Shown piece after piece: positions 1-64,000 of a stretch of 64,000 nucleotides of DNA; position 1 is the stretch's first letter; the number at the start of each line of letters is the position of its first letter. A program made the position numbers and the translations under genes. The DNA comes from a phage: sequence record QB031382.1; one strand, given 5' to 3'. Under the pieces are notes generated by a model, which had not been told where the DNA came from, searched no databases, and saw only the letters and a list, made by a program, of their open reading frames with translations.

Positions 1-40
1 AACAACACAACCCTTGCAGAGTTTGTCTAGAGGAGGCAGA

Positions 41-412
41 ATGTTAGTAAAAGGTACCCACACAGTAAAGCAACGTATTGAAGTTGAGATCGATGATTGT
101 GAGCTGAAGCATATTTTGCGGTCATGCTCCAACGTTTTGCTCCTTAGTATTCTCCAGGAGCGAGCGGAGAACGAGTTCTTAAATGCACTGGCAGGCCGTC
201 CTGGGGACTTCTGTGTGCGTAAGCGTGAAGATCATAAGTCATGGTTGTGGGAAATCGATGCCGACTGGGATTACCACAAAAATGAGGGCATAGATGAGCC
301 TATTCGTGAATTGACAGATAAAGAGATTCAGATGTACAATGAAGTTTGTCATTGGGCAAAACGCCAACAAATTTACCTCGACCCTGTGTGGATGATTGAA
401 AATAGCCATTGA
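41..412 (+). CDS. hypothetical protein
   Basis: Track ORF 14..412 trimmed to ATG 41 preceded by AGGAGG (31-36); no motif recognised. Confidence 0.45.
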   Translation: MLVKGTHTVKQRIEVEIDDCELKHILRSCSNVLLLSILQERAENEFLNALAGRPGDFCVRKREDHKSWLWEIDADWDYHKNEGIDEPIRELTDKEIQMYNEVCHWAKRQQIYLDPVWMIENSH

Positions 413-437
413 CAAGAAGTAAGATTGGATATAAGAT
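409..437 (+). promoter_or_regulatory. sigma70-like promoter
   Basis: TTGACA 409-414, 17-bp spacer, TAAGAT 432-437, upstream of gene at 489. Confidence 0.45.
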
Positions 438-488
438 GCTTCACACAAACAGAGAGTTGATTTTTAAATAATTGAGGAGACTGCCAAG

Positions 489-743
489 ATGAAAATTACT
501 TTGAAGCCAGAATGCGTTGCAAATGACCGAGCTTTTAAAGATTGCACAGTCGGTGCAATTTATGAAGCAGAGTTTTGTGAGAACCCTCTGGTAAAAGCCC
601 TTCTGGAAGAAGGGGCCCCTTTATCACAAGAAGAGATTGATGAGCTGGAAAACTCAGCACAGTGCCTTACCTTTAAAGATGACGAAGGAGACTCTGTCTG
701 GTGCACTGTTAATGAAGTAGTTTTTGTAAAACCTGAACATTAA
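489..743 (+). CDS. hypothetical protein, paralog of 807..1079
   Basis: RBS GAGGAG upstream of ATG; shares DRAFKDCT and KDDEGD-type motifs with the next ORF. Confidence 0.6.
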   Translation: MKITLKPECVANDRAFKDCTVGAIYEAEFCENPLVKALLEEGAPLSQEEIDELENSAQCLTFKDDEGDSVWCTVNEVVFVKPEH

Positions 744-746
744 TAC

Positions 747-775
747 TTGACAACAGTGATGTGGCCTAATATAAT
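747..775 (+). promoter_or_regulatory. consensus sigma70 promoter
   Basis: TTGACA 747-752, 17-bp spacer, TATAAT 770-775. Confidence 0.7.
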
Positions 776-806
776 GGCCCTATCGAAACGGAAGGGGATC
801 ACAGCA

Positions 807-1079
807 ATGACCAAACAATATCAACGAATTAAAGCCAAGGTTAAGCCAGACTACTTGGAGAAGGACTCTGCTTTTCGGGACTGCACCGCAGACAAAGTTT
901 ACACAGGGGCCGTCCTGTTGAACGACGAATTTGAAGTGGATGTGCTGGGTAAAGAGGCTACTATCAAGGACGACCAGGGAGATTATGTTTGCTGCACCAC
1001 ACGCGAGCTAGAAATCTTAGAATACTTCGGTGAAATCTTCACCTCTCTTGATGATTACTTAGATGATGAGGCAGAGTGA
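807..1079 (+). CDS. hypothetical protein, paralog of 489..743
   Basis: Track ORF 747..1079 overlaps its own promoter; trimmed to in-frame ATG 807. Confidence 0.55.
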   Translation: MTKQYQRIKAKVKPDYLEKDSAFRDCTADKVYTGAVLLNDEFEVDVLGKEATIKDDQGDYVCCTTRELEILEYFGEIFTSLDDYLDDEAE

Positions 1080-1480
1080 TGAAAAACATTTGGGATATCA
1101 ATATCTTTGAAGCCTCTGAGCTTGACGGTGCCGATGGGGTTATTATAGTTTCTGATGGAAAGGCAACACTGACCTCTGGACTGACCTATGAGGACACTAC
1201 CTACGCATTGGGCGATCTTGCCTTGTTGAAATCAACAGGCGACTCTCTGGAAGAACGTCTGCAAGGATTTGCCTTTAAAGAAGGCACAAACACCACACTG
1301 ATGTGCACTACACGCACTGTTCAGTTGGGCAACGGGGTATATATGGTCATTGCAGTGTGCCCCAAATTCAGCAACATTAATAAAGATGATGCTGACGCTG
1401 TCAACGACGTGGTTGTCCTATTCGTGGGTGACGCTATGGCAGATCTGATGAATGCAGGAGAAGCAGCAAATGAAGACTGA
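1076..1480 (+). CDS. hypothetical protein
   Basis: Track ORF; start overlaps previous stop. Confidence 0.5.
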   Translation: MMKNIWDINIFEASELDGADGVIIVSDGKATLTSGLTYEDTTYALGDLALLKSTGDSLEERLQGFAFKEGTNTTLMCTTRTVQLGNGVYMVIAVCPKFSNINKDDADAVNDVVVLFVGDAMADLMNAGEAANED

Positions 1481-1772
1481 AAACATTACACCAGAAGGAT
1501 TCCTGAAAGTATACCGTGAACTATTGTATACCACAGAGGATAGTGTTCTAGAGTACCCAGAATATCTTTTGCTGTATAAGTATCTGCAGGAAGCTGGTGA
1601 AAATCTTCCAATTAGCGCAGAAGGTGGTCCAAACTGGGTCTACAGTGCATGGAGAAAGGTTGACATTCTCCCAGATCCCGGTAAAGATATGGTAGTTTGG
1701 CAGCTTATCAACAACATCGGGATTCCAATCTTTGATGAAGCTGTTAAAATCTATTTTGAACTTGACGATTAA
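1470..1772 (+). CDS. hypothetical protein
   Basis: Track ORF 1452..1772 trimmed to ATG 1470 preceded by GGAG. Confidence 0.5.
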   Translation: MKTENITPEGFLKVYRELLYTTEDSVLEYPEYLLLYKYLQEAGENLPISAEGGPNWVYSAWRKVDILPDPGKDMVVWQLINNIGIPIFDEAVKIYFELDD

Positions 1773-1789
1773 TATCAGGAGACCTTAAG

Positions 1790-2035
1790 ATGGCTGAAGT
1801 AGTTGCTCGTGCAGGACAGAAAGTGCGTTGTGTTGAAGTGGGTTTTGGTGGCAAAGGGTGTCAAAACTTGACTCAAGGTAAGGAATACACTGTTGTTTCT
1901 GGCGGTGGTGACGAAAGTATTGTGTTCGATGACCATATTCTGGATGTTGAAAACTTTGAAATAATTGATGATGATGGTGATCCGATCACCTGCCTGCTGA
2001 ACGGGAGTTGGGGTACTTTCGAAGTAATTGGCTAA
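1790..2035 (+). CDS. hypothetical protein
   Basis: Track ORF; RBS AGGAGA upstream. Confidence 0.55.
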   Translation: MAEVVARAGQKVRCVEVGFGGKGCQNLTQGKEYTVVSGGGDESIVFDDHILDVENFEIIDDDGDPITCLLNGSWGTFEVIG

Positions 2036-2117
2036 CAAATATCTGTTGTAATTTACAGAAGGAGATGCTAAAATGGTGTCTCCTTTATGTTGTTCAAATA
2101 AAATCGGAGATTCCATA

Positions 2118-2483
2118 ATGGAACAAATGAACGATCAAGCGTCGGTTGCGATGAACGAGCAAGAACAACCTCAAGAATTTTTCTTAGGGTTAAGCAAAGA
2201 TCAGGTGTCTCTCCTGCTAGTGCTCTCTTCTTTCATGGGGAGACTTCAGGAGCTCACACAACAACCAGAGGCTGAACAATTATTTCAGGCTCTGCGCGAA
2301 GAAGAAAAATATCGTCGTTTGGATTATGCCTTAGGTTGGGTAGCTCAGCAACGAGATATGCTAATGGCCCTTTCTGGGACGACAAGTTTTGCAATGGGCC
2401 TGTTGGCTCAAGTGCAGGACAAATTAATTCAAGCAGGGTTTGCACACACAGCAAACACCAACGAAGAACAAGGAGACAAATAA
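2118..2483 (+). CDS. hypothetical protein
   Basis: Track ORF 2073..2483 trimmed to ATG 2118 preceded by GGAG. Confidence 0.5.
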   Translation: MEQMNDQASVAMNEQEQPQEFFLGLSKDQVSLLLVLSSFMGRLQELTQQPEAEQLFQALREEEKYRRLDYALGWVAQQRDMLMALSGTTSFAMGLLAQVQDKLIQAGFAHTANTNEEQGDK

Positions 2484-3709
2484 TGAGCGTTATTCAACAA
2501 TTTGCCAACCCGATGAATCCGCGTGAAACTGTTTTACTGGCTCACGGCATGATTAAACGTGTCAGCATCAAACCTATCAAAGGTGCTGATCCTACAACAG
2601 GTATTAAAACCACTGTGTGGCAAGGTAAGAAAATCGAGTCCAGTCACACCATCTCTTTACTGATTTCTGAACTGGATTCTTCTGATAACCTACTTCAAGG
2701 TGGTGAAGAAGTTTGGATCAGTATGGGTGATAAATTGCTCAAACCTGGTCATCAAGATTCCGTCTCTGTTAAAATTGATGACAAGTGGGAAACAGTAACG
2801 CCAGGATGGATCGTAAATATCCCTTTAAAGGCAAATGAGCATAACGGTAAGACCTACTACAAAGGCTCATTGGCTAAAATGGTTAAGCTGGGGGCAGGAG
2901 AGGCTCCAGCAGCTCCACAGCAACAAAAACAGCAACAAGGCACACAATCACAAGGCCAGAAGCAGAAACCTCAGCAGAATGCCAATCAGGACGTTTTACG
3001 CATCTATGGTGATGTGACTCAGATTGTTGGTAACGTGGTTACTGTCAATGACCACAAGATTGGCGAAGGTGCTATGGTTGTCTCCGATGAGCAGCTTAAA
3101 GACCTGGTGGTTGGCGGTCGTGTTGCAGCTATTGTTGACAAAGACACCGGGAATATTATCAGCGGCTTCAAGGCCTACCCGCCTAAAGCAGAGAACGGTA
3201 CACAAGGTTCTGGTGGTAAGCGTAAATCCTCTTACGACCCCATTGGTGTAGAGACAGGGCACAGTATCAATGCGTTGCAGATCATTCTGGATCGCGGGTT
3301 TAAGATTGACAGCCCTTTAGATGTGGCTAAAACATTGCACGTGGTCACCATCGAGCTTAAGAAAGAGTACGCTCAAGCCACCAACCGGACTGAAGATGAA
3401 GTAGGTGCCAGTGTTGGTAACGCGGTATTGAATGCTTGTCGCCGTATTGACAAGAAAACGAAAGTTGATGATTTTGCAGCAGCAATTACTGCAGAGGCAA
3501 AAGATGTCTTGACTAATCTTGCTGAACCGTTGTACGATTGGATCAAGAATGGTGCGGGGACTACTGAGCATCAAGAACCTCAAGCTGCCAAACAGGAAGC
3601 CACTCCACAGCAAAACACTGTAGATGCCCCTCCTGTAGATGATGACGGAGATGACCCGATGGATCAGAATCCGGCACAATACGCCTTTGATGATGACATT
3701 CCTTTTTAA
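2483..3709 (+). CDS. SSB-like protein with Q-rich linker and C-terminal acidic DDDIPF tail
   Basis: Track ORF 2336..3709 trimmed to ATG 2483 after AAGGAG; protein ends DDDGDDPMDQNPAQYAFDDDIPF, matching the bacterial SSB C-terminal tip. Confidence 0.6.
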   Translation: MSVIQQFANPMNPRETVLLAHGMIKRVSIKPIKGADPTTGIKTTVWQGKKIESSHTISLLISELDSSDNLLQGGEEVWISMGDKLLKPGHQDSVSVKIDDKWETVTPGWIVNIPLKANEHNGKTYYKGSLAKMVKLGAGEAPAAPQQQKQQQGTQSQGQKQKPQQNANQDVLRIYGDVTQIVGNVVTVNDHKIGEGAMVVSDEQLKDLVVGGRVAAIVDKDTGNIISGFKAYPPKAENGTQGSGGKRKSSYDPIGVETGHSINALQIILDRGFKIDSPLDVAKTLHVVTIELKKEYAQATNRTEDEVGASVGNAVLNACRRIDKKTKVDDFAAAITAEAKDVLTNLAEPLYDWIKNGAGTTEHQEPQAAKQEATPQQNTVDAPPVDDDGDDPMDQNPAQYAFDDDIPF

Positions 3710-3724
3710 CATCTAGTTAACATA

Positions 3725-3754
3725 GCCCTGCCCGAAAGGGTGGGGCATTTTTGT
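3725..3754 (+). terminator. rho-independent terminator
   Basis: GCCCTGCCC-GAAA-GGGTGGGGC hairpin followed by ATTTTTGT. Confidence 0.75.
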
Positions 3755-3771
3755 ATAAGGAGATCTGAAAA

Positions 3772-4188
3772 ATGACATTAGAAGATATCATTGTTAAACC
3801 TGAGAACTATGACCAATACAATCTATCAACTCAATCTGTGGACCTTGGATGCGCCACTGCCAGTGCGTGGCTGGTTAACGGAAAAGAGCTGGATAAATGC
3901 TTAGAAGCTCACATGTCTATTAACAAGTTTCTGGATGAAAATACTCACTGGCTTGAGGGTGCAGGCGTATATGCTTCATGGTTGGAGAGTATGGGATTCG
4001 ACTACCAATCTGAAGAGGGGTGGTGGAGCTATTTAGCTATCTGTCCAGAGACGCTACAATGCTTCATGAAATATTCTGAAGATTTGGAGTACCGGGCGAT
4101 GGTTGATAGTGCTATTGCCCGTTATAGCCGTAAACCTTTTTCCCACGACATTAAAACTGTGGAAGAATTTGTTGAAGTTTTCTGTTGA
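3772..4188 (+). CDS. hypothetical protein
   Basis: Track ORF; RBS AAGGAG upstream. Confidence 0.55.
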   Translation: MTLEDIIVKPENYDQYNLSTQSVDLGCATASAWLVNGKELDKCLEAHMSINKFLDENTHWLEGAGVYASWLESMGFDYQSEEGWWSYLAICPETLQCFMKYSEDLEYRAMVDSAIARYSRKPFSHDIKTVEEFVEVFC

Positions 4189-4284
4189 CACAGATTGAAA
4201 GGTGTGCAATTATAACTTCATAGAACGGGAGGACGTGATGAACGAAGAAAACTGGGATGTATAACTAACAGGAGGCCACTGCCC

Positions 4285-4482
4285 ATGATTTATCGAATCC
4301 GTGTAAGAGAAGATGCACCAGGCTGTTACTTTGACTGGCGTGGGTGGTGGTTTCTCCACCCGATGGATGGACTCACAGATAGAATGCTGGATGCTGCCCT
4401 TTATACAGATACCGACATAGAATATAATCTCTATCTGAAGGACGGTATAGATAACGGTCTATTTGAAGCAATTCCTGTGTAA
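4285..4482 (+). CDS. hypothetical protein
   Basis: Track ORF; RBS AGGAGG upstream; TTGACA at 4185. Confidence 0.5.
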   Translation: MIYRIRVREDAPGCYFDWRGWWFLHPMDGLTDRMLDAALYTDTDIEYNLYLKDGIDNGLFEAIPV

Positions 4483-4550
4483 GAGGATGTGATAGCCATG
4501 TTTTATGATCTTCCTATAGCGCCACCACCTGTTGAACCCGGAGAACTAAG

Positions 4551-4976
4551 ATGACCTATGAAATGCCAAAACTGATTCGTGACGATGCCCAAAACGCTCA
4601 CACCATTATTATGGGCAAACGCATGGATATTATTTGTCATAAAGATTTCTGGGAAGGAAGTTACTTCACAGAGTATTTTGGTAAACTGGACAATGGTCTG
4701 CTGATCCAGTTCTACACCGATGCGGAAAACAACATTCACTGGGAGTTCGAAACTGAAGATATCCATAAACTTTTCACCTTCCTCGGTATTAAGGTTGAGG
4801 CCAAGTTTGAAGAAGGTGAGTGCGACGATTGTGGATTCTACGAGGTAACAGATTTCTATCTTCCGAGTGGTGAGAACCTTTACTATGAAAGCCACTTCGG
4901 TAACTCCAATATGCCACAGTGCTGGACTGAGTTTTTTGAAATTGTGGAAGAGGAGTTGGCATATCGTGATTATTGA
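4551..4976 (+). CDS. hypothetical protein, translationally coupled to macrodomain gene
   Basis: Track ORF; its TGA stop overlaps the GTG start of the next gene. Confidence 0.5.
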   Translation: MTYEMPKLIRDDAQNAHTIIMGKRMDIICHKDFWEGSYFTEYFGKLDNGLLIQFYTDAENNIHWEFETEDIHKLFTFLGIKVEAKFEEGECDDCGFYEVTDFYLPSGENLYYESHFGNSNMPQCWTEFFEIVEEELAYRDY

Positions 4977-5424
4977 TACTGTAGAGGGAGATTTAATCTC
5001 CCTTTTTAAGAGTGGTGCTGGTCACCTGATCCACGGTTGTAACTGCTTCCACACAATGGGCAAGGGTGTAGCAAAACAGATTGCCCGTGAGTTCCCTCAA
5101 GCATTGGCAGCTGACAAAACGACTACCTACGGTTGCCTAAGTAAGCTAGGTGCGTTCTCTCGGTGGGAGCACTTATCTCCGAAAGGTATTGTCTACGGAA
5201 TCAATCTATACACTCAGTTCTACCCAGGGCCTAATGCTGAATATTTCTCAATTCTGAAAGGCTTTGAACGAGTCAATGAGATATTCAAGGGATCTACTTT
5301 ACCATTCTACATCCCTAAGATTGGGTGCGGCATAGGCGGCTTGAAATGGGGACACGTAGAGGACGTTATTAACCTTGCCACTTTTGATATAGATATTATC
5401 GTGGTGGAGTACAAAGAGTGTTGA
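4966..5424 (+). CDS. macrodomain protein, TARG1/DarG-like ADP-ribose hydrolase candidate
   Basis: Track ORF 4867..5424 trimmed to GTG 4966 after GAGGAG; motifs EGDLISLF..HLIHGCNCFHTMGKGVAKQIAREFP and PKIGCGIGGLKWGHVEDVI resemble TARG1/OARD1-type macrodomains. Confidence 0.65.
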   Translation: MIIDTVEGDLISLFKSGAGHLIHGCNCFHTMGKGVAKQIAREFPQALAADKTTTYGCLSKLGAFSRWEHLSPKGIVYGINLYTQFYPGPNAEYFSILKGFERVNEIFKGSTLPFYIPKIGCGIGGLKWGHVEDVINLATFDIDIIVVEYKEC

Positions 5425-5449
5425 CAGCCGGATTTTAAGGTGGTATAGT
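5421..5449 (+). promoter_or_regulatory. sigma70-like promoter
   Basis: TTGACA 5421-5426, 17-bp spacer, TATAGT 5444-5449. Confidence 0.65.
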
Positions 5450-5477
5450 CACCACAACGATTAAGACAGGGGGCACT

Positions 5478-5678
5478 ATGGAGACTAAAATCTTAATTCT
5501 AGCTGTGATAGATACAACAGAAGGGGCTATATTTGAATCTGCAGGAGGGTATTTCTACCTGCCCTATGGAAAAAGAACTTCCGAGCCGAGTAAAGATTCA
5601 ATCCTCAAAGTGTTCCCGTGTTCTTTCTGGCTGGAGATTCTGGTAGAGGATTGCAAAGGATTGGAGAGACAATTATGA
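5478..5678 (+). CDS. hypothetical protein
   Basis: Track ORF downstream of promoter. Confidence 0.5.
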   Translation: METKILILAVIDTTEGAIFESAGGYFYLPYGKRTSEPSKDSILKVFPCSFWLEILVEDCKGLERQL

Positions 5679-5869
5679 GAAACAAGAAAGAGCTTTACTC
5701 TGGTGAGTGGATCAACGATCAACAGATCGGAGAGGTAACCTGCTTCCGATGTTTTACCAGGTACAATATTAAAACTGCACCAAAAAGTGTTCCAAAGACT
5801 GACGGTTATTACATAAAAGAACCTCATTGCCCAAAATGTAAATGCCGATTGTACTGGAGCAATCTGTAA
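5675..5869 (+). CDS. small zinc-ribbon protein
   Basis: Track ORF 5618..5869 trimmed to ATG 5675 after GGAGAG; CFRC and CPKCKC cysteine pairs. Confidence 0.5.
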   Translation: MRNKKELYSGEWINDQQIGEVTCFRCFTRYNIKTAPKSVPKTDGYYIKEPHCPKCKCRLYWSNL

Positions 5870-5873
5870 GAGG

Positions 5874-5901
5874 TTGACATCTGAAAACTGCAGTGTATAA
5901 T
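5874..5901 (+). promoter_or_regulatory. sigma70-like promoter
   Basis: TTGACA 5874-5879, 16-bp spacer, TATAAT 5896-5901. Confidence 0.65.
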
Positions 5902-5932
5902 ATACTCATAAACTAACAGAGAGCGATGTATT

Positions 5933-6124
5933 ATGGTAATTTTTAACCGGGATGGTATCATAGTTAGACAGCACCCGTTCCTTGAATACTATCAAATTGA
6001 GCAATGGTGCTACGGGGATTGCAGTCACTCCTATGGGCAAAGTTGGGGATATCGCACAGTTTTTGAATCAACAGACCTTGACAAAGTAAGACAGAAAGTT
6101 TTAGAACTTATTAACAACAAGTGA
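5933..6124 (+). CDS. hypothetical protein
   Basis: Track ORF downstream of promoter. Confidence 0.5.
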   Translation: MVIFNRDGIIVRQHPFLEYYQIEQWCYGDCSHSYGQSWGYRTVFESTDLDKVRQKVLELINNK

Positions 6125-6131
6125 GTATGAT

Positions 6132-6464
6132 ATGGTAACATTAGAAAGACGTAAAGCTATTGCCGCTACACTGGCAGACATCTTTTGGGATTGTAATTTA
6201 AAAGATACCCGATATTGCGGCGCATCTGTAGATGTATTATTCCCACGGCCCACCATTGTTGCAATGGGCAGTCTACTGGGCGTAGTTGCAGGTGCATGGG
6301 ATAAGGAAGGCGGTTTTTATATCTGGCAACCTGACTACGGTACCTGGAAAGAAGTAAGGGGTGCTGATGACTTTGGGCCTGCAGTTGCTAAGATGGATGG
6401 CTGGGAAATTTATGTTGGAAACGACATGAAGCTGAAAGGCGAGATTGTTTACTGGTTACCTTAA
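6132..6464 (+). CDS. hypothetical protein
   Basis: Track ORF. Confidence 0.45.
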   Translation: MVTLERRKAIAATLADIFWDCNLKDTRYCGASVDVLFPRPTIVAMGSLLGVVAGAWDKEGGFYIWQPDYGTWKEVRGADDFGPAVAKMDGWEIYVGNDMKLKGEIVYWLP

Positions 6465-6484
6465 GAAAGTGCAGGAGATAAAGT

Positions 6485-6730
6485 ATGAACAAAGGGTGGA
6501 CATTCGTAGACGGCGTTGAAAACATGCCTCTCGGAAAGTATATCGTAGCCATGGCTGACAAGAATGGCAATGTAGATTTCGGAGCTTGCGAGGTTGTTCT
6601 TGCAGGATCTGGTGGCTATGTGCACAAAACTGGGGTAATTAATGGTCAGTTCTACTTTGATCACAACCCTGTTGTAGCGTATATGGCTATGCCAGAGTTC
6701 AAGCTACCAAAGGAAGGTGCTGATGTTTAA
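6485..6730 (+). CDS. hypothetical protein
   Basis: Track ORF; RBS AGGAGA upstream. Confidence 0.55.
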   Translation: MNKGWTFVDGVENMPLGKYIVAMADKNGNVDFGACEVVLAGSGGYVHKTGVINGQFYFDHNPVVAYMAMPEFKLPKEGADV

Positions 6731-6956
6731 GCTTAAATCTGCATGGAACATTGCTGTAGGCGATGAGATCCGCATTCCGGGTGGGAAGACCGTTATGAAG
6801 ATATCCCGTATTGAATACGAAGGTGACCGTGTATTCCATATTTTTGCAGAAGATGGTCGAGAAATTTATATACAGGCGGGCTCACACATCTATATTCGTA
6901 AAGGGGATGACAAACGACAGAGATCATCATTTCAACTGCAGGGTATGTATTCCTGA
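6717..6956 (+). CDS. hypothetical protein
   Basis: Track ORF; start overlaps previous gene. Confidence 0.5.
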   Translation: MLMFKLKSAWNIAVGDEIRIPGGKTVMKISRIEYEGDRVFHIFAEDGREIYIQAGSHIYIRKGDDKRQRSSFQLQGMYS

Positions 6957-7288
6957 CAATCATTGCGCTGATCATCTTGGTGGTGGTGTATGGATTTGTT
7001 ATCCTGCCTATTCTTGAGACATTTAGTTTGTGTCGGTGTTGGAGAAAGGCTTACGGACCACAGCCGTGGAAAGACTGGCCTCATCTGTTACGCATAGCGT
7101 TCTCCTATGCCTATGATCACTCCAGCAGTGCATGCATAACTGGGTATCACGCCCACAACTGGAACTGGGAAGGGTTGGGGAGATGGAATGTTATAAAAAC
7201 TATACCTCTACGCATGTACAAGCCTAAAAACAAAGATAGTTGATACTTGAAAATCCCTGGCACATCAAACATAAGGAGGATTTCTAAA

Positions 7289-7543
7289 ATGGATTTCCTC
7301 CTTTTGATATTTTACCTGGCCGGATATTTTAAAATTCTTAGAAAATCAGAAAATGGATCGAAAACTAAAATGGATTTTTTCAAGACAGGCACGATAAGCT
7401 GTGCTAATCATCCTATCGTTCGCACCGTACTTCAAATCACCGTTCCAGATTTTCCGCACACACTCTCACCCTTCTACCAGAACTTTCCCAACTTACCTTC
7501 GGCCTTTTATGACAATAAGTTAATTATTATCAGTAAGTTTTGA
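7289..7543 (+). CDS. hypothetical small protein with hydrophobic N-terminus
   Basis: Track ORF 7247..7543 trimmed to ATG 7289 after AAGGAGGA; sits in repeat-rich AT-rich DNA so coding status is uncertain. Confidence 0.35.
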   Translation: MDFLLLIFYLAGYFKILRKSENGSKTKMDFFKTGTISCANHPIVRTVLQITVPDFPHTLSPFYQNFPNLPSAFYDNKLIIISKF

Positions 7544-7554
7544 TACATCTCTCT

Positions 7555-7745
7555 CAGTACTCGATCTGTTTTTCATTTCAAAGATTGGATTTTCTGAAAA
7601 TTTTTCTCGATAAATTTTTCGGTACTCGATCTGTTTTTCGTTTTCTGAATCGGATTTTCTTGAAATTGGTCCAGCACCAGATCTAAAATTTTTGGGAACG
7701 AAAGCGATTTTTCGTTTTCAGAAATGGATTTTTAAAATTTCTATA
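7555..7745. repeat. tandem direct repeats, about 65-bp unit, 2-3 copies
   Basis: GTACTCGATCTGTTTTTC exact at 7557-7574 and 7622-7639, each followed by GGATTTTCT-GAAA-type sequence; degenerate third copy near 7700. Confidence 0.7.
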
Positions 7746-7874
7746 TGGGAATATTTTATGAGGTATTATTTTATATAGAATTGTCACGGTAGGTAATTAG
7801 CATGCTAACTAAATTTATGAAATGCGAAAAGTTCTCATTTAGAATTTTGAATGATAATCATTCTCGTTTGCAGA

Positions 7875-7903
7875 ATAACGGGCACCCCCGGTGATTGTCT
7901 CCC
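7875..7903. repeat. 29-bp inverted-repeat arm A, partner at 15983..16011
   Basis: ATAACGGGCACCCCCGGTGATTGTCTCCC is the exact reverse complement of 15983-16011; degenerate tandem copy near 8012-8050. Confidence 0.85.
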
Positions 7904-8412
7904 GGCCCCTACTGCCCCGGCTTGCTATTATAGTATCACACAGGACAAAGAAAGCAAGGAGTTTTTGCATAAATTTTTAGACGATAATGATAATCGTTCT
8001 CATTTCATGCAGCGCCCATCCCCGGTGGTTGTCTCCCCCGTCACCGGTGCCTGCCGTCCTTTCGATATGTATATTGTGCCACCTGGCGGGGCCGCTGTCA
8101 ACACTTTTCAAAAATTTTTTTCTAACCTGATGCACTAACCGCTGCAACCTGGCGGGGCCAGCCTGGCAGGACCTAACTGACCAGGTGGGCCTATGCTATA
8201 GGATAGGTAACAATTGAAGAGGAGGTACAAAAAATGGAAGGTAATATGATCCCCTGGAAAATGTAGCTATTAATGACGCTGAGGCTATCGCCCTGGTTGA
8301 AAAGGCTATGGCGGGAGCGTTGGAACATAAAGAAGAGTACGAAAAAATTATGGTTAACCTGGCAGGGTCGGCGGCTGAGGAATTTTGCCCAAAAAATAAT
8401 TTTAACTAGTGG

Positions 8413-8441
8413 TTGACAGCTCGGACAGTTTTTGCTATTCT
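8413..8441 (+). promoter_or_regulatory. sigma70-like promoter
   Basis: TTGACA 8413-8418, 17-bp spacer, TATTCT 8436-8441. Confidence 0.5.
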
Positions 8442-8493
8442 TATCCTCGCAAGGTGAACAACACCACACTAATTAACAGAGAGGATAAAAATC

Positions 8494-8691
8494 ATGAACG
8501 CCTACGGAATCAAAGTACGTCGCAACACTCGCCAGGTGGTCACCAATCAAGTGATTTGCCGGGCGGATGTAACCATCAACAACGGGCAAGGCCTTTATAA
8601 ATTTCGTCGCGGTCATAGTTATACCCTGCAACAGCTTAATCGTTGCGCCCTGACAAAAGGCCAGATCAACCACTGGTTTAATAAAAAATAA
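8494..8691 (+). CDS. hypothetical protein
   Basis: Track ORF; RBS GAGGA upstream. Confidence 0.55.
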   Translation: MNAYGIKVRRNTRQVVTNQVICRADVTINNGQGLYKFRRGHSYTLQQLNRCALTKGQINHWFNKK

Positions 8692-8694
8692 GTA

Positions 8695-8723
8695 TTGACA
8701 TATAGCCTGACACAAAATACACT
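8695..8723 (+). promoter_or_regulatory. sigma70-like promoter
   Basis: TTGACA 8695-8700, 17-bp spacer, TACACT 8718-8723. Confidence 0.5.
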
Positions 8724-8755
8724 AAAAGCACAAAAGACACTAAGAGGATAAAATC

Positions 8756-9154
8756 ATGAAAACCACTACCTTTAATTTTGACAATGCGGACTTTTCTTTT
8801 TCTGATGTCAAGAACTGCCGCCGTGATCGTGGATTTTATAAGGCTTATAATCTGGTGGGCCTGGACGATGACAATAATTTGCACGAAGTAGCTGAGATCC
8901 GGTATTATGCCGCCGCCAGTGGGAACACTCACTACTGCGTTTTTTGGATACACGACAACAAGAACAATAAGTACGGCTATACTGGCGGCAAGGCGAGCGG
9001 TCACGGTTATGATAAAGCTAACGCAGCACTTGAGAGCGCATTAAATGCTATGGGGATCACTGCCGACGGCTGGATCTACGAAGAAGAGTTTTTGTCGGCA
9101 CTTGCTGACCGCCTGGGATATAAAAAGCACATTGTAACATGTGCCCACGAATAA
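8756..9154 (+). CDS. hypothetical protein
   Basis: Track ORF; RBS AAGAGGA upstream. Confidence 0.55.
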   Translation: MKTTTFNFDNADFSFSDVKNCRRDRGFYKAYNLVGLDDDNNLHEVAEIRYYAAASGNTHYCVFWIHDNKNNKYGYTGGKASGHGYDKANAALESALNAMGITADGWIYEEEFLSALADRLGYKKHIVTCAHE

Positions 9155-9165
9155 AAAAAAAATTA

Positions 9166-9193
9166 TTGACACGCTGCAAAATTCAAGTAAACT
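9166..9193 (+). promoter_or_regulatory. sigma70-like promoter
   Basis: TTGACA 9166-9171, 16-bp spacer, TAAACT 9188-9193, preceded by A-tract. Confidence 0.5.
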
Positions 9194-9241
9194 AGACACA
9201 AAAGGCGGGAATGTTTCCCGCCAACACAAAGGAAAAAGATC

Positions 9242-9646
9242 ATGAATAAGAACGTACGCCGCATCATGAACGAGTTGGCAAACGATGAAAAAATTATTGA
9301 CATGCATTTGATCAACATTTGCCGCCGTTGTGTAACATATAACAACCGCGCCGCAAAAGCGCGTGAGATGAACGCAAAAGGCACCTTAAAGCCATTCCAG
9401 GTGGTGGTAAAGGCCATTAAAAATGTAACTAATACGGCAAACCAGGTACAGGGGAACACCAACGAGAGTACCAATATTGATCCGGCTTACATCATGAAAC
9501 GGATCCGGACCTGTAAGAACAAAGAGCAAGTGTATAATGTTATAGACTGGTTGGATTCTATGGGCGACGTGGTGTACAATAGATTCTCGGCAGCTATTGA
9601 GATCCAGCTTGACAGGTTGGACGGTAAAGTACTGAAAACTTATTAA
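9242..9646 (+). CDS. hypothetical protein
   Basis: Track ORF; RBS AAGGAAA upstream. Confidence 0.5.
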   Translation: MNKNVRRIMNELANDEKIIDMHLINICRRCVTYNNRAAKAREMNAKGTLKPFQVVVKAIKNVTNTANQVQGNTNESTNIDPAYIMKRIRTCKNKEQVYNVIDWLDSMGDVVYNRFSAAIEIQLDRLDGKVLKTY

Positions 9647-9694
9647 GTTTATTTTTAGATGGCCTTGACTCCAGGGCCATCAATAAAGTAAACT
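9645..9694 (+). promoter_or_regulatory. repeated promoter-hairpin module, copy 1
   Basis: AT-rich tract, then GATGGCC..GGCCATC inverted repeat containing TTGACT, then TAAACT; near-identical copies at 10266 and 13992. Confidence 0.55.
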
Positions 9695-9846
9695 AGTCTC
9701 AACTAAGCGAAAAAGGGGGCTTTAAGATGAGCACTACACGCCAATACACAAAGGTAACTATTATCGTTTGCGTTGTCGGTTACATCCTGGCGCAAATGTT
9801 AATGAGTAGCGCCAACAGTTTTGCAAAATTTTTCTTAAATTTTTAA

Positions 9847-9874
9847 TTGACAAGCTAACCCAAATCAGTATACT
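9847..9874 (+). promoter_or_regulatory. sigma70-like promoter
   Basis: TTGACA 9847-9852, 16-bp spacer, TATACT 9869-9874. Confidence 0.55.
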
Positions 9875-9925
9875 TAAACACGTAAACGGGAAAACTTCCC
9901 AGAACACACAAAAGGAGAAAACACC

Positions 9926-10267
9926 ATGACTACTATGACCGCCGCAGAAAAAGCTATGCAGATCGCCGCGCTGAAAAAACAGATCGCAGACCTTGAGAAC
10001 AAGATCGATAACTTTGAAATCGACGAGGACAAGTACGACGAAAACTATAATGAATGGCTAGACGAGATCCACGGCGAAATTATGATCGGTAACATTTCTT
10101 TTCTTCCGTCGCGTATCCTCAAGGAGTTAGATCCTATCGCTTACCGCTGCGGATTTAGCGACTACATCGACAGCCTGGGCATTGAGGACGACGAAGACTA
10201 TCAAGAATTGCAGACAGAGTTGGAAGAAATGAAAGAGGAGCTTTCAAAGCTGGAAGAAAACGAGTAA
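9926..10267 (+). CDS. hypothetical coiled-coil acidic protein
   Basis: Track ORF; RBS AAGGAGA upstream. Confidence 0.55.
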   Translation: MTTMTAAEKAMQIAALKKQIADLENKIDNFEIDEDKYDENYNEWLDEIHGEIMIGNISFLPSRILKELDPIAYRCGFSDYIDSLGIEDDEDYQELQTELEEMKEELSKLEENE

Positions 10268-10317
10268 AATTTATTTTTAGATGGCCTTGACCCCAGGGCC
10301 ATCAATAAAGTAAACTT
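10266..10317 (+). promoter_or_regulatory. repeated promoter-hairpin module, copy 2
   Basis: TTTATTTTTAGATGGCCTTGACCCCAGGGCCATCAATAAAGTAAACT, near-identical to copies 1 and 3. Confidence 0.55.
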
Positions 10318-10353
10318 TACACTGTTACACTGAACTAATGAGGAGTTAAAACT

Positions 10354-10599
10354 ATGGCAGCACTAATCACAAAATATTATGCGCCCACCAACACCAAAAG
10401 CGCCCGTATCATGGTAAAAGGTTTCGGACGTAAAAAGGTCTACACCTGGGACTATTCCCTAGATATGGAAGACAATTATACCAACGTAATGACTGATTTT
10501 ATTAATGATCTGAATAAACAGATCCTAACCGACTACAAAGTGACCGATATTGTTTACATAGGTGAAGGCGGGATCTGTTTTGTAGGCATTGTGAAATAG
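10354..10599 (+). CDS. hypothetical protein
   Basis: Track ORF; RBS GAGGAG upstream. Confidence 0.55.
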   Translation: MAALITKYYAPTNTKSARIMVKGFGRKKVYTWDYSLDMEDNYTNVMTDFINDLNKQILTDYKVTDIVYIGEGGICFVGIVK

Positions 10600-10675
10600 T
10601 TATTTTTTCGGTGGTCCTGGTTGCAGGGGCCATCTATAAAGATAATTTATTAACACCATGAAAGGAGAAAGTAAC

Positions 10676-11029
10676 ATGATCAGCGGGGCCAGTTTTATTA
10701 TCGGCGCTATTGCTACGGCTTTAATTGTAAACAAGATCCAGGATAAAAAGGAAAGAGGAAGTACCGCCCTTGCAGAATATCCATTTTGGACATTCAACGA
10801 TAACGAAGATTATATTATAAAGTATAAAAATAAAGAAGGCGACCAAGTAACACCGCGACCGATCCCGGCTTACAAAATGCAGGAAACACTATACCGCCTT
10901 GAGGCGGGCGGCGCAAAAATTGTTGACTTTTGGGGATACGACCACACAGATCAGGAAGTTATAAAGCGCCGTATCCGGGCTATTCAGGCCAATATTGAGG
11001 TTAGCAAGAGGGGAATATATGAAAATTAA
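10676..11029 (+). CDS. hypothetical membrane protein
   Basis: Track ORF 10658..11029 trimmed to ATG 10676 after AAGGAGA; N-terminal hydrophobic helix. Confidence 0.5.
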   Translation: MISGASFIIGAIATALIVNKIQDKKERGSTALAEYPFWTFNDNEDYIIKYKNKEGDQVTPRPIPAYKMQETLYRLEAGGAKIVDFWGYDHTDQEVIKRRIRAIQANIEVSKRGIYEN

Positions 11030-11216
11030 TTTCGAGAAAATTGTAAAGCGCCCTCATGATTCCGAAGAGTTGCCAGAACGCCGCCAGCGCAACAATAAGC
11101 TGAATAAGCCAAAAAGGTTTGGGAAGATCTGGCGTAATCATTATGATCGTAAATTGCCCGGCCTACTTTTGGAACGTGAACGACAGGCAGAACGCTACCG
11201 CCATAAAGACAAATAA
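11019..11216 (+). CDS. hypothetical basic protein
   Basis: Track ORF 10995..11216 trimmed to ATG 11019; overlaps previous gene end. Confidence 0.45.
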   Translation: MKINFEKIVKRPHDSEELPERRQRNNKLNKPKRFGKIWRNHYDRKLPGLLLERERQAERYRHKDK

Positions 11217-11224
11217 CAACCAAC

Positions 11225-11253
11225 GCCCCGCCATTGTGCGGGGCTTTTTATTT
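11225..11253 (+). terminator. rho-independent terminator
   Basis: GCCCCGC-CATTGT-GCGGGGC hairpin followed by TTTTTATTT. Confidence 0.8.
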
Positions 11254-11373
11254 CTATCCTACGAATAGCGCCCCTGGTTGGCCCTGTAAGCGCCAAAAAG
11301 GCCCCCACCTATGCAATCGCCCCTTTAACCTGAAAACATCGCCCAGGGCCGTCCTATGGCGTTAAAAATATCA

Positions 11374-11401
11374 TTGACATCGTCAACAGGTTAGCTATAC
11401 T
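11374..11401 (+). promoter_or_regulatory. sigma70-like promoter
   Basis: TTGACA 11374-11379, 16-bp spacer, TATACT 11396-11401. Confidence 0.6.
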
Positions 11402-11433
11402 AACCACATCAAAGAGAGAAAGGAGTAAACGCC

Positions 11434-11694
11434 ATGCGTAAATTAAAAAATTTTGATAAAGTTGATGTTATCCTGAATAATTTTTACTACTGCAACAATA
11501 AAGCTATCTGGTGGCGGGATAGTTCCACCGATAAAGTCAAAGCGCGCTTTCTTCAAGGGCACTGGCAAGGCCGCCCAGTGATTAAAATCATGGGGCAATT
11601 GGTAGCGTTTAAAAATTGCCGCCGCGTTGATGACGTTGAGGAGATTTTAAACATTTTGCGCCACAATAATTTAAAAAATAGTGTTGACAAGTAG
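11434..11694 (+). CDS. hypothetical protein
   Basis: Track ORF; RBS AAGGAG upstream. Confidence 0.55.
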   Translation: MRKLKNFDKVDVILNNFYYCNNKAIWWRDSSTDKVKARFLQGHWQGRPVIKIMGQLVAFKNCRRVDDVEEILNILRHNNLKNSVDK

Positions 11695-11711
11695 ATCTCA
11701 ATAAGTATAAT
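11684..11711 (+). promoter_or_regulatory. sigma70-like promoter
   Basis: TTGACA 11684-11689, 16-bp spacer, TATAAT 11706-11711. Confidence 0.65.
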
Positions 11712-11768
11712 TAAACACACAGGCGGGAAAACTTCCCGCCACTAACAAAGAAAACAGGAGAAAATATC

Positions 11769-12392
11769 ATGACCACCGTTAACATTACCACAGGTTACAA
11801 TTTATCTTTCGACGTGCTGACCGACGAACAAAAAGAAAAAGCCATTGAAATGGTCCGCGAAAGAGAAGAACGTAGCGGGGACGATTTTTTCGCAGAAAAT
11901 GTAATTGAATACTATAAAGAACAAGTTTTTCCAGAGTACGGCCTTGAGGATACCGAAGTACATTGGTCCGGCTTTTGGTGTCAAGGCGATGGCGCATCGA
12001 TCAGTGCTGAAAATGTAGACTTAGAAAAATTCTTGCGTAAAGTCAAGGCCCTGACCAAGTTCAGATCAATTCGTCACTTGTTCGGCACAATGCACGATGG
12101 CGAACTATCCGCCAGTGTTGAACGCGACAAGTACAGCCATTACAGCCATGAAAACACTATAAGCGGGTACATTGATACCACTTGGATAGATCTGACCGCC
12201 AAACAAGAAAACAAAGTGGAAGACCTGGAAGAATTGATCACCGAGACGGTACGGGAGCTATCCCGCAAGGTTTACGTAGACCTTGAGGAGGCCTATCTAG
12301 AACAGTTCACCGCAGAAAACCTGATCGGCCTTATTCAGGCCAATGATTGGCGGTTTGATGTCGATGAATATGGTGAGATGACTTTTTCATAA
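11769..12392 (+). CDS. hypothetical protein
   Basis: Track ORF; RBS AGGAGA upstream. Confidence 0.55.
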   Translation: MTTVNITTGYNLSFDVLTDEQKEKAIEMVREREERSGDDFFAENVIEYYKEQVFPEYGLEDTEVHWSGFWCQGDGASISAENVDLEKFLRKVKALTKFRSIRHLFGTMHDGELSASVERDKYSHYSHENTISGYIDTTWIDLTAKQENKVEDLEELITETVRELSRKVYVDLEEAYLEQFTAENLIGLIQANDWRFDVDEYGEMTFS

Positions 12393-12485
12393 ATAAAGTG
12401 TTGCAATAACCTAAAAACCTGCTATATTAAAACTCAAGGGGGGCAAGACATTTGCCCGCCAACACAAAACAAAGAGGATAACATC

Positions 12486-12866
12486 ATGAAAAATACTACT
12501 AAGGCTATTGACACCGTTATGTTTAACCTGGTTACACTCCGTGAAGATATGAAAGATCTTCCGCGTGAAACAGTGTGCGACCATATCGAAAACTATCGCA
12601 AACTAATCAAAGAGTTGCCATTAAAACGAGATCAGTACGCGGCTAACGCTATGCTAAACGCCATGATCAAAAAGATGATCCAGTGTGATCTAACCCTGGC
12701 CTATGATTATGCAGGCGGTCGTTTTGCAGTATACAATCAGCCCGTGCCTGGTATGAGCACCACCGAAGAATTGCACGCGCTCAATCTAAAACAGGACGTG
12801 TGGGATAGTATGCCTCGCGTGGTGGTATGGGTAGAAAGCGGGAAGATTTACGGCGATAATTTTTAA
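12486..12866 (+). CDS. hypothetical protein
   Basis: Track ORF; RBS AGAGGA upstream. Confidence 0.55.
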   Translation: MKNTTKAIDTVMFNLVTLREDMKDLPRETVCDHIENYRKLIKELPLKRDQYAANAMLNAMIKKMIQCDLTLAYDYAGGRFAVYNQPVPGMSTTEELHALNLKQDVWDSMPRVVVWVESGKIYGDNF

Positions 12867-12876
12867 TCAGGTAGCA

Positions 12877-12902
12877 GGCGGCATAATTGCCGCCTTATTG
12901 TT
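12877..12902 (+). terminator. rho-independent terminator
   Basis: GGCGGC-ATAATT-GCCGCC hairpin followed by TTATTGTT. Confidence 0.65.
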
Positions 12903-12930
12903 GATCAGAACTGCAAAAGGGGTACATAGA

Positions 12931-13302
12931 ATGGAATTTATTATTTTGGCCGTATTGGTTGCCTTATTTAACGCCTGGATCGCTGGCAAGATGGGAAGAT
13001 CCGCCTTTTTATGGTTTATTATATCTATTTTCCTGGGGGTGGTTGCAACTATTGTACTGGTTATCCTTGCAATTGTTGACAAGGGGAATAATAGAAAGGG
13101 TAAAGTATTTTCAGACCTGTACGACGCTCAAACGTTTGTCAACGCCTATTACAGCGATCTTCCAGTCTCCCTACGTTGCAGCCTTGCACAACAGGTTTTT
13201 GATGAGGCTAAAACCAGAGATCACGCCCATGAGATTTGTTTAACTGAGGCGGATCGCTTATTTGAGAGGAATAGAAAATATGTGGGCCAGCCGTTTAAAT
13301 AA
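12931..13302 (+). CDS. hypothetical membrane protein
   Basis: Track ORF 12898..13302 trimmed to ATG 12931 after AAAGGGG; two hydrophobic helices. Confidence 0.5.
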   Translation: MEFIILAVLVALFNAWIAGKMGRSAFLWFIISIFLGVVATIVLVILAIVDKGNNRKGKVFSDLYDAQTFVNAYYSDLPVSLRCSLAQQVFDEAKTRDHAHEICLTEADRLFERNRKYVGQPFK

Positions 13303-13521
13303 TACCACGTTAATTAATCCATTTAGTGAAGATTTGAGGCCAGCCGCCTGGCGGAATGGATTCAATAACGAAAAATTTACTTTTAGGCCTGATCTTGAGG
13401 AATTTTATAACAATGGATCGAACAACGACAGAAATAATTTTTCTCGTAATGTGCGTGGCGATAATACTCCTGGGGGCCATTGTAAACCACGTCACTGCTA
13501 ACAGGAGGAAAGGGGGAGACG

Positions 13522-13641
13522 ATGACAACCAAGGATAAGCCCAGCACCGACAAGGCGCGCCGCGTTATGGTATGGCTTGAGATTATCGCCCTTGAAATAT
13601 TGTTAGGCGTAGGGATGTATTTTATCGCCGTACGTACCTGA
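13522..13641 (+). CDS. small hydrophobic protein, 39 aa, absent from track
   Basis: ATG 13522 preceded by AGGAGGAAAGGGGGAG; hand translation MTTKDKPSTDKARRVMVWLEIIALEILLGVGMYFIAVRT. Confidence 0.45.
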   Translation: MTTKDKPSTDKARRVMVWLEIIALEILLGVGMYFIAVRT

Positions 13642-13645
13642 TAAC

Positions 13646-13677
13646 GGCCCCCGATCCCTGGGGGCCTGACTTTTTTC
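13646..13677 (+). terminator. rho-independent terminator
   Basis: GGCCCCC-loop-GGGGGCC hairpin followed by TTTTTTC. Confidence 0.65.
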
Positions 13678-13705
13678 AAAAAAAAAAATTTTTTCTTCCG
13701 GGGTG

Positions 13706-13734
13706 TTGCAATCCGGTCCGGAATATGGATAATA
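13706..13734 (+). promoter_or_regulatory. promoter, family 2
   Basis: TTGCAA then conserved AATATGGATAATA; same architecture at 14524-14552. Confidence 0.45.
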
Positions 13735-13792
13735 ACAATCAACGGGGAGACACTCCCCACCACACAGACAAAGTTCCAAAAGGAGAAACAAA

Positions 13793-13993
13793 ATGAGCAA
13801 CAATATCCGCGTTATTAACTTCAAAAAAGAAGAAAAAATAGCTGTGCTGGTTGATGGTCAAGAAATATTCAAGGGGTATTACGAAGATCATCAGGCGGCG
13901 ATCAGTATTACCCGCGTAATTGGTTACCATAATTTTTACCCTCAAGGCGCTGAGGCAGCAGTAAAACGAATTAAGGAGATTGTAGGCCTGTAA
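13793..13993 (+). CDS. hypothetical protein
   Basis: Track ORF; RBS AAGGAGA upstream. Confidence 0.55.
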   Translation: MSNNIRVINFKKEEKIAVLVDGQEIFKGYYEDHQAAISITRVIGYHNFYPQGAEAAVKRIKEIVGL

Positions 13994-14043
13994 AATTTAT
14001 TTTTAGATGGCCTTGACCCCAGGGCCATCAAATAAAGTAAATT
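13992..14043 (+). promoter_or_regulatory. repeated promoter-hairpin module, copy 3
   Basis: TTTATTTTTAGATGGCCTTGACCCCAGGGCCATCAAATAAAGTAAAT. Confidence 0.55.
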
Positions 14044-14085
14044 TAAAACCTGTTAAAATAATCAGTGCAAAAAGGAGAAATGATC

Positions 14086-14385
14086 ATGTTTATACCCGCC
14101 AATGATCTTTATTTCTTTGATGGTCAGATCGTAGACGGCGTGGAAGTTGAGATCGCTGGATGTAAAGGCGGCCAGGTAATGATCTTCCGCAATAGTGCCT
14201 TTAACGATCATTTTATTACAATGACTGTGGAAGTTAAAAAGCTGGATGATAAGAAAACACTCATTGACTATTCCGTGAAAGATCATCCAGACTACCACAT
14301 GATCTATGGTGATTTGTGCATTGTTGACCGTGACAAGGTGGGCGGCATTGTGATCGCTATTGTGAACGATGTTTTCTCTGAATAA
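14086..14385 (+). CDS. hypothetical protein
   Basis: Track ORF 14065..14385 trimmed to ATG 14086, best spaced from AAGGAG. Confidence 0.5.
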   Translation: MFIPANDLYFFDGQIVDGVEVEIAGCKGGQVMIFRNSAFNDHFITMTVEVKKLDDKKTLIDYSVKDHPDYHMIYGDLCIVDRDKVGGIVIAIVNDVFSE

Positions 14386-14523
14386 TTCCGGCAAATGATG
14401 CAAAATAAGGCCCATGGCAGGGCCTGCAGCGATATAATCACACAAAGGCTATGCAGTTGCATGGCCTTTTTATTTTAGCGCTACAGCGGCCCCCAAGGCG
14501 TTTAAAAAATTTTTAAAAAGTAC

Positions 14524-14552
14524 TTGCATCAAGTCCGACAATATGGATAATA
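14524..14552 (+). promoter_or_regulatory. promoter, family 2
   Basis: TTGCAT then AATATGGATAATA. Confidence 0.45.
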
Positions 14553-14610
14553 GGACTTATCAGGGGGGGGCGGCCCCCAATCATTAACCGGATAGATGGG
14601 AGTTAAAATC

Positions 14611-14895
14611 ATGGCTATTGTTACCGTGGGCGATGTAGTAGAAATGGAAGCAAAATACTTAAAAGCGGGTATGCATATCCTACGCAACGATCTTGAACTA
14701 GTCCTGACAATGGTCGACTATAATCCCGGTCAGGATTATCCAAGCATCGACTACTTTTTCCAGTATGTTGACGAAGAATTAAAAGAAGATGACGCTTATC
14801 GTGGTGAATTTTGCAATTTCTTTTGCCCTGATGAGGTTGTAAAAGTTATCTATCAACCTGGCGTACCTTTCCCGTTGCACGCCATCAATAAATAA
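14611..14895 (+). CDS. hypothetical protein
   Basis: Track ORF 14596..14895 trimmed to ATG 14611 after GGGAG. Confidence 0.5.
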   Translation: MAIVTVGDVVEMEAKYLKAGMHILRNDLELVLTMVDYNPGQDYPSIDYFFQYVDEELKEDDAYRGEFCNFFCPDEVVKVIYQPGVPFPLHAINK

Positions 14896-15020
14896 GCCTG
14901 GCGGGGCCGAAAAAGGCCCCTCCTGAAACTATGAAAAAATAAAGATAGGTGAATCATCATGATGGAACAAATTAAACGCGCTGAGGCTATTAATGGCAAT
15001 GATGCCGCCAACATGACAGA

Positions 15021-15284
15021 ATGAAAAACATCATTTACAGATTGACAAAACGCAACATCATGATCGCCACCGTGATCGCTTGCCTTTTCGCTTTCGTGAG
15101 TAACGCAACGTTTAACGCCGTGGGCCGGGTGGTGTTTAATGCTGGCAGTGTTTCAACAGCTAACACAATAATCGATTGTTTGCAACTTTTCTTTTATGTT
15201 GCCTTTCGTTTAAAAATAGCTTGCAAGGTAGACCGTTTTGATTTACCTTTTATTTGTGGCGGCGTGATCGCTATCGTATGCTAA
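15021..15284 (+). CDS. hypothetical membrane protein
   Basis: Track ORF; hydrophobic segments. Confidence 0.45.
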   Translation: MKNIIYRLTKRNIMIATVIACLFAFVSNATFNAVGRVVFNAGSVSTANTIIDCLQLFFYVAFRLKIACKVDRFDLPFICGGVIAIVC

Positions 15285-15356
15285 CAGAGGATCAGAAGAA
15301 AAGTGTACGACATAGGGCGGGGCAATAAGGCAACGCCCATTAATGAGGGTGGAATC

Positions 15357-15461
15357 ATGTTAGAAAAAATTTTCACGGTTGTAGTAGTTGGCATGGCATT
15401 ATCGGTTGGAGTGGTTGCAACTATGGCTAACATGATCCTATCTTCCCACGGTATCGGGTAA
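15357..15461 (+). CDS. small hydrophobic protein, 34 aa, absent from track
   Basis: ATG 15357 after GAGGGTGG; hand translation MLEKIFTVVVVGMALSVGVVATMANMILSSHGIG. Confidence 0.4.
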   Translation: MLEKIFTVVVVGMALSVGVVATMANMILSSHGIG

Positions 15462-15471
15462 GGTGAAACAA

Positions 15472-15630
15472 ATGATCACGAACAAAACAGGAAAAACGGA
15501 ATTTTTACGCGGCTTGCAAATAGGTAAGCCTGAGATCTGGTATTGCACTAAAACACCACGTGACGAAATGAAAGATTTTACCGCCACGCTGAAGCGGGTA
15601 AAGATATCTATCACGCAGAAAAAGCCTTGA
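15472..15630 (+). CDS. small protein, 52 aa, absent from track
   Basis: ATG 15472 after AAGGTGA; hand-translated open frame to TGA 15628-15630. Confidence 0.4.
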   Translation: MITNKTGKTEFLRGLQIGKPEIWYCTKTPRDEMKDFTATLKRVKISITQKKP

Positions 15631-15776
15631 TAGTGGTGGAAGGTGAGATCCCTCAAGCCGTTGTTATAGTTGAGCGTACAGCATAGTTTAATCTATACCG
15701 TACGCCCCATTAACTAACAAAGCATAAGCAGGCGGCGGTGACCGCCTTGAACGCAACAGAAAGAGAATAGAAAAGC

Positions 15777-15911
15777 ATGAGAAAGGTAATTATCACCATA
15801 GGGATCGTGGCGGCAATGTTGGCGATCTTTCCCTTTATGGTTAGGTATGTGCTGATCAGTATTGTCCTGATAGTCAGTGGTCTATTGGAAACGGTTGGCA
15901 ACTGGTTTTAA
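15777..15911 (+). CDS. small hydrophobic protein, 44 aa, absent from track
   Basis: ATG 15777 after AAAGAGAA; followed by terminator hairpin. Confidence 0.4.
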   Translation: MRKVIITIGIVAAMLAIFPFMVRYVLISIVLIVSGLLETVGNWF

Positions 15912-15919
15912 GATAATAA

Positions 15920-15948
15920 ACAGGGCTTGCAATGGTCCTGTTTTTTGT
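15920..15948 (+). terminator. rho-independent terminator
   Basis: ACAGG-loop-CCTGT hairpin followed by TTTTTTGTT. Confidence 0.5.
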
Positions 15949-15982
15949 TATACTTATCTCACGGGTGGCACCTGGCGACGGG

Positions 15983-16011
15983 GGGAGACAATCACCGGGG
16001 GTGCCCGTTAT
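15983..16011. repeat. 29-bp inverted-repeat arm B, partner at 7875..7903
   Basis: GGGAGACAATCACCGGGGGTGCCCGTTAT, exact reverse complement of arm A. Confidence 0.85.
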
Positions 16012-16030
16012 ATAAAAACTATAAAAACAG

Positions 16031-16059
16031 TTGACATCTGCCAGGTGGTTAGGTAACAT
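16031..16059 (+). promoter_or_regulatory. sigma70-like promoter
   Basis: TTGACA 16031-16036, 17-bp spacer, TAACAT 16054-16059. Confidence 0.5.
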
Positions 16060-16113
16060 TTATCTTGAAGGGGCAAAAGTGCCCACACAACAACCAGAAG
16101 AGAGGAAAACATT

Positions 16114-16386
16114 ATGTCAAGCTGGATTAATCAAAAAGTTGAATCACGTTTTAATGCTATCTGGGATCTCATCGAAAAAGAGGACGGAACATCAAGCCCT
16201 TACCTCAATAATCTTGAATTCCATTTTGTGGAAGCGATGAACGCAGAACATGATCACAAAGGTGGCGCGGATGAGTTCGCTCAAGGGTATGGCTTCAACA
16301 ATGCCAACGAAATGATTGAAGCGGTTGTACTTCAGGCTGAGGAAGATTATCAATTAAAAACACTTGAATTTTGCCGCCGTAAGTAA
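16114..16386 (+). CDS. hypothetical protein
   Basis: Track ORF; RBS AGAGGAAAA upstream. Confidence 0.55.
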   Translation: MSSWINQKVESRFNAIWDLIEKEDGTSSPYLNNLEFHFVEAMNAEHDHKGGADEFAQGYGFNNANEMIEAVVLQAEEDYQLKTLEFCRRK

Positions 16387-16447
16387 TAAGATAATGACAC
16401 GGGCCAAAAGGCCCACCAAACCAGAACCCCATAAAGAGGAAAACATC

Positions 16448-16711
16448 ATGAAACGCCTTGATCAGCTCAAACTAGTTCAGTACATGGCCTACAAAGTTAT
16501 TGAAGTCCAAAAAGGTAGTAAAAAGGAGGTTTGCGAGAAAGCGTATAAGATCTTTACTCGTAAAAAAGATGATTGGATGTTACGCCAGACCAAAAAGGCT
16601 GATATCCTGGGGTACCTGGAAGAAGAGATCCGGCTTGAAGAGCAAGAAGAGATCCGCCGCAGTGAGGCAGATTATCAGGCAGCTTGGGAAAGCTGGATGA
16701 GAAACAAATAA
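16448..16711 (+). CDS. hypothetical protein
   Basis: Track ORF 16364..16711 trimmed to ATG 16448 after AAGAGGAAAA. Confidence 0.5.
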   Translation: MKRLDQLKLVQYMAYKVIEVQKGSKKEVCEKAYKIFTRKKDDWMLRQTKKADILGYLEEEIRLEEQEEIRRSEADYQAAWESWMRNK

Positions 16712-16723
16712 TAAACATTATCA

Positions 16724-16752
16724 AGGGGCTTAGGCCCCTTTCTTTTTGTTTG
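16724..16752 (+). terminator. rho-independent terminator, end of + block
   Basis: AGGGGC-TTAG-GCCCCT hairpin followed by TTCTTTTTGTTTG. Confidence 0.8.
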
Positions 16753-17364
16753 CTCTTTTCCTACCATAAACGGCCCTACCTGGCAAGTGGAATAATTGAC
16801 GAGCCATTAATCCCGCACACTGTACAAATATACATATAAAATAACTATTGCATAATCTTTCATCTTGTGGTAGCAGGGTCATTTTTACACGTTTTTCCTT
16901 CCAAAAATGCACGTAATGCAGCTATTGCACAAAATTTAACCTGATGCACATTTTCAGCATACTGTCAACAATTAAAAACCCTTATAAATCATACACTTAC
17001 ACAAACCAAAAAGCGTGTCCTACGTGAAAAATCGGGTGTAACTATAGCCGACAGATCTCAGAATCCACGTACGATCACCATTCTATAGCCTGCTAAGTAT
17101 TTATTCCAACCACAGAATAACGGAATAGTCAATACCTGTACAAAATAATTATTCGTATAAACTGCATAACATAAATTTTCTCATGTGTAAACATTTTTCG
17201 TAAACAGTCCGAAATTGTCACGATAGGTTACTATAATCAGAGAAATCTTTAGTCGTCTAATGTTTACTGCACATAACTATACTGACTGGAATCATTAGAT
17301 GACTAAGAGAAAGATAAGAAATAGTTAACAATGTAATTGTTTTACCTGTAACAATAAGGCAACT

Positions 17365-17642
17365 ATGCAAACGAATGTCATGGCGCGACGGAGTCGCGAC
17401 ATAATATAAAAGCAGTAACCATCACCCCCGTGATAGTTTATCTGCAAACTATTGATCAGATCATAGTTGCCTTAGATTTAGTTAATCATGACATAATAAG
17501 CAAGGCAACTATAGATCTGATAATAGTTGCCCTGCTTTTATATTATGTCATATATTATTAACCTGTTAATTGTCAGCTTATTGGCTGTTAGCTTGTCAAT
17601 TGTTAACTTGTTAATTGTTATCATGCAAACGAATGTCATGGC
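17365..17642. repeat. composite repeat element: 20-bp direct repeats flanking an 18-bp inverted-repeat pair
   Basis: ATGCAAACGAATGTCATGGC at 17365-17384 and 17623-17642; GACATAATATAAAAGCAG 17398-17415 is the reverse complement of 17532-17549; interior has repeated GGCAACTAT/ATAGTTGCC and a TGATCAGATCA palindrome. Confidence 0.8.
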
Positions 17643-17653
17643 TTATCATCTTT

Positions 17654-17765
17654 GTGTAAACTGTCAGGGTGTAGACTATTCAAGGTGTAAATTATTCAGA
17701 TGCAAACTATCCAGGCGTAAACAGTCTATGCGGGAACAATCTGCACGTGAACAATGAAACATGAA
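17654..17765. repeat. degenerate tandem array, about 16-bp period, about 7 units
   Basis: GTGTAAACTGTCAGG / GTGTAGACTATTCAAG / GTGTAAATTATTCAGA / TGCAAACTATCCAGGC and further units. Confidence 0.55.
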
Positions 17766-19254
17766 ATAATAACAGTCGTTATTGTATCGAAAGTGTATAA
17801 GGTGTCAGATTATGGCATATTGTGTGACATTGTGTCAGACAAGTTTTTCTCCTCTTTGTCAAGTGCTGCATGTAAAATTTACAAACTGGTATGGTAGCAT
17901 TTTTGCGGCCCTGTTTACATTCAGGAGTGTATGTATAACCCTTGTTGTGTGGGCGTTTAGACGTCTGGACGGTCAGAAGTCTGCAGGTTAATATCTAATC
18001 TATTGGTCGCTAACTATATCCCCACAAATAATAAGAAATGCAATTGTTATATGCGTAAACAGTAACTCATGTTATCAATCCCTGTATGTATCGCCAGTGG
18101 TGCGCATAATGGGTATTATGTTAAATTGCCCGTAATGATAACGATTCTCACAATGATAGGTATTCTCATTCACCCGCCCAGGATAGGTTGCAAATGTTGT
18201 GCCACTGTGTGAACGGCCTCGCCTATTAATTTGCCTCACTGCCCCGATATTTGAGAATTATTATAAGAATGAGAAGTATTCCCATTTCGTCCGCCTGGCA
18301 GCACTCCTGTAGGACAAGCACAAAATCGTGGCATAACTGTACCTGTTCAGATATTTCTGGCTGACTCTTCAGGTCTGTGTGGGAAAAGCCAACCTCTCCG
18401 GCGGCGGGGAGTGGGTCAATTAAAAAATTTACGTGGTGTATGAAGCGCTCTTCAGGTAAGGCAGGTATTATGGGATGAATCACTCTTCAGGTGATGATAT
18501 TTGTAGGTGTGATATTTGCTGGAAAGCCAGATATGACGGGACTCCCGGCGGGGCAGGGGTAGTACAGACAGGGAAAATGTGGAGAATGTGGTGGGTAAAT
18601 TGATCAAGCAGGTAGAGTATGGAATATGTTACAGGTATGTTAAATATGGAGGTAAGATATTTGTAAGATTTGTGTGTAAAATCAAAGACTTAAGTAGTGT
18701 TGTGGTATTTTCTATAAATAATTCAAGTTTAATAGGGAATATTTGCCTCTATCCACTTTGTATGGTAACTATATTCTAATTGAATTGGTTTACAAGTGTA
18801 TATAAAGTATACAAATTAAAGATACAAGAAACCCCCCTCCCCCTTCGGCTACCATTCACCTTTTCCTCTGACTGGTACTTAAACACTTATTCAGACTCTT
18901 CAGGTTATCACTCATATATCATATGGCAGTGACTGGTGTCCTCCGGCCCCTCTTTCGTCACCCGTCCGCTTCGCCATGCTAATGCCATAGCTAACTGTTC
19001 GGTTGTTCACCCTGTTCACTCAGGTGTATCTCCATACCCCTTCAAACCGAAGAGAACAGAAAACCCGAATTACTCGGTAAAAGAAAAGAGAAGAACTTAA
19101 TTTTATCAGGATAGGCAAGAATGTCAAGGCATGACTGCTCACTAAACAAGCAAACAGTCATGTGTGGGAGGTAAGTGATTGTGGTGGTAGGAAATTTAGT
19201 TGAAAGATGTGTTATAGGTGCTTCCAGCACTTTAGCCTGGCAGCTAATTGTGTG

Positions 19255-19470
19255 TCAGTCCAGCGGTTCATCCTCTACTTCACTGAAATCAATGTTCAGG
19301 GTCTCTTCCCAACCATCGATCTCAGCACAAGAGTGGAGTTCTTTAGGGTTTACTCCCAAAGCCTCAGCAACAGAGTCTATATTTAACACCTCTGGCAGGT
19401 ATGATTCATCGAATTCAAGGTAAATCAGGCCACGAGTGTTGTCAGCTCCACCAAATATTTCTATCTTCAT
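19255..19470 (-). CDS. hypothetical acidic protein
   Basis: Track ORF, last gene of minus-strand array. Confidence 0.5.
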   Translation of the reverse strand: MKIEIFGGADNTRGLIYLEFDESYLPEVLNIDSVAEALGVNPKELHSCAEIDGWEETLNIDFSEVEDEPLD

Positions 19471-19590
19471 AAAATCTCCTCTGGAAATGAGAGTGTGAAC
19501 AGGGTTATACGTTCCAATGCGCAGGAATTTATATACGTTTGCCTCTTCAGGCCATGCTTTAGCATGATAAACTTATGTGGGCTCGGTGCT

Positions 19591-19893
19591 TCATAGTCTG
19601 CCACCTCTGAACTCTTCGTGCTCGGGCAGGATAGAGAACCAGATGTCTAAGATGTCTTCCCACGTCAGGTCATCAGCCTCAGGGTCTAAGTTTTCCTCTA
19701 CGGTCACTTCTTCAGATGTCTCTTCAGATGCATGTGTGTTGGTCATGTTCCACCCGTTAGTATTCCGGCAACAGCCGCTATGGACGTAATGATCATCAGG
19801 ATCACCACTAAAACTTCGGACAATGTTTTCATTGCGTATTCCATATTCTTCAAACGATGTGAGGATACTATCACAGGAGCGGTAATGTGTCAA
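19591..19893 (-). CDS. hypothetical acidic protein
   Basis: Track ORF in minus-strand array. Confidence 0.5.
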   Translation of the reverse strand: MTHYRSCDSILTSFEEYGIRNENIVRSFSGDPDDHYVHSGCCRNTNGWNMTNTHASEETSEEVTVEENLDPEADDLTWEDILDIWFSILPEHEEFRGGRL

Positions 19894-20049
19894 CAGAAAC
19901 GCCGCGAGGGTTGGTTAAAATCCGAGCGTATGGTGATTTGGGTCAAAACGGACGTGCGTTCTCGCTACGCTCGAAATAGAGAGTTGTTTACAGGCCGCCC
20001 TTAAACGCTCTGTAATAAGATTATCCATCTAAGGTATGCAATCGTGCAC

Positions 20050-20080
20050 CAGATAAAGAAAAGGACGCCACAGAGCGTCC
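20050..20080 (-). terminator. rho-independent terminator
   Basis: GGACGC-CACAGA-GCGTCC hairpin; minus-strand transcript continues UUUUCUUUAUCU. Confidence 0.65.
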
Positions 20081-20105
20081 TAGGTGCCTTAAATTTGATA
20101 TTTTG

Positions 20106-20417
20106 CTATACCCATGAGGGCTTGTCCAGGTTGGAGTAACTGAAAGGGGTCAAAAGGTGACTGTCAAAATCTTTCAAACTGTCCAGATCTTTTTCCTCGT
20201 CCTGACACCATCTGTGTCTACATTTATTGTTGTAGTGCATGGAATGCATAGCGTTCTGCAACTTAATAGGCACAAGTGATTCAGGAGTAGATAGAATTGT
20301 TGGGTATGCCAGAACTATCTCAAACAATGGAAACACATCGAAACTAAAGTCTACCTCTGCAGAGGTTGATGGCATATAGGAGTATTTAGCCGCCCTTGTA
20401 GACATAATCCACCTCAC
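20106..20417 (-). CDS. hypothetical protein
   Basis: Track ORF. Confidence 0.5.
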   Translation of the reverse strand: MRWIMSTRAAKYSYMPSTSAEVDFSFDVFPLFEIVLAYPTILSTPESLVPIKLQNAMHSMHYNNKCRHRWCQDEEKDLDSLKDFDSHLLTPFSYSNLDKPSWV

Positions 20418-20644
20418 ACAGGTTTGATAATACCTTTACCGAATAACTCTTCGTATCTAATCTTATCCGGATCCCACTCCTGGATAATTTCGAAGACAAT
20501 ATCTAACCCAGGGATAATCACTTCTCCAGTATCAAGTTTGGCAAGAACAAAACCAGAAGGCTGAATGGTTTCCCAGTTGCGACGATTGGAATAGAAGACC
20601 TCAAAAATATCACCGACCTCGATCTGTTGATCAAGATGGTTCAA
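20414..20644 (-). CDS. hypothetical protein
   Basis: Track ORF; 4-nt overlap with downstream gene. Confidence 0.5.
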   Translation of the reverse strand: MNHLDQQIEVGDIFEVFYSNRRNWETIQPSGFVLAKLDTGEVIIPGLDIVFEIIQEWDPDKIRYEELFGKGIIKPV

Positions 20645-20761
20645 GATTCTCTTTCATACGGACGCAGCGGATTTTTCGTGCAGGCCATAGACCACCTGCA
20701 TCACGTTCATTCAACTCTTTTACAGTGATCGGTATACCCATCTCAAATCTCCTTCATAGAT

Positions 20762-20788
20762 AGTAAAAAGAGGGGCCCAAGCCCCTCT
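20762..20788 (-). terminator. rho-independent terminator
   Basis: AGAGGGGC-CCAA-GCCCCTCT palindrome followed on minus strand by TTTTACTA. Confidence 0.65.
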
Positions 20789-20796
20789 CTTTGTCA

Positions 20797-21102
20797 TTAT
20801 TCTACAGAGCGTTTGAACAGAATGTCTGCTTCAGACATGTGCTCAACCTCTTCTTCGATTTTAGCTCGACGTTTTTCAGCTTCGTAGCGGATATCGAACT
20901 CGGTAGCCACCAGAGATTTGATGAATTTAGGAGAATACAGATGATCCTGCTTCTCAACAAGAATGATATCTTTGATAGCATCTTTCAGATCTTTGATCTG
21001 AAGCTGGAGTTCCACCAGTTCTTCGATTGTTTTGCGAAGGCGATCACGTTCTGCAGTGTCAGAAGGAAGAGAGGTGAACAGTTCAACTTTAGATTTAGCC
21101 AT
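20797..21102 (-). CDS. hypothetical coiled-coil protein
   Basis: Track ORF. Confidence 0.55.
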   Translation of the reverse strand: MAKSKVELFTSLPSDTAERDRLRKTIEELVELQLQIKDLKDAIKDIILVEKQDHLYSPKFIKSLVATEFDIRYEAEKRRAKIEEEVEHMSEADILFKRSVE

Positions 21103-21130
21103 AGTAAAAGTCTCCTTATGTTGTTTTAAA

Positions 21131-21448
21131 TTAACGTTCTACAAAAATACCGTTCAGTTCAATAACCAGGAATTTCTGGTCTTCACTATCGTCTCGTGCC
21201 AGAACCTCACAGACGTATCGGTCATCCCCATCATCATCGCAGTCAAATACAAGACTGAGGACTTTATCATGGTAAACCTTCGCCACTACCGCCTCGTAAG
21301 TATTGCCGATTGTGAATCCAAGATAATCTCCGATGCATTTGACAACAACATGGTCGCCAGCATTTAAGTCAATCTTCGTCATTACTGTGCTCCTTGGGTG
21401 ATAATATGGTATGTAAAACTTTAACCAGAGATGTGAATAACGCCCCAA
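21131..21448 (-). CDS. hypothetical protein
   Basis: Track ORF. Confidence 0.5.
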   Translation of the reverse strand: MGRYSHLWLKFYIPYYHPRSTVMTKIDLNAGDHVVVKCIGDYLGFTIGNTYEAVVAKVYHDKVLSLVFDCDDDGDDRYVCEVLARDDSEDQKFLVIELNGIFVER

Positions 21449-21537
21449 AACACACAGATAGCGCTAAAACGGATAAGGCCATCATTAAAGCTTCAGTAAA
21501 ATCAGTCATTCCTCACCTCTTGTTAGTAACTATACTA

Positions 21538-21738
21538 TCATTTATCTTCGCCGTCAAGAACTTTTTTAAATCTCTCAGGAATATCTCCTGTTCTTAGATA
21601 GCTCATGACCTCCCAAGGTTTCCACTTGAACTTCTTGCACAGTAAGGCAGCCGAGATCGTCTCGTTGCGAAAAGAAAGGATATTAATATCCCACTCTGAG
21701 AACCCCAATTTCCGAAGAGTGGCTATAGAAATCCTCAC
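21538..21738 (-). CDS. hypothetical protein
   Basis: Track ORF. Confidence 0.45.
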   Translation of the reverse strand: MRISIATLRKLGFSEWDINILSFRNETISAALLCKKFKWKPWEVMSYLRTGDIPERFKKVLDGEDK

Positions 21739-21890
21739 AGCAACCTAACAAGAGAGGCACGCAACAAACGCCACTGCCACAACCCACATCAGGATGTTCA
21801 TACAGCCCCCTTAATGAAATACAAGACATAGTGCCAAGGTCACTATCCAGCAAATAATTAACAGTGCCGTTGCAACCTTGGCAAGATTTA

Positions 21891-22178
21891 TCATAGCGTC
21901 TCTAAAATTTCATACCCTTCGGGTCGGAAAACAAGCCACTCAGGTGCTCCATTTGGTCGATACGCTTTATACAGAACAACCTGATCTCGGCACATACACA
22001 TTGCTACATAGTTTTCATCCACACCTGCAGCCTGCATTGCATCTTCTTCTCCGGCAACCGCTTTGCTTACAACTTCCTTGGTAGGCAGGTGGGCGATCAG
22101 CTCGTCACCATCGTTAATTCCAAAATGGCTGAGTTCTCCATTGGTATCTTTAATCTTGATCTTAACCAAATCTTTCAT
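21891..22178 (-). CDS. hypothetical protein
   Basis: Track ORF. Confidence 0.5.
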   Translation of the reverse strand: MKDLVKIKIKDTNGELSHFGINDGDELIAHLPTKEVVSKAVAGEEDAMQAAGVDENYVAMCMCRDQVVLYKAYRPNGAPEWLVFRPEGYEILETL

Positions 22179-22507
22179 TAGTCTTCCCCCAAGTTCAAAG
22201 GTCCTAAGATTTCATATGCCAGATTAGAAGTTACCAGGGGATCTTCTGCATCTTTAGTATTATACCACCCGTGAATAACCAGAGTCCCACTTTGCTTCAT
22301 GTCTAACTGAAACTGTTCTGCCGTTTCCTCATCCATCTCCAAGATCTCCATGAGGTATTTGATGTTAGGAAGGTATGCAGCTGTTACAGTCCCCTCTACC
22401 AGGCCTTCAGGCCAACCTACATCCGGATGACAAGTAGGGACCAGAGAGGTCAGCTTGATAGTGTATGCTTTTTCTGCACGAGCCTTCAGTAACGGATCAA
22501 TTTTCAT
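22178..22507 (-). CDS. hypothetical protein
   Basis: Track ORF; 1-nt overlap with neighbours. Confidence 0.5.
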   Translation of the reverse strand: MKIDPLLKARAEKAYTIKLTSLVPTCHPDVGWPEGLVEGTVTAAYLPNIKYLMEILEMDEETAEQFQLDMKQSGTLVIHGWYNTKDAEDPLVTSNLAYEILGPLNLGED

Positions 22508-22857
22508 TATTCTTCCTCCTCTTCGGTGCCTGCTTCCAGTAGTAAGTTAAGAACATCTTCAGCAGAAGGTTCGTAGAACTCCTGGCCTTCGTTGTCGATG
22601 ATACGATAGTCATCACCACGAATAATCAGAGGATCGTTATCAAAACCTTCAAGACCTTTAACAACGACAACACGGTCGATTGCCATCATTGTAAGAACTT
22701 TATCAACATCTTCCTCTGCCACACCATACTGCAGTAGGATGTCTTTGGTAGGAGGAACAGCATCAACCACAACACCGTTACCAAAACCTTCCGGAAGTTT
22801 AGCTAAAATATCTTCCGGAACCGCATTCATATCAAAACCTGTGATCTCTACTTTCAT
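22507..22857 (-). CDS. hypothetical acidic protein, MKxE/MKxK family
   Basis: Track ORF; acidic C-terminal tail. Confidence 0.5.
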   Translation of the reverse strand: MKVEITGFDMNAVPEDILAKLPEGFGNGVVVDAVPPTKDILLQYGVAEEDVDKVLTMMAIDRVVVVKGLEGFDNDPLIIRGDDYRIIDNEGQEFYEPSAEDVLNLLLEAGTEEEEE

Positions 22858-23115
22858 TTACAGCACCTCTTCGTCAACTACTTCATAAAAATGGCTTGGG
22901 ATTGCAATAGCGTTCTCACCTTCACCTACAAACACGGTCCCGTCAAGGATCAACATCATAAGAATGTCTGTAATATCCTCTTCCGGAACGTTGCCAAAAC
23001 CTTTAATCAACTTATAGGTCGGGATATTCGCCTCTAAGATGTCGCCATCTTTAGAGCGGAAATCAACACCGTCCTGAATCTCTGCCGTTTCAAGGTTTTT
23101 CAATTTAATCTTCAT
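22858..23115 (-). CDS. hypothetical acidic protein, MKxK family
   Basis: Track ORF; ends YEVVDEEVL like 24283..24552. Confidence 0.5.
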   Translation of the reverse strand: MKIKLKNLETAEIQDGVDFRSKDGDILEANIPTYKLIKGFGNVPEEDITDILMMLILDGTVFVGEGENAIAIPSHFYEVVDEEVL

Positions 23116-23194
23116 TAATCAGTCTCCTGCCTTGTTAAGATGAAGGTATTATTGCACACAGGGTTGGTGTTGTCAACACCTGTGTGGCATAAAA

Positions 23195-23590
23195 TTACTG
23201 AAACAGTGCAGATAAATTACCTTCTGGTGGAAACTTATCTGCCAAGAACGGAGTCAGAACAGTGGCCTTCTGAAGATCTGGAGTCCACTCGTTGTTCAGA
23301 ACATCCCAGTAGTACGCAATGTTGCTGTGTGGGTGCCGCATTACGAACTTTTTCCCTTCGTAGTCAGTTGAAACCTCTACAGAAGAAATAACAACAGAAT
23401 CTTCAAGAGTTTCTTCATAGAAAGATCCACCCTCGAATTTCCAACGAGATGCAAGAGCTCCTGCCTTAAACGCTGCAGATAACGGACTGTCGGCAAGAAC
23501 ATACATTTCTTGCACTCTGTCGCTGCGATCTTTGCTTCTTACGTTGTATACAGTATCTGAGCTATACTCAACACGGTATAGACTTACCAT
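23195..23590 (-). CDS. hypothetical protein, paralog of 25400..25810
   Basis: Track ORF; shares HP.S....YW.....WTP motif with 25400..25810. Confidence 0.55.
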   Translation of the reverse strand: MVSLYRVEYSSDTVYNVRSKDRSDRVQEMYVLADSPLSAAFKAGALASRWKFEGGSFYEETLEDSVVISSVEVSTDYEGKKFVMRHPHSNIAYYWDVLNNEWTPDLQKATVLTPFLADKFPPEGNLSALFQ

Positions 23591-23949
23591 TACCGCACCT
23601 CCTCAATAACTTCCACATCTGAACCTACCACAAATGCAAAAGGACAGGTTTCATGAAAGACATCCGGATCGCCGCCAAGCTTGCTAACTATTTCTCCACC
23701 ACTGATAAACACAAGCTCACCAATATTCATCAGATTGCTGAAATAGTATCCATAATGGTTAAAGAATGCAGCAGGGTCAGGTAGACTGGTGGCCTCAAGC
23801 TCTACATCGGTTGAGATTACTTTCTTATCATACCCTCTGGCCTTTTGAGATGCAAGATCTGCAGAATCCTCAGGCGACCGAAGATGCACAGGAATTGTTT
23901 CACCAATAAAGCGTACTTTCATATTATCACCCAACAACCATAGCTTCAA
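23590..23949 (-). CDS. hypothetical protein
   Basis: Track ORF. Confidence 0.5.
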   Translation of the reverse strand: MKLWLLGDNMKVRFIGETIPVHLRSPEDSADLASQKARGYDKKVISTDVELEATSLPDPAAFFNHYGYYFSNLMNIGELVFISGGEIVSKLGGDPDVFHETCPFAFVVGSDVEVIEEVR

Positions 23950-24190
23950 AAGGGGTCATAAACGAATAAACAGCATCATCATCTGCTTCAGGAAATGCCC
24001 CCAAAGCCTTCATGTCTGAGCCTTTAACAAATACAAGGTTTTGATCAAAAGCTTCTTGTGGATCAATCCGGTACATATTTCGTAGGGTATCACTTACCTC
24101 ATCATCAAGAGGCGAGTATGCTGTGCACGTTTTTCCAATCAAGCTTTGAGAATCAGGGTATCCACCTGAAGTTTTAAAATAAACAATCAT
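23927..24190 (-). CDS. hypothetical protein, KGxDLxAAGA family
   Basis: Track ORF; FVKGSDMKALGAFPE motif. Confidence 0.5.
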   Translation of the reverse strand: MIVYFKTSGGYPDSQSLIGKTCTAYSPLDDEVSDTLRNMYRIDPQEAFDQNLVFVKGSDMKALGAFPEADDDAVYSFMTPFEAMVVG

Positions 24191-24282
24191 ATAGTCTCAC
24201 CTCTGGTAAGAGATGGGGATTCCTTTCCCACAAATAGTTACAAACCTTTCTTGTCGAGGAAAGTATGCTAACCCAAGCAGGA

Positions 24283-24552
24283 TTACTCTTCTACAACCTC
24301 ATACACATCCGGAGTTACAATCAACTCTTCTCCGTTACCCGGTGCAACAAACACCACCAGACCTTCAGGTGTGTGCTTTTTAGCCATTTCGATGACATCT
24401 TCTCGCAGAGCTGGCTCCATCAGATCAAAACCTTCACCCAGGGCATCACGAACCACCTTCATGTAGTCCACTGGTTGTGCTTCAACGATCATGCCTTCAA
24501 CCAGTCCACAGTTTTTGTCTGCCAGCTCAGTTTGGAATAATTTAATTTTCAT
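24283..24552 (-). CDS. hypothetical acidic protein, MKxK family
   Basis: Track ORF; ends VYEVVEE. Confidence 0.5.
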   Translation of the reverse strand: MKIKLFQTELADKNCGLVEGMIVEAQPVDYMKVVRDALGEGFDLMEPALREDVIEMAKKHTPEGLVVFVAPGNGEELIVTPDVYEVVEE

Positions 24553-24578
24553 TTAGAGGTCTCCTCAATTATTTGATA

Positions 24579-24680
24579 TTAATAGCCGTAACCTAACACA
24601 TTAACTACAACTGCGATTGCAAACATAATTTCAAAGCATGCAATCTCTACATTTGGGACTAATTTCTTAATCATGCCCAT
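24579..24680 (-). CDS. small hydrophobic protein, 33 aa, absent from track
   Basis: ATG at 24680 after GAGGTG; hand translation MGMIKKLVPNVEIACFEIMFAIAVVVNVLGYGY. Confidence 0.4.
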   Translation of the reverse strand: MGMIKKLVPNVEIACFEIMFAIAVVVNVLGYGY

Positions 24681-24695
24681 TGTAGCACCTCAATC

Positions 24696-25007
24696 TCAAA
24701 AGTCAATCTTTACTTTACCTTTTCCCTTACCTTTCTTTCCACCACATTTAGCCAACTGGCGTGCTGCAACATCTACCATACGGTCAGTTGCCTCGTAAGC
24801 ATCACTACCTTTAGCTTTGGCAATGACTTCTTTTCCAGAATTGTCAAAAATGAAAGCCATAACTTCCTGGTGATCATTTTCAACTTTTACACTCACACGT
24901 GCATAGTTGGCAGAGGGGTGCAAACGCTCCAGCTTAGACATTTTGTGGGAAATGAAAGACACCATACCTTCAGTGATTTCTACGTTGCCAGTGATTTCAA
25001 TTTGCAT
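24696..25007 (-). CDS. ribosome hibernation factor-like protein (HPF/RaiA fold candidate)
   Basis: MQIEITGNVEITEGMVSFISHKMSKLERL...ATDRMVDVAARQLAK parallels E. coli RaiA/HPF; Lys/Gly-rich C-terminal tail. Confidence 0.5.
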   Translation of the reverse strand: MQIEITGNVEITEGMVSFISHKMSKLERLHPSANYARVSVKVENDHQEVMAFIFDNSGKEVIAKAKGSDAYEATDRMVDVAARQLAKCGGKKGKGKGKVKIDF

Positions 25008-25091
25008 AACGTGCTCCTTTTAAGGAAGAGAGAATAACAACCATCTCTTGAAAACAATAATACTATAGCTGAAGCGTTGTGTCAACAGTTT

Positions 25092-25382
25092 TTACAGCTT
25101 ATTATCGATAGTATCTAAAATATCTACAGCAAGATCTGCCATTTTTCGAACATACTCTGCAAACTCAACAGGATCCTTGATCAAAGAATTCACAGGGTCG
25201 TACCCTAGAGCGTTCAAAATGGCTGCAGCATCTACAACCTTCTCATCATTTGCGAAGATCTCACCGTCAAACTTGTAGGTCCATTTTGAGTCAATCTTGG
25301 CATGGCAGGATTGGTCCATGCTTATTACACCATCTTTTTTAAACGATTCGGTGTTATCAGTGTCCAAAACTAAATCCATCAT
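25092..25382 (-). CDS. hypothetical protein
   Basis: Track ORF. Confidence 0.5.
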   Translation of the reverse strand: MMDLVLDTDNTESFKKDGVISMDQSCHAKIDSKWTYKFDGEIFANDEKVVDAAAILNALGYDPVNSLIKDPVEFAEYVRKMADLAVDILDTIDNKL

Positions 25383-25399
25383 GTAAGTACCCCACTATT

Positions 25400-25810
25400 T
25401 CAGCTTATCTTTTCTTCAACAACCCCATAGCTTGGGGCAGAGTCAAGAGCTTTCTGGTTTAAAAGTGGTGTAGCAGAATCTGCAAACGGTGTCCAGGTTT
25501 TTGTTCTGGCATTCCAGTAATGCTTCACTCTAGAATCAGGATGCACTATAATAAAAACTTTTTCACTTGTCAACACGTTAATTTCTTCCACACCCTTGCT
25601 GACAATTTCTCCGTCATAGCCTCCAGTCTGGTATCCTTCGTACCAGGTTCTTGCATAGGCATATCCAGCCTGCCAGCATGCAGCCTCTTCAGAGGTGGAG
25701 ACTACGTAGAAGTCTTTCTCAAACTCTGGGATACGCCCTTGCTTTACGCTCCAAGCTCCGCGAATTTTCATTGTAACTTTAAACAGTTTATTTTTCACAA
25801 CAGTCCCCAA
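25400..25810 (-). CDS. hypothetical protein, paralog of 23195..23590
   Basis: Track ORF; shared C-terminal motif. Confidence 0.55.
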   Translation of the reverse strand: MGTVVKNKLFKVTMKIRGAWSVKQGRIPEFEKDFYVVSTSEEAACWQAGYAYARTWYEGYQTGGYDGEIVSKGVEEINVLTSEKVFIIVHPDSRVKHYWNARTKTWTPFADSATPLLNQKALDSAPSYGVVEEKIS

Positions 25811-26065
25811 TCACGGCTCTAAAATATCTGCATCTGACCCTACCCCAAAGGCATAATACGAGTCCTCTCCGAAATAATATTCCGGAGCACCAGCCGCGAT
25901 CAGGTCTGATCCCAAAATGAACACCACATTGTGGCCTACATAGCTGTGATTTTGCCGCACAGGATCATCCCACGGCAACCCTTCGAAGTATACAGCAGGT
26001 ACTACCTTTCCCTTCAGGAATGATTGTCCCAAGTAGACGTTAGAGTCAAGAATTTTAACCTTCAT
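25811..26065 (-). CDS. hypothetical protein, KGxDLxAAGA family
   Basis: Track ORF; MKVKILDSN...LGSDLIAAGAPE. Confidence 0.55.
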   Translation of the reverse strand: MKVKILDSNVYLGQSFLKGKVVPAVYFEGLPWDDPVRQNHSYVGHNVVFILGSDLIAAGAPEYYFGEDSYYAFGVGSDADILEP

Positions 26066-26279
26066 AATCGTCCTCCACTATCTCCACATCCTCCCCTAGG
26101 GCAAAGTTGTAGGCCCACTGACTGTCAAAGCATTCCTGAGACGCGCCAGCGGCAATAAGATCTGCCCCTTTTATTTTTAAAAGGTCAGGATAATCTTCGT
26201 TAGGGATAGCGGTAAACACTTTTCCAACTAAAGGCTCTTGACCAATATAGAAGTTTGAATCTAAAACTTTCACTTTCAT
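26055..26279 (-). CDS. hypothetical protein, KGxDLxAAGA family
   Basis: Track ORF; MKVKVLDSN...KGADLIAAGASQ. Confidence 0.55.
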   Translation of the reverse strand: MKVKVLDSNFYIGQEPLVGKVFTAIPNEDYPDLLKIKGADLIAAGASQECFDSQWAYNFALGEDVEIVEDDYEG

Positions 26280-26563
26280 CAGCGGTCTCCATCGGGCGGT
26301 TGTGGAACGTAAACACTGTTACGAATCTCGTCAGCAGTGTAGTAACAAGTTTTCCCCTCTCTGTCTCTGGCAGCAATGTATTCAGCTATACCAATAAGTG
26401 CCATAGACTTGGTAGCGTATCTCTTAAGCTCGTTAGCTCCCCAGCAAAATCTCTGCCAAAACGGTATGAAACCGAATAGGTACACTTTCTGTTTTACTAT
26501 CCAATAAGTGCCTTTACAGATCACTTTAAACTCTGCAGCACTGTTGCTGACACCATTGCTCAT
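26279..26563 (-). CDS. hypothetical protein
   Basis: Track ORF. Confidence 0.5.
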   Translation of the reverse strand: MSNGVSNSAAEFKVICKGTYWIVKQKVYLFGFIPFWQRFCWGANELKRYATKSMALIGIAEYIAARDREGKTCYYTADEIRNSVYVPQPPDGDR

Positions 26564-26575
26564 TATCTTCTCCTT

Positions 26576-26860
26576 TTATTTTTCTGGGTTTGGTAGATAT
26601 TGCACATTGGCAGGAGGAACACCGGATAGCTCCCAAACAACCATAGTGCTGTACCCTGGCACACTTCTAACATTTAAAAGAGTAGGAGCACCAACACATT
26701 TAAACTTCCTTTTCCCAAATCCGTTCTCCATCATAACCCAGTATCCTGTATCCTGATCACCTGGAATTTGTGTTCCATCATCGTCCACCCAGCGGACGGT
26801 CCATTTCGATACAGCAACGGCTCGGTATTTAAACTTTTTAAACCACTCAAACAGTTTCAT
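26576..26860 (-). CDS. hypothetical protein
   Basis: Track ORF. Confidence 0.5.
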   Translation of the reverse strand: MKLFEWFKKFKYRAVAVSKWTVRWVDDDGTQIPGDQDTGYWVMMENGFGKRKFKCVGAPTLLNVRSVPGYSTMVVWELSGVPPANVQYLPNPEK

Positions 26861-26944
26861 AATTAGCCATAATAACTATAAACAGACAAATAATGAATCC
26901 GAATGCCACGCCACCCATAAACGTTAATATTGATGCGACCATAA

Positions 26945-27130
26945 TCAATCATCCTCGTTTGGCAGCTCTTCCATTTTGACATACCGGAAAGTGTTGCCGT
27001 AATAGTTGATCCATGACATCAGCTCGCTTTCTTGCTCTTCCTCTGGGATTGACTCTCGGATGCTGACAAGTTTTAAGAAAATCCAATCACAATCTGCACC
27101 CATCCTACCAGACAGGCAATAGTGCTTCAT
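26945..27130 (-). CDS. hypothetical protein
   Basis: Track ORF. Confidence 0.45.
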   Translation of the reverse strand: MKHYCLSGRMGADCDWIFLKLVSIRESIPEEEQESELMSWINYYGNTFRYVKMEELPNEDD

Positions 27131-27148
27131 AGAACCCTCCCGACTGGT

Positions 27149-27343
27149 TTAGAATATTGCTTCTTCCATTGCACCTGAGAGCAACAAAGAGGTAATATGG
27201 CTAACATTCATCTCAGACTCTACTTCCTCCCCTTTGAAAGGTTCGCGGCAGAATAGGACTGTTTCAGGACTTTTACTTCGAACAATATAATACAAATCAT
27301 TCAAAGTGTTGTAGTAATAAGTGTTAAAACGTAAGTTTTTCAT
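27149..27343 (-). CDS. hypothetical protein
   Basis: Track ORF. Confidence 0.45.
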   Translation of the reverse strand: MKNLRFNTYYYNTLNDLYYIVRSKSPETVLFCREPFKGEEVESEMNVSHITSLLLSGAMEEAIF

Positions 27344-27627
27344 TTTCTAGTCCCCTTCTTAGATTTTTGTGAAGAAACGCTTTCTGCAATACGAGACAGG
27401 CGTTCTTCTGAAGCTTTACCTACCCCAGGTTTCTTGAGCGGGTTATCTTTATGACCGCAATCCAATTGGATGCTAGATACCTCTCCAACCTTGTAAGTCA
27501 ATTCTAGCAAAAGGTTGTCGTCCTTGTCAAATGTTTTTACGATAAATTTTTTATCGTCCTCCTGAACTTCATACCTAGTACCTGCAGTATACAGCATGGT
27601 GCCATCAGTGTAGGATATCCAAATCAT
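27340..27627 (-). CDS. hypothetical protein
   Basis: Track ORF; 4-nt overlaps. Confidence 0.5.
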   Translation of the reverse strand: MIWISYTDGTMLYTAGTRYEVQEDDKKFIVKTFDKDDNLLLELTYKVGEVSSIQLDCGHKDNPLKKPGVGKASEERLSRIAESVSSQKSKKGTRK

Positions 27628-27971
27628 TGCACCTCCTTCTGCTGCAACAGCATTAACTCTTTGTTGGAAATCTTTACTACTGTCTTTATTGTTCCATCTT
27701 CACGGAACCACGACCAGAATTCTACAGTGTCACCACTATCAAGCAAGGCATGACCATGGTAAAAATCCTTGTCCTTAGACAGTTTCTCATCTATATCTGC
27801 ATCGACACATTCGTGATCCATAGCATTTTGCCTGAATGCATCGGTTATGCCAATGCATGCCTTGCTCTCAAGACTGGCATATCCGATATCTTTTAATTCA
27901 GTTTCCCAAACCCAGAACCCTATAAAAGCCACAACAGCTACCCACATTAATATCGATTTAATCTTTGACAT
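27624..27971 (-). CDS. hypothetical membrane-anchored protein
   Basis: Track ORF; N-terminal hydrophobic helix. Confidence 0.5.
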   Translation of the reverse strand: MSKIKSILMWVAVVAFIGFWVWETELKDIGYASLESKACIGITDAFRQNAMDHECVDADIDEKLSKDKDFYHGHALLDSGDTVEFWSWFREDGTIKTVVKISNKELMLLQQKEVQ

Positions 27972-28031
27972 TCTCTCTACCTCTTTCTTAATTTGTTTAA
28001 TTATGGCACATCCTTTGTGCCTTGTTGCACA

Positions 28032-28502
28032 CTACTTAGACAACAGTTCAAAATAGTGCAAAATTAACAGAAGTTGAATTACGCCTAGCACAACGGTAAG
28101 TATGTTAATCTTAGAATCAAAAAACTTCTTAACTTTTACTCTAAAAGGTTCCTTAATGTCCTTTACGATCCTATCTATAGATGACCTCATATCTCTGATT
28201 ACCATCCTGAACATTAAAGACGGATGCTCCCCCATCTCTGTAACGGAATCGAAAACATACTCTCTTCGGTCATAAGGGCCGCCAGCTCTGCGTATTAACC
28301 TCTCCACAGAGACCTCGAACGTCACACCTGTAACGTAATCATCTATAACAAGTCGTGACGGGTCTTTACCTTTACTATCAAGAGGTATCAAAGTTATCTT
28401 TCCAGATTTTGTTAAAATTTCTCCTTTTTCAAGCAAGGTGTACCAATGCTCTCTACCAAGATTGTTGAGGCACGTTTTTACATATTTAACAAACATCGTC
28501 AC
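28032..28502 (-). CDS. hypothetical protein with C-terminal hydrophobic helix
   Basis: Track ORF. Confidence 0.5.
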   Translation of the reverse strand: MTMFVKYVKTCLNNLGREHWYTLLEKGEILTKSGKITLIPLDSKGKDPSRLVIDDYVTGVTFEVSVERLIRRAGGPYDRREYVFDSVTEMGEHPSLMFRMVIRDMRSSIDRIVKDIKEPFRVKVKKFFDSKINILTVVLGVIQLLLILHYFELLSK

Positions 28503-28702
28503 CCCTTATCGCACGTCTGATATAACCATTCTATGAAATCTTGATACCACTCTCCCTCTGAGCGCTCCGTAGGCCAATAATCTTCCCCCTCTCTTGCATT
28601 AAAATCTGAGTATTCGACTTTCCACTCCTTTACCAGCTCGTGGAGAAGGTTTTCAGCCTGTTCTAAGGATTTATTTTTTGTCATTACTGTCCCCTTTTTC
28701 AA
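28499..28702 (-). CDS. hypothetical protein
   Basis: Track ORF. Confidence 0.5.
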   Translation of the reverse strand: MKKGTVMTKNKSLEQAENLLHELVKEWKVEYSDFNAREGEDYWPTERSEGEWYQDFIEWLYQTCDKG

Positions 28703-28904
28703 GATAATTATACATCAGTGCCGCGCCACCCAAAATGGCTACTAGCAGTAATACTCCAGAGAGCATTTCAATAAACATGGCTTGAAACATTAGAAGGCCC
28801 CCTCTAATTTCACGCACCATTTTAAATACATACTCTTTTCCCATGAAGATGCTAAACTAAGGTCTGTATAGAATGCAATCTCCCTAAGAACAGCATAAAC
28901 AGTT

Positions 28905-29141
28905 TCAGGCACTGTTACCATTCTTATCTGCCTCCTTCATTTTCCTGACGGTTTTACAGTGATCTACCAAGCACATAACCACAATGAAGAGAACAATAGG
29001 CCAAAAAGGTGCGGCAGTGATTATAGTTATAAAGTCGTCAAACTTAATTTTTCTACAAGATATGATGCAAAGAGTTGCTAAAACAACCATTGTCAGAAAG
29101 GTCAATGCGCAATACCAAACCAGCACAGTGTCTATAGTCAT
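28905..29141 (-). CDS. hypothetical membrane protein
   Basis: Track ORF; two hydrophobic helices. Confidence 0.5.
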   Translation of the reverse strand: MTIDTVLVWYCALTFLTMVVLATLCIISCRKIKFDDFITIITAAPFWPIVLFIVVMCLVDHCKTVRKMKEADKNGNSA

Positions 29142-29142
29142 A

Positions 29143-29670
29143 CTATATCTCCTGGTTCAAACTGTTAAGAAAGGATACCCTGTCTTCGCTATTTTTCTCT
29201 GTGATGTACCCTCCAAACATGGAAAGAATCACATGCTTCAAGTAATCTTTTTCTGGGTCGCTTAGATGATTGCGTGGCTTTATTTCCACATCATGGTAGT
29301 CATACAATCCACAATCATGATACCCCCAGTATCGACACACCTCAATACTGATCGGGAGTTTTTTGTCACACGAAACTTTCCAACGGGTTACGTTGTTACC
29401 AGGAGATAAATCCTCTCCCACCTTCACGAATGACAAATCATAATTCATAAACTTTTCGTACAGTTTAAGTACAAAACCTTCTACCTGTGGAGAAACACCA
29501 GCCACTAGCTGGGCGTATCTATATTTACTTTCAATAATTTTTCGGCGCTTTGCTGTAAGGTTTATTGCAGCAATTTGACTCTCCGAGTATCTCCAAGGCT
29601 TATATATAAATGCTTTCGGGTCTTTATCGCCATAAAAATCTTTCCAATCAACTAGCAGCATACCTGTCAC
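29143..29670 (-). CDS. hypothetical protein
   Basis: Track ORF. Confidence 0.5.
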   Translation of the reverse strand: MTGMLLVDWKDFYGDKDPKAFIYKPWRYSESQIAAINLTAKRRKIIESKYRYAQLVAGVSPQVEGFVLKLYEKFMNYDLSFVKVGEDLSPGNNVTRWKVSCDKKLPISIEVCRYWGYHDCGLYDYHDVEIKPRNHLSDPEKDYLKHVILSMFGGYITEKNSEDRVSFLNSLNQEI

Positions 29671-29900
29671 TCCTCCACAACTTCAAGGCCTTTGCCGCCT
29701 CGTTCTGGTAGATTACTTAAAGACAGGTAATACGTATAGTCAGGAGAGATCCTACCAGACTCTGCACCTGCAGATAGTAAATCTTTTCCCTTAACCATGA
29801 CAACATTATCGTTTGCAGATAGTCGTTTTGCTTCCACAGTTTTACCAACGCAGTCAACCAAGGAAGGGTACCCTAAATCTGTAAGAAATTTAACTTTCAT
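29667..29900 (-). CDS. hypothetical protein, KGxDLxAAGA family
   Basis: Track ORF; MKVKFL...VKGKDLLSAGAES. Confidence 0.55.
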   Translation of the reverse strand: MKVKFLTDLGYPSLVDCVGKTVEAKRLSANDNVVMVKGKDLLSAGAESGRISPDYTYYLSLSNLPERGGKGLEVVEE

Positions 29901-29939
29901 GCTACCTCCTACTTCTACCGTCCCTGGTAAGATAAATTA

Positions 29940-30338
29940 TTACTGAACAAAGCGCGGAGCTGGGAAGGATAACTCTTCTAAAGAGAAGATTTCATTCCCC
30001 ACAATCCATGTTGCCGGATCATCTGGGTTGACTGGATAGATAATCATCACCTCGTCCGGGTTACATACCCGCTTTTTACCTGTGGAGTTATCAGCAACCA
30101 GCATGCGCGGTTCTTCAGAAATGCACAGGTAGCCTCCTCGGCCCACTGTTCCTTCCACAGGGTCTTGTCCTTTGATCACGATGATTATCTTTTCACCTGA
30201 GGCGATATTACCTTGCACACTAACCGTTTGACCAACCTTAGATGTGCCAATCTTAGTGACTTCGAACATTGCATCCCGAATCACTGTTGCATAATCGCCA
30301 GACACTTTCTTACCTTCTTTAGTGATCTCAATCTTCAT
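29940..30338 (-). CDS. hypothetical protein
   Basis: Track ORF. Confidence 0.5.
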   Translation of the reverse strand: MKIEITKEGKKVSGDYATVIRDAMFEVTKIGTSKVGQTVSVQGNIASGEKIIIVIKGQDPVEGTVGRGGYLCISEEPRMLVADNSTGKKRVCNPDEVMIIYPVNPDDPATWIVGNEIFSLEELSFPAPRFVQ

Positions 30339-30574
30339 ACACTGGGCTCCTTAAATGAATCTATGTAATCAATTAAATCCCAAGCATCCCTATGACCTGT
30401 CAAAGGGTATACTTCTCCAAGAGGGATCATAGCAATAAGTCTATCAAAAACCCAGTCTGGACGCAACATTTTATGATGATATTCCCACTCACCTTCTACA
30501 GACTTTTTCTGAGTGATCAGAATCTCTGTGTAGTGTTTTGCCTGTCTTGAGTAGATTGAAAATGACTTGTACAT
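30335..30574 (-). CDS. hypothetical protein
   Basis: Track ORF. Confidence 0.5.
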   Translation of the reverse strand: MYKSFSIYSRQAKHYTEILITQKKSVEGEWEYHHKMLRPDWVFDRLIAMIPLGEVYPLTGHRDAWDLIDYIDSFKEPSV

Positions 30575-30611
30575 AGATGACCCCTCCTCTTGTTGAAAAC
30601 AAAATACACTA

Positions 30612-30896
30612 CTACCAGGTCACTGTCAAGTAGGCAACCGTGTTATTTTTCTCCGGAGAGATGCCAACAACATCCACCTGCAGACCTCCTGCCCTCAAAT
30701 CCCCAACGATGTGTGGGAAGTAGTCTGAGAGGTGCGATGGGAGATTTATCGAAAATCCGCATCCCAGAAAGCCTGCTAACGCTTTATTTTGTATCTCCCC
30801 TACAATCGCATCATAAATGGAGTTAAGCTCGTCAGGAAGAGTTACAGGACGTTTTAGCGCTAACTGGTGCAACTTGTCCTTAGCACTCATTTTCAT
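30612..30896 (-). CDS. hypothetical protein
   Basis: Track ORF 30612..30965 trimmed to ATG 30896, which forms an ATGA overlap with the upstream stop. Confidence 0.45.
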   Translation of the reverse strand: MKMSAKDKLHQLALKRPVTLPDELNSIYDAIVGEIQNKALAGFLGCGFSINLPSHLSDYFPHIVGDLRAGGLQVDVVGISPEKNNTVAYLTVTW

Positions 30897-31426
30897 TTCA
30901 GGTCTACCTCTGGAGGTGCCAACCACATAAATGGCGGCAGGTCTAAACGGTTCTTCTTGTCCCACACAAAATATGCATATGCTTGCCCGTCAGTTCTGCC
31001 ATTCGATTGGAATGATGGACGCTTAGATATTGTGATCACAGTGGTAGGTGCATTATCAAGCCACCATTCAAATCTGGCTTTGCTTTCCAGAAAATTAAGA
31101 CGCAAAAGCATAATAACTACGTCAGCATCTTTCAACGCCTTGTCTACAAACTCACGAGCCAGGCTGTACGGTGGGTTGGTGATAATACAGTCAACATGGT
31201 TGTATTCTGTATTCAGATAGTCAACACCTTCTTGGATTTCTCCCCATGCAGATCCTAATGGCATACGGGAGTAGAACACACCTGAGGCGCTGTTCCTGCA
31301 AGGCTCTAGGTAGGTCCAGTCTTCTGGGAACGGAATAAGGTCATACAGCCCTTCTGCACACCACTCCGGTGTCACATACTCGTCGTAAGCGTTACGTTGT
31401 TCATCAGGTTTTCTAGCACAAGTCAT
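30893..31426 (-). CDS. putative DNA methyltransferase (N6-adenine or N4-cytosine)
   Basis: DCIITNPPYS (motif IV NPPY) and upstream EPCRNSASGVF. Confidence 0.55.
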   Translation of the reverse strand: MTCARKPDEQRNAYDEYVTPEWCAEGLYDLIPFPEDWTYLEPCRNSASGVFYSRMPLGSAWGEIQEGVDYLNTEYNHVDCIITNPPYSLAREFVDKALKDADVVIMLLRLNFLESKARFEWWLDNAPTTVITISKRPSFQSNGRTDGQAYAYFVWDKKNRLDLPPFMWLAPPEVDLK

Positions 31427-31445
31427 GCAAATCTCCAGATCATAA

Positions 31446-31465
31446 AAGCCCTCCGAAGAGGGCTT
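31446..31465 (-). terminator. possible terminator
   Basis: AAGCCCTC-CGAA-GAGGGCTT hairpin just downstream of the ClpP-like gene; weak U-tract. Confidence 0.45.
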
Positions 31466-31477
31466 TAGAATTAATGT

Positions 31478-32527
31478 TTAAGCTTCTTCGACAATTCCTG
31501 CACCCAGGATTTTTTCATTGAGCTCTTTTGCTGTTTTAATAATATTGTCCACCAGACGCTTGCGGGTCTTATCTTTAACCTGAACTTCTTCACCTCCGTT
31601 CAGGGTGGTTTTCAATTGGGACAAAATGTCCTGAAGCTCTACCACAGAGAATCGCTGCAGATCTTCCGAGGTAATCTCACCCAGTGCAATCTTAACGGTC
31701 TCGCCACTCTCCATCTGCAGATTCAGGAACACAGTGTGAACATCACCTTTCACACCATTTGCTTTTGCAGACTCAACAGCATGAACCAGCTCGTCCAGAG
31801 ATGTGCATTGGTGAATCTCTGGCAGGCCTGCTTCACCTAGCACACCTTCTTCATCACTTTTTGCCAGAAGCTTTTTCGGTTTCTGTCCATTCTGAATGCG
31901 CTGAATGTTTTCATCGTCCAGAATAATAGCACCAGTTCGAGATGCCAGCTCTTCTCCATCTAACCACACTTCGCCGCCAGCTGTGATGGATGCGATCTCA
32001 TCTTCTGTTAGCACTCCACCGTAGTATTTTTCGATCAGGCGTTCAAAACGTTTCTTCCAGTAGTTGACCTGGGTATTCATGTTCACACCGTTACCATAGG
32101 TGCCACCTTGATAATAGTGGAACATAAATTCTGTGTCCGGAGCCACAGTTCGTTCTTTGCAACCCAGCCATAAGATTGTTCCTGCTGAACAGCACATCCC
32201 TTCAGCGTGTACAACAACGCTTGCCTGAGACTCGCGGAATGCCTGCAAATACGCCATAGCAATGTGAACGCAACCACCAGGGCTGTTAATGATTACACGG
32301 ATACTTTCTTCTGGCTGAGCCATACGAATCGTCTGTAGACGAGACATATGATCTTGCAGGTCGTCCAAATCGTCAATATAAAGAACGTGGTCAACAACAG
32401 GTGTTGGGTAGCTGTATGTTTCCATAATACCACCAGGCATACCAAACATTTTGTTACTCATAGGTTCGAAACCGTTCTGTTTTTCTTTCATGCCGTGTAC
32501 CATGGTGCTGCGAGGTGTTAAATTCAT
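31478..32527 (-). CDS. ClpP-like serine protease with C-terminal coiled-coil extension
   Basis: VIINSPGGCVH and GMCCSAGTILW resemble ClpP/S14 motifs. Confidence 0.55.
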   Translation of the reverse strand: MNLTPRSTMVHGMKEKQNGFEPMSNKMFGMPGGIMETYSYPTPVVDHVLYIDDLDDLQDHMSRLQTIRMAQPEESIRVIINSPGGCVHIAMAYLQAFRESQASVVVHAEGMCCSAGTILWLGCKERTVAPDTEFMFHYYQGGTYGNGVNMNTQVNYWKKRFERLIEKYYGGVLTEDEIASITAGGEVWLDGEELASRTGAIILDDENIQRIQNGQKPKKLLAKSDEEGVLGEAGLPEIHQCTSLDELVHAVESAKANGVKGDVHTVFLNLQMESGETVKIALGEITSEDLQRFSVVELQDILSQLKTTLNGGEEVQVKDKTRKRLVDNIIKTAKELNEKILGAGIVEEA

Positions 32528-32587
32528 GAGAAATCCTTAATATTGGAAGTTGAAAGCTATTTATTTAAACCTGATTCACATTTACCT

Positions 32588-32899
32588 TTATTTAGCAATC
32601 ACTATAGAATACTTACGATTGTCAGAAGCATCACAGCTCAATGATTGCCAGTCTACCACATACCACGTATCATTGTCAACAATTACTTTATCGCCTGTTC
32701 TGTAGCAGGTGCTGCTTTCAATAATCCGAGACTCGATAAAGAATCTGTGTCGGCGCTCACGTAGCAACGCTAAGTTGATTATATTACCACCACTGTCCTT
32801 GGTCCACACATTCTTGGATCCCTTATTTGCCAAAATTGTCTCGCCGTTATATACAAACAGGCAGTATATTTTATTCAGTCTCTCTTGTATTGTAGCCAT
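32588..32899 (-). CDS. hypothetical protein
   Basis: Track ORF; RBS AAGGAG; own promoter with -35 TTGACA (complement of 32965-32970). Confidence 0.55.
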   Translation of the reverse strand: MATIQERLNKIYCLFVYNGETILANKGSKNVWTKDSGGNIINLALLRERRHRFFIESRIIESSTCYRTGDKVIVDNDTWYVVDWQSLSCDASDNRKYSIVIAK

Positions 32900-32925
32900 A
32901 CTGTGCCCTTCTCCTTGTTTTGTTC

Positions 32926-32946
32926 AATAATAATAATAATAATAAT
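32926..32946. repeat. (AAT)7 microsatellite
   Basis: Seven perfect AAT units; on the minus strand they overlap the -10 and start of the 5-prime UTR of gene 32588..32899. Confidence 0.9.
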
Positions 32947-32988
32947 ATCTAAAGCTCACCTGTTTGTCAACAACTGTTTTAGATATTT

Positions 32989-33009
32989 AAGGGTGGAATA
33001 ACCACCCTT
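32989..33009 (-). terminator. rho-independent terminator after phoH
   Basis: AAGGGTGG-loop-CCACCCTT 8-bp stem; minus strand continues UUAAAUAUC. Confidence 0.6.
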
Positions 33010-33014
33010 CTGTA

Positions 33015-33803
33015 TTACTCGGAAACAGGAGTCCAAATATGATTTGCACGATCCTCAATAAGATTGAGTGCAATCTGACGGCCCAACCCGGAACGAACGA
33101 CATCGTCTGGACTATCAAAGCTAATCATTCCAACCTCAGGATCTGGATGACGAGTAAAGAAATCCGTCACCCATGCAAGGCCAGATTTACCAGGGATGTC
33201 ACGTTGGCTATTATCACCCATAATTACAAGGGTGGCCTGATCAGAGATCCTTGTGATGATTGACAACATTTCTTCAGGATTGGTTTGCTGTGCTTCATCA
33301 ATAAGGACAAAGCATCGTTCATCAAAACTACGACCACGAATGCTTTCAACCTCACAAATCTCGATACGGCTGTTCTGACCGTCCCCAAGCATTGCTGCAA
33401 AAGCACCTTTGCCAACACGACGACAAATAGTGTCCATCATGCTTCGAAGATAGGGCCACAGTTTCTGCATTGCATTTCCGGGTTTAAATCCTGAAGTCTT
33501 TCCTGTCTGAACGTAAGGACGTGCAACAATGATCTTATCAATCTCGTTCTTGCGCAGAAGATCACCTGCATATGCAGATGCCATGAATGTCTTACCGGAT
33601 CCAAACACACCGTTTACAATGATAATCTTACGCGACCCTAGATAATCAAGATACTTTTGCTGCTTTTTATTCATTGGTCGGAGAGCTGGAGCGGTGTGCT
33701 CTCGTTCGTCAGCAAATTTTTCAGCAGCCTTACGCAGGCGATCAGATTTGCGAGCCTCTCTAGCTTCATCACGCATGCGTTTTGTTTCTTTAGCTCGACC
33801 CAT
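33015..33803 (-). CDS. phoH: PhoH-like ATPase
   Basis: Walker A GVFGSGKTFMA and overall PhoH-like layout. Confidence 0.8.
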   Translation of the reverse strand: MGRAKETKRMRDEAREARKSDRLRKAAEKFADEREHTAPALRPMNKKQQKYLDYLGSRKIIIVNGVFGSGKTFMASAYAGDLLRKNEIDKIIVARPYVQTGKTSGFKPGNAMQKLWPYLRSMMDTICRRVGKGAFAAMLGDGQNSRIEICEVESIRGRSFDERCFVLIDEAQQTNPEEMLSIITRISDQATLVIMGDNSQRDIPGKSGLAWVTDFFTRHPDPEVGMISFDSPDDVVRSGLGRQIALNLIEDRANHIWTPVSE

Positions 33804-33842
33804 GTTGGGACTCCTTTCAGATTGAGATGTGCCAAGTACTTT

Positions 33843-34193
33843 TTACTGCAATAGTTTTTCAATAGCCGCTTCCATGCTGCTTGCAACAGCCTGAACTCGG
33901 ATATTCATCTCTTCTTGGTGGATCAGCTCCTTAAGCTCTTTAATGGTAAATTCTTTAGAGAAACCTTCCACCATAATCTTGTGTAAGGCTTCTTGCGTGT
34001 CTACCTGCAAGAACTTTTCCAGTTTGTTGGCAGAGGCTTCTAAATCAGCCCGAATACGAGGGTCATCTGTGCGATTCAGCATCAGGCGTAAGCCATCAAG
34101 ATTAGTAGAAATAGCGTCTGCATGTTGAGTAACTAATCGTGGCAAAATGAGATCTACAAACTTATTAGCCAAATCGATACGTTCTTGTGTCAC
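33843..34193 (-). CDS. hypothetical protein
   Basis: Track ORF; GTG start overlaps stop of upstream small ORF. Confidence 0.45.
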   Translation of the reverse strand: MTQERIDLANKFVDLILPRLVTQHADAISTNLDGLRLMLNRTDDPRIRADLEASANKLEKFLQVDTQEALHKIMVEGFSKEFTIKELKELIHQEEMNIRVQAVASSMEAAIEKLLQ

Positions 34194-34303
34194 TGTTGCA
34201 CCCCCTCTTCATCCTCATGATGTTTCTTTTCATGCTTGTGTTTTTTCTTAAGCTCAAGCGCAATCTCTTTTTTGTACGCCTTCTTCAAGGCCTTTTTAGC
34301 CAT
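34190..34303 (-). CDS. small lysine-rich basic protein, 37 aa, absent from track
   Basis: ATG at 34303 after GAGGAGG; hand translation MAKKALKKAYKKEIALELKKKHKHEKKHHEDEEGVQQ. Confidence 0.45.
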   Translation of the reverse strand: MAKKALKKAYKKEIALELKKKHKHEKKHHEDEEGVQQ

Positions 34304-34365
34304 TTGGCACCTCCTCTGCTTTCATTACGCTAATTATAACCAACTTAACAAGACTTTGTCAACAA

Positions 34366-34839
34366 TTAGTCAATCTGAACCCAACCGCCTGCTACCTTTT
34401 TAAACATTCTTTGGTTATCACTACCTCTGAAAGGTTTTTTGGTTGGTAAATCTTTTACATACTTTCCATCAATGACGATATCAGCCAGTTTAAGAACATC
34501 ACTAGAGATATGCTCAAATGTGAACCCAGTATACACAAGAATAGTTTTCTTGTCACCAAACTTTTCCTTAATTCTCCTCATAAGGTCAATAATACCTGGC
34601 TCATTATAAGTAGCCAAAGGCTCTCCACCAAGTAAAGAAATACCGCATACAGATTCATTGTCTAAATCCAACAAAATTTTCTGCAAATCTTCTTCGGTGA
34701 ACTCTCTTCCTTTATCTTTTGACCAAAATGCTTGATTAAAGCAACCGGGACAAGCGTGTGGGCACCCAGATACCCACAAAGCTGTCCTAATACCTGGCCC
34801 CTCGGTGTAAGATATCTCTGTATACCCGACAATATTCAT
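34366..34839 (-). CDS. nrdG: anaerobic ribonucleotide reductase activating protein
   Basis: GCPHACPGC cysteine motif; track ORF 34366..34857 trimmed to ATG 34839 (MNIVGYT), which forms an ATGA overlap with the upstream small ORF. Confidence 0.75.
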   Translation of the reverse strand: MNIVGYTEISYTEGPGIRTALWVSGCPHACPGCFNQAFWSKDKGREFTEEDLQKILLDLDNESVCGISLLGGEPLATYNEPGIIDLMRRIKEKFGDKKTILVYTGFTFEHISSDVLKLADIVIDGKYVKDLPTKKPFRGSDNQRMFKKVAGGWVQID

Positions 34840-34952
34840 ACATACTCCGCATCGCATTTAGGACAATGCCAAATAAAATCGTCCAGTGCCTTACACCAAC
34901 GAAGATTGCAATGACAACCACACTTGCAAATTTTATAAATACCTGTAGACAT
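34836..34952 (-). CDS. small Cys-rich zinc-ribbon-like protein, 38 aa, absent from track
   Basis: ATG at 34952 after GGAGGTG; hand translation MSTGIYKICKCGCHCNLRWCKALDDFIWHCPKCDAEYV. Confidence 0.45.
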   Translation of the reverse strand: MSTGIYKICKCGCHCNLRWCKALDDFIWHCPKCDAEYV

Positions 34953-35015
34953 GCTGCACCTCCTAGTTTACTGTGTGACAACAATATGCCACATCCTTGT
35001 GACTTTTGTCAAGTA

Positions 35016-36008
35016 TCAGCAACCACAACTTCCGTAGTGCTTAACCCGTTCTATAACCTCCGCTTGCTTACCTTTATTGTAAGGACGGGAGTTTGGACTG
35101 GACAGATACCCGGATACACGTCTAATCACACTGATCGTTCCCTCTTCATGGTTTCCACACTCTGGGCATACAAAGCCTTTAGCTGTTGCACTGAACTCAC
35201 CAGAGAATCCACACTTAAGACATTTATCCACAGGCTGGTTAATACCAAAATACATAATGTGTTTATATCCGAAATCAACAAGAGCTTCCAAAGCATCTAA
35301 GTTGTTTTTCAGATTTGGTGTCTCTATGTACCCAATGTTGCCACCAGAGGAGATCATAGCAAAACCTTCCTCATACTTCCACTTATCAAAAGGCGAGCTA
35401 TTGATCCATACTGGCTGATGGAAACTGTTGGTGAGGTATTCATGCTCGTGCTTCAACACTTCTGGGTATTCACGATCCAGACAGGTTGCAGCTTTATAGC
35501 ATAAACTCTCAGAAGGTGTGCCGTACAAGCTAAATGCTAGTCCACTTTCCTTCTTGTATCGCTCACAAGCATCTTTCATGTGCTGAAGGATTCCAAGAGC
35601 TAAAGCCTTGTCACCCTCTCTGCCCAAAATCTGACAGGTTTCATACACACCAATATACCCAATACTGATGGAAGCGTACCCGTCATAGAAGAGTTTATCG
35701 ATACTCTCTTCAGGATCCAGGCGAGCAAGAGCTCCTTCACACCACATGATAGGGTTATGCCCTGCCTTTGTTCCTTTTAGACGGTTAACTCTTACAAGGT
35801 GAGCCTCATATGCCAAATCCAAATATTCGTCAAGAACTGCAAAGAAATCAACACCTTCCGTTTTAGCTTTTGCCGCAATCATTGGTAGGTTAAGGCTAAC
35901 AACACCCAAGTTGAATCTGCCAAGGTATTTCTCCTCGCCTGTTACAGGATCGCTATATTTCGATAAGAAACTTCTACACATTATGTTCAAGGTGGTTCGC
36001 AAGGCCAC
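35016..36008 (-). CDS. nrdD: anaerobic ribonucleotide reductase, C-terminal part
   Basis: Ends CLKCGF...CPECG...RRVSGYL (Zn site plus glycyl-radical RxSGY motif); track start is a GTG, true 5-prime boundary unknown. Confidence 0.75.
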   Translation of the reverse strand: MALRTTLNIMCRSFLSKYSDPVTGEEKYLGRFNLGVVSLNLPMIAAKAKTEGVDFFAVLDEYLDLAYEAHLVRVNRLKGTKAGHNPIMWCEGALARLDPEESIDKLFYDGYASISIGYIGVYETCQILGREGDKALALGILQHMKDACERYKKESGLAFSLYGTPSESLCYKAATCLDREYPEVLKHEHEYLTNSFHQPVWINSSPFDKWKYEEGFAMISSGGNIGYIETPNLKNNLDALEALVDFGYKHIMYFGINQPVDKCLKCGFSGEFSATAKGFVCPECGNHEEGTISVIRRVSGYLSSPNSRPYNKGKQAEVIERVKHYGSCGC

Positions 36009-36128
36009 CCCCGCACCATTACGTGCTGCTGCATGTCCCCATGCAGATCAGACTATATCTTCACACTTAGTGTGTCTACCATTTCGAGTGTCATCAGCTT
36101 ACACCCTACACCGCTACATTCATCACGG

Positions 36129-36638
36129 TTAGTCGTTAGGCATTTCGTAACAGAACTCGTAATCATAGTTATTAGGTGCACCACGTTTCAGGATAGCAGA
36201 TATTCTTTTTCTATCTATTCCTAAAACATCAGCACAACATCTCAGACTCTTAAAGTGAATAACCACACCAGTTAATTTGTGGGTGGCTTTCACCCCGTGA
36301 CATCTTGTGTAAAAAGCATAACAGTTGTTGTCGTATCCTTCTTGAGTATTGTCTGGGCAAGCTCCCCACTCAAGGTTGTATACGCTGTTATCTTTCCTGT
36401 TGTCACCTTTGTGCTTAACATATGGTAAATTGTCTGGATTTGGTAAAAACGCTTCAGCAACAAGTCTGTGAACCCTTAGGCAAACAGTCTTTTTGTTCTT
36501 GCGTATCCTGACAAGACGGTAACCTGTGTTTATCTCTTCCCACGAATGAATAATTCTTTCATTTTCGTATCGGGTGCAATAAACATTGCCCATCTCGTCA
36601 ATTTCATAACCTTCAAAATCACGAATTTGTTTTCTCAT
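36129..36638 (-). CDS. HNH homing endonuclease inserted in nrdD
   Basis: Track ORF 36129..36680 trimmed to ATG 36638 after AGAGGAG; GYEIDEMGNVY..RLVAEAF..HKGDNRKDNSVYNLEW resembles HNH homing endonucleases. Confidence 0.65.
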   Translation of the reverse strand: MRKQIRDFEGYEIDEMGNVYCTRYENERIIHSWEEINTGYRLVRIRKNKKTVCLRVHRLVAEAFLPNPDNLPYVKHKGDNRKDNSVYNLEWGACPDNTQEGYDNNCYAFYTRCHGVKATHKLTGVVIHFKSLRCCADVLGIDRKRISAILKRGAPNNYDYEFCYEMPND

Positions 36639-36731
36639 TTCAGGACTCCTCTTAGTCAGGAGTTCTGTTACGTTTAGCACGGGATTGTCCGTTCTGGAGT
36701 TTCCCCGTTTAGATAGATTTTACATGAGCAG

Positions 36732-37901
36732 TTATAGTTTACCCATGCTTGTTACTTTGCCGTCTGTTGAACCTGTCACTTTACGATTTAGCGGAACAGA
36801 AACAAAGTCAGGATAAATCCGCTCTGCAGAGCATTCTAAGGCCAATCGTTTCAAATCATAGTTAGGATCCCCAGGGTTCATGTTGACACCCTCCTCTAAG
36901 AAGAACAACACTTTAGGGAACACAGGTGTGATCCGTTCTTCACCAAGACCCATTTTGTGAACTTTCAAGTAGTTTTTGGTAATCATTCTACCAAAGACCG
37001 AAGTATCCAGCCCTAAACTTAATGTGATGAATGGGGTTTGCCCGTTGACAGAAGTTAACGTATTGATTTGGTAGAGCAAAGTTTGCATACTATCAAACAC
37101 GTCTTTATCTGTCATTTGCATTGCAACAGTCTCAGCATCTGGCAACCAATGTTCCTGACAAAATTTAAGGTTCTTCTCATAAGTTGCTTCAGCATACTGT
37201 GCCAAATAATGATCAATATGACTCATGGTCTGACCGCCATATTGAGCACTAGCTACTGCACTAGAGATTTGGCTAAGGATTGTTGTTGCAACCCCTATTG
37301 ACTTCGGCTTACTGACATGGGCGTTGCCAATGTTGAATCCGTTTTCCAGCATATCCGGATAATTTACCAAACAACAGTTTGTTAACGGACTGATCAGGTA
37401 GTCAAGATCATGCACATGGATGAAGCCTTTGTTGTGCTCTTCAGAGACACGGTCTGGCAGGATCTGTGTTGATGCAAGATGTTTGCTAAGGATGCCTGCA
37501 AGCAGGTCACGATGAGTATGCACATGATTAGTAGGCTTATTTGCGTTTTCTTTTGTAAATTCATCACAAGTACGATCCAAGAATCCGCTAATATCTGCAA
37601 GCAGTTTTCCACCTGCCTCTCTGTTATTATCTCTTGTCTGTCTATACTGGATGTATCCTCTGGCTGCACATTTTAAACCCATATCCATAAGAGCATCTTC
37701 AACAAGGATATGGATATTTTTTACAGAGATCGTGCACTGGTCGGTTGGCAGATTGTTGGCAACAACTTCATTAACCGCGCAGGCAATCCGGTAAGCTTCT
37801 TCTTCAGTATGTCCAGACTCAAGTAAGGCGGACTCTGCCGCCTTGATCACCTTAATTCCGTTATAAAACTCTTCTCTACCGTCCCGTTTTACAACTTTCA
37901 C
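36732..37901 (-). CDS. nrdD: anaerobic ribonucleotide reductase, N-terminal part
   Basis: N-terminal ATP-cone-like VKRDGREEFYNGIKV; frame closes at TAA 36732-36734 just before the HNH insertion. Confidence 0.7.
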   Translation of the reverse strand: MKVVKRDGREEFYNGIKVIKAAESALLESGHTEEEAYRIACAVNEVVANNLPTDQCTISVKNIHILVEDALMDMGLKCAARGYIQYRQTRDNNREAGGKLLADISGFLDRTCDEFTKENANKPTNHVHTHRDLLAGILSKHLASTQILPDRVSEEHNKGFIHVHDLDYLISPLTNCCLVNYPDMLENGFNIGNAHVSKPKSIGVATTILSQISSAVASAQYGGQTMSHIDHYLAQYAEATYEKNLKFCQEHWLPDAETVAMQMTDKDVFDSMQTLLYQINTLTSVNGQTPFITLSLGLDTSVFGRMITKNYLKVHKMGLGEERITPVFPKVLFFLEEGVNMNPGDPNYDLKRLALECSAERIYPDFVSVPLNRKVTGSTDGKVTSMGKL

Positions 37902-38176
37902 TTTTTCTCTCCAAAACCATTCTTAACAAAAGAGATGAAATCGTCAGCACCACCTATGTGGATACTGTCAAGGTTGCTTTCCAAGAAGATCTGAGGCAAC
38001 GTTCTGGGAACAAATGGGCTACACTTCTCGATAAGCTCTTCTTTTGTGTATCCTTCACCTAGCGTCTTGTATACGAAAGGTATGCCTTTGCTGACTGCAA
38101 ATTCTTTTGCTCTTACACAATGTGGGCAGTTATCCTTACCGTAAATGATGATGAAAAAAGATTTTTCGCAGCTCAT
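37898..38176 (-). CDS. glutaredoxin/NrdH-like redoxin
   Basis: CPHC active-site motif near N-terminus; 92 aa; sits between nrdB and nrdD. Confidence 0.7.
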   Translation of the reverse strand: MSCEKSFFIIIYGKDNCPHCVRAKEFAVSKGIPFVYKTLGEGYTKEELIEKCSPFVPRTLPQIFLESNLDSIHIGGADDFISFVKNGFGEKK

Positions 38177-38179
38177 ATA

Positions 38180-39268
38180 TTAAAACTCCCAAATTTCTTC
38201 TTCAGCGTCGTTAACAGTTGTGTTGACGCGGTAGTCAGTGTTCGACATTTCTTGGTTCGCCGTCTGTTGCAATGAAGGTTTCATCCACACCTGCATAAAC
38301 GGTAGCGGGTCCTTTGTTGGCGGCACAAAGTCTTTGTCGATGTCGTAATAATCATAAATCGGTGAGCAGTTATAGTCAACCCATTCTTTAAGCAACGGTG
38401 AATTAAGACCTATAATCGCTCTTCCTTCGCTGAAAATATAGTCACTCCAACCGTACTCCTTGGTCCGCACTTCGTCAAGAATTTCTTTTAACTCACCCTT
38501 AATCTCAAGAAAGCTTTGCTCCCATGCAGGATCATCAAGCAGAATATCGATGATAGCAAAATCACCTTTCGAATGCAGCATTTCGTCAAGCATAATTTTT
38601 TGAACAAGTTGCGCCACTTGAACAAAAATACCTTGCTCAGCTACTGCGAACGTACATGCAAAACTTGCAATAAACTCAATACTTTCTAGAGCTAAAAGTG
38701 CAAAAAGTGCTCTAAGGATACATTTCCGTACAACATCTTCTTCAACACTGGAAGGATCCAGTCGGTATTTTGCACCAATAACCTCAAGCTCTTGCATATA
38801 TTTGACAATAACTCCAGATCTGCTCAGCACGTTCTGGTTTTCCTGAATCTCTTCTATAATCTCACGAGCATTAGGAAGGCATTGTCTAACAATCTCTGAG
38901 TAAGTTAGTGCATGAAGAACCTCAATCTCAGACTGCTTCATCAACAAGGTGAAAAGCTCACTATTGGTGATAAATGGTGAAAACAGACAAATGATAGATC
39001 TTGCTGCAACACTGTCTGCCTCCCATTGCCACATCAGTGTCTGCACCATCACATCGTAAGTTGACTTTGAGCATGTTACGAAATCCGAAATAGACTGTGA
39101 CAAATCTACTTCGTCCTCTGCCCAATCTTGTTCTTTTTGTTTTTTGTATAGTTCAAACAGCTGTGGATACTTTTTGTTAATAGAGTCGTACATCCCCATC
39201 TGCTGTCCTAGAAACAGCGGATAATCACCAGTTTTATGAGCAGTGTTCTCAGTATTAAATACGGACAT
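38180..39268 (-). CDS. nrdB: ribonucleotide reductase class I beta subunit
   Basis: 362 aa directly downstream of nrdA; helical iron-site region LESIEFIASFACTFAVAEQG. Confidence 0.8.
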   Translation of the reverse strand: MSVFNTENTAHKTGDYPLFLGQQMGMYDSINKKYPQLFELYKKQKEQDWAEDEVDLSQSISDFVTCSKSTYDVMVQTLMWQWEADSVAARSIICLFSPFITNSELFTLLMKQSEIEVLHALTYSEIVRQCLPNAREIIEEIQENQNVLSRSGVIVKYMQELEVIGAKYRLDPSSVEEDVVRKCILRALFALLALESIEFIASFACTFAVAEQGIFVQVAQLVQKIMLDEMLHSKGDFAIIDILLDDPAWEQSFLEIKGELKEILDEVRTKEYGWSDYIFSEGRAIIGLNSPLLKEWVDYNCSPIYDYYDIDKDFVPPTKDPLPFMQVWMKPSLQQTANQEMSNTDYRVNTTVNDAEEEIWEF

Positions 39269-39285
39269 TATTCTACCTCTAAAAT

Positions 39286-39299
39286 GGGGCCGAAGCCCC
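39286..39299 (-). terminator. possible attenuator hairpin between nrdA and nrdB
   Basis: GGGGC-CGAA-GCCCC hairpin; only 4 U downstream on minus strand. Confidence 0.4.
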
Positions 39300-39306
39300 T
39301 TTTAAA

Positions 39307-41622
39307 TTACAGTGCACAACTTTCGCAATACGGATCTTCAACTGAACTATCTGCAATCAAAGGATAGTTCTTTCTGGTTTCATCTTCAGCCTGTTTCTTC
39401 GCGTGAAGCTCCTCTGTCAAAGAGTCACCAGCACCAACCCGAGAGTTTAAGTAATACCATGTCTTCATCCCGAATTTAGTAGCACGGATAAGATACCCAA
39501 GCTGCTCCTTCATTGAAATTTTACCATCTTTCAACTTGGTGTAATCAATATATAGGTCAGCACTGATTGCCTGTCCTGTGAATTTTTGAATCACAGCATA
39601 CATATCAATCATGTCGTTAGTATCAACGTCCCAAGCCGAGGTATAATACTCTTTCAGTTCATCATATTCAGGAACGATAAACAGCACCTGCCCTTGTGGC
39701 GACTTTTTAAAGATAATGTGCTCACGGACAGGATAAACCCCGTTAGTTGTGTTTGTTGCCAACGAAGAGCTTTCATTAGGCATATATGCTTCAAGAACGC
39801 TATTACGTAGTCCACCGTTTTCAATAATTTCTTTACGTAACCCTTCCCAATCCTGCTTAAGAGAAGGATCTTTCACCACACTATCGACCTCTTTGTTATA
39901 AGTGTCGATTGGTAACCAACCATCTGGGTATTTTGTTTTATGCATCCACTCGCAGACACCACGCTCTTTTGCCAATCGTAAACTTGCCTTATGCAAGCTG
40001 TAGCTGTGAAGCTCTGCAAGATCGTGAACAAGCTGTTTACTTTCAGGAGACCCGTAAGCAACCTTGTGGCTGGCAATAAAATGTGCAATATTGGTAAGGC
40101 CAACCCCGATGGATCTGCGTTTTTTAACAGTGCTCTCCATATTTTCATACGGATATGTCATGATTTCCATAACATTGTCAATCATAAGCACAGTGTAGTA
40201 TGCAACATCCTCATACTCCTCTGGGGTAACCCTTCCAGCTACAAGGGATGATAGGAAGCACAATGCAACCTCACCATCATCAGCATCGTACTTGAAGATA
40301 TTACGCATATCTGAATAGCCTTTTGTCGGAAGAGCTATCTCTGCACACAGATTACTTGAATAGATTACATCTTTAAAAGGTGTATGTCTATTCATCTCAT
40401 CTGTCCAGTACACATACAGTCTGCCCACCTCGGTACGCTGCGTGATCAGTTCAACAGCAAGGTCTCTAGCACGGATCCATGTTTTAGGAATGCTGTCATC
40501 TTTAGCGATACGATCAACCTCTGCATCAAACTCCTCCATAGACATGGTGAAGATACCCTCGTGCAGTTGAGGCGCGTGCTTATAGGAAACAAGCATCCAA
40601 TCTAAATTCTTAGCCACACGGTTGATAAATGACCTATTAATACCTATAGAGTAGTCCATAGTGTTGATTCTTTTTGAAGCAACAGTCATAGGGTTTCTCA
40701 AACGGATCAGTTCATCAATCTGTGGGTCTAGCGCAAGGAATGATACCGTTGCCGAACCTCCGCGTGATTGTTGTCTATTCTCCTTAACCCCGGCATCAAT
40801 GCCTCGATAATATGGAAGCTTACCCATATGTTTAATAGTGTTACCACGAACACCATCACCTGCAGATCTTGATGATAGATAGTAGCCAATACCTGCTTGG
40901 TTAACCGTCATTGTGTACGCAACTTCACGTGCCACGCCAATAGATTTTGCTGTATCGTCCGCTTTTATTACGCAACAAGATGCATACCCTGTCTTACCTG
41001 TGCGTAGACCGTTTAAGTACGGTGTCGGGGCATTAATCTTCAAGTCCGACAGATAAGTGTATAATTTTACAACATCGTCAATACGGCGTTCTTTAGGCAT
41101 ATTCTTCATGACAGCCATTGCTATCCCCATAAACATCATCTGGGGAGATTCAAACAGGGTGTCTTTAAGAGTATCCTTGATCCCGTATTTGTCGCGAAAC
41201 TGTTTAAGGACTGCATAGCCATAACCGAGATCTTTACTGTGATCAATAACAGCGTCTAAAGTGTTTAACTCGGTAAAGCTATAACCCATATCCTCCCAAT
41301 ACCCTTTATCAACCATGGTATTGTAAAATGAGGGTAAGGAAGGGATCTTTGTAAATCCTCCAAAAGCCTCTTTATAAATCTGACCAATAAGAACACGACC
41401 AGCCATGCGGGAATGTGCTTCGTCTTTACGGCTAACACAGGAGTCTATGATAGCTTGGTTAACTTCTTTTGTTGTACATCCATCATACAGCCGTTTGTAT
41501 GCATCGAGTGCAATATGTGACCAATTTCCGTTACCGTCGTCACCGAAAATAGCTGCCTTATTTAAACGTTCTGGATCGAATGTCACTTCACATCCGTTGC
41601 TTTTAATTACCTTGGTGATCAA
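39307..41622 (-). CDS. nrdA: ribonucleotide reductase class I alpha subunit
   Basis: 771 aa; ATP-cone start VIKSNGCEVTF; active-site SNLCAEIALPT; TTG start overlapping upstream stop, preceded by GGAGG. Confidence 0.9.
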   Translation of the reverse strand: MITKVIKSNGCEVTFDPERLNKAAIFGDDGNGNWSHIALDAYKRLYDGCTTKEVNQAIIDSCVSRKDEAHSRMAGRVLIGQIYKEAFGGFTKIPSLPSFYNTMVDKGYWEDMGYSFTELNTLDAVIDHSKDLGYGYAVLKQFRDKYGIKDTLKDTLFESPQMMFMGIAMAVMKNMPKERRIDDVVKLYTYLSDLKINAPTPYLNGLRTGKTGYASCCVIKADDTAKSIGVAREVAYTMTVNQAGIGYYLSSRSAGDGVRGNTIKHMGKLPYYRGIDAGVKENRQQSRGGSATVSFLALDPQIDELIRLRNPMTVASKRINTMDYSIGINRSFINRVAKNLDWMLVSYKHAPQLHEGIFTMSMEEFDAEVDRIAKDDSIPKTWIRARDLAVELITQRTEVGRLYVYWTDEMNRHTPFKDVIYSSNLCAEIALPTKGYSDMRNIFKYDADDGEVALCFLSSLVAGRVTPEEYEDVAYYTVLMIDNVMEIMTYPYENMESTVKKRRSIGVGLTNIAHFIASHKVAYGSPESKQLVHDLAELHSYSLHKASLRLAKERGVCEWMHKTKYPDGWLPIDTYNKEVDSVVKDPSLKQDWEGLRKEIIENGGLRNSVLEAYMPNESSSLATNTTNGVYPVREHIIFKKSPQGQVLFIVPEYDELKEYYTSAWDVDTNDMIDMYAVIQKFTGQAISADLYIDYTKLKDGKISMKEQLGYLIRATKFGMKTWYYLNSRVGAGDSLTEELHAKKQAEDETRKNYPLIADSSVEDPYCESCAL

Positions 41623-41849
41623 TTTGCTTCCTCCACTTCATCAACGTATTTATCAAGGCAGGTATCAGTATCTTGTTGGATAAAGGTATCCTCTTCTACG
41701 GAGATATTTATAATTTTACCTGTATACTCGTCATAATAAACATCATCATACATTTTAATATCGTTTGTCAGACCGTTGAACCAAAGCCAACCAACATATT
41801 CTGCCCGACTTGCAAAACCAAGATCCTTCCACTTGGAGTTATGACTCAT
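41619..41849 (-). CDS. hypothetical protein
   Basis: Track ORF 41619..41927 trimmed to ATG 41849 after AAGGTGG. Confidence 0.45.
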   Translation of the reverse strand: MSHNSKWKDLGFASRAEYVGWLWFNGLTNDIKMYDDVYYDEYTGKIINISVEEDTFIQQDTDTCLDKYVDEVEEAN

Positions 41850-41859
41850 CTTCACCACC

Positions 41860-42360
41860 TTAGCTTTCAATACCGAATAATTTTTCCAGGCGATGCAGAT
41901 CTTCAAAATTGAAAGGTTCATCAACAATATGAATATCTTCAGCCTTTTCAGATTGTTTTGTATACTTTCTTACATTAACACGATCTTCTACAGGGATATC
42001 ATAGGGGAGATCTTGAACAAGCATTGCCTCATCGGGTGCTTTATCTACATCTAAAATATCTACACCGTTATACATTTGCGGGTATCTAAAGTCTGCACGC
42101 ATGACACCAGCAAATACATCTGCCTTTCTATAATGTGTCGGCTTATTTTTGCATCGAACGTTTTTTCCACGAAGAACATCAATATTTTTTAAATCAAACC
42201 CTACAGCAAAGAGTGCAGCTCGGAGACCGTTTCGTGTGCGAACGTTAAATCCGGGAACAGTAGATAGGAAATCTAAAGTAACTGAAATAAATGTCTTTTT
42301 AGGAATCATAACATTACTCATATCTGTCTCCATTTCTGGCTCACCAACAAAGTGAGCCAT
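41860..42360 (-). CDS. hypothetical protein
   Basis: Track ORF. Confidence 0.5.
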   Translation of the reverse strand: MAHFVGEPEMETDMSNVMIPKKTFISVTLDFLSTVPGFNVRTRNGLRAALFAVGFDLKNIDVLRGKNVRCKNKPTHYRKADVFAGVMRADFRYPQMYNGVDILDVDKAPDEAMLVQDLPYDIPVEDRVNVRKYTKQSEKAEDIHIVDEPFNFEDLHRLEKLFGIES

Positions 42361-42419
42361 TATTATAGATTATCTAATACTATTAGTCAACACAAAAGTT
42401 ACCTATCGCTGTAATAGGA

Positions 42420-43403
42420 TTAACCTTTCATGAAGTGGTTATTAAGCAGCTGTCTGTGCTGAACCCACCCACAAAAGTTGGCAGACCAGAATTTACCATC
42501 ACGGTCTTGATGGGTTACACCTTCCTGCCAAACACAGCTGTCCTGTGTGATTTCACATGAAGACAGGTAGTAGTTTAAACGTTCCATTGCGTTATCGTGA
42601 TCCATAGGTGTTGCCTGGTGCTCGTAAGGGCTTGCATGAATACGATCCCCACCAATCAATTTTTTAGCCACACTGTCTGCCTTTTCAAACGTGCTGTCAA
42701 TATTTCGATAAGATACCTGTGCACAGCAACTAGCACTAATAGACAGAGCTTCTTTAGTATCGAGAATGCAGAGCTTTCCTTCTGTGTCACGTACAGCGTA
42801 GTTAAACTCTCCGTCCAAATAAACGTGCTCTACATATGGGGTGTGCCATTGACCCGGTTTAAGGATTTCAGGAGTGCTATTCCCAAGAGCCTCCCACATA
42901 CAATTAGCCAACATCTGAATTGTAGGATCCGCATCGTGCCAGCAACGGAGGTGGAAAAAATTATTCCACTCGGTGCTTGTTACAACTGTTTTCATGCGTT
43001 GAAAAGGTTCCACTAAGCGGTTACATACTTGCTTATGGTAACCAGCAAGGGCGAACTTCTCTGCATGCCAAGCGGCGTTTTTTGCAGCTTCTTTCCAAAA
43101 CTCTTCAGGGGTCATCTCCATGTCAGTGTATTCTACACGGATCTTTTGATCGTGTTCCCCTCCATCTTCCATTCCTCGCTTATTTACACCGAAGCGAACT
43201 GGCATTGCCGGATTCTCCACAATCTGCTGCAGCATCTTGCTGACAGGCACTGCACGAGAAGACATAGCGTTTCGGCTGAACATTCGATGTGTCATAAGCT
43301 CTGAGTGAATAATTCGAGGATATTCTAGCTCAAAAGTAGTGATACGCTTACCTTTCTCGGAAATGCTGTCGGCAATAATCTTTGCAGTGCACAGTTTTAG
43401 CAT
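42420..43403 (-). CDS. thyX: flavin-dependent thymidylate synthase
   Basis: THRMFSRNAMSSRA fits the ThyX RHR-x7-S signature; C-terminal HASPYEH. Confidence 0.65.
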   Translation of the reverse strand: MLKLCTAKIIADSISEKGKRITTFELEYPRIIHSELMTHRMFSRNAMSSRAVPVSKMLQQIVENPAMPVRFGVNKRGMEDGGEHDQKIRVEYTDMEMTPEEFWKEAAKNAAWHAEKFALAGYHKQVCNRLVEPFQRMKTVVTSTEWNNFFHLRCWHDADPTIQMLANCMWEALGNSTPEILKPGQWHTPYVEHVYLDGEFNYAVRDTEGKLCILDTKEALSISASCCAQVSYRNIDSTFEKADSVAKKLIGGDRIHASPYEHQATPMDHDNAMERLNYYLSSCEITQDSCVWQEGVTHQDRDGKFWSANFCGWVQHRQLLNNHFMKG

Positions 43404-43603
43404 TATTTAGCTCTCCTTGTTTTAATTTTGGAAATTTCGTCTGGGTTTATGTTGGCCTTAAATGCAAGGTATCTGTTAAACATATCGGAGCACATATCTT
43501 GGGTGATCCTAGAGGCATACACCAGCTTACCGCCCAGATCATACACCTCTATCCAGTCACCGTATCTGACTACAGGATCGCCACCTTTAGAACATCTACC
43601 CAT
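43403..43603 (-). CDS. hypothetical protein
   Basis: Track ORF. Confidence 0.45.
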   Translation of the reverse strand: MGRCSKGGDPVVRYGDWIEVYDLGGKLVYASRITQDMCSDMFNRYLAFKANINPDEISKIKTRRAK

Positions 43604-43604
43604 T

Positions 43605-44198
43605 TCAAATACCTTCTAAAAACTTCCCTATTTTATACCAGCTGTTAGCGGTATAGTCAACACTAACCTTCAACTCCTCGAATTGCTCGTAAGGAGTGTC
43701 TTTTAAGATTTTAATAACTTCAGGGCGTGAAGCGAATTGGTTCAGGTATTCATGCCTGTCGTCAATTATAACGTCTACAGCCACATTACCTTTGAAATGT
43801 GTGGCGTAGAAGCCGTGACCCTGGGTGTGATCGTCCAGATCCATAAAATCGCTGGTCCAACGCTTTAAGAACCTTGATTTAGATGCAAGGTGACCTTTCT
43901 TACATACAGAGATAAATGCAAGCTTGTGACCACGAGCCACCAAATCTTTCATAACCTCAATAGCCCCATCTTCAGGCTTAAGAAAGTCGTAGAGGAACGG
44001 GTCACTCCAGAAATCAAAAGGCCCTATGATGTTTTCTTTGGGGCGATCAGGCCAATATTTTGACAGATCGTAATACATCAGTCCGTTAGAAGGTTTAGCG
44101 ACTGTCTTGCTGGCTGGACCATATAAACGCTCTAGCCACTCCCACCATGCTGTTCCTGAGTCTACCAGTGTTAAATCTACATCAATTCCGATCAGCAT
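43605..44198 (-). CDS. HAD-family 5-prime(3-prime)-deoxyribonucleotidase-like
   Basis: N-terminal IDVDLTL (DxDxT) HAD motif. Confidence 0.55.
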   Translation of the reverse strand: MLIGIDVDLTLVDSGTAWWEWLERLYGPASKTVAKPSNGLMYYDLSKYWPDRPKENIIGPFDFWSDPFLYDFLKPEDGAIEVMKDLVARGHKLAFISVCKKGHLASKSRFLKRWTSDFMDLDDHTQGHGFYATHFKGNVAVDVIIDDRHEYLNQFASRPEVIKILKDTPYEQFEELKVSVDYTANSWYKIGKFLEGI

Positions 44199-44203
44199 TG
44201 TTC

Positions 44204-44806
44204 TCAGCCCTCTTTAGCATCAATATACTTGCACACAATCTCAGACGCGCACTCCCAAGGAGCTCCCTCAGGGTTAACAACATCAAACTCAATACCTTTT
44301 ATCCCGTTCTTCTCTAGGCTAAGGTAAGTTCTGGAATCATTTCCCCAATCATATCCTGCACGGTGGATACGGAACAGTAGAAGATCGCCACCTGTGCTGT
44401 ATGCGTACTCGCCAAGGCATGCCAGCTCCTCTTTGAAGCCACCATCGGAGTAAACAACAACCCCTTTACCTTCAGGGAAATCTTTCTTCAAGGATGCGAC
44501 TGCGGCCTTACCGAAAGCATCTTCACCAAAGATAGGTTTAATCAGATTTTCACTACAATGGATCATCCATTCTCGCGGAGAAACATGCTTGCCGTCTATC
44601 ATTAAGAACGGGCACGGTTCTTCTTTGTAGCGGCGATCATAAAGTGCATTCCACAACTGTGGTGAAATACCAGCTGCCTTAATTGCCACACTGAATAGCA
44701 TTTCCTTTACCTCGCGGTGATGCGAGTTTGGAATGGCTTCCAACAAAAGATCTGCGATATGGTCTTTTCCAGAACTTGGTGGAGCATTAAGAACAATAAT
44801 ATCCAT
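44204..44806 (-). CDS. deoxynucleoside monophosphate kinase-like
   Basis: N-terminal P-loop IIVLNAPPSSGKDHIADLL resembles T4 gp1 dNMP kinase. Confidence 0.55.
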   Translation of the reverse strand: MDIIVLNAPPSSGKDHIADLLLEAIPNSHHREVKEMLFSVAIKAAGISPQLWNALYDRRYKEEPCPFLMIDGKHVSPREWMIHCSENLIKPIFGEDAFGKAAVASLKKDFPEGKGVVVYSDGGFKEELACLGEYAYSTGGDLLLFRIHRAGYDWGNDSRTYLSLEKNGIKGIEFDVVNPEGAPWECASEIVCKYIDAKEG

Positions 44807-45009
44807 TAAAAACCTCCGTGGTATTCTTCAACTGCATCAATAATACTTTTACACTTATCTACCAGCTCGTTAGCTACTACAGCATCGTCTTCCCAAACAG
44901 CCTCCTCAATCTGATCAAGCAGTGATCGCATCTTCTTCATCATTTCTGGGATAAAGCTTTCTGAAAAGCTGTCTGGAATTGTTAACTCTGGTGTCATTGC
45001 GGTCTCCAA
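44806..45009 (-). CDS. hypothetical protein
   Basis: Track ORF. Confidence 0.45.
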   Translation of the reverse strand: METAMTPELTIPDSFSESFIPEMMKKMRSLLDQIEEAVWEDDAVVANELVDKCKSIIDAVEEYHGGF

Positions 45010-45024
45010 TCATACTGCACGTTA

Positions 45025-45483
45025 TTAGAAGTTTGTTTTTACACGTCTCTTTTCATCTACTTCGTTGTTAGCTAAAAGCGTTACAAAGTCTGTAAAACGA
45101 ACATGAAGAACTCTTTTCTTATCCAGGTATCCTAAAGCCACACCTGAGAAATTTAGCATTAAAGGGGCTAAAGAAGCTCTAGCACTGAGATGCTGCTGTT
45201 CAACTCTTCCAACACCCTTAGTATAAGAAGGGTTGAGATTGTAAGTTCTGAATCCAAGTTTTGTTGGAGCTTTAGAATTAAAAACAACTTTATAACGTTT
45301 CTTACTCAGCTTATGTTCCAGAATAAGCATTCCCTTTTCGCCACGGATAAGCTGAAAATCTGTAAAATGCTCTTTTAAGACAAAAGGTAGTGCCAGCCCC
45401 ATAGCCTGTCCCCTTTGCACAGCTGTCTCACCAAAAGCCTTTGCATCAGTAAGCTCTTTAGTCAAGTCTATACTTTTGATCAT
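45025..45483 (-). CDS. hypothetical protein
   Basis: Track ORF. Confidence 0.5.
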   Translation of the reverse strand: MIKSIDLTKELTDAKAFGETAVQRGQAMGLALPFVLKEHFTDFQLIRGEKGMLILEHKLSKKRYKVVFNSKAPTKLGFRTYNLNPSYTKGVGRVEQQHLSARASLAPLMLNFSGVALGYLDKKRVLHVRFTDFVTLLANNEVDEKRRVKTNF

Positions 45484-46264
45484 ACCTGGTCTCCAAAATG
45501 TATTGTAGTTCTTTCTTGCCTATACTCTTCATTCCAGCAGTCTTACCTGCTTCTTCTTGAAAAGAAGAATAGCATTCAGCAAACACTCTGTCAACACCAT
45601 CAACTAAAGATTTTATGAAATATGTTGATTCTTCAGATTTTGGGTCATCCTCCCCCAATACTTTTCCAGCATTATACCCGACACGTCTTATGCAGAAGTC
45701 GTAGTCATCTGGTGTGCTAAAAGAAAATAACTTATTCTCCCCAATCTCTACAGGATTCCTATTGCACACCTTTTTCTCCCAAATTTGGAAAACACATGGC
45801 ACGTCATAAGGTTTGCCGTTAAGTAAAAACGAGTTCTTGGGGCACCTTTCGCTGTAAATAAGGTGCATCGACATGTCAAGCCTGTTTGCAAAAAATATTT
45901 TTTCAAATGTCCGTGGCAAGATGAAGGCTATAGCCCCACCAGGCTCTAGCAATGATGCACAGTGGTTAAAGAACTTGCAAGCTAAAGACGAATTTTTGCC
46001 GAATGGAGGATTGCCTATGAAGACATCAGCCTTAGGGTACACCTCTAAGAAGTTTGCCTTAATACACGGTGTTGGGCCTTCAAATTCAGGATCTGGTACC
46101 AAATCGTACGACAGTATCTCTGAAAATAGTTTTGAAAAAGAACCCTTTCCAGCAGAAGGCTCAACGTATGCACAATTCCCATACCTAACTTTTACTTTAC
46201 CAACAAGATATTCTGCATACTCAGGGTCTGTGTAATATTTGTCGTTGGACTCTTTCTTGCTCAA
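45458..46264 (-). CDS. DNA N6-adenine methyltransferase-like
   Basis: YYTDP start, EPSAGKGSF (motif I-like), FIGNPPFG (motif IV). Confidence 0.65.
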   Translation of the reverse strand: MSKKESNDKYYTDPEYAEYLVGKVKVRYGNCAYVEPSAGKGSFSKLFSEILSYDLVPDPEFEGPTPCIKANFLEVYPKADVFIGNPPFGKNSSLACKFFNHCASLLEPGGAIAFILPRTFEKIFFANRLDMSMHLIYSERCPKNSFLLNGKPYDVPCVFQIWEKKVCNRNPVEIGENKLFSFSTPDDYDFCIRRVGYNAGKVLGEDDPKSEESTYFIKSLVDGVDRVFAECYSSFQEEAGKTAGMKSIGKKELQYILETRYDQKYRLD

Positions 46265-46269
46265 GGTGC

Positions 46270-46302
46270 CTCCAAAATGAAAAGGGGAGGCGCAAGCCTC
46301 CC
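46270..46302 (-). terminator. rho-independent terminator
   Basis: GGGGAGGC-GCAA-GCCTCCC hairpin; minus strand continues CUUUUCAUUUUGG. Confidence 0.7.
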
Positions 46303-46310
46303 TCTACTTG

Positions 46311-47294
46311 TCAGATTATCTGAATCAGGGTGTTTTTCATCTCTTCTCGGGTACGGATGTTGTTACGATCACGAACAACAGATCCACAACCTTCGCAGCG
46401 GTAGGTTTTAAATGCACTCAGTTGAGTATACGCCAAAGCCTCTTCCTCGTGAAGGTGTTCTCCACCACAACGTGGGCAACGAACTTTTGACTCCTCATCT
46501 TGGTAGTACAACGACATGTTGGGGTGCTGCTTAGCAAACGGACGCGCCAGCAAATACAGACCTTCCAGAGACAAGATGTCCCCAACATTATACTCCCGCA
46601 TCTGTTTAAACGCCTCAAGATCACCATGAACACACTTGATCCACATTTCAAATGTGTGGGCAATTAGTTTCTGTCTGGCCAGTTGGAAGTATTTACATGC
46701 ATACTCTAACGTGTTTGCATTCAAACGGAATGCCTTTTTAATCATCTTGAGGGTGTCAACCTCTTTGTATGGGCTTGTTGGCGGCAAACCGTGAAATGCA
46801 AATCGTTGGTTGGCCCACCCACAGTCAAAACCAGAGTTGTGCGCTACTGCGATATCGCATTTATCCAGATAATACCACAAATCTTGAATCAGTTCAAGAT
46901 CGTTGTGGATATCCTCGTCCCACATTTTGTAATCAGGAAGAGCACAGTCAACCACGCTAGGACTGTCTAACCATTTACCTGCGAAAGTTAGCATATATGG
47001 CATAATTTCAATACCGCAGGTTTGAATGTTGGTCTTATAATGCCCAAAGAACCAGCCGTTTGTTGGAGATGTCTCTGTATCATACACCCAAACTTTGGCA
47101 CCTTTGTGTTCTTCAAGGAAGCGCTCCGTTGCCTCTCCTACAATCTCTGACATATTCTCTTGTGCACGTTTAAGCTGTAGTCGGATCCAGCTCTCACGTG
47201 ACTCACGACCTAAAAATTCACGAGCAATTTGTCTATTAGTGTATCCCTGTTGCTTCAGTGTTAAAATTTGCTCAAGAGTTAACTTTGTCATCAT
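46311..47294 (-). CDS. DEDD-type 3-prime-5-prime exonuclease with N-terminal HTH and C-terminal zinc ribbon
   Basis: VYDTETS (exo I), AHNSGFDCGW (exo II), YNVGD (exo III), CPRCGG...CEGCG. Confidence 0.55.
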   Translation of the reverse strand: MMTKLTLEQILTLKQQGYTNRQIAREFLGRESRESWIRLQLKRAQENMSEIVGEATERFLEEHKGAKVWVYDTETSPTNGWFFGHYKTNIQTCGIEIMPYMLTFAGKWLDSPSVVDCALPDYKMWDEDIHNDLELIQDLWYYLDKCDIAVAHNSGFDCGWANQRFAFHGLPPTSPYKEVDTLKMIKKAFRLNANTLEYACKYFQLARQKLIAHTFEMWIKCVHGDLEAFKQMREYNVGDILSLEGLYLLARPFAKQHPNMSLYYQDEESKVRCPRCGGEHLHEEEALAYTQLSAFKTYRCEGCGSVVRDRNNIRTREEMKNTLIQII

Positions 47295-47306
47295 CGTTAA
47301 GATTCC

Positions 47307-47528
47307 TTAGTAAAACTGAAGAATGTCTTTTAAAGCGAAGTCACGATATTCGCCCTTGTCTACATCAAATGCATGCATCAACCACTGCTCTTCTTTATGA
47401 TACTCTGTAGAGCCAAACCATAAATTGGGCTCAGTAACGCAGCGATCTGCAACAACACCTTTCCAGTTACGGTATTTCATCCTGATCAGGACTGAATCGC
47501 AAGGATTGAATACCTTTTTCATCCCCAT
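47307..47528 (-). CDS. hypothetical protein
   Basis: Track ORF. Confidence 0.45.
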   Translation of the reverse strand: MGMKKVFNPCDSVLIRMKYRNWKGVVADRCVTEPNLWFGSTEYHKEEQWLMHAFDVDKGEYRDFALKDILQFY

Positions 47529-48072
47529 AGAAATCTCTCTCCTCAGTTTTCTTTATAAACTCCTGCATGTAGGCCTCAATAGCCTCATGCTTGGTGTACT
47601 CTGAATTAATGACAAGATCAAGATCCGATTCTGCCCGTGCAATAATCGTAGCTTTAGAGCATCTCCTCAAGAACTTTGTCATATCGTCCCTGTAGTTTTT
47701 GTGGAGCGGGAAGTCGCTGTAGTCTTTCTCCAGATAGTCAGCCATCCGGCGCAACGCCTCTGATAAACTGCAATCTGTGTACTCGTTACAGTATTTCATC
47801 CAGTATTTAAGCACATACCCCTCGAAGGTATTAGTGCATTGGGACAAAACACCCCTGCAACGACCAGTCAGATGATCATGATCTAAACAAGGCTTACGAA
47901 GTGGTTCACACAAGATCGGATCAAGACCATCCTGCTCTTCTGACAATTCTTTTCGAAAGTTGGCTATGTCCTTAGAATCTTTTAGCCACCCGCTATGAAC
48001 GGGGGCTTTGACAGCTTTCTTTCTTATTTTACGCTTTGCGATAATCCCTCCAGATGCGCCCTGCCTATCCAA
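47467..48072 (-). CDS. endonuclease VII-like nuclease
   Basis: CLDHDHLTGRCRGVLSQCTN matches the T4 endonuclease VII HLDHDH...RGLLC..CN zinc/active-site region. Confidence 0.6.
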   Translation of the reverse strand: MDRQGASGGIIAKRKIRKKAVKAPVHSGWLKDSKDIANFRKELSEEQDGLDPILCEPLRKPCLDHDHLTGRCRGVLSQCTNTFEGYVLKYWMKYCNEYTDCSLSEALRRMADYLEKDYSDFPLHKNYRDDMTKFLRRCSKATIIARAESDLDLVINSEYTKHEAIEAYMQEFIKKTEERDFYGDEKGIQSLRFSPDQDEIP

Positions 48073-48653
48073 TAAGCATCTGCGAGATCGGCCTTACCTT
48101 GTACCAAATTGATCCCATCTAGGAACCCAGGTTCAGATACTTCGCAGGCCTTAACCATCAACTTTTTATCCATTGTAACAGGTTTCTTCACAGTATGCTC
48201 TTTACCTGTCTTTTTGTCAAGCTTTTTCTTCTCCTCGAAAGCAAGTTCCTCAGGAAGATGACTACGAGCAAACTTTTTGGCAGTTGTTGGTGTCACTGTG
48301 TGGACCTTAAACAGGCCGTCATTTTCACAATCAGCTAAGGCATCCCAAAGCATAACTTCAAGACCGTAAAACAACCCAGCCAGTTCACGTGTGGCATCAC
48401 CGCGTGATCCAAAGGAAAGCCCTTCCATAACTACGGTGTCAACGCCGTGCGTGTGGATATAATATCTGACCTGTTTGCAGATCCAGTCAATACGCTCAGC
48501 AGCTGTTGCAAAAGAAACCGTCCCTGGTTTCTTCTCTTTTGCAGATGAGCTTTGAGTTCGTAACACAACCTTATGAACAGGCTTTCCATCGTCCCATACA
48601 ACGCAAGCTGTGTGTGTCAACGACTGGTCTATGGATAATAGACGCTCTCTCAT
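48024..48653 (-). CDS. RuvC-like resolvase candidate
   Basis: SIDQSLTHT, VVMEGLSFG and ADAYWIG resemble RNase H-fold resolvase acidic motifs. Confidence 0.45.
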   Translation of the reverse strand: MRERLLSIDQSLTHTACVVWDDGKPVHKVVLRTQSSSAKEKKPGTVSFATAAERIDWICKQVRYYIHTHGVDTVVMEGLSFGSRGDATRELAGLFYGLEVMLWDALADCENDGLFKVHTVTPTTAKKFARSHLPEELAFEEKKKLDKKTGKEHTVKKPVTMDKKLMVKACEVSEPGFLDGINLVQGKADLADAYWIGRAHLEGLSQSVK

Positions 48654-48985
48654 GCTTCCTCATCCCCCTCTCCTTCATCAGGAGCATAAGCCTTATCTTT
48701 GAACAAGACGAGAGAGCAAAGCTTAACATCTGTTTCCACACTGGTGAACATGCATAACCGCTCGCCCTCAATCAGCTCACAATCCTCTTTTAAAACAGCA
48801 GACCATACACGGTCATCTGCGTAATCATCCGTGTACAGGATGTATGAAATGGTGTCATCTTCATACAACCGCCACATACCTGTGGCAACAACGAATGTGT
48901 TTTTTGTTTTAAGTGTCCCTGTTGTATGATCATCCTCAAAAACAGCTTCCATAATTGCGTTATCTACAGCATTTTTAGTCATCAA
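48650..48985 (-). CDS. hypothetical protein
   Basis: Track ORF. Confidence 0.5.
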   Translation of the reverse strand: MMTKNAVDNAIMEAVFEDDHTTGTLKTKNTFVVATGMWRLYEDDTISYILYTDDYADDRVWSAVLKEDCELIEGERLCMFTSVETDVKLCSLVLFKDKAYAPDEGEGDEEA

Positions 48986-50121
48986 ATTGCTCCAACATTT
49001 CTAAGAACGTTAACAAGTTTTGTTTGATCATTGAATGTTCGCTTCATATACAAACAGTCAAAAATTATACTCATCCATTGACCTACGGAAATTCTGCGAT
49101 CAATACCATTGAAGTCAGTATACTTAACAACACCTTTCGGGAACCACTTCTTGTACTGATCAATAATAGCCACCCACATCTCCTTTGGAGTGCTGCACTG
49201 AGACAGTAGGTAGAATGCTGAGGCATCCCCGAACTTACCCTTACCGATAAGTCCTTGATACGGCTTGATATTGTCAGCAGAGTCACCACACAGCATTTGG
49301 TATCCGAAGAACAGCATCCCGTAACCACCAACCTCTCCATTAGGCTTCATGAAGATGTTCCCCATACCGTTGTCGATCAGCATAGGGGTTTCCCTTACAA
49401 AATCTCCCTTATCGTTTCGCATGGGATCGAACACAAGCCCCGGTAGTGTTCTTTGGTCCTTATCAATAGAGATAATAAACTTGTTGAACTTACCTGTTTT
49501 TTGGTAGTGGTTCCAACCTTCAAATTGCTGGATAGCTAACCAGTCGTCAGCCTCGATACCGTTGATCACTTGAGCATTATACTGCTTTTGGAGATACTGT
49601 CTTGCATCTCCAAGCAGCAGTGGTCGAAGAGTATTGTTACGGTTGGCTTTATATCTTTCCGGCATGGGAAGATCTAGTCTGAAATTACCTGTGCCTCCAA
49701 GTACCCCCACGCACCGATCTTCCGGAATACCGAGATAATTAAGGACTGCATTAGCTTTACACTTAATTGTGTGCAAGCAGTTCTCTACAGGATCAGGGGT
49801 TTGGATATCCAAGACATCGAAATCTTCTCGTGTCCACGGAATAAACTCCTTGCCAGCCTTTTTACATGCAGCTTCACGGTTGGTATTCTCAGCTTTTAAC
49901 CAACCACCAACGGTGTTCTTCTGCCTCCCCCAGAACTCTGTTCGTGTTTTAAACATCTTCTTACGTCCGGAGGCTTTGTGTGTTACCTCAATTGTCCTTT
50001 TTTCACAACTTGCTGCAGCTTGATATGCAACCTGATCGAAGTCATAATAAACTATAGCGTCAGGTTCAAGAAGATCAGCCAGACAATCTATGGACTCAAT
50101 AAGTGGATATTCTCTACTCAA
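48982..50121 (-). CDS. FEN-family 5-prime-3-prime exonuclease / flap endonuclease
   Basis: GIEADDWLA, ISIDKD and LCGDSADNIKPYQGLIGKGKF parallel T5 D15 exonuclease motifs; TTG start after AGGAGGG. Confidence 0.65.
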   Translation of the reverse strand: MSREYPLIESIDCLADLLEPDAIVYYDFDQVAYQAAASCEKRTIEVTHKASGRKKMFKTRTEFWGRQKNTVGGWLKAENTNREAACKKAGKEFIPWTREDFDVLDIQTPDPVENCLHTIKCKANAVLNYLGIPEDRCVGVLGGTGNFRLDLPMPERYKANRNNTLRPLLLGDARQYLQKQYNAQVINGIEADDWLAIQQFEGWNHYQKTGKFNKFIISIDKDQRTLPGLVFDPMRNDKGDFVRETPMLIDNGMGNIFMKPNGEVGGYGMLFFGYQMLCGDSADNIKPYQGLIGKGKFGDASAFYLLSQCSTPKEMWVAIIDQYKKWFPKGVVKYTDFNGIDRRISVGQWMSIIFDCLYMKRTFNDQTKLVNVLRNVGAI

Positions 50122-50136
50122 AGACCCTCCTGTTAG

Positions 50137-50421
50137 TTATTCTGCAAGATGGTTGGATGCTGTAATGGAATGCATCATCACTCTCTGCAATAAGTGACTC
50201 AACATCCCAATACTTTTCAAAAAGGAACGGATTAGACCCCAGTGGTGGGTTATTTTCATCAAGGAGTCTGGTATCAGATAGCCACAGATCTTAATTACAT
50301 CGCCAGGTTGAATTGTATTTTCATGAAGGTTGCTTGCCTTCTTCAGGATCATACCTTTATGATTCTCGTTTGCATACAACTGGACAATATCTTTATCTTC
50401 AACAATAAAAATTTTAAGCAT
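50137..50421 (-). CDS. hypothetical protein
   Basis: Track ORF; RBS AGGAGA. Confidence 0.45.
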   Translation of the reverse strand: MLKIFIVEDKDIVQLYANENHKGMILKKASNLHENTIQPGDVIKICGYLIPDSLMKITHHWGLIRSFLKSIGMLSHLLQRVMMHSITASNHLAE

Positions 50422-50480
50422 ACCTAGTTCTCCTGGTTTATAAATATCTGACTGATAATATCAGATTAATAACACTTTTG

Positions 50481-50777
50481 TCAAGACTTTTTAGTCTTCC
50501 TTGGAGAGCTTTTTGTTGATCTTTTCCTTTTGTGGTAGATTCCAAGTGCAGCGTTTTCTTGGGCGCACGTTTTAACAGTTCTCAGACAAGAGCTTTCAGC
50601 TTTAGGCAGGTTTAGCTCCCACCAACCAAGCCAGTAAAGTTCTGATTCAGACAACTGCTCTGATTCAGCCTTTCTATACAATGATTGCATACCTCTAATA
50701 ATGTCGTCCAGAGGTGTATCGAATACAAAAGCTGTCTTATCAAATTTCTCTTTTACAGGTTTCTTAGCCACACTCAC
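50481..50777 (-). CDS. hypothetical basic protein
   Basis: Track ORF. Confidence 0.45.
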   Translation of the reverse strand: MSVAKKPVKEKFDKTAFVFDTPLDDIIRGMQSLYRKAESEQLSESELYWLGWWELNLPKAESSCLRTVKTCAQENAALGIYHKRKRSTKSSPRKTKKS

Positions 50778-51666
50778 CTCTCACACAATCATCCACTGAC
50801 TTAATGAACTCTTGCACCCAAAGTGCCCCTATTTGCGGAACTATAGCGTTACCGAAGCCTTTGTGGCGAGACAATCCCATTGGGGTGGATAGCCCATCAA
50901 CCAACAAGGGAATGCCGGGTTCAGGAAGTTTACGCCATTTTCCGTCTCGGCATAGACACTGTCCTGTATGCTCCCACACCCGTAATACATCCTCACCTGC
51001 TCCCACAGATTCCCAGGACTTAATGACTTCCTGCCAGTTGCTAAGCGTTGTTGCTTGCGCCTCTCCATCGCCTCCTGAGATCTGCACCCTACCTGAGTTA
51101 CCGTAGGGGTTAACCATGTTGCTAACTGCCCCGAAGTAAAGTCGTTCGCGGCGGTGCGGGGCGTTGAGGATTGCAGCATTAAGTATGGAAGCCCCGAAGC
51201 TGTAACCAGCGTTTTCCATTTCATCCTGCATATCGTCGAGCCATCCAGATTCAGTCGCTTTTGCAACCTGCTCTCCAAACATGAACTCAGGTCTAAGCTG
51301 TTTAACGATCCGGAGGTATGTTGGTGCGAGATGTCTTGGGTCAAATTTTCCACGTTGCTTACCTGCCTGAGAGAAAGGTTGGCAGCACGGAGATCCTGTG
51401 CATACCGACCAAGTTTCTGGAATGCCAGCAAGTTTCAAGGCCAAAGGCCATCCACCTATGCCAGCGAAGAAGTGCCACTGTGTGAAACCTTTAAGATCTT
51501 CTACAGTAACCTCTGTGATAGAACGATCATCAACCTCGCCTTGAGGAAGTAGCCCTAAAGATATTAGGTTCTTCAACCAAGCAACGGCATCTTTATCATT
51601 ATCGTTATAGTATACCACACTCAACTCTCCAAATACTGATGTATCCAAGAAAAGTCTGTTTCCCAT
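50764..51666 (-). CDS. DNA cytosine-5 methyltransferase-like
   Basis: HFFAGIGG (motif I), SPCCQPFSQAG (motif IV PCQ), HRRERLYF (motif VIII), GNAIVPQ (motif X); unusually short I-IV spacing. Confidence 0.55.
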   Translation of the reverse strand: MGNRLFLDTSVFGELSVVYYNDNDKDAVAWLKNLISLGLLPQGEVDDRSITEVTVEDLKGFTQWHFFAGIGGWPLALKLAGIPETWSVCTGSPCCQPFSQAGKQRGKFDPRHLAPTYLRIVKQLRPEFMFGEQVAKATESGWLDDMQDEMENAGYSFGASILNAAILNAPHRRERLYFGAVSNMVNPYGNSGRVQISGGDGEAQATTLSNWQEVIKSWESVGAGEDVLRVWEHTGQCLCRDGKWRKLPEPGIPLLVDGLSTPMGLSRHKGFGNAIVPQIGALWVQEFIKSVDDCVRGECG

Positions 51667-52085
51667 TCTGGAACCTTGCTGAGCTCACGCCACTCTGCAA
51701 AGCAGTCTCGGTAATAAGCCTCTGCCATACCTTTAGTGATCTTATTCACCTTAGCCAACTGATTAACTGCCTGAGCATACTTTCCACGGATATTTGCTAA
51801 CCCAGGATGCACCGATGTGTGACAATCTGGGCACAACGCTATCAGTCCGACAAGCCGGATCACCCCCTCTTCGAAGGTGTAAAGTTCATGACACTCCACA
51901 GGGTGTTTGCTACCTTTGCCGCCGCACACCTCGCAAGTGTAGTTGGCCTCTCTGTAGCACTTCTTACGGATCTTATCCCACTCACTCTTCTTCACAGCGT
52001 TTCGGAGGTTATTATACCAAGCTGTTTCTGGGATCAGTTGCACAATAAGCCTGCGTTCAGACTTCATTAAACGTCCGTCTTCCAC
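51621..52085 (-). CDS. HNH endonuclease
   Basis: CEVCGG...H...CPDCHTSVH zinc-finger HNH pattern. Confidence 0.55.
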   Translation of the reverse strand: MEDGRLMKSERRLIVQLIPETAWYNNLRNAVKKSEWDKIRKKCYREANYTCEVCGGKGSKHPVECHELYTFEEGVIRLVGLIALCPDCHTSVHPGLANIRGKYAQAVNQLAKVNKITKGMAEAYYRDCFAEWRELSKVPEWETDFSWIHQYLES

Positions 52086-52094
52086 GTATCCTCC

Positions 52095-52301
52095 TCATTC
52101 AAAGAAATGGGTGCGAGGGCAGGAACCTGCCTCACCTTGTTTCACAAGCTCATATAGCTCACCTTGGCTTGTCTCATAAAGGCAAATACGTTTACCATTG
52201 TCCCGATATACATCTACAAGGTACGCTGTCTCACCTGCAAACACGACACCACAGACAAGGCATGCTGCCATGAACAAAATTGCCAACAGAAAATCTTTCA
52301 T
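52095..52301 (-). CDS. small secreted/lipoprotein candidate
   Basis: N-terminal signal-like LLAILFMAACLVCG with possible lipobox. Confidence 0.4.
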   Translation of the reverse strand: MKDFLLAILFMAACLVCGVVFAGETAYLVDVYRDNGKRICLYETSQGELYELVKQGEAGSCPRTHFFE

Positions 52302-52364
52302 GGTTAAACCCTCCTGAACATTCTATGAGGCAACAATACCACATCCGTGTGGTTATGTCAATGA

Positions 52365-52835
52365 TTAATCCAGGACAACGCCGCCTGACTTTTTAAACAC
52401 CTCGATCAACTTTTCGATCTTCTGTTCGTGCTGACCGTACCCTGCACCTGGGAGGCTTGCCCATCGGGATCTGCAAAGATGGATGGCCTGGTGAATACGA
52501 CCTTCATCAATATTATCGAGCGCCTTACACTCACGGATCAGTTGCAACGCAATCTTGTCCTGACTGGTAGGGCCAAAATCTGGTAATCCTAACTGTTTCA
52601 TATAGTGTTTAGCAAACTTCTCCAGAATCTGGTAACGCCCAGCAGCAGAGGAGGTAAGTTTAGCATTTAGTTTAACGTAAACACCTGGATGCTTACTGTA
52701 ATCGCTAAACAGCTTGCCCCCGACTATGACATCGTAGCCCCGATCCTTGGTAGGTTGTCTACCATTATCTGTACCTTCTGAATATGCGATCATATCCAAG
52801 AAAGCTTTTCGTTGAACATTTTTATCAAGTTTCAT
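52365..52835 (-). CDS. endolysin, lambda R-like lytic transglycosylase
   Basis: QRKAFLDMIAYSEGTDNGRQ...GYDVIVGG...WASLPGAGYGQ is nearly collinear with phage lambda R. Confidence 0.85.
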   Translation of the reverse strand: MKLDKNVQRKAFLDMIAYSEGTDNGRQPTKDRGYDVIVGGKLFSDYSKHPGVYVKLNAKLTSSAAGRYQILEKFAKHYMKQLGLPDFGPTSQDKIALQLIRECKALDNIDEGRIHQAIHLCRSRWASLPGAGYGQHEQKIEKLIEVFKKSGGVVLD

Positions 52836-52959
52836 TTTTCATACTCTCCAGTTTACTCATAACTAACCAGATCAACAACACTGCATAATGTGGTTATGTA
52901 GGTGCCAATTGAAAAACCATCATTCAATTGGCTACCGTTATCTACTAAACATCTCTACA

Positions 52960-54243
52960 TTATTCCAGCACCTCCCAAGTGTCTGGATTAACATTTCGGA
53001 CGCAGATACCGACAGGGAATTGGTAGTTGTTGTCTTCTGTCCTTGCTTGATATTTGAAGGTGACAAACTTGCCGATCATTTCCTGCATCCTGTCATAGCT
53101 ACGCTCCTCGTGCGTACCTTTCATCTTCATTTTAACAACAATACCTTCCTTGTCAACACAGATAAGAACACCTTCATCATTCTTATCTTTCTCAACGTCA
53201 ATAACTTTCACCTCTGCGTCGTTGAACTTTTTCCATTTCAATGCTTCAGATGTTCGCTGACCATACTCATATTTACCACAGAAGTTACGCATGATAGTAC
53301 CTTCATACCCTTCGGACATGAATACACCAACAGACTCTTCGCAATGATCAACTGTGTACGCAATCTCTGCGTCAACAACCTTGATATGGTCAAGCATCAG
53401 AGTGGTAATGGTATCTTCTGCATCCATAAGATCCTTGCAGCGTCCAGACTCTGTTTCTGGATCCCACCACACCTTGTCACTAGGGATATCAAAAATGTGA
53501 TACTCTAGATCATAGCTGCAGTACCCTCCGTAACGCAAATCATCACGAACAGGCTCAACATCGACAGGAATATCTACCTTATTGAAGTTTTTGTATGTTG
53601 ATAAGCCTGCCTTAATTGCGGCATGACGGCGTTTTTTATCTGCCTCGTAGTCTTTATCGATCTCGGCCTGAATCTCTTCCTGTGTGCGCCACCGTTTAGC
53701 AAGAGACACTATTTTCTGCAGAGGCAGGCCATGAATATAGATCTCTCCGTCGAGCTGTTTAATCCCGGTGGTGAAGTGGAAAGAACGAAGTTGCTCCAGA
53801 AGCTTTCCTTGAATAGGGTAGGACTTATTACCACGGGAAATAAATTTAGGCTCACCATTTTGGAAAACAACAAGTAGACGAAGGCCATCTAACTTACGCA
53901 AGATCCAGCAAGGTAATTTAAGTGCCTTTCCACGCTTCAGGTAGTCATGCACCAGCATGGGTAAAAGGTCAACACCCTGCTCGCAATCTTCCATATTTTC
54001 AACATACCCCAGACGGACTTGTTTTTCCCACTTACTGATCGCTTCCAGCTCAGCCTGTTGCTCAGCTGTAGTTTCATTGGCACGACCAACGTTCTTAGGT
54101 GTGCAGATCGTCTCTTTGTATTGCAGTTTACCATCAAGCTTGCCAAACTCTACGATAACCTTATCACCATCCGTGAATACTTTCCACTGTTGGTAGCTGC
54201 CATCTTTGTTCAGTACGTACAGTGTTGTTTTGATCTGATGCAT
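52960..54243 (-). CDS. ATP-dependent DNA ligase
   Basis: Motif I KLDGLR, motif III DGEIYIHG, motif IV EGTIMRN, motif V LKWKK. Confidence 0.8.
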   Translation of the reverse strand: MHQIKTTLYVLNKDGSYQQWKVFTDGDKVIVEFGKLDGKLQYKETICTPKNVGRANETTAEQQAELEAISKWEKQVRLGYVENMEDCEQGVDLLPMLVHDYLKRGKALKLPCWILRKLDGLRLLVVFQNGEPKFISRGNKSYPIQGKLLEQLRSFHFTTGIKQLDGEIYIHGLPLQKIVSLAKRWRTQEEIQAEIDKDYEADKKRRHAAIKAGLSTYKNFNKVDIPVDVEPVRDDLRYGGYCSYDLEYHIFDIPSDKVWWDPETESGRCKDLMDAEDTITTLMLDHIKVVDAEIAYTVDHCEESVGVFMSEGYEGTIMRNFCGKYEYGQRTSEALKWKKFNDAEVKVIDVEKDKNDEGVLICVDKEGIVVKMKMKGTHEERSYDRMQEMIGKFVTFKYQARTEDNNYQFPVGICVRNVNPDTWEVLE

Positions 54244-54512
54244 TACTCAGCCTCTTCCTTAAAAATTTTAAACATCTCTTCTTTGCTCATTACCAACCAG
54301 TCTCCCATAAAGTCAACTAACCAATCCCCTTGGTACAAGACAAGGTTACCAAACGGCTCGACAAGCTCACACATGCGAAGAATATCTCTGGTTCGAACAG
54401 GTGACGATGTAAACACACCTGTATCAATCCACCGTTGCAGATCAGATACTGATGAAGAGCTTCCGTCAAACTGGTGTGCTTCTACAGGTTTAGCAAGATT
54501 AAATAACGGCAT
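54243..54512 (-). CDS. hypothetical protein
   Basis: Track ORF. Confidence 0.5.
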   Translation of the reverse strand: MPLFNLAKPVEAHQFDGSSSSVSDLQRWIDTGVFTSSPVRTRDILRMCELVEPFGNLVLYQGDWLVDFMGDWLVMSKEEMFKIFKEEAE

Positions 54513-54807
54513 TGCAGTCCTCCTTCTCTAATAGGTCTTTTATCGGGTAAACAAGTAGGTGCGGATCGTAATAACTTATAGTTCTATTCTGCCACACTAT
54601 GAACTTAATTACAACTAAATTTACTACATCCTTATCCCCATGTAGTCCAACACACAAATTTGTCCATATCTTGTGGTTGAATACTTTACTGTCGATGTAG
54701 ATTTTAGTGTCAAACTTATCCTCTATCCTGCCTATTAGTTTAACCAATTCTTTCATCTGATCTCCAAACACAGCATCATTTTCAAGATCTCTGGAGTGCT
54801 TGTACAT
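54499..54807 (-). CDS. hypothetical protein
   Basis: Track ORF. Confidence 0.5.
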   Translation of the reverse strand: MYKHSRDLENDAVFGDQMKELVKLIGRIEDKFDTKIYIDSKVFNHKIWTNLCVGLHGDKDVVNLVVIKFIVWQNRTISYYDPHLLVYPIKDLLEKEDCNAVI

Positions 54808-54870
54808 AACTATCTACCTCACTTGCATACTTTCCACAACAAGTAAAGCCGGGATCGCCCGGCTATGTTG

Positions 54871-55584
54871 TTAAATATACTCTGTTACATCCTTGAAGCT
54901 TGAAGGCTTCATGATCTTGCCTTTACTGTCAAGGAATATGATAACTTTATTACCGTTGTAGAATTCCTCTTTAGCAACAAAACCTTCATAGCGACCATCA
55001 AAGCGTCGCTCAAGATCTTTAATCTCCAACTCGATGAGTTGTTCAGCAGGCATATCTGCACTGGCACCGTGTGAATACCGCAGATGGTTGACCCGTGCAA
55101 ACTTGCTGTCATTAGATTTTAGAACCTTCCGCATCATCCCGCACACATCACCGCGAAGCTGGAACAGTAAAGCCGTTGACAGCTCTACTAAGCGGTAAGC
55201 AGACGCTCTTTGCTTAGAGGTATTTTTCGCAGCGATCAGTGTATCATAAAATTCACCGATCTTAAACTTAAGACCTCGCGGGTTATCAAACAGGTTTGAC
55301 CACTTTTCATGGTTATCGTTAACAAGATAAGCGGCATAACTTGTGACAACGTGAAGATCGCAGGCCTCTTTTAGGAGATGATCCCCACCATCACCTTTCT
55401 CCAACTCTTCCAAAACTTCATTGAACTCTTCCTCAATGAAACTCAGCTGAAGTTCGAATGGTGTGTATGATTTTTTCACTTTAGCTGCTACACGGTTCCA
55501 ATTTTCCACCCAGTTGGCAGACCAAAGGTAGTTTTCAGGCTGAGACAGTTTTTCCAGGTTGTCGATCAGTTTAGTATTCAGCAT
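54871..55584 (-). CDS. hypothetical protein, possible MazG-like NTP pyrophosphohydrolase
   Basis: Glu-rich helix SFIEEEFNEVLEELEKGDGGDHLLKE; weak call. Confidence 0.3.
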   Translation of the reverse strand: MLNTKLIDNLEKLSQPENYLWSANWVENWNRVAAKVKKSYTPFELQLSFIEEEFNEVLEELEKGDGGDHLLKEACDLHVVTSYAAYLVNDNHEKWSNLFDNPRGLKFKIGEFYDTLIAAKNTSKQRASAYRLVELSTALLFQLRGDVCGMMRKVLKSNDSKFARVNHLRYSHGASADMPAEQLIELEIKDLERRFDGRYEGFVAKEEFYNGNKVIIFLDSKGKIMKPSSFKDVTEYI

Positions 55585-55598
55585 TAAAAGGCCTCCGC

Positions 55599-56360
55599 TT
55601 ACAGTTCCATAAAGTTTTCTACGATGTCAATAAATGTTTTATCAGAGAAAGCGTCAACCGCCCCGTTAAACCAAACTGGGATGCCGCGATCCTCATACTG
55701 GTAAATGTCACTACGTGAAATGCCATTCTCCCCTAAATGCTGTGAGTCGTATTTGTTAACGATTAGTAGTTTAGTCCCCTTATTACAGGCAGGAAACAGC
55801 TCCCAGTTAAAATTGATAACTGTATTGGAGCACCCTACAAGAATAACCATATCATTGCTAGTCAGAGAAGTCAACAAGTCATACATGTCTGTATACTTTG
55901 GGGCTACTTCTCCGAAGAATACTACATTAGGCTTAACCCAAATATACTTGCTTGTATCTACCTCAGAGTATCCAATGTCTTTAATGACGTCATTCCCTTC
56001 ATCATCCTCATAAACTATTTCTGGCAAATACCCGTGGACATGTAAAATATCTTCATGTTTTACACCAGCACGCTCCAGCAAATCATCTACATTGGTGGTC
56101 AGGTTGATCACACGACCAGACCAGCGGGAATACCACTCAGCTATCCGGAGATGTGCAAGGTTAGGATCAACACTGCCCAGAGCTACACGCCGTGCATTAT
56201 AAAAGTCATGCACCTTATAGTAGTTCTTGGCAAAGGTGTGGATGTTACACACCTCATCGATGCTGAAATTCTCCCACATTGCAGTGCCACCAGATCGGAA
56301 AGTTGGGATACCAGATTCAGCGCTCAAACCAGCACCAGAGATAATGATCAGTCGTCGCAT
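55599..56360 (-). CDS. Sir2-family NAD-dependent deacylase / ADP-ribosyltransferase
   Basis: GAGLSAESGIPTFR, TTNVDDL, HVHG, VVFFGE, VGCS sirtuin motifs; no zinc-finger cysteines seen. Confidence 0.7.
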   Translation of the reverse strand: MRRLIIISGAGLSAESGIPTFRSGGTAMWENFSIDEVCNIHTFAKNYYKVHDFYNARRVALGSVDPNLAHLRIAEWYSRWSGRVINLTTNVDDLLERAGVKHEDILHVHGYLPEIVYEDDEGNDVIKDIGYSEVDTSKYIWVKPNVVFFGEVAPKYTDMYDLLTSLTSNDMVILVGCSNTVINFNWELFPACNKGTKLLIVNKYDSQHLGENGISRSDIYQYEDRGIPVWFNGAVDAFSDKTFIDIVENFMEL

Positions 56361-56368
56361 AAGTGTCC

Positions 56369-56719
56369 TCAGTAGATGTTTTGTTTAATCTCTATTCCAA
56401 ACTTTTTAAACGAGTCAGCAGCAAGCATGAATTTACGAGCCGCTGATGGGTTAGAAGTATGCACGAAAATCTTCACGTTGTCAACTACAGGAGGCTTACC
56501 AAATACAAATTTTTCTTCCAGCATAGATAGGCAATCGTACCCTTCAAATACCTCTCCAAGGTCGTTGTCCATGTGCCACTCAGAAACGCGCCTATAGAGC
56601 TTTCCCTTATCGTTAATAAAATCCATAAACTCAGAGGAATTCTTTAGCCAAAGAGCATCTGGGAGCCCATAATTTGACGGATCTCTCAAGTCATCCAGCC
56701 ACACAATCAACTTCTTCAT
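56369..56719 (-). CDS. hypothetical protein, coupled to RNA ligase gene
   Basis: Track ORF; 4-nt overlap with RNA ligase gene. Confidence 0.5.
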   Translation of the reverse strand: MKKLIVWLDDLRDPSNYGLPDALWLKNSSEFMDFINDKGKLYRRVSEWHMDNDLGEVFEGYDCLSMLEEKFVFGKPPVVDNVKIFVHTSNPSAARKFMLAADSFKKFGIEIKQNIY

Positions 56720-57651
56720 TGCATATAGTCCTCGTTGTGGAAATAGCAGTCAAGTATCTCACGGCGTTCCTGCTCCAAGAGGCAATTCCACACATCTTCT
56801 GTGTAGTTTCTACGAATGAAGTTTACCATGCCGTAAAACTCTTCGTCAACACGTTTAAAGATATCATTATCCCAAATCTTCCAAGCTTTACCCCTCATTA
56901 CGGCCTTCCGTGCCAAATAGTATGGAGACTTGATCTTCAGCTGCAGATCATAAGGATAGTAAGGCTTACGAATCATATACCCTTCACCTCTTGTTTCTGC
57001 AGCTAATTCTTTTGCATAGCTGAACGGAATTTCACGCACAGTGTGAGGACGTTTTGCACCAAGGTATTTGGCAATCCCATCTAAAGCTGCTTCTGGTAGC
57101 ATTATTCCAGAATCATTATATCTGCAACCTATCAAATATGCGCCATGATCTTCCTGAACAATATGCGGATCTGAAGGGTGACAAATTTCAAACATGAATG
57201 TCATGTTTTCATGGCCCATAACCTTCTTGATAAGATCTAAATTACCACATTGCTCCTGGATTGTTTCCTTTGCAAGGTTACAATATGGAGAATCAAGAGA
57301 CCCGGTTGTTGAGAACAACAGTTCACCTTTGTGAGATGATACCACACCAAGGAATCCGTTCTTTTTCTCTACCGCCGTCACAAGTTTATTGTCAGGCAGG
57401 TTTGTGGAATTTTCTCCCAAGTTAAACACTTTTGTGAAGGGCCATGCCACAACATTTCCTTCATTACCAACAACAATTCCTCGGCACTCTGGTAAACGCG
57501 GAGACAAATGCCATAAATTGTTGTAGAATACTTTTCTGGCATATTTGTAGATCTTTAATCCAAGATCTGGGTAATACCGACTGGTTACAAGACCTTTATC
57601 CACTAAATCATCTGCATTAAAATACTTCATCATACATTCCTCGTTTGTCAT
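56716..57651 (-). CDS. RNA ligase-like nucleotidyltransferase
   Basis: EKKNGF (KxNG variant of lysine motif I), FMFEI (III), GEGYMIRK (IV), LKIKS (V). Confidence 0.55.
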   Translation of the reverse strand: MTNEECMMKYFNADDLVDKGLVTSRYYPDLGLKIYKYARKVFYNNLWHLSPRLPECRGIVVGNEGNVVAWPFTKVFNLGENSTNLPDNKLVTAVEKKNGFLGVVSSHKGELLFSTTGSLDSPYCNLAKETIQEQCGNLDLIKKVMGHENMTFMFEICHPSDPHIVQEDHGAYLIGCRYNDSGIMLPEAALDGIAKYLGAKRPHTVREIPFSYAKELAAETRGEGYMIRKPYYPYDLQLKIKSPYYLARKAVMRGKAWKIWDNDIFKRVDEEFYGMVNFIRRNYTEDVWNCLLEQERREILDCYFHNEDYMQ

Positions 57652-57665
57652 TTTGTCACTCTATC

Positions 57666-57691
57666 TTGACACACAAATAAACTCGTGTCAA
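57666..57691. promoter_or_regulatory. inverted repeat in divergent promoter region
   Basis: TTGACAC 57666-57672 and GTGTCAA 57685-57691, perfect 7-bp arms. Confidence 0.6.
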
Positions 57692-57694
57692 CAC

Positions 57695-57723
57695 TTGAAA
57701 TGAACAAAAGAGTTATGTATACT
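57695..57723 (+). promoter_or_regulatory. sigma70-like promoter for kinase operon
   Basis: TTGAAA 57695-57700, 17-bp spacer, TATACT 57718-57723. Confidence 0.55.
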
Positions 57724-57751
57724 ACCATTAAAATTAAAACGGAGGATTACT

Positions 57752-58162
57752 ATGTCTAAAATGCTATATATCGTGCGTGGTCTACCAGGTTCTGGCAAAT
57801 CAACACTGGCAAATGCACTATCTTTAGAGGGGCTGTACCCACATTTTGAGAACGACATGTTCTGGTACGACGACGATGGAAATTACAACTGGGATGCAAG
57901 TAAAGTAACACTTGCAGCAAAATGGTGCAAAGATAACGTAGAAGATATGATACGTATGGGATACGACCGTGTCGTGGTAAGTAATACGTTTACAAAAGAA
58001 AAACATGTGCAAGAATATGTTGACATGGCAATCAGTCATGGGTATAGTTATACTGTGATCGTGGTTGAAAACCGCCACGGTAATAAGAGCATTCATGATG
58101 TTCCAAATAGGGTTGTGGACCGTATGGAGCGTGAGCTTAAAAACTGCATTAAACTAAAATGA
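57752..58162 (+). CDS. P-loop kinase, polynucleotide kinase-like
   Basis: GLPGSGKST Walker A, VVVSNTF; size and layout like the T4 Pnk kinase domain; RBS GGAGG. Confidence 0.5.
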   Translation: MSKMLYIVRGLPGSGKSTLANALSLEGLYPHFENDMFWYDDDGNYNWDASKVTLAAKWCKDNVEDMIRMGYDRVVVSNTFTKEKHVQEYVDMAISHGYSYTVIVVENRHGNKSIHDVPNRVVDRMERELKNCIKLK

Positions 58163-58169
58163 GGGATGT

Positions 58170-58724
58170 ATGAAATATTTTGTAACAAGCGATACACACT
58201 TTCTCCACCAGCGAGTCATGGAGTTTGATTCATGTCAAAAACACAGATCTCAGTATGATCGCAATCTTGACAGTATGAATGCAGGAATCATCGCCGAGTG
58301 GAACTCTGTTGTGTCACCGGAAGACACTGTGTTTCACTTGGGCGATATTGCATGCACTAAGGATAAGAATATCAACAAATTTCTCCCAGATGTTCTAAAT
58401 ATGTTGAACGGACATATTATTCTTGTTCGTGGTAACCATGACACAAGGACGACTGTCAGAATTATGAAAGAGTTCGGTCATGAGGTTGTAGATTATTACG
58501 AGCTTCGCCACAACAAGAATTTGATCTGTATGAGCCATTACCAGTTTGCAAAGTGGAACAGAAAGCCTCACGGATCAGTCCAACTGTTCGGTCATGCTCA
58601 CGGAACCACACAGCAGTTGTTTGGCAGGCAGTTTGATGTCGGTTGGGATGTGTGGGGGAGACTCTTACCATTAGAAGAGGCATACCGTATTGCAATGAGT
58701 CTTGCTATTGACAGCGGGGAGTAA
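58170..58724 (+). CDS. calcineurin-like metallophosphoesterase
   Basis: TSDTH, GDIA, VRGNHD, GHAHG metal-binding motifs. Confidence 0.65.
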   Translation: MKYFVTSDTHFLHQRVMEFDSCQKHRSQYDRNLDSMNAGIIAEWNSVVSPEDTVFHLGDIACTKDKNINKFLPDVLNMLNGHIILVRGNHDTRTTVRIMKEFGHEVVDYYELRHNKNLICMSHYQFAKWNRKPHGSVQLFGHAHGTTQQLFGRQFDVGWDVWGRLLPLEEAYRIAMSLAIDSGE

Positions 58725-58771
58725 TCCCTGCTATTTTAAAGAAAATTGCCACACAAGGAGAATCAGGAGAT

Positions 58772-59122
58772 ATGAAAGATGGGGATAAGCTACTATATCT
58801 TAAAGTCCCCCTTGAAATACTGTCTATGTCAAAAGTTTTGAATGACACAACCGGGGAGGTTGTTGTTCTTGACTTATATGACAAGATCGTATACTGCTAC
58901 CTGCACAACTGGTATAAGCTTGGAGGAAATTCACGCTTCACACCCAGCACAAGGAAAATTGCAGCAGATGTTGGGATAAAGAAAACAAAAGCAGCAGCGT
59001 GCGTTAAAACTTTAGAATGTGCAGGAGTGGTTGAAATATCCACACAAGGGAGAGGTAAAAGATGTACATTTTCCAAAGTTTTGCCGCCAGAGGAAGTTAT
59101 TCGAATGGCAACAACTGGTTAG
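58772..59122 (+). CDS. putative winged-helix DNA-binding protein
   Basis: Track ORF; STRKIAADVGIKKTKAAACVKTLECAGVVE looks like an HTH; directly upstream of palindromic operator array. Confidence 0.4.
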   Translation: MKDGDKLLYLKVPLEILSMSKVLNDTTGEVVVLDLYDKIVYCYLHNWYKLGGNSRFTPSTRKIAADVGIKKTKAAACVKTLECAGVVEISTQGRGKRCTFSKVLPPEEVIRMATTG

Positions 59123-59197
59123 ACCAGTAAAAACTTAAATATCTGTACTATAAAGGTTCGTATGTTTTATGTTCACTTTGGAGCTAAGATTATTAAC

Positions 59198-59257
59198 TGT
59201 CCGCCACGCGGACACATCTGCCCGTAATACGGACACTAACTGTCCGCAATACGGACA
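59198..59257. promoter_or_regulatory. array of palindromic operator-like sites
   Basis: TGTCCGC-CAC-GCGGACA 59198-59214, TGTCCG-CAATA-CGGACA 59241-59257, partial site between, centres about 21 bp apart. Confidence 0.65.
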
Positions 59258-59762
59258 CATAAAGAATATAACTAAAATAACTAAATAATAAAAATAAAAG
59301 ATCTAGTACTTATGGTACTAAAGTACATATACTTAACTTATGTAGAATATACTAGATCCTAAGTACCATGTTTTAAATTTATTACTTATTATGGGTAGTG
59401 TCGGCCCCTCATTGGCACTCGCCTACGAGGGGGCGAGATGCCGGGCCTCCATAGTGCACACAATAACAGGAGTGCATACATGCAGGACTGTTAACATGTG
59501 TGGGAGCGAAGCGATAGCGCAGGCCAAAGGCCGAGCACTAATGTGGACCACCGACGAAAGCTTGCCAGCGCCGTAAGGAGTCGGTTGAGAGACTCCCGCG
59601 CGAGTTTGGTTAAAGTTTATGTGTGGAAACGGACAAGAAGGCTCCTAAATCTCACCACAGCTGTGTAAACTCTACCAAGTAAGGCAATCGCACCAGTTTG
59701 ATAGAAAAGCTCGTTACAAAGCGATACAGTGAGTTTTTCTATAACTTGAAGAGGAGGCAGCT

Positions 59763-60341
59763 ATGAGTTCACGCAAAGATGACCGCGAAAAGATTGCAAA
59801 ACGTTATCAGAATGAAGAACAGATGGAGAAAACTTTCAAGTGGAAGCCAGGTTTCCAGCGTAATCATTCTAACGCTAGTGATCGTAAGCATCCGGATAAG
59901 TGGCTAACACCGCCAAATGATGGCATGCAGGTTGGTGATGAGAAGGAGCTATCGCCTGGAAAAGATGGCAACTACATTCGCACTAAGGACGCTGGTCCAA
60001 AGGATGACAGCTATCTTGTAGATAAAGTTCTTGATGGTATTGATGTAGATGTTGACACTACACGGAACTTTTTTCTTGGGTGGTATCGCACAGGTTTTTT
60101 CGACATCAAGGCCATTCGTCGTGTTTGTGATATTAAAAAGTCTGCATATGATGACGACTCGTTACATCGCACCCTGAGACAATATTCAGAAAGATATGGT
60201 CATCCGGTTATCACTCTTGACGATGTTAACGAAGTGATGTATCATGCAGAGGTTGTTGCAGGAAGATTTGGTGATGCATATCTGGATATCCTTTCTGCAA
60301 AGGATGAGGTAATGTTAAATAAGATTTACTATGAACGCTGA
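59763..60341 (+). CDS. hypothetical protein
   Basis: Track ORF; RBS GAGGAGG. Confidence 0.6.
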   Translation: MSSRKDDREKIAKRYQNEEQMEKTFKWKPGFQRNHSNASDRKHPDKWLTPPNDGMQVGDEKELSPGKDGNYIRTKDAGPKDDSYLVDKVLDGIDVDVDTTRNFFLGWYRTGFFDIKAIRRVCDIKKSAYDDDSLHRTLRQYSERYGHPVITLDDVNEVMYHAEVVAGRFGDAYLDILSAKDEVMLNKIYYER

Positions 60342-60353
60342 GAGGGGAGATTA

Positions 60354-60542
60354 ATGAATAATCCAGTAGCAAAGAACTGCAATAAGTTCAACAAGTCTGC
60401 AATTCACACTGACAGGAAAAAGAGCTGGTCGCCAGACATTGATGAGGAGCTTGAGAATTACTTTGAAGATCTGGTTACCAATGCAGGTGAGGTTGCGATT
60501 AAAGAATACACAGACAGGAGGTATAAGGCCGGAATCTGTTGA
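60354..60542 (+). CDS. hypothetical protein
   Basis: Track ORF; RBS GGGGAG. Confidence 0.45.
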   Translation: MNNPVAKNCNKFNKSAIHTDRKKSWSPDIDEELENYFEDLVTNAGEVAIKEYTDRRYKAGIC

Positions 60543-60618
60543 CAAAAATAATGTTACCTGATAAGATCTGCAATATGATGTGATACAATTTTAACTTACG
60601 AGGTCTACAGGTAATGCT

Positions 60619-60861
60619 ATGTTTAAGGTTAAGCTCGTTTTCCGTTCCATGAATGAGGATTATTTAGAAGATGAAGGTGAATTTCGTGCACTAGATGATG
60701 CAATAGATTTTGCCAACGACTTAGCTTGTATGAATACGGGTTATGGTTTATGTTGTTGGGATGGTGGTGTTCAGATTGGTGATAGCAAGATCTTCTACTT
60801 CTACCCTGAGCCCGATAACAAACAAATTAAGTATGTTTTATTTATTTGTGCTTTACAATGA
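60619..60861 (+). CDS. hypothetical protein
   Basis: Track ORF. Confidence 0.45.
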   Translation: MFKVKLVFRSMNEDYLEDEGEFRALDDAIDFANDLACMNTGYGLCCWDGGVQIGDSKIFYFYPEPDNKQIKYVLFICALQ

Positions 60862-61149
60862 GGTTGTTTTCGTGTATCATGATGAATATCCAATTTAAAG
60901 ATGAGTTTGATGGCTTTATCTCCGGATGCTTTGAAACAGGGTTCGGAGAAGTCTGAGTTCCCCTTAGAGGGCTTGATAGTGCACCACACTTAAAATGGTA
61001 GGGGCAGCCAGCACATGACGATGTGACCCCAGCCAACCTGTAATAAGGTCGAGCCAAAGCGCGGTAATGGGTCTCTGGTAACCCACTTGTTGGGTCTTGC
61101 TGGTCCAGGACGCTGGGCAAGTCGCAGGGAATACCACCCTGCGGCGAAC

Positions 61150-61178
61150 TTGACAATCAGTATTTGCCGTGATAAAAT
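61150..61178 (+). promoter_or_regulatory. sigma70-like promoter with downstream palindrome
   Basis: TTGACA 61150-61155, 17-bp spacer, TAAAAT 61173-61178; TATCACGTGATA at 61184-61195. Confidence 0.6.
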
Positions 61179-61206
61179 CCACCTATCACGTGATAATGGA
61201 GGAAAC

Positions 61207-61545
61207 ATGGCGGATACAACTAAAAAGCGTCGCCGTAGAGGCAGACCTCTGAAAGAGGAGTCCAACGCCATTCAGCTAGAGAAGAACATTCTTGATATGA
61301 AGGAATCTTTTATAGCAATGGTTCCAGAAGCTCACAAAGTTTTAAGAGAGCTGATGTTGGATCCGAAAACCAAGCAAAATATTCGTCAAAGCATTGCAGA
61401 GTATGTTCTTGATAAGGCAGACCGAATGCAGGAAGAATATGATGAGATGTTTGGTGAAGAGGAAGAGGTGGTAGTAGAAGAGGCTGAAAAACCAGCACCT
61501 TTTATGCCGTTTACCACAGAAATACAGCCTGTTGGCAATAGTTAA
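61207..61545 (+). CDS. hypothetical DNA-binding protein (RGRP AT-hook-like), possible small terminase subunit
   Basis: Track ORF 61087..61545 trimmed to ATG 61207 after GGAGG; N-terminal KKRRRRGRPLKEE. Confidence 0.35.
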   Translation: MADTTKKRRRRGRPLKEESNAIQLEKNILDMKESFIAMVPEAHKVLRELMLDPKTKQNIRQSIAEYVLDKADRMQEEYDEMFGEEEEVVVEEAEKPAPFMPFTTEIQPVGNS

Positions 61546-61641
61546 AATATTTTCTTGACAAACTTTGCTTAACAGTGTAATATTGTAAACATGGTCTCCC
61601 ACCTTTTCTGGCGGCTCAGGTGTAAAAGAAAGCCACCCAGT

Positions 61642-61716
61642 GCCCTGTTAGCTTAGTGGATAAAGCAGCGGCCTTCTAAGCCGTTGACACTGGTTCGAGT
61701 CCAGTACGGGGTGCCA
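61642..61716 (+). tRNA. tRNA-Arg(UCU): tRNA-Arg (anticodon UCU)
   Basis: Hand-folded cloverleaf: acceptor GCCCTGT/ACGGGGT, loop CTTCTAA, T-loop TTCGAGT, encoded CCA. Confidence 0.8.
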
Positions 61717-61720
61717 AATT

Positions 61721-61807
61721 GGGGAGTTATCCCGTAGAGGTAGCGGTGTAGACTGTAAATCTATTGTCATTGCGACTCGGGTGGTTCGACTCCACCACTC
61801 CCCACCA
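61721..61807 (+). tRNA. tRNA-Tyr(GUA): tRNA-Tyr (anticodon GUA), long variable arm
   Basis: Acceptor GGGGAGT/ACTCCCC, loop CTGTAAA, T-loop TTCGACT, encoded CCA. Confidence 0.75.
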
Positions 61808-61921
61808 AATTTATATTTTTAAATGCATAAATCATACAGATAATGACATTGATATTTATCGTCGTTTATACTAGTCACTAACTGCTCGAAAATCAGTGTC
61901 ATTATCAGTGTAATTTATAAA

Positions 61922-62012
61922 GGAGGGTAGGGAGCAATGGTGCTCAAGCGGTCTTGAAAACCGTCCCGTTGAGGATGACTCGATGATGGTTCGATTCCAT
62001 TACTCTCCGCCA
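61922..62012 (+). tRNA. tRNA-Ser(UGA): tRNA-Ser (anticodon UGA), long variable arm
   Basis: Acceptor GGAGGGT/ACTCTCC with one GU, loop CTTGAAA, T-loop TTCGATT, encoded CCA. Confidence 0.75.
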
Positions 62013-62110
62013 CATTGTTGACCTTGTAATTAAGCGAAAGCCGGAAGCAGAACCGGATTATCAAATGTTACAGTCGTCATCGCCGACTAGCCACATGGTC
62101 AACATATTGC

Positions 62111-62207
62111 GCTAGGTAAGCCCTTTGGCAAGGGCGAGGATTTTTAATCCTGAAAATAGACGCGGTAGTCGTTGAATACATAGGTGGTTCGATTCCATCA
62201 CCTAGCA
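62111..62207 (+). tRNA. atypical tRNA-like gene, identity unresolved
   Basis: Perfect acceptor GCTAGGT/ACCTAGC, D-arm and T-arm (TTCGATT), but the anticodon region is a 6-bp hairpin AGGATT/AATCCT with UUU loop and about 30 extra nt; 97 nt. Confidence 0.4.
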
Positions 62208-62214
62208 CCTTTTT

Positions 62215-62290
62215 GCTGATGTAGCACAATCGGTAGTGCAATTGATTTGTAATCAATAGGTTGCAGGTTCAAGTCCTGCCATCAGCACCA
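62215..62290 (+). tRNA. tRNA-Thr(UGU): tRNA-Thr (anticodon UGU)
   Basis: Acceptor GCTGATG/CATCAGC, stem ATTGA/TCAAT, loop TTTGTAA, T-loop TTCAAGT, encoded CCA. Confidence 0.8.
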
Positions 62291-62291
62291 T

Positions 62292-62366
62292 GGCCCTGTA
62301 GCTGGAAGGTTCAAGCAAGCGACTCATAATCGCCAGACGGTGGTTCAATTCCACCCAGGGCCACCA
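62292..62366 (+). tRNA. tRNA-Met(CAU): tRNA-Met or tRNA-Ile2 (anticodon CAU)
   Basis: Acceptor GGCCCTG/CAGGGCC, loop CTCATAA, T-loop TTCAATT, encoded CCA. Confidence 0.75.
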
Positions 62367-62377
62367 AATTATAAATA

Positions 62378-62454
62378 CTCCGCGTAGCTCAGCTTGGTAG
62401 AGCGCCTGATTTGGGATCAGGAGGTCGAGTGTTCGAATCACTCCGTGGAGACCA
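62378..62454 (+). tRNA. tRNA-Pro(UGG): tRNA-Pro (anticodon UGG)
   Basis: Acceptor CTCCGCG/CGTGGAG, D-arm GCTCAGCTTGGTAGAGC, loop TTTGGGA, T-loop TTCGAAT, encoded CCA. Confidence 0.75.
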
Positions 62455-62500
62455 CCTTTAGTTATACTTTAAACATATATACACAAAAGGAACCTTTAAA

Positions 62501-62770
62501 ATGTATACACTTAAAATTGTAGAGCGTGTAAATCCAACCCATACTGTAGATTTTCGTGACGATTTCAATCCTCTGGCTGTAAATCTTCGAGAGTCATATC
62601 ATGAACTCAGCTGCGATGCAGTGGTGGTCTTTTTTGAAGACAACTCTGAAGGGGCGGTAGCTTGTGTTGTTGATAGTGAGCAGAAGTTTTATATTTACAG
62701 AGATGTAGATGCATACTTGATGAATGAAAATGCAGTTACTGTTAGAATCATCCACCGAGTGCCTCGATAA
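62501..62770 (+). CDS. hypothetical protein
   Basis: Track ORF; followed by strong terminator. Confidence 0.5.
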   Translation: MYTLKIVERVNPTHTVDFRDDFNPLAVNLRESYHELSCDAVVVFFEDNSEGAVACVVDSEQKFYIYRDVDAYLMNENAVTVRIIHRVPR

Positions 62771-62826
62771 GTATTAGTCTCCTTTTAGTTAGTTTCGATC
62801 TATTTAGGTTACTCAATTTTAACCCG

Positions 62827-62860
62827 CCCCGTTAGCTGTATAGCTGCGGGGTTTTTTCGT
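62827..62860 (+). terminator. rho-independent terminator
   Basis: CCCCG..AGCTG-TA-TAGCT..CGGGG extended hairpin followed by TTTTTTCGTTTC. Confidence 0.8.
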
Positions 62861-62875
62861 TTCTGGAGCCTTAAA

Positions 62876-63274
62876 ATGATTTCAGTTTTAACATGGCTGA
62901 GTAGGTATAGAGGGATCATAAAAGGTTTAGTTTTTGCAGCTGCTCTAGGCACAGCATACCTGGGGGCCGTGTATTGGTTTAACTCTAAGCTTAACGCTGC
63001 TTATCAGGAAGGTGTAACAGCAACAGAGTTGAAGTGGGAGCAGATCCTTGACCAGCAACAAAAGCGAGCCGACAGGATTAAAATGGGACATGCCGAGGAG
63101 GTGAAAAACCTTGAAAAATCCCTTTCTGACTTACAGGATAAGCTGGAGGCAGCTAAGATGGCAGGTAAAGAAAAGCAGATTATCTACCTTCAGTCGCCTG
63201 AGGGTAAGAAGTCAACACTACCTGACCAGCTTATAGATATTTATAACGAGAGCATTAATCAGGAGGGTAGATGA
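62876..63274 (+). CDS. i-spanin candidate
   Basis: N-terminal TM helix LVFAAALGTAYLGAVYWF then coiled-coil; 4-nt overlap with downstream lipoprotein gene. Confidence 0.55.
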   Translation: MISVLTWLSRYRGIIKGLVFAAALGTAYLGAVYWFNSKLNAAYQEGVTATELKWEQILDQQQKRADRIKMGHAEEVKNLEKSLSDLQDKLEAAKMAGKEKQIIYLQSPEGKKSTLPDQLIDIYNESINQEGR

Positions 63275-63558
63275 GAGCCGCCGTATTGTTAGTTACTTGC
63301 TTGCTGCTGTGCGGATGTGCGACAAGTGTCGAAAAAGAATATAAGATTGATCCTCCGGATGTGGGAAGATTGATTGTTAAACCGCCCGAAGGTGCTATGA
63401 AGCCTCCTGCTAAAGCTATACCTTTAAAGAAAGGTGCGCCTGATGCTGTGAATTCTGGCATTATGAGGGATAATAACCTGTCTTGCAGTAATGATAGGGC
63501 TAAATTGATCATTTTGCAAGACTATATTAGAACACTGTTTCCAAAGGAGAGAGGTTAA
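63271..63558 (+). CDS. o-spanin candidate
   Basis: Signal peptide with lipobox LLCGCA, Pro-rich mature region. Confidence 0.55.
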   Translation: MRAAVLLVTCLLLCGCATSVEKEYKIDPPDVGRLIVKPPEGAMKPPAKAIPLKKGAPDAVNSGIMRDNNLSCSNDRAKLIILQDYIRTLFPKERG

Positions 63559-63986
63559 TGTCTAAGATTTACGGACCGTGTTCTGAAAAGCAGAAGATGA
63601 TCCTTGAAAACGATGCAGACATTCTTGTCATTGGTGGTGCGGCTGGGTCAGGTAAGTCGTTCCTCCTGCAGTTGATGCCGCTTAAAATTATTGATGACCC
63701 ACACAGCTCTGTGGTTATGTTCCGAAGAACAACTCCACAGTTGGAAGGTGAGGGTGGGCTATGGCCTAAAGCAGTAGCTATTTACAGTGATCTGCCTGAA
63801 AACATTAAACCAAAGTTCAGAGAGAAGGATCATAAGTTTATTTTTCCACGGTTTGATCCGAGCACTGGTAAGTGGGACAGGAGCAAAAAAGGCGCTGTTG
63901 TAAAATACTGTCACATGGAATATGTCCAAGATAAGCTCAACCATCAAGGGCTTGAGTACACCATGGTTTGCTTCGATGAGGGTTAA
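63558..63986 (+). CDS. terminase large subunit, N-terminal ATPase segment only
   Basis: Walker A GGAAGSGKS and Walker B MVCFDE; frame closes at TAA 63984-63986 directly after Walker B, 14 nt before window end. Confidence 0.65.
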   Translation: MSKIYGPCSEKQKMILENDADILVIGGAAGSGKSFLLQLMPLKIIDDPHSSVVMFRRTTPQLEGEGGLWPKAVAIYSDLPENIKPKFREKDHKFIFPRFDPSTGKWDRSKKGAVVKYCHMEYVQDKLNHQGLEYTMVCFDEG

Positions 63987-64000
63987 TTTGTAGCTCTCGT

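Follow-up and report, generated by a model that had tools for sequence, protein, structure and literature searches.

A conserved tRNA-derived RNA in the tRNA cluster of an rV5-like coliphage that is probably not an ordinary decoder and may act as a tRNA mimic

Comparative analysis shows that the element at positions 62111-62207 of the window (the 64,000-nt stretch of DNA analysed here, which is from an rV5-like coliphage, i.e., a Vequintavirus) is a real gene, kept by selection, whose product is a tRNA-derived RNA of L shape. Its family, hitherto undescribed, occurs in tRNA clusters of the Vequintavirinae, the Stephanstirmvirinae and one N4-like phage. The explanation that we favour as a whole, tentatively and with slightly less than even confidence, is that this maintained RNA is matured like a tRNA, is probably a non-decoder, and acts as a tRNA mimic.

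The element, which is followed by CC at 62208-62209, sits within a seven-gene tRNA cluster. It is flanked by tRNA-Ser(tga) at 61922-62012 and tRNA-Thr(tgt) at 62215-62290, in agreement with the first-pass annotation, which had placed it between a tRNA-Ser and a tRNA-Thr gene. Upstream of the cluster, a promoter scan found a sigma-70-type promoter (TTGACA-17-TAATAT, 10/12 matches) at 61555-61583 on the + strand. The rV5 reference record marks the same site as 'P(tRNA)', and it is the presumed start of a polycistronic transcript that includes the element.

All parts of the element are on the + strand. The 5' strand of the acceptor stem, GCTAGGT (62111-62117, positions 1-7), pairs fully with ACCTAGC (62200-62206), i.e., the perfect 7-bp stem claimed in the first-pass annotation is indeed present. 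It is followed by AA at positions 8-9 (62118-62119), with A8 in place of the U8 that is near-universal in tRNAs. The D arm (62120-62135) reads GCCC-TTTGGCAA-GGGC, with a GCCC/GGGC stem and TTTGGCAA as the loop, and the T arm (62183-62199), GGTGG-TTCGATT-CCATC, has a canonical T loop; both the D stem and the T loop had been reported correctly. An alternative drawing of the D arm has a 6-bp stem and the 4-nt loop UGGC; this is the version given by RNAalifold. After G26 at 62136 (or G27, in a G.G mismatch with 62152), which is invariant in the family, the MFE fold and the Rfam alignment place an anticodon-like arm, AGGAT-TTTTA-ATCCT, at 62137-62151. This arm can be read as 5 bp with a 5-nt loop, as 6 bp with a 3-nt loop, or as 4 bp with a 7-nt loop. 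The MFE fold closes it as AGGATT-TTT-AATCCT, the 6-bp hairpin with a 3-nt loop described earlier for the anticodon position. The 4-bp reading, with a loop UUUUUAA and the triplet UUU, had been proposed as a forced stem and is the one that appears in the Rfam tRNA alignment.

The roughly 30 extra nucleotides noticed at first sight amount to 31 (62152-62182) and form a variable region between the anticodon-like hairpin and the T arm, in which about 16 nt are unpaired and conserved. The region consists of a 5' linker GAAAATA (62152-62158) with a family-conserved G-AAAA, an extra hairpin GACGC-GGTAG-TCGTT (62159-62173) found in folds of the variable regions, and a 3' linker GA-ATACATA (62174-62182) that reaches the T stem and of which AAUAC is kept in all lineages. 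Because of a C.U mismatch, the extra hairpin has four pairs in the window and five in rV5. The acceptor stem is followed by discriminator A73 and CC (62207-62209); the terminal A is not encoded, and TTTTT comes next. The element folds with an energy of -33.4 kcal/mol, whereas shuffled sequences reach -22.3 +/- 3.1 (z = -3.6; 0/200 shuffles as good), and together with the Rfam score and the conserved structure this indicates that the element is more than a chance product.

Covariation was analysed in 22 distinct core sequences, and positions were counted in 32 family sequences. Across the core set, 99% of cells pair, against only 26-47% in slid controls, and compensatory changes occur at 13 of the 22 pairs; the cloverleaf is independently recovered by RNAalifold. 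All seven acceptor pairs are 100% paired in the family, with compensatory double changes at five of them. Three of the four D-stem pairs covary, with U14, U15, A20 and A21 invariant, as do three of the five pairs in the anticodon-like stem, the loop of which differs between lineages. In the T stem, pair 51-63 covaries, and the phi92-like phages show compensatory changes at pairs 49-65 and 50-64. Conservation among the helices is highest in the acceptor and T arms. The elbow G, which is the second G of the D-loop GG (62128, element position 18, canonical G19), covaries with the T-loop C: G19-C56 is replaced by U19-A56 with no exceptions (22 GC, 10 UA). The near-complete pairing, the compensatory changes and the elbow-pair switch lead to the conclusion that the RNA folds into the tRNA L-shape.

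Conservation extends to single-stranded positions. A8 is invariant (32/32 family sequences), position 9 is A or G, and the equivalents of 62136 and 62152 are G/G in 32/32 sequences. Outside the helices, conservation in the family is strongest in the purine-rich linkers: the 5' linker has G plus AAAA throughout, two members having one U inserted, and ATACATA is invariant in 32/32 Vequintavirinae-type sequences, the phi92-like phages having AAATACGAAA. Every member carries the extra hairpin, with unrelated sequences and with compensatory changes within types. Four unrelated extra hairpins occur on identical scaffolds, and in five lineages the 'type B' hairpin has covarying stems that carry a conserved 12-nt loop, GAAYUAACAGUA. 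At the 3' end, U73-CCA is encoded in 22/32 sequences and A73 is confined to Vequintavirus (the UUU lineage). The CCA end is incompletely encoded in the window's lineage and absent in Avunavirus, which could mean relaxed 3'-end selection.

Such a degenerate CCA end in Vequintavirus and Avunavirus, the abnormal anticodon arm, the loss of most of the element in phage V18 and its omission from the list of six tRNAs given by the rV5 authors would suit a decaying, functionless tRNA pseudogene that is carried along by a conserved cluster. However, pairing has been kept, with 13 compensatory pairs, in lineages that differ in flanking-spacer length and gene content, which argues strongly against decay. 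The tertiary covariation of the elbow pair, the conserved single-stranded motifs, and the occurrence of the element in another subfamily as well as in an unrelated N4-like phage argue in the same direction, and we regard this explanation as exceedingly improbable. Among the three options left by the first-pass annotation, an unusual tRNA, a pseudogene or a mimic, the pseudogene is thus contradicted, because the four cloverleaf stems, the extra hairpin and the elbow pair are compensatorily kept over at least six genera and a second subfamily; the unusual tRNA and the mimic both survive.

The element was found in about 225 rV5-like phage genome records, about 190 of Vequintavirinae type and 35 of phi92 type. 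Homologues occur in five Vequintavirinae genera (Vequinta-, Avuna-, Seuna-, Henuna- and Mydovirus). Beyond this subfamily, they are found in phi92-like Stephanstirmvirinae, in metagenomic contigs of viral origin and in one N4-like Salmonella phage. A search of 185,579 bacterial and archaeal genomes for a signature pattern of 21 bases gave no exact hit, and the element had no match among 5,426 E. coli genomes, so that an origin from a host or prophage was rejected. The phages' own tRNA-Gly was discarded as an ancestor as well, there being no convincing similarity. Phage V18 has lost the 5' two thirds of the element, which is therefore dispensable.

In every lineage the element lies 2-5 nt from neighbouring tRNAs. 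This tight packing, the encoded U73-CCA in most members and the shared upstream promoter make a tRNA-like maturation plausible. The element would be co-transcribed with the neighbouring tRNAs, released by RNase P and 3' trimming as for a tRNA, and finished at its 3' end by the host CCA-adding enzyme. The constant proximity to true tRNAs, and the fact that the acceptor and T arms required by RNase P are the best conserved, could also point to a cis-acting processing signal, i.e., a tRNA-like 'punctuation mark' for cutting by RNase P and 3' nucleases, with no function in trans. This is clearly improbable: the neighbouring tRNAs are themselves RNase P substrates that require no helper, the covarying anticodon-like stem, the elbow pair, the linkers and the encoded CCA would all be superfluous for punctuation, and in the window 98 nt separate the element from the upstream tRNA-Ser.

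The Rfam tRNA model RF00005 matches the element with 35.5 bits (E = 4.5e-5), which passes the gathering score of 29, but the alignment requires 26 inserted nt, two deletions in the anticodon branch and an anticodon stem of 4 bp, with UUU as the anticodon. All six neighbouring tRNAs score well above the noise of their own best models: four have 60-80 bits on RF00005, and tRNA-Ser (41.5 bits) and tRNA-Tyr (33.7 bits) are listed under RF01852. ARAGORN labels the element 'tRNA-???' with a four-base anticodon (atcc), by way of a different fold (stem ATTTT/AAAAT, 8-nt loop) whose pairing is not kept in Avuna-, Seuna- or other lineages, and it fails on every lineage except the window's own. A standard fold was thus returned by neither predictor, and the early view of the element as non-standard holds. 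In GenBank, it carries no label or is called tRNA-OTHER, tRNA-Lys, tRNA-TERM or tRNA-???, and certain orthologues with a UCA triplet are labelled tRNA-sup(tca). No Rfam family describes the element, and a literature search found no paper that does so.

Other RNA classes were considered and rejected. tRNA-Sec (RF01852) does not fit, since the window's element has 7/5 instead of 8/5 helices, UUU instead of UCA and A73 instead of G73. Orthologues score 24-39 bits on the tRNA-Sec model, under its gathering score of 47. Over the window's element the tRNA model takes precedence within the clan, so that RF01852 is not listed there. ARAGORN found no tmRNA in the window, and the sole Rfam tmRNA_permuted match (17 bits) lies over tRNA-Met/Pro. 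No Rfam match to YrlA/Y-RNA or mascRNA overlaps the element, and none to a ribozyme family was found at E <= 10; a hammerhead-like reading of CUGAAAA...GAA around the extra hairpin has a mismatched core, as judged by eye. The only reading frames are short antisense ORFs (<=59 aa, TTG/GTG starts) that enter the neighbouring tRNA genes, and 'hypothetical protein' calls over orthologues in GenBank are not conserved. As possible intrinsic terminators, a scan picked out the D arm as well as the T arm together with TTTTT, but this T-run is particular to the window's lineage.

The element has the 7-bp acceptor, a D arm with GG, a T arm with a TTCGA-type loop and the D-loop/T-loop elbow pair of a canonical tRNA. 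On the other hand, a canonical anticodon arm has a 5-bp stem, a 7-nt loop, U33 and a purine at 37, and spans 19 nt over positions 26-44, where the element has 17 nt. Likewise, a canonical tRNA has U8 and either 4-5 nt in the variable region or a long arm that is mostly paired, where the element has A8 and 31 nt. Comparison of the family suggests that the element is probably not an ordinary decoder. A mimic is favoured over a decoder by the short anticodon branch, the general absence of U33, the lineage-variable loop and linkers that are foreign to decoding tRNAs.

All members have an anticodon branch that falls 1-2 nt short of the canonical length, by two nt in the window. The anticodon-like loops include UUUUA (window), UUAUA, AUCAA and CAUCCA, with variants. 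Most orthologues have no U33 and have loops of 5, 6 or 8 nt, and in most members the base before the triplet is A or C. Otherwise identical genes differ only at loop positions 2-3. Loop diversification is modest, because most sampled Seuna- and Mydovirus genes share CAUCCA, and the idea of strong hypervariability is tempered by seven more sampled phages that all carry this loop. The phi92-like coliphages have the same host and yet the AUCAA/U73 version, which means that the loop is not simply dictated by the host and weakens host-specific tailoring as an explanation. Kissing of the anticodon-like loop with the extra hairpin loop (UCCA/UGGA, GCCA/UGGC) was seen by eye in a few Seunavirus members only, such pairs being absent from type-B and Vequintavirus members. 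The E. coli identity set for glycine (U73, G1-C72, C2-G71, C35, C36) is present in most members.

The window's lineage resembles lysine tRNA instead. With the flanking G26 and G44 counted as positions 27 and 43 and the verified host tRNA-Lys as reference, 11 of the 17 positions in the anticodon arm (27-43) are identical between the window's arm and E. coli tRNA-Lys; these include 33-40, with the loop positions 33-38. The loop UUUUUAA (U34 U35 U36) and A73 together reproduce, in the window's lineage only, the E. coli lysine identity set of UUU anticodon plus A73 (PMC9976931). In keeping with lysine mimicry, rV5 lacks a canonical tRNA-Lys, whereas the phi92-like phages, with the AUCAA version, possess one.

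The element could thus be a working elongator tRNA-Lys(UUU) with a 4-bp stem topped by G.G, the 7-nt loop UUUUUAA and a very large variable arm. Exactly this reading passes the Rfam gathering score, U33, A37 and A38 are present besides the lysine identity elements, and BASEL and other GenBank records say tRNA-Lys. Also, rV5 has no other tRNA-Lys. In bacteria, 4-bp anticodon stems are frequent, with 11% among tRNA-Lys(UUU) (PMC13092985), and the T5 tRNA-Lys acting against PARIS is a precedent (PMC11464382). We nevertheless consider a working decoder unlikely, though with an appreciable chance of being correct. The branch from D stem to variable region has 17 instead of 19 nt, bringing the anticodon about 1 bp too near the elbow, and the MFE fold shuts the loop into the 6-bp/3-nt hairpin. 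A8 and the 16 unpaired conserved variable-region nucleotides are not known from decoding tRNAs. On the same scaffold, orthologues in sister genera show UAU, AUCAA (with A33) or loops of 6 or 8 nt, which means that what is conserved is not decoding; E. coli has a median of 6 tRNA-Lys genes, which leaves no codon-supply argument. A decoder of this type would supply lysine decoding, possibly in an anticodon-nuclease-resistant form. The 4-bp/7-nt reading has U33 and A37, so the window's arm could decode, which is an objection to a mimic.

As a mimic, a role that we propose with low confidence, the element would be accepted by tRNA-binding proteins and yet be no normal substrate in translation. In the window's phage, UUUUUAA and A73 would imitate host tRNA-Lys(UUU), and the RNA may be recognised, and possibly charged, as tRNA-Lys. 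It could then be a bait, competitor or cleavage-resistant stand-in against enzymes attacking tRNA-Lys, candidate opponents being anticodon nucleases of the PrrC, RloC or PARIS type. The loop-only differences, the swapped hairpins and the dispensability suggest a conflict-type evolution, and a decoy or stand-in role is suggested solely by this pattern and the lysine resemblance. A decoy would, as one RNA species, have a large tRNA pool to outcompete. Phage tRNAs do counter tRNA-targeting defences, known cases being T5 tRNA-Lys with PARIS, T5 tRNA-Tyr with retron PtuAB and mycobacteriophage tRNAs with altered loops (PMC11464382, PMC11555353, PMC10264068). The element is like these, in sequence patterns alone, in being tRNA-Lys-like with an altered anticodon stem-loop and a loop that varies between near-identical genes. 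The known cases, however, are canonical decoders with point changes, whereas the element has a short branch and a large conserved insertion.

Taken further, the element might be a dedicated anti-defence RNA module of rV5-like phages, an L-shaped mimic that baits or inhibits host tRNA-targeting nucleases or toxins, which we find quite unlikely. High affinity would then come from a reprogrammable loop, Lys-like in Vequintavirus and Gly/UCA-like in other lineages, and from the exchangeable hairpin, and the G-AAAA/AAUAC junction would bar ribosome entry or make an inhibitory contact.

Alternatively, the variable-region junction, i.e., G-AAAA, AAUAC and the extra hairpin, may be the business end of a ligand, cofactor or regulator of a phage or host protein outside defence. 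The linkers lead conservation among the non-helical parts while the anticodon-like loop drifts, the type B hairpin keeps its 12-nt loop in five lineages, most members have the glycine identity set, and T4 rnaC/rnaD and B. cereus tRNA-Other (PMC3399842) are precedents. Such an RNA might be aminoacylated and used off the ribosome. Still, a junction-centred role of this kind seems rather unlikely: a candidate partner did not emerge, the element has no protein gene as a constant neighbour across lineages, and the free swapping of the hairpin on identical scaffolds speaks against one fixed specific partner.

Among known RNAs, class II tRNAs and tRNA-Sec share the cloverleaf, 7-bp acceptor, D and T arms, G18G19/T-loop elbow and variable-region hairpin, and the 6-bp drawing of the D arm with its 4-nt loop recalls tRNA-Sec. 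The element differs from both by its short anticodon branch, A8 and the 7 + 9 unpaired conserved nucleotides around the hairpin, and from tRNA-Sec by 7/5 acceptor/T helices and a discriminator A or U where tRNA-Sec has G. The 4-bp-stem bacterial tRNAs (PMC13092985) are comparable in that G26/G44 form a 27.43 mismatch, which leaves the window's stem 'unpinned at the top' with a 7-nt loop, but they keep nucleotide 26 and normal length, whereas the element misses one nucleotide per side. T4 species 1 and 2 (rnaC, rnaD) are likewise small, stable non-tRNA RNAs with tRNA-like ends in a phage tRNA cluster, but they have 119-139 nt and no complete cloverleaf. Inspection of the T4 locus found no sequence similarity or shared motifs, so homology was rejected and the setting alone is shared. 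B. cereus tRNA-Other, mascRNA and the YrlA domain are also tRNA-shaped and handled by tRNA enzymes without being ordinary adaptors, and mascRNA has a similarly reduced anticodon arm; their sequences are unrelated to the element, and YrlA is circularly permuted relative to it.

A mimic, if confirmed, would add an RNA-decoy mechanism to phage counter-defence, and a decoder would widen the structural range known for functional tRNAs; in both cases, the element deserves to be annotated in these phage genomes as one named family. The gene is absent from studies of phage tRNA function because predictors miss or mislabel it. The Lys-like versus Gly-like lineages, the short branch, the junction motif and the natural deletion mutant V18 provide testable traits. 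Phages with the element include several for biocontrol of E. coli O157, Salmonella, Klebsiella, Cronobacter and Erwinia.

The 97-nt element at 62111-62207 (+), followed by CC at 62208-62209, has a cloverleaf as its minimum-free-energy (MFE) fold, with a hairpin of 6 bp and a 3-nt loop at the anticodon position. It reads, in order, acceptor 5' strand GCTAGGT, positions 8-9 AA, D arm GCCC-TTTGGCAA-GGGC, G at position 26, anticodon-like arm AGGAT-TTTTA-ATCCT (62137-62151), a variable region (62152-62182) made of 5' linker GAAAATA, extra hairpin GACGC-GGTAG-TCGTT and 3' linker GA-ATACATA, T arm GGTGG-TTCGATT-CCATC, acceptor 3' strand ACCTAGC, and discriminator and tail A-CC. With a fold energy of -33.4 kcal/mol (z = -3.6), the element is more stable than every one of 200 shuffles. 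Against the Rfam tRNA model, whose gathering score is 29, it reaches 35.5 bits; the four neighboring tRNAs with the best matches score far higher, at 60-80 bits. Its alignment needs two deletions in the anticodon branch, a 4-bp stem and a 26-nt insertion in the variable region. The first-pass annotation of a tRNA-like gene with an odd anticodon position is borne out by the sequence and this fold, and the triplet UUU that it obtained by forcing a 4-bp stem recurs in the Rfam alignment. No other Rfam family matched the element at E <= 10, and no credible ORF was found across it.

Comparison with relatives shows that these are conserved, L-shaped, tRNA-derived RNA genes with a remodeled anticodon branch and a conserved junction in the variable region. 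When 32 distinct family sequences were cut into tRNA-numbered segments, every position of the acceptor, D and T stems was paired in all 32; in the anticodon-like stem four positions were always paired, and the closing pair was U-A, C-G, C.A or A.G. In alignment A5 (22 distinct cores, 73 columns), 99.0% of cells hold standard pairs and 13 of the 22 pairs show compensatory double changes, whereas a shift of the 3' partners by 1-3 columns left pairing at only 26-47%, with at most two pairs showing such changes. The covariation score was 0.49 versus 0.19 in shuffles, and RNAalifold on the raw alignment independently gave the cloverleaf, with the D arm drawn as 6 bp and a 4-nt loop. In the phi92-like version T-stem pairs 49-65 and 50-64 have also changed in a compensatory way, and the variable-region hairpin, which forms in the folds of every member, carries such changes within types (e.g., GEC_vB_MG vs. 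EspYZU15). The D-loop GG becomes GU exactly where the T loop UUCGAUU becomes UUAGAUU; the elbow pair is G19-C56 in 22 sequences and U19-A56 in 10, without exception, and the tertiary elbow of the tRNA L-shape is therefore preserved. We are highly confident that the element is a real, conserved, structured tRNA-like gene. A decaying pseudogene, which the initial reading had kept as an option, is excluded by the maintained stems, the compensatory changes and the elbow covariation.

BLAST with the element and then its relatives recovered about 190 Vequintavirinae phage records (Vequinta-, Avuna-, Seuna-, Henuna- and Mydovirus) and one N4-like Salmonella phage, UTK0002. A pattern search with the 5' half extended the family to 35 phi92-like Stephanstirmvirinae records (e.g., EmilieFrey, PHB05, muut), whose version is more divergent, and exact-pattern scans added members from IMG/VR and metagenome contigs. 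The 21-base signature of these scans had no exact match in 185,579 bacterial and archaeal species (one genome each), nor did the element match any of 5,426 complete E. coli genomes. It is unannotated in most of the GenBank records listed; others call it tRNA-OTHER, tRNA-Lys, tRNA-TERM/tRNA-sup(tca) or tRNA-???(atcc), or overlay it with a 'hypothetical protein'. ARAGORN, as run here, detects it in Vequintavirus only. No description was found in the searchable literature, and Rfam holds no family for it. At least 18 GenBank 'Campylobacter phage' records (MG0656xx; hits H31-H34, H51-H55, H80-H82) are 96-98% identical to rV5-like coliphages at the locus; probably the host label is wrong or the preparations were contaminated with coliphage.

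The surrounding locus is 98-99% identical to rV5-like coliphages (Vequintavirus), such as V5/rV5, FV3 and several BASEL phages. All seven genes found by ARAGORN in the 64-kb window lie in a single cluster, Arg(tct), Tyr(gta), Ser(tga), 'tRNA-???(atcc)' (62111-62209), Thr(tgt), Met(cat) and Pro(tgg), and the promoter scan places a sigma-70-type promoter, TTGACA-17-TAATAT, upstream at 61555-61583. The rV5 record annotates this promoter as P(tRNA) and lists six tRNAs, the number also reported in the rV5 paper (PMC3606486), leaving the element without annotation. Tight packing with tRNAs and the CCA encoded in most members suggest that the RNA is matured by the tRNA pathway. One of the main rival explanations of its role, cis-acting RNase P punctuation, would make it a processing signal of the cluster.

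Measured between the D stem and the variable region, the anticodon branch has 19 nt in a canonical tRNA, 17 nt in the window and in AUCAA-type members, and 18 nt in those of CAUCCA type. Its loop is UUUUA in Vequintavirus, UUAUA in Avunavirus, AUCAA in Henunavirus, phi92-like phages, the N4-like phage and several contigs, and CAUCCA in Seuna- and Mydovirus (variants CCUCAA, CAGCCA, CCGCCA, CUUCCA and CCUCCA). Most members have A or C immediately 5' of the would-be triplet and thus lack U33; the base 3' of it is A in all, and A8 is invariant. From this short and inconstant branch we infer that ordinary decoding is not the conserved function of the family.

The oversized variable region (31-40 nt) keeps G-AAAA on its 5' side and AAUAC(AUA) on its 3' side, and between these linkers stand at least four unrelated kinds of hairpin. 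A near-identical 84-nt scaffold (GAP31, 4MG, BIS47-type and KPP-1-type; L095, L096, L098, L099 and L151-L156) carries four of them; GAP31, BIS47 and KPP-1 are identical at all non-hairpin positions; in 4MG a single loop base is different. One kind of hairpin, with loop GAAYUAACAGUA, is found on more than one scaffold, and the KPP-1-type hairpin (loop GAACUAACAGUA) is shared by distant scaffolds of Erwinia, N4-like and metagenomic phages. The pattern looks like cassette exchange, not drift, and suggests a small cassette swapped by recombination between conserved linkers. Another main rival explanation takes the conserved junction as the center of the element's role, with the RNA as a ligand or cofactor.

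Near-identical Mydovirus-type genes (L110, K54_rec1, L114) differ at loop positions 2-3 only (AU, CG, UU), and between KE22 and NINP13076 two loop positions and one stem position have changed. Seven more sampled phages all had CAUCCA; loop change is therefore concentrated but infrequent. Among the six variants seen in Vequintavirus the loop is constant, and changes fall in the extra hairpin loop, position 9 and the 7-66 pair. In Escherichia phage V18 (L007, 1450-1548) a deletion has taken out tRNA-Tyr and tRNA-Ser and truncated the element, which has lost its 5' two thirds and survives as a 3' remnant of 45 nt fused downstream of tRNA-Arg. The gene is thus accessory, and V18 is a ready-made natural mutant for a functional test.

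In most members U73-CCA is encoded, together with G1-C72 and C2-G71, and the loop of many contains UCC or GCC. For glycine, the E. coli identity set comprises U73, G1-C72, C2-G71, C35 and C36, the Salmonella toxin TacT recognizes U73 and G71, and lysine identity lies in a UUU anticodon and A73 (PMC9976931). A73 occurs in Vequintavirus alone, the lineage with loop UUUUUAA. With its flanking G's taken as positions 27 and 43, the arm in the window (G-AGGA-UUUUUAA-UCCU-G) agrees with host tRNA-Lys at 11 of 17 positions, among them all of 33-40; the host sequence used is 100% identical to an annotated tRNA-Lys in 5,426 of 5,426 E. coli genomes. Both the Lys-like signals of Vequintavirus and the Gly-like signals of most members are features read from sequence. 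The rV5-type phages have no canonical tRNA-Lys; the phi92-like phages and contig L106 have one, and both carry the AUCAA version.

For E. coli anticodon nucleases, tRNA-Lys is the classic target. We suggest that the element may be a tRNA mimic in the phage-host contest over tRNAs, which in the window's lineage would imitate tRNA-Lys. We advance this hypothesis tentatively, with slightly more doubt than belief, because of the Lys-like loop with A73, the concentrated loop changes and cassette-like hairpin exchange, the dispensability of the gene, and the precedent of phage tRNAs that defeat PARIS, retron PtuAB and other tRNases (PMC11464382, PMC11555353, PMC10264068). A further main rival explanation is that the element works as a tRNA-Lys, if an odd one, whose anticodon stem has 4 bp; 4-bp stems are common among bacterial tRNAs (PMC13092985), and the argument from the inconstant branch bears against decoding as the family's conserved function. 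Non-canonical tRNAs, tRNA-like RNAs in phage tRNA clusters (cf. T4 rnaC/rnaD) and phage anti-defense tRNAs are known kinds. A family that combines a short anticodon branch with conserved linkers, a swappable hairpin and an identity that differs by lineage is absent from Rfam and from the searchable literature. The result on structure is solid and should surprise specialists in tRNAs and phages; the role of the element could prove mundane.

Other structured features lie nearby. In the Tyr-Ser tRNA spacer (61808-61921) the inverted repeat GATAATGACATTGAT / ATCAGTGTCATTATC is the basis of a long, imperfect hairpin (MFE -26.7 kcal/mol, z = -4.6), within which a sigma-70-like match, ATGACA-18-TATACT, lies at 61843-61872. 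Between tRNA-Ser and the element lie 98 nt (62013-62110) in which a closing stem of 8-9 bp, GUUGACC(U)/(A)GGUCAAC, encloses two inner hairpins (MFE -24.2 kcal/mol, z = -2.2); a tRNA remnant and a structured spacer RNA are both possible readings. A terminator scan flags the element's D arm (62120-62135) and its T arm and acceptor strand followed by TTTTT (62181-62204). This T-run is confined to Vequintavirus and is therefore probably just spacer before tRNA-Thr. In Seuna- and Mydovirus a second odd tRNA-like gene lies directly upstream of the element (alignment A6; L003 1418-1494, L004 1419-1494, L099 926-1000, L002 1419-1494). It has U1-A72 and G73-CCA, an anticodon loop of ACGAUUC, AAGAUUC, ACAGAUCC (8 nt) or ACGAUA (6 nt), and neither U33 nor purine 37; depending on the phage, ARAGORN names it tRNA-Ile(gat), tRNA-???(agat) or tRNA-???(ga).

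Follow-up and report, generated by a model that had tools for sequence, protein, structure and literature searches.

The closest described counterpart of the locus analyzed here is the large terminase (TerL) gene of phage rV5, for which the genome paper has a section on 'Introns in terminase' and reports TerL in three segments, one with a homing endonuclease (Kropinski et al. 2013, Virol J 10:76, PMC3606486). The RefSeq record of rV5 presents the TerL CDS as a three-piece join (ORF64ABC, rv5_gp065) whose second gap harbours a gene for an HNH endonuclease. RT-PCR has shown that the TerL intron of phage CB7, from the sister genus Certrevirus, is spliced (PMC7344957), and the authors of the BASEL collection report having determined the boundaries of introns linked to homing endonucleases in the genomes of their phages (PMC8594841). 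For the Vequintavirus TerL intron, we found no experimental demonstration of splicing in the literature, where it stands on sequence inference only. The td, nrdB and sunY introns of T4 and the terL intron of Lactobacillus phage LL-H, similarly to that of CB7, are group I introns that interrupt an essential gene within one of its conserved motifs. Self-splicing of the T4 introns has been shown experimentally. These phage introns share with the element discussed here a stop codon that lies in frame shortly after the intron begins and the option of carrying a homing endonuclease ORF, looped out of the core; they differ in the host gene or the insertion site, and the similarity is limited to the catalytic core. 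In the case of T4 td, this similarity to the TerL intron of the relatives described below amounts to 83.5% identity over 79 nt (the P7-P9 region, 3' core).

The window, that is, the entire 64,000-nt stretch of record QB031382.1 that was analyzed, comes from a Vequintavirus, one of the rV5/FV3-like Escherichia coli myophages with genomes of about 137 kb (megablast). Its last 1.2 kb is matched by 120 GenBank phage records, and for its last 20 kb the best megablast matches among GenBank phages are the FV3-type phages EPFV3, SYGMH1 and FV3, at 96-97% identity. An additional 10 contexts, with 91-97% DNA identity to the window, were retrieved by exact look-up of the 142-amino acid protein encoded at its end. 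The gene order, with a tRNA cluster followed by the i-spanin, the o-spanin and TerL, is conserved. Within the tRNA cluster, between tRNA-Ser and tRNA-Thr, there is a 97-nt tRNA-like gene (62111..62207, plus strand) that scores 35.5 bits with the Rfam tRNA model (gathering 29); its anticodon loop reads UUUUUAA (apparently UUU), and its variable region is enlarged by a 26-nt insertion. ARAGORN reports it as 'tRNA-???' with a 4-base anticodon. This gene is conserved in HMD-6 (L003 3312..3408) and ECP26 (L004 3313..3409) and is not annotated in RefSeq rV5. The tRNA-Ser(UGA) (61922..62012, plus strand) scores 41.5 bits against Rfam tRNA-Sec (gathering 47), above its general tRNA score, which probably reflects just its long variable arm. 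On the minus strand, ~7-8 kb upstream of TerL, a SIR2-family gene adjoins a gene encoding a cREC_REC domain in all relatives from L005 to L014; by synteny, this pair maps to about 55.5-57 kb of the window. Also among the sequences similar to this region are ~18-20 GenBank MG0656xx records (e.g., MG065655, MG065654 and MG065672), labelled 'Campylobacter phage' with Campylobacter jejuni as the host, that are ~90% identical to window positions 62800..64000 and bear the same TerL introns. These records are probably coliphage contaminants or mislabelled.

The features at the end of the window are as follows.

63558..63983, plus strand: predicted TerL exon 1 (residues 1-142, the N-terminal half of the ATPase domain), from the ORF list, the Pfam Terminase_6N match and a protein sequence 100% identical to the first 142 residues of intact TerL from SYGMH1 and HMD-6

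63633..63659, plus strand: Walker A motif (P-loop) GGAAGSGKS, residues 26-34, from the translation

63969..63980, plus strand: Walker B motif CFDE, residues 138-141, directly 5' of the intron insertion site, from the translation

63976..64000, plus strand: predicted P1 helix across the 5' splice site (63983/63984), from RNA folding and from the Rfam alignment of rV5, which shows this pairing too

63984..64000, plus strand: predicted intron 5' end, 17 nt (TAATTTGTAGCTCTCGT), the same in 13 of 13 intron-bearing relatives and aligned at RF00028 positions 1-26 in rV5

The TerL reading frame opens with the ATG at 63558, which overlaps the stop codon of the o-spanin gene (TAATG) and also serves as the annotated start in the relatives, and closes with the TAA at 63984-63986, yielding a 142-amino acid product in which Gly142 (GGT, 63981-63983) separates the Walker B motif from the stop. 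Given that 14 bases remain 3' of the TAA, the stop codon is genuine and not an artefact of the window edge. The product matches Pfam Terminase_6N (E=8e-6; 26.1 bits, cut-off 22) at profile positions 2-104 of 215, which represent no more than the first half of the ATPase domain, and in a tblastn comparison of the intact 515-amino acid TerL of SYGMH1 with the window, residues 1-142 are 100% identical (E=8e-92). Large terminases of the T4-like type have an N-terminal ASCE ATPase domain with the Walker A and Walker B motifs, and both motifs are present in this ORF. The window lacks the remainder of the ATPase domain and the C-terminal RNase H-like nuclease (best E=0.03 when residues 143-515 were used in tblastn), and no second or complete TerL is detectable in its 64 kb (tblastn, next best E=0.03). 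Judging by these similarities, the ORF is a true gene rather than a chance reading frame, and the gene is TerL, with only exon 1 predicted to fall within the window. The initial annotation had described a TerL frame with the GGAAGSGKS and CFDE motifs that runs into a stop codon after 142 codons, and both the motifs and the coordinates proved correct. It had also proposed that the gene is interrupted and continues beyond the window, naming an intron first among the causes, and a group I intron is indeed located after codon 142 in the relatives. The opposite outcome, with a complete TerL elsewhere and no continuation, is not what is seen, given that the window contains no other TerL and the continuation is found downstream in every relative.

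The relatives show where the coding sequence breaks. In SYGMH1, TerL is a single unbroken ORF of 515 amino acids (L001 6759..8306) that reads …CFDEG-TQFEWEQIDYL… across the site in question, and the intronless FV3-type phages (SYGMH1, FV3 and EPFV3) cease to align with the window at 63979-63982, the end points for the intronless relatives as a whole being 63980-63983. By contrast, 53 of the 120 related GenBank phages, including rV5, HMD-6, ECP26 and several phages of the BASEL collection, align up to position 64000, and in these records an insertion of 318-884 nt directly follows codon 142. The intron-bearing loci examined (n=13) were drawn from four GenBank phages and the ten contexts, metagenomic or from assemblies, retrieved with the exact 142-amino acid product, one of which (L011) is itself a GenBank phage, OX460980. 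In all 13, the intron starts with the same 17 nt that close the window. For 11 copies, matching of the exon 2 pattern also located the 3' end; all of these start with TAATTTGTAGCTCTCGT and end with …ACG, the terminal G being followed by exon 2, which starts with ACR CAA TTC GAA TGG (TQFEW…). In silico removal of the intron restores an uninterrupted ORF of 515 amino acids in 9 of the 9 testable relatives with a single intron, and in two rV5-type loci yields an ORF of 249 amino acids that extends up to a second intron. The 362-amino acid product encoded downstream in the relatives matches Terminase_6N and Terminase_6C.

An in-frame TAA after just 142 codons of an essential gene could also be taken as the mark of a pseudogene, truncated through a nonsense mutation or a frameshift, or of a mistake in sequencing or assembly at the edge of the window. 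These explanations have next to no probability. The protein encoded by exon 1 is 100% identical to functional homologues, and what follows the stop codon is not a mutated TerL coding sequence but an exact copy of the 5' end of a known intron; together, these two observations exclude a frameshift or pseudogene. A one-off error is contradicted by the identical 142-amino acid product being called in 480 blocks of public assemblies. Of the causes considered in the initial annotation, the intron stands whereas the frameshift does not, exon 1 being in frame and 100% identical at the protein level.

The identity of the insertion as a group I intron is indicated by the P1 helix that can be discerned within the window itself. 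In this predicted helix, the exon strand AUGAGGGU together with the intron bases UA pairs with the intron strand UAGCUCUCGU; in particular, GAGGGU at the end of exon 1 pairs with GCUCUC of the internal guide sequence, whose strand of P1 occupies positions 63991-63998. The U63983·G63993 wobble marks the 5' splice site, so that exon 1 is taken to end at 63983, with Gly142, and the in-frame TAA corresponds to intron bases 1-3. A P1 helix in which a U·G wobble occupies the 5' splice site, one of the criteria for group I introns, is accordingly found in the window. Two further criteria concern parts that would be located beyond it and are seen in the relatives: a conserved catalytic core (P3-P9, with P7 as the guanosine-binding element) scoring above the gathering threshold, in rV5 and HMD-6, and a terminal guanosine (omega-G) with an exon junction that restores the frame. 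The fold of the window tail has a predicted energy of -9.8 kcal/mol (z=-3.5), with 1 of 200 shuffled sequences equally stable. The Rfam model of group I introns (RF00028, Intron_gpI; gathering score 50) matches the insertions in rV5 (L002 7175-7453, 84.9 bits, E=1.8e-21) and HMD-6 (L003 5175-5453, 81.4 bits) over its full length (model positions 1-253). Both matches begin with the sequence found at the window end, and the alignment opens with CGAUGAGGGUUAAUUUGUAGCUCUCGU, which corresponds to the last 27 bases of the window, that is, to P1. In the window, the only Rfam matches at the gathering threshold are tRNAs, as expected, because 17 nt of the intron are too short to score. Exon positions 423 (G) and 426 (T) are common to the window and all 13 intron-bearing loci, in contrast to A and C, respectively, in the intronless SYGMH1; these positions are relevant because they are needed for the P1 pairing and for the U·G wobble. 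Taken together, a group I self-splicing intron most likely interrupts TerL in this rV5/FV3-like coliphage directly behind the Walker B motif (with a probability of about 0.93). The remainder of the intron, along with exon 2, which is expected to begin with ACRCAATTCGAATGGGAGCAG… (TQFEWEQ…), would be located downstream of the window, as in the relatives, and the intron is likely to be spliced in vivo.

Under the proposed mechanism, the end of exon 1 would form P1 with the intron (GAGGGU with GCUCUC, and the U·G pair at the splice site), and after transcription the intron would excise itself by guanosine-initiated transesterification. Exon 1 would thereby be joined to exon 2 at the predicted junction …GATGAGGGT/ACRCAATTC…, and the spliced mRNA would encode the normal 515-amino acid terminase. 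The unspliced RNA, with the in-frame TAA as the first intron codon, would give rise to only the 142-amino acid fragment. This fragment, with its Walker A and Walker B motifs, might, speculatively, have a regulatory role in packaging. Alternatively, the insertion might not be spliced, in which case TerL would be made as two polypeptides, one with residues 1-142 and the other with residues 143-515, and these would reassemble, as has been reported for the NrdA of Aeromonas phage Aeh1 that is split by mobE. Aeh1 is cited in the CB7 paper as a precedent for an interruption without splicing (PMC7344957), and gene callers have annotated two 'terminase' CDSs in both HMD-6 and ECP26. This arrangement is, nevertheless, quite unlikely. 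The insertion is a complete, high-scoring group I intron, in which P1, the U·G wobble, a conserved P7 core and the terminal G are all present. The junction offers no start codon for exon 2: the called CDS begins ~11 codons in and is 362 amino acids long compared with the expected 373. The break in the protein would fall midway through the ATPase domain, just behind Walker B. Furthermore, the retention of P1-compatible exon bases in all intron-bearing alleles argues for selection on splicing.

Three configurations are found in the genus, two of them forms of intron 1 and the third with an additional intron. The ORF-less form of intron 1 (rV5, HMD-6) is 318-320 nt long and accounts for about 23 of the 53 copies, whereas the ORF-bearing form (883-884 nt), present in 30 of the 53 records, encodes a 196-amino acid protein of the Endonuclease_7 family (PF02945). 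The ORF-bearing introns of the ECP26/JES2013 type have the same 5' and 3' ends as the rV5 form, and the 591-nt ORF takes the place of the P8 hairpin. In ECP26 (L004 5396..6000), the ORF is located in the P8 loop, with its ATG embedded in a stem of 7 bp (GAATGTG/CACATTC) and its stop codon, TAG, in the conserved GAUAUAGUC core, which suggests that intron folding restrains translation of the endonuclease. The ECP26 intron as a whole does not reach the gathering score of RF00028; this is attributed to the interruption of P8 by the ORF because the rest of the ORF-containing copies (JES2013, A141 and rV5_ev158) is 98-99% identical to the rV5 intron. In about 19-24 records, there is also a second intron, with an HNH ORF, about 310 codons beyond the first. 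The 17 intron bases visible in the window are the same in the ORF-less and ORF-bearing forms and do not discriminate between them.

The presence of these ORFs, along with the many homing endonucleases and inteins known in Vequintavirinae genomes (PMC7344957), might prompt the view that TerL is interrupted by an intein or by a free-standing homing endonuclease gene rather than by an intron. The chances of either are minimal. An intein would stay in frame without a stop, whereas here the TAA follows at once, and an intein is excluded by this immediate stop codon. The ORF-less copies retain the same boundaries as the ORF-bearing ones, which excludes a free-standing endonuclease for the relatives, and the endonuclease ORF, where present, is inside the P8 loop of the intron. 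The homing endonuclease that the initial annotation had listed among the possible causes is at most an optional passenger of the intron.

With respect to its first 17 bases, P1, the gene and site of insertion (after CFDEG, codon 142) and the flanking gene order, the window is indistinguishable from the first TerL intron of rV5; it differs in having an FV3-like background (~97% identity to the intronless SYGMH1, FV3 and EPFV3) as opposed to an rV5-like one (~90-94%). The ECP26/JES2013-type intron likewise shares its insertion site and 5' end with the window and resides next to the nearest exon 1 allele, that of ECP26 (7 mismatches in 443 nt). Hence the window intron appears to be a known element, already described in rV5 in 2013, in a slightly different genomic background. 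What is mildly new is the occurrence in an FV3-like background, of which the sequenced members lack the intron, together with a cluster of synonymous differences at the end of exon 1. These differences are concentrated in the last ~115 nt (63869..63983, exon 1 nt 312-426), which contain 9 of the 12 mismatches to SYGMH1 and 6 of the 7 to ECP26; for these two nearest relatives the clustering has Fisher p=0.0006 and 0.002, respectively, values that are suggestive only, the boundary having been picked after the data were seen. Three of the exon 1 bases (312T, 336C and 381C) are private to the window relative to all 14 loci compared. The cluster is compatible with a co-conversion (gene conversion) tract derived from an unsampled donor. 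This synonymous patch hints that an FV3-type vequintavirus recently gained the intron by homing from such a donor, although this scenario is a long shot. If the gain was indeed recent, the intron beyond the window might carry an uncatalogued passenger ORF or variant.

Altogether, these observations leave current understanding unchanged, and their significance is mainly for annotation. Gene callers break this terminase into two or three CDSs labelled 'terminase' or 'hypothetical', and in ECP26 exon 1 is mis-annotated as a 'putative recombinase endonuclease'. Recognition of the intron leads to a correct joined CDS for TerL, which is a standard phylogenetic marker for phages. In addition, the polymorphism of the intron among the related phages, in both its presence and that of the endonuclease ORF it may carry, could be a small natural data set on homing and co-conversion.
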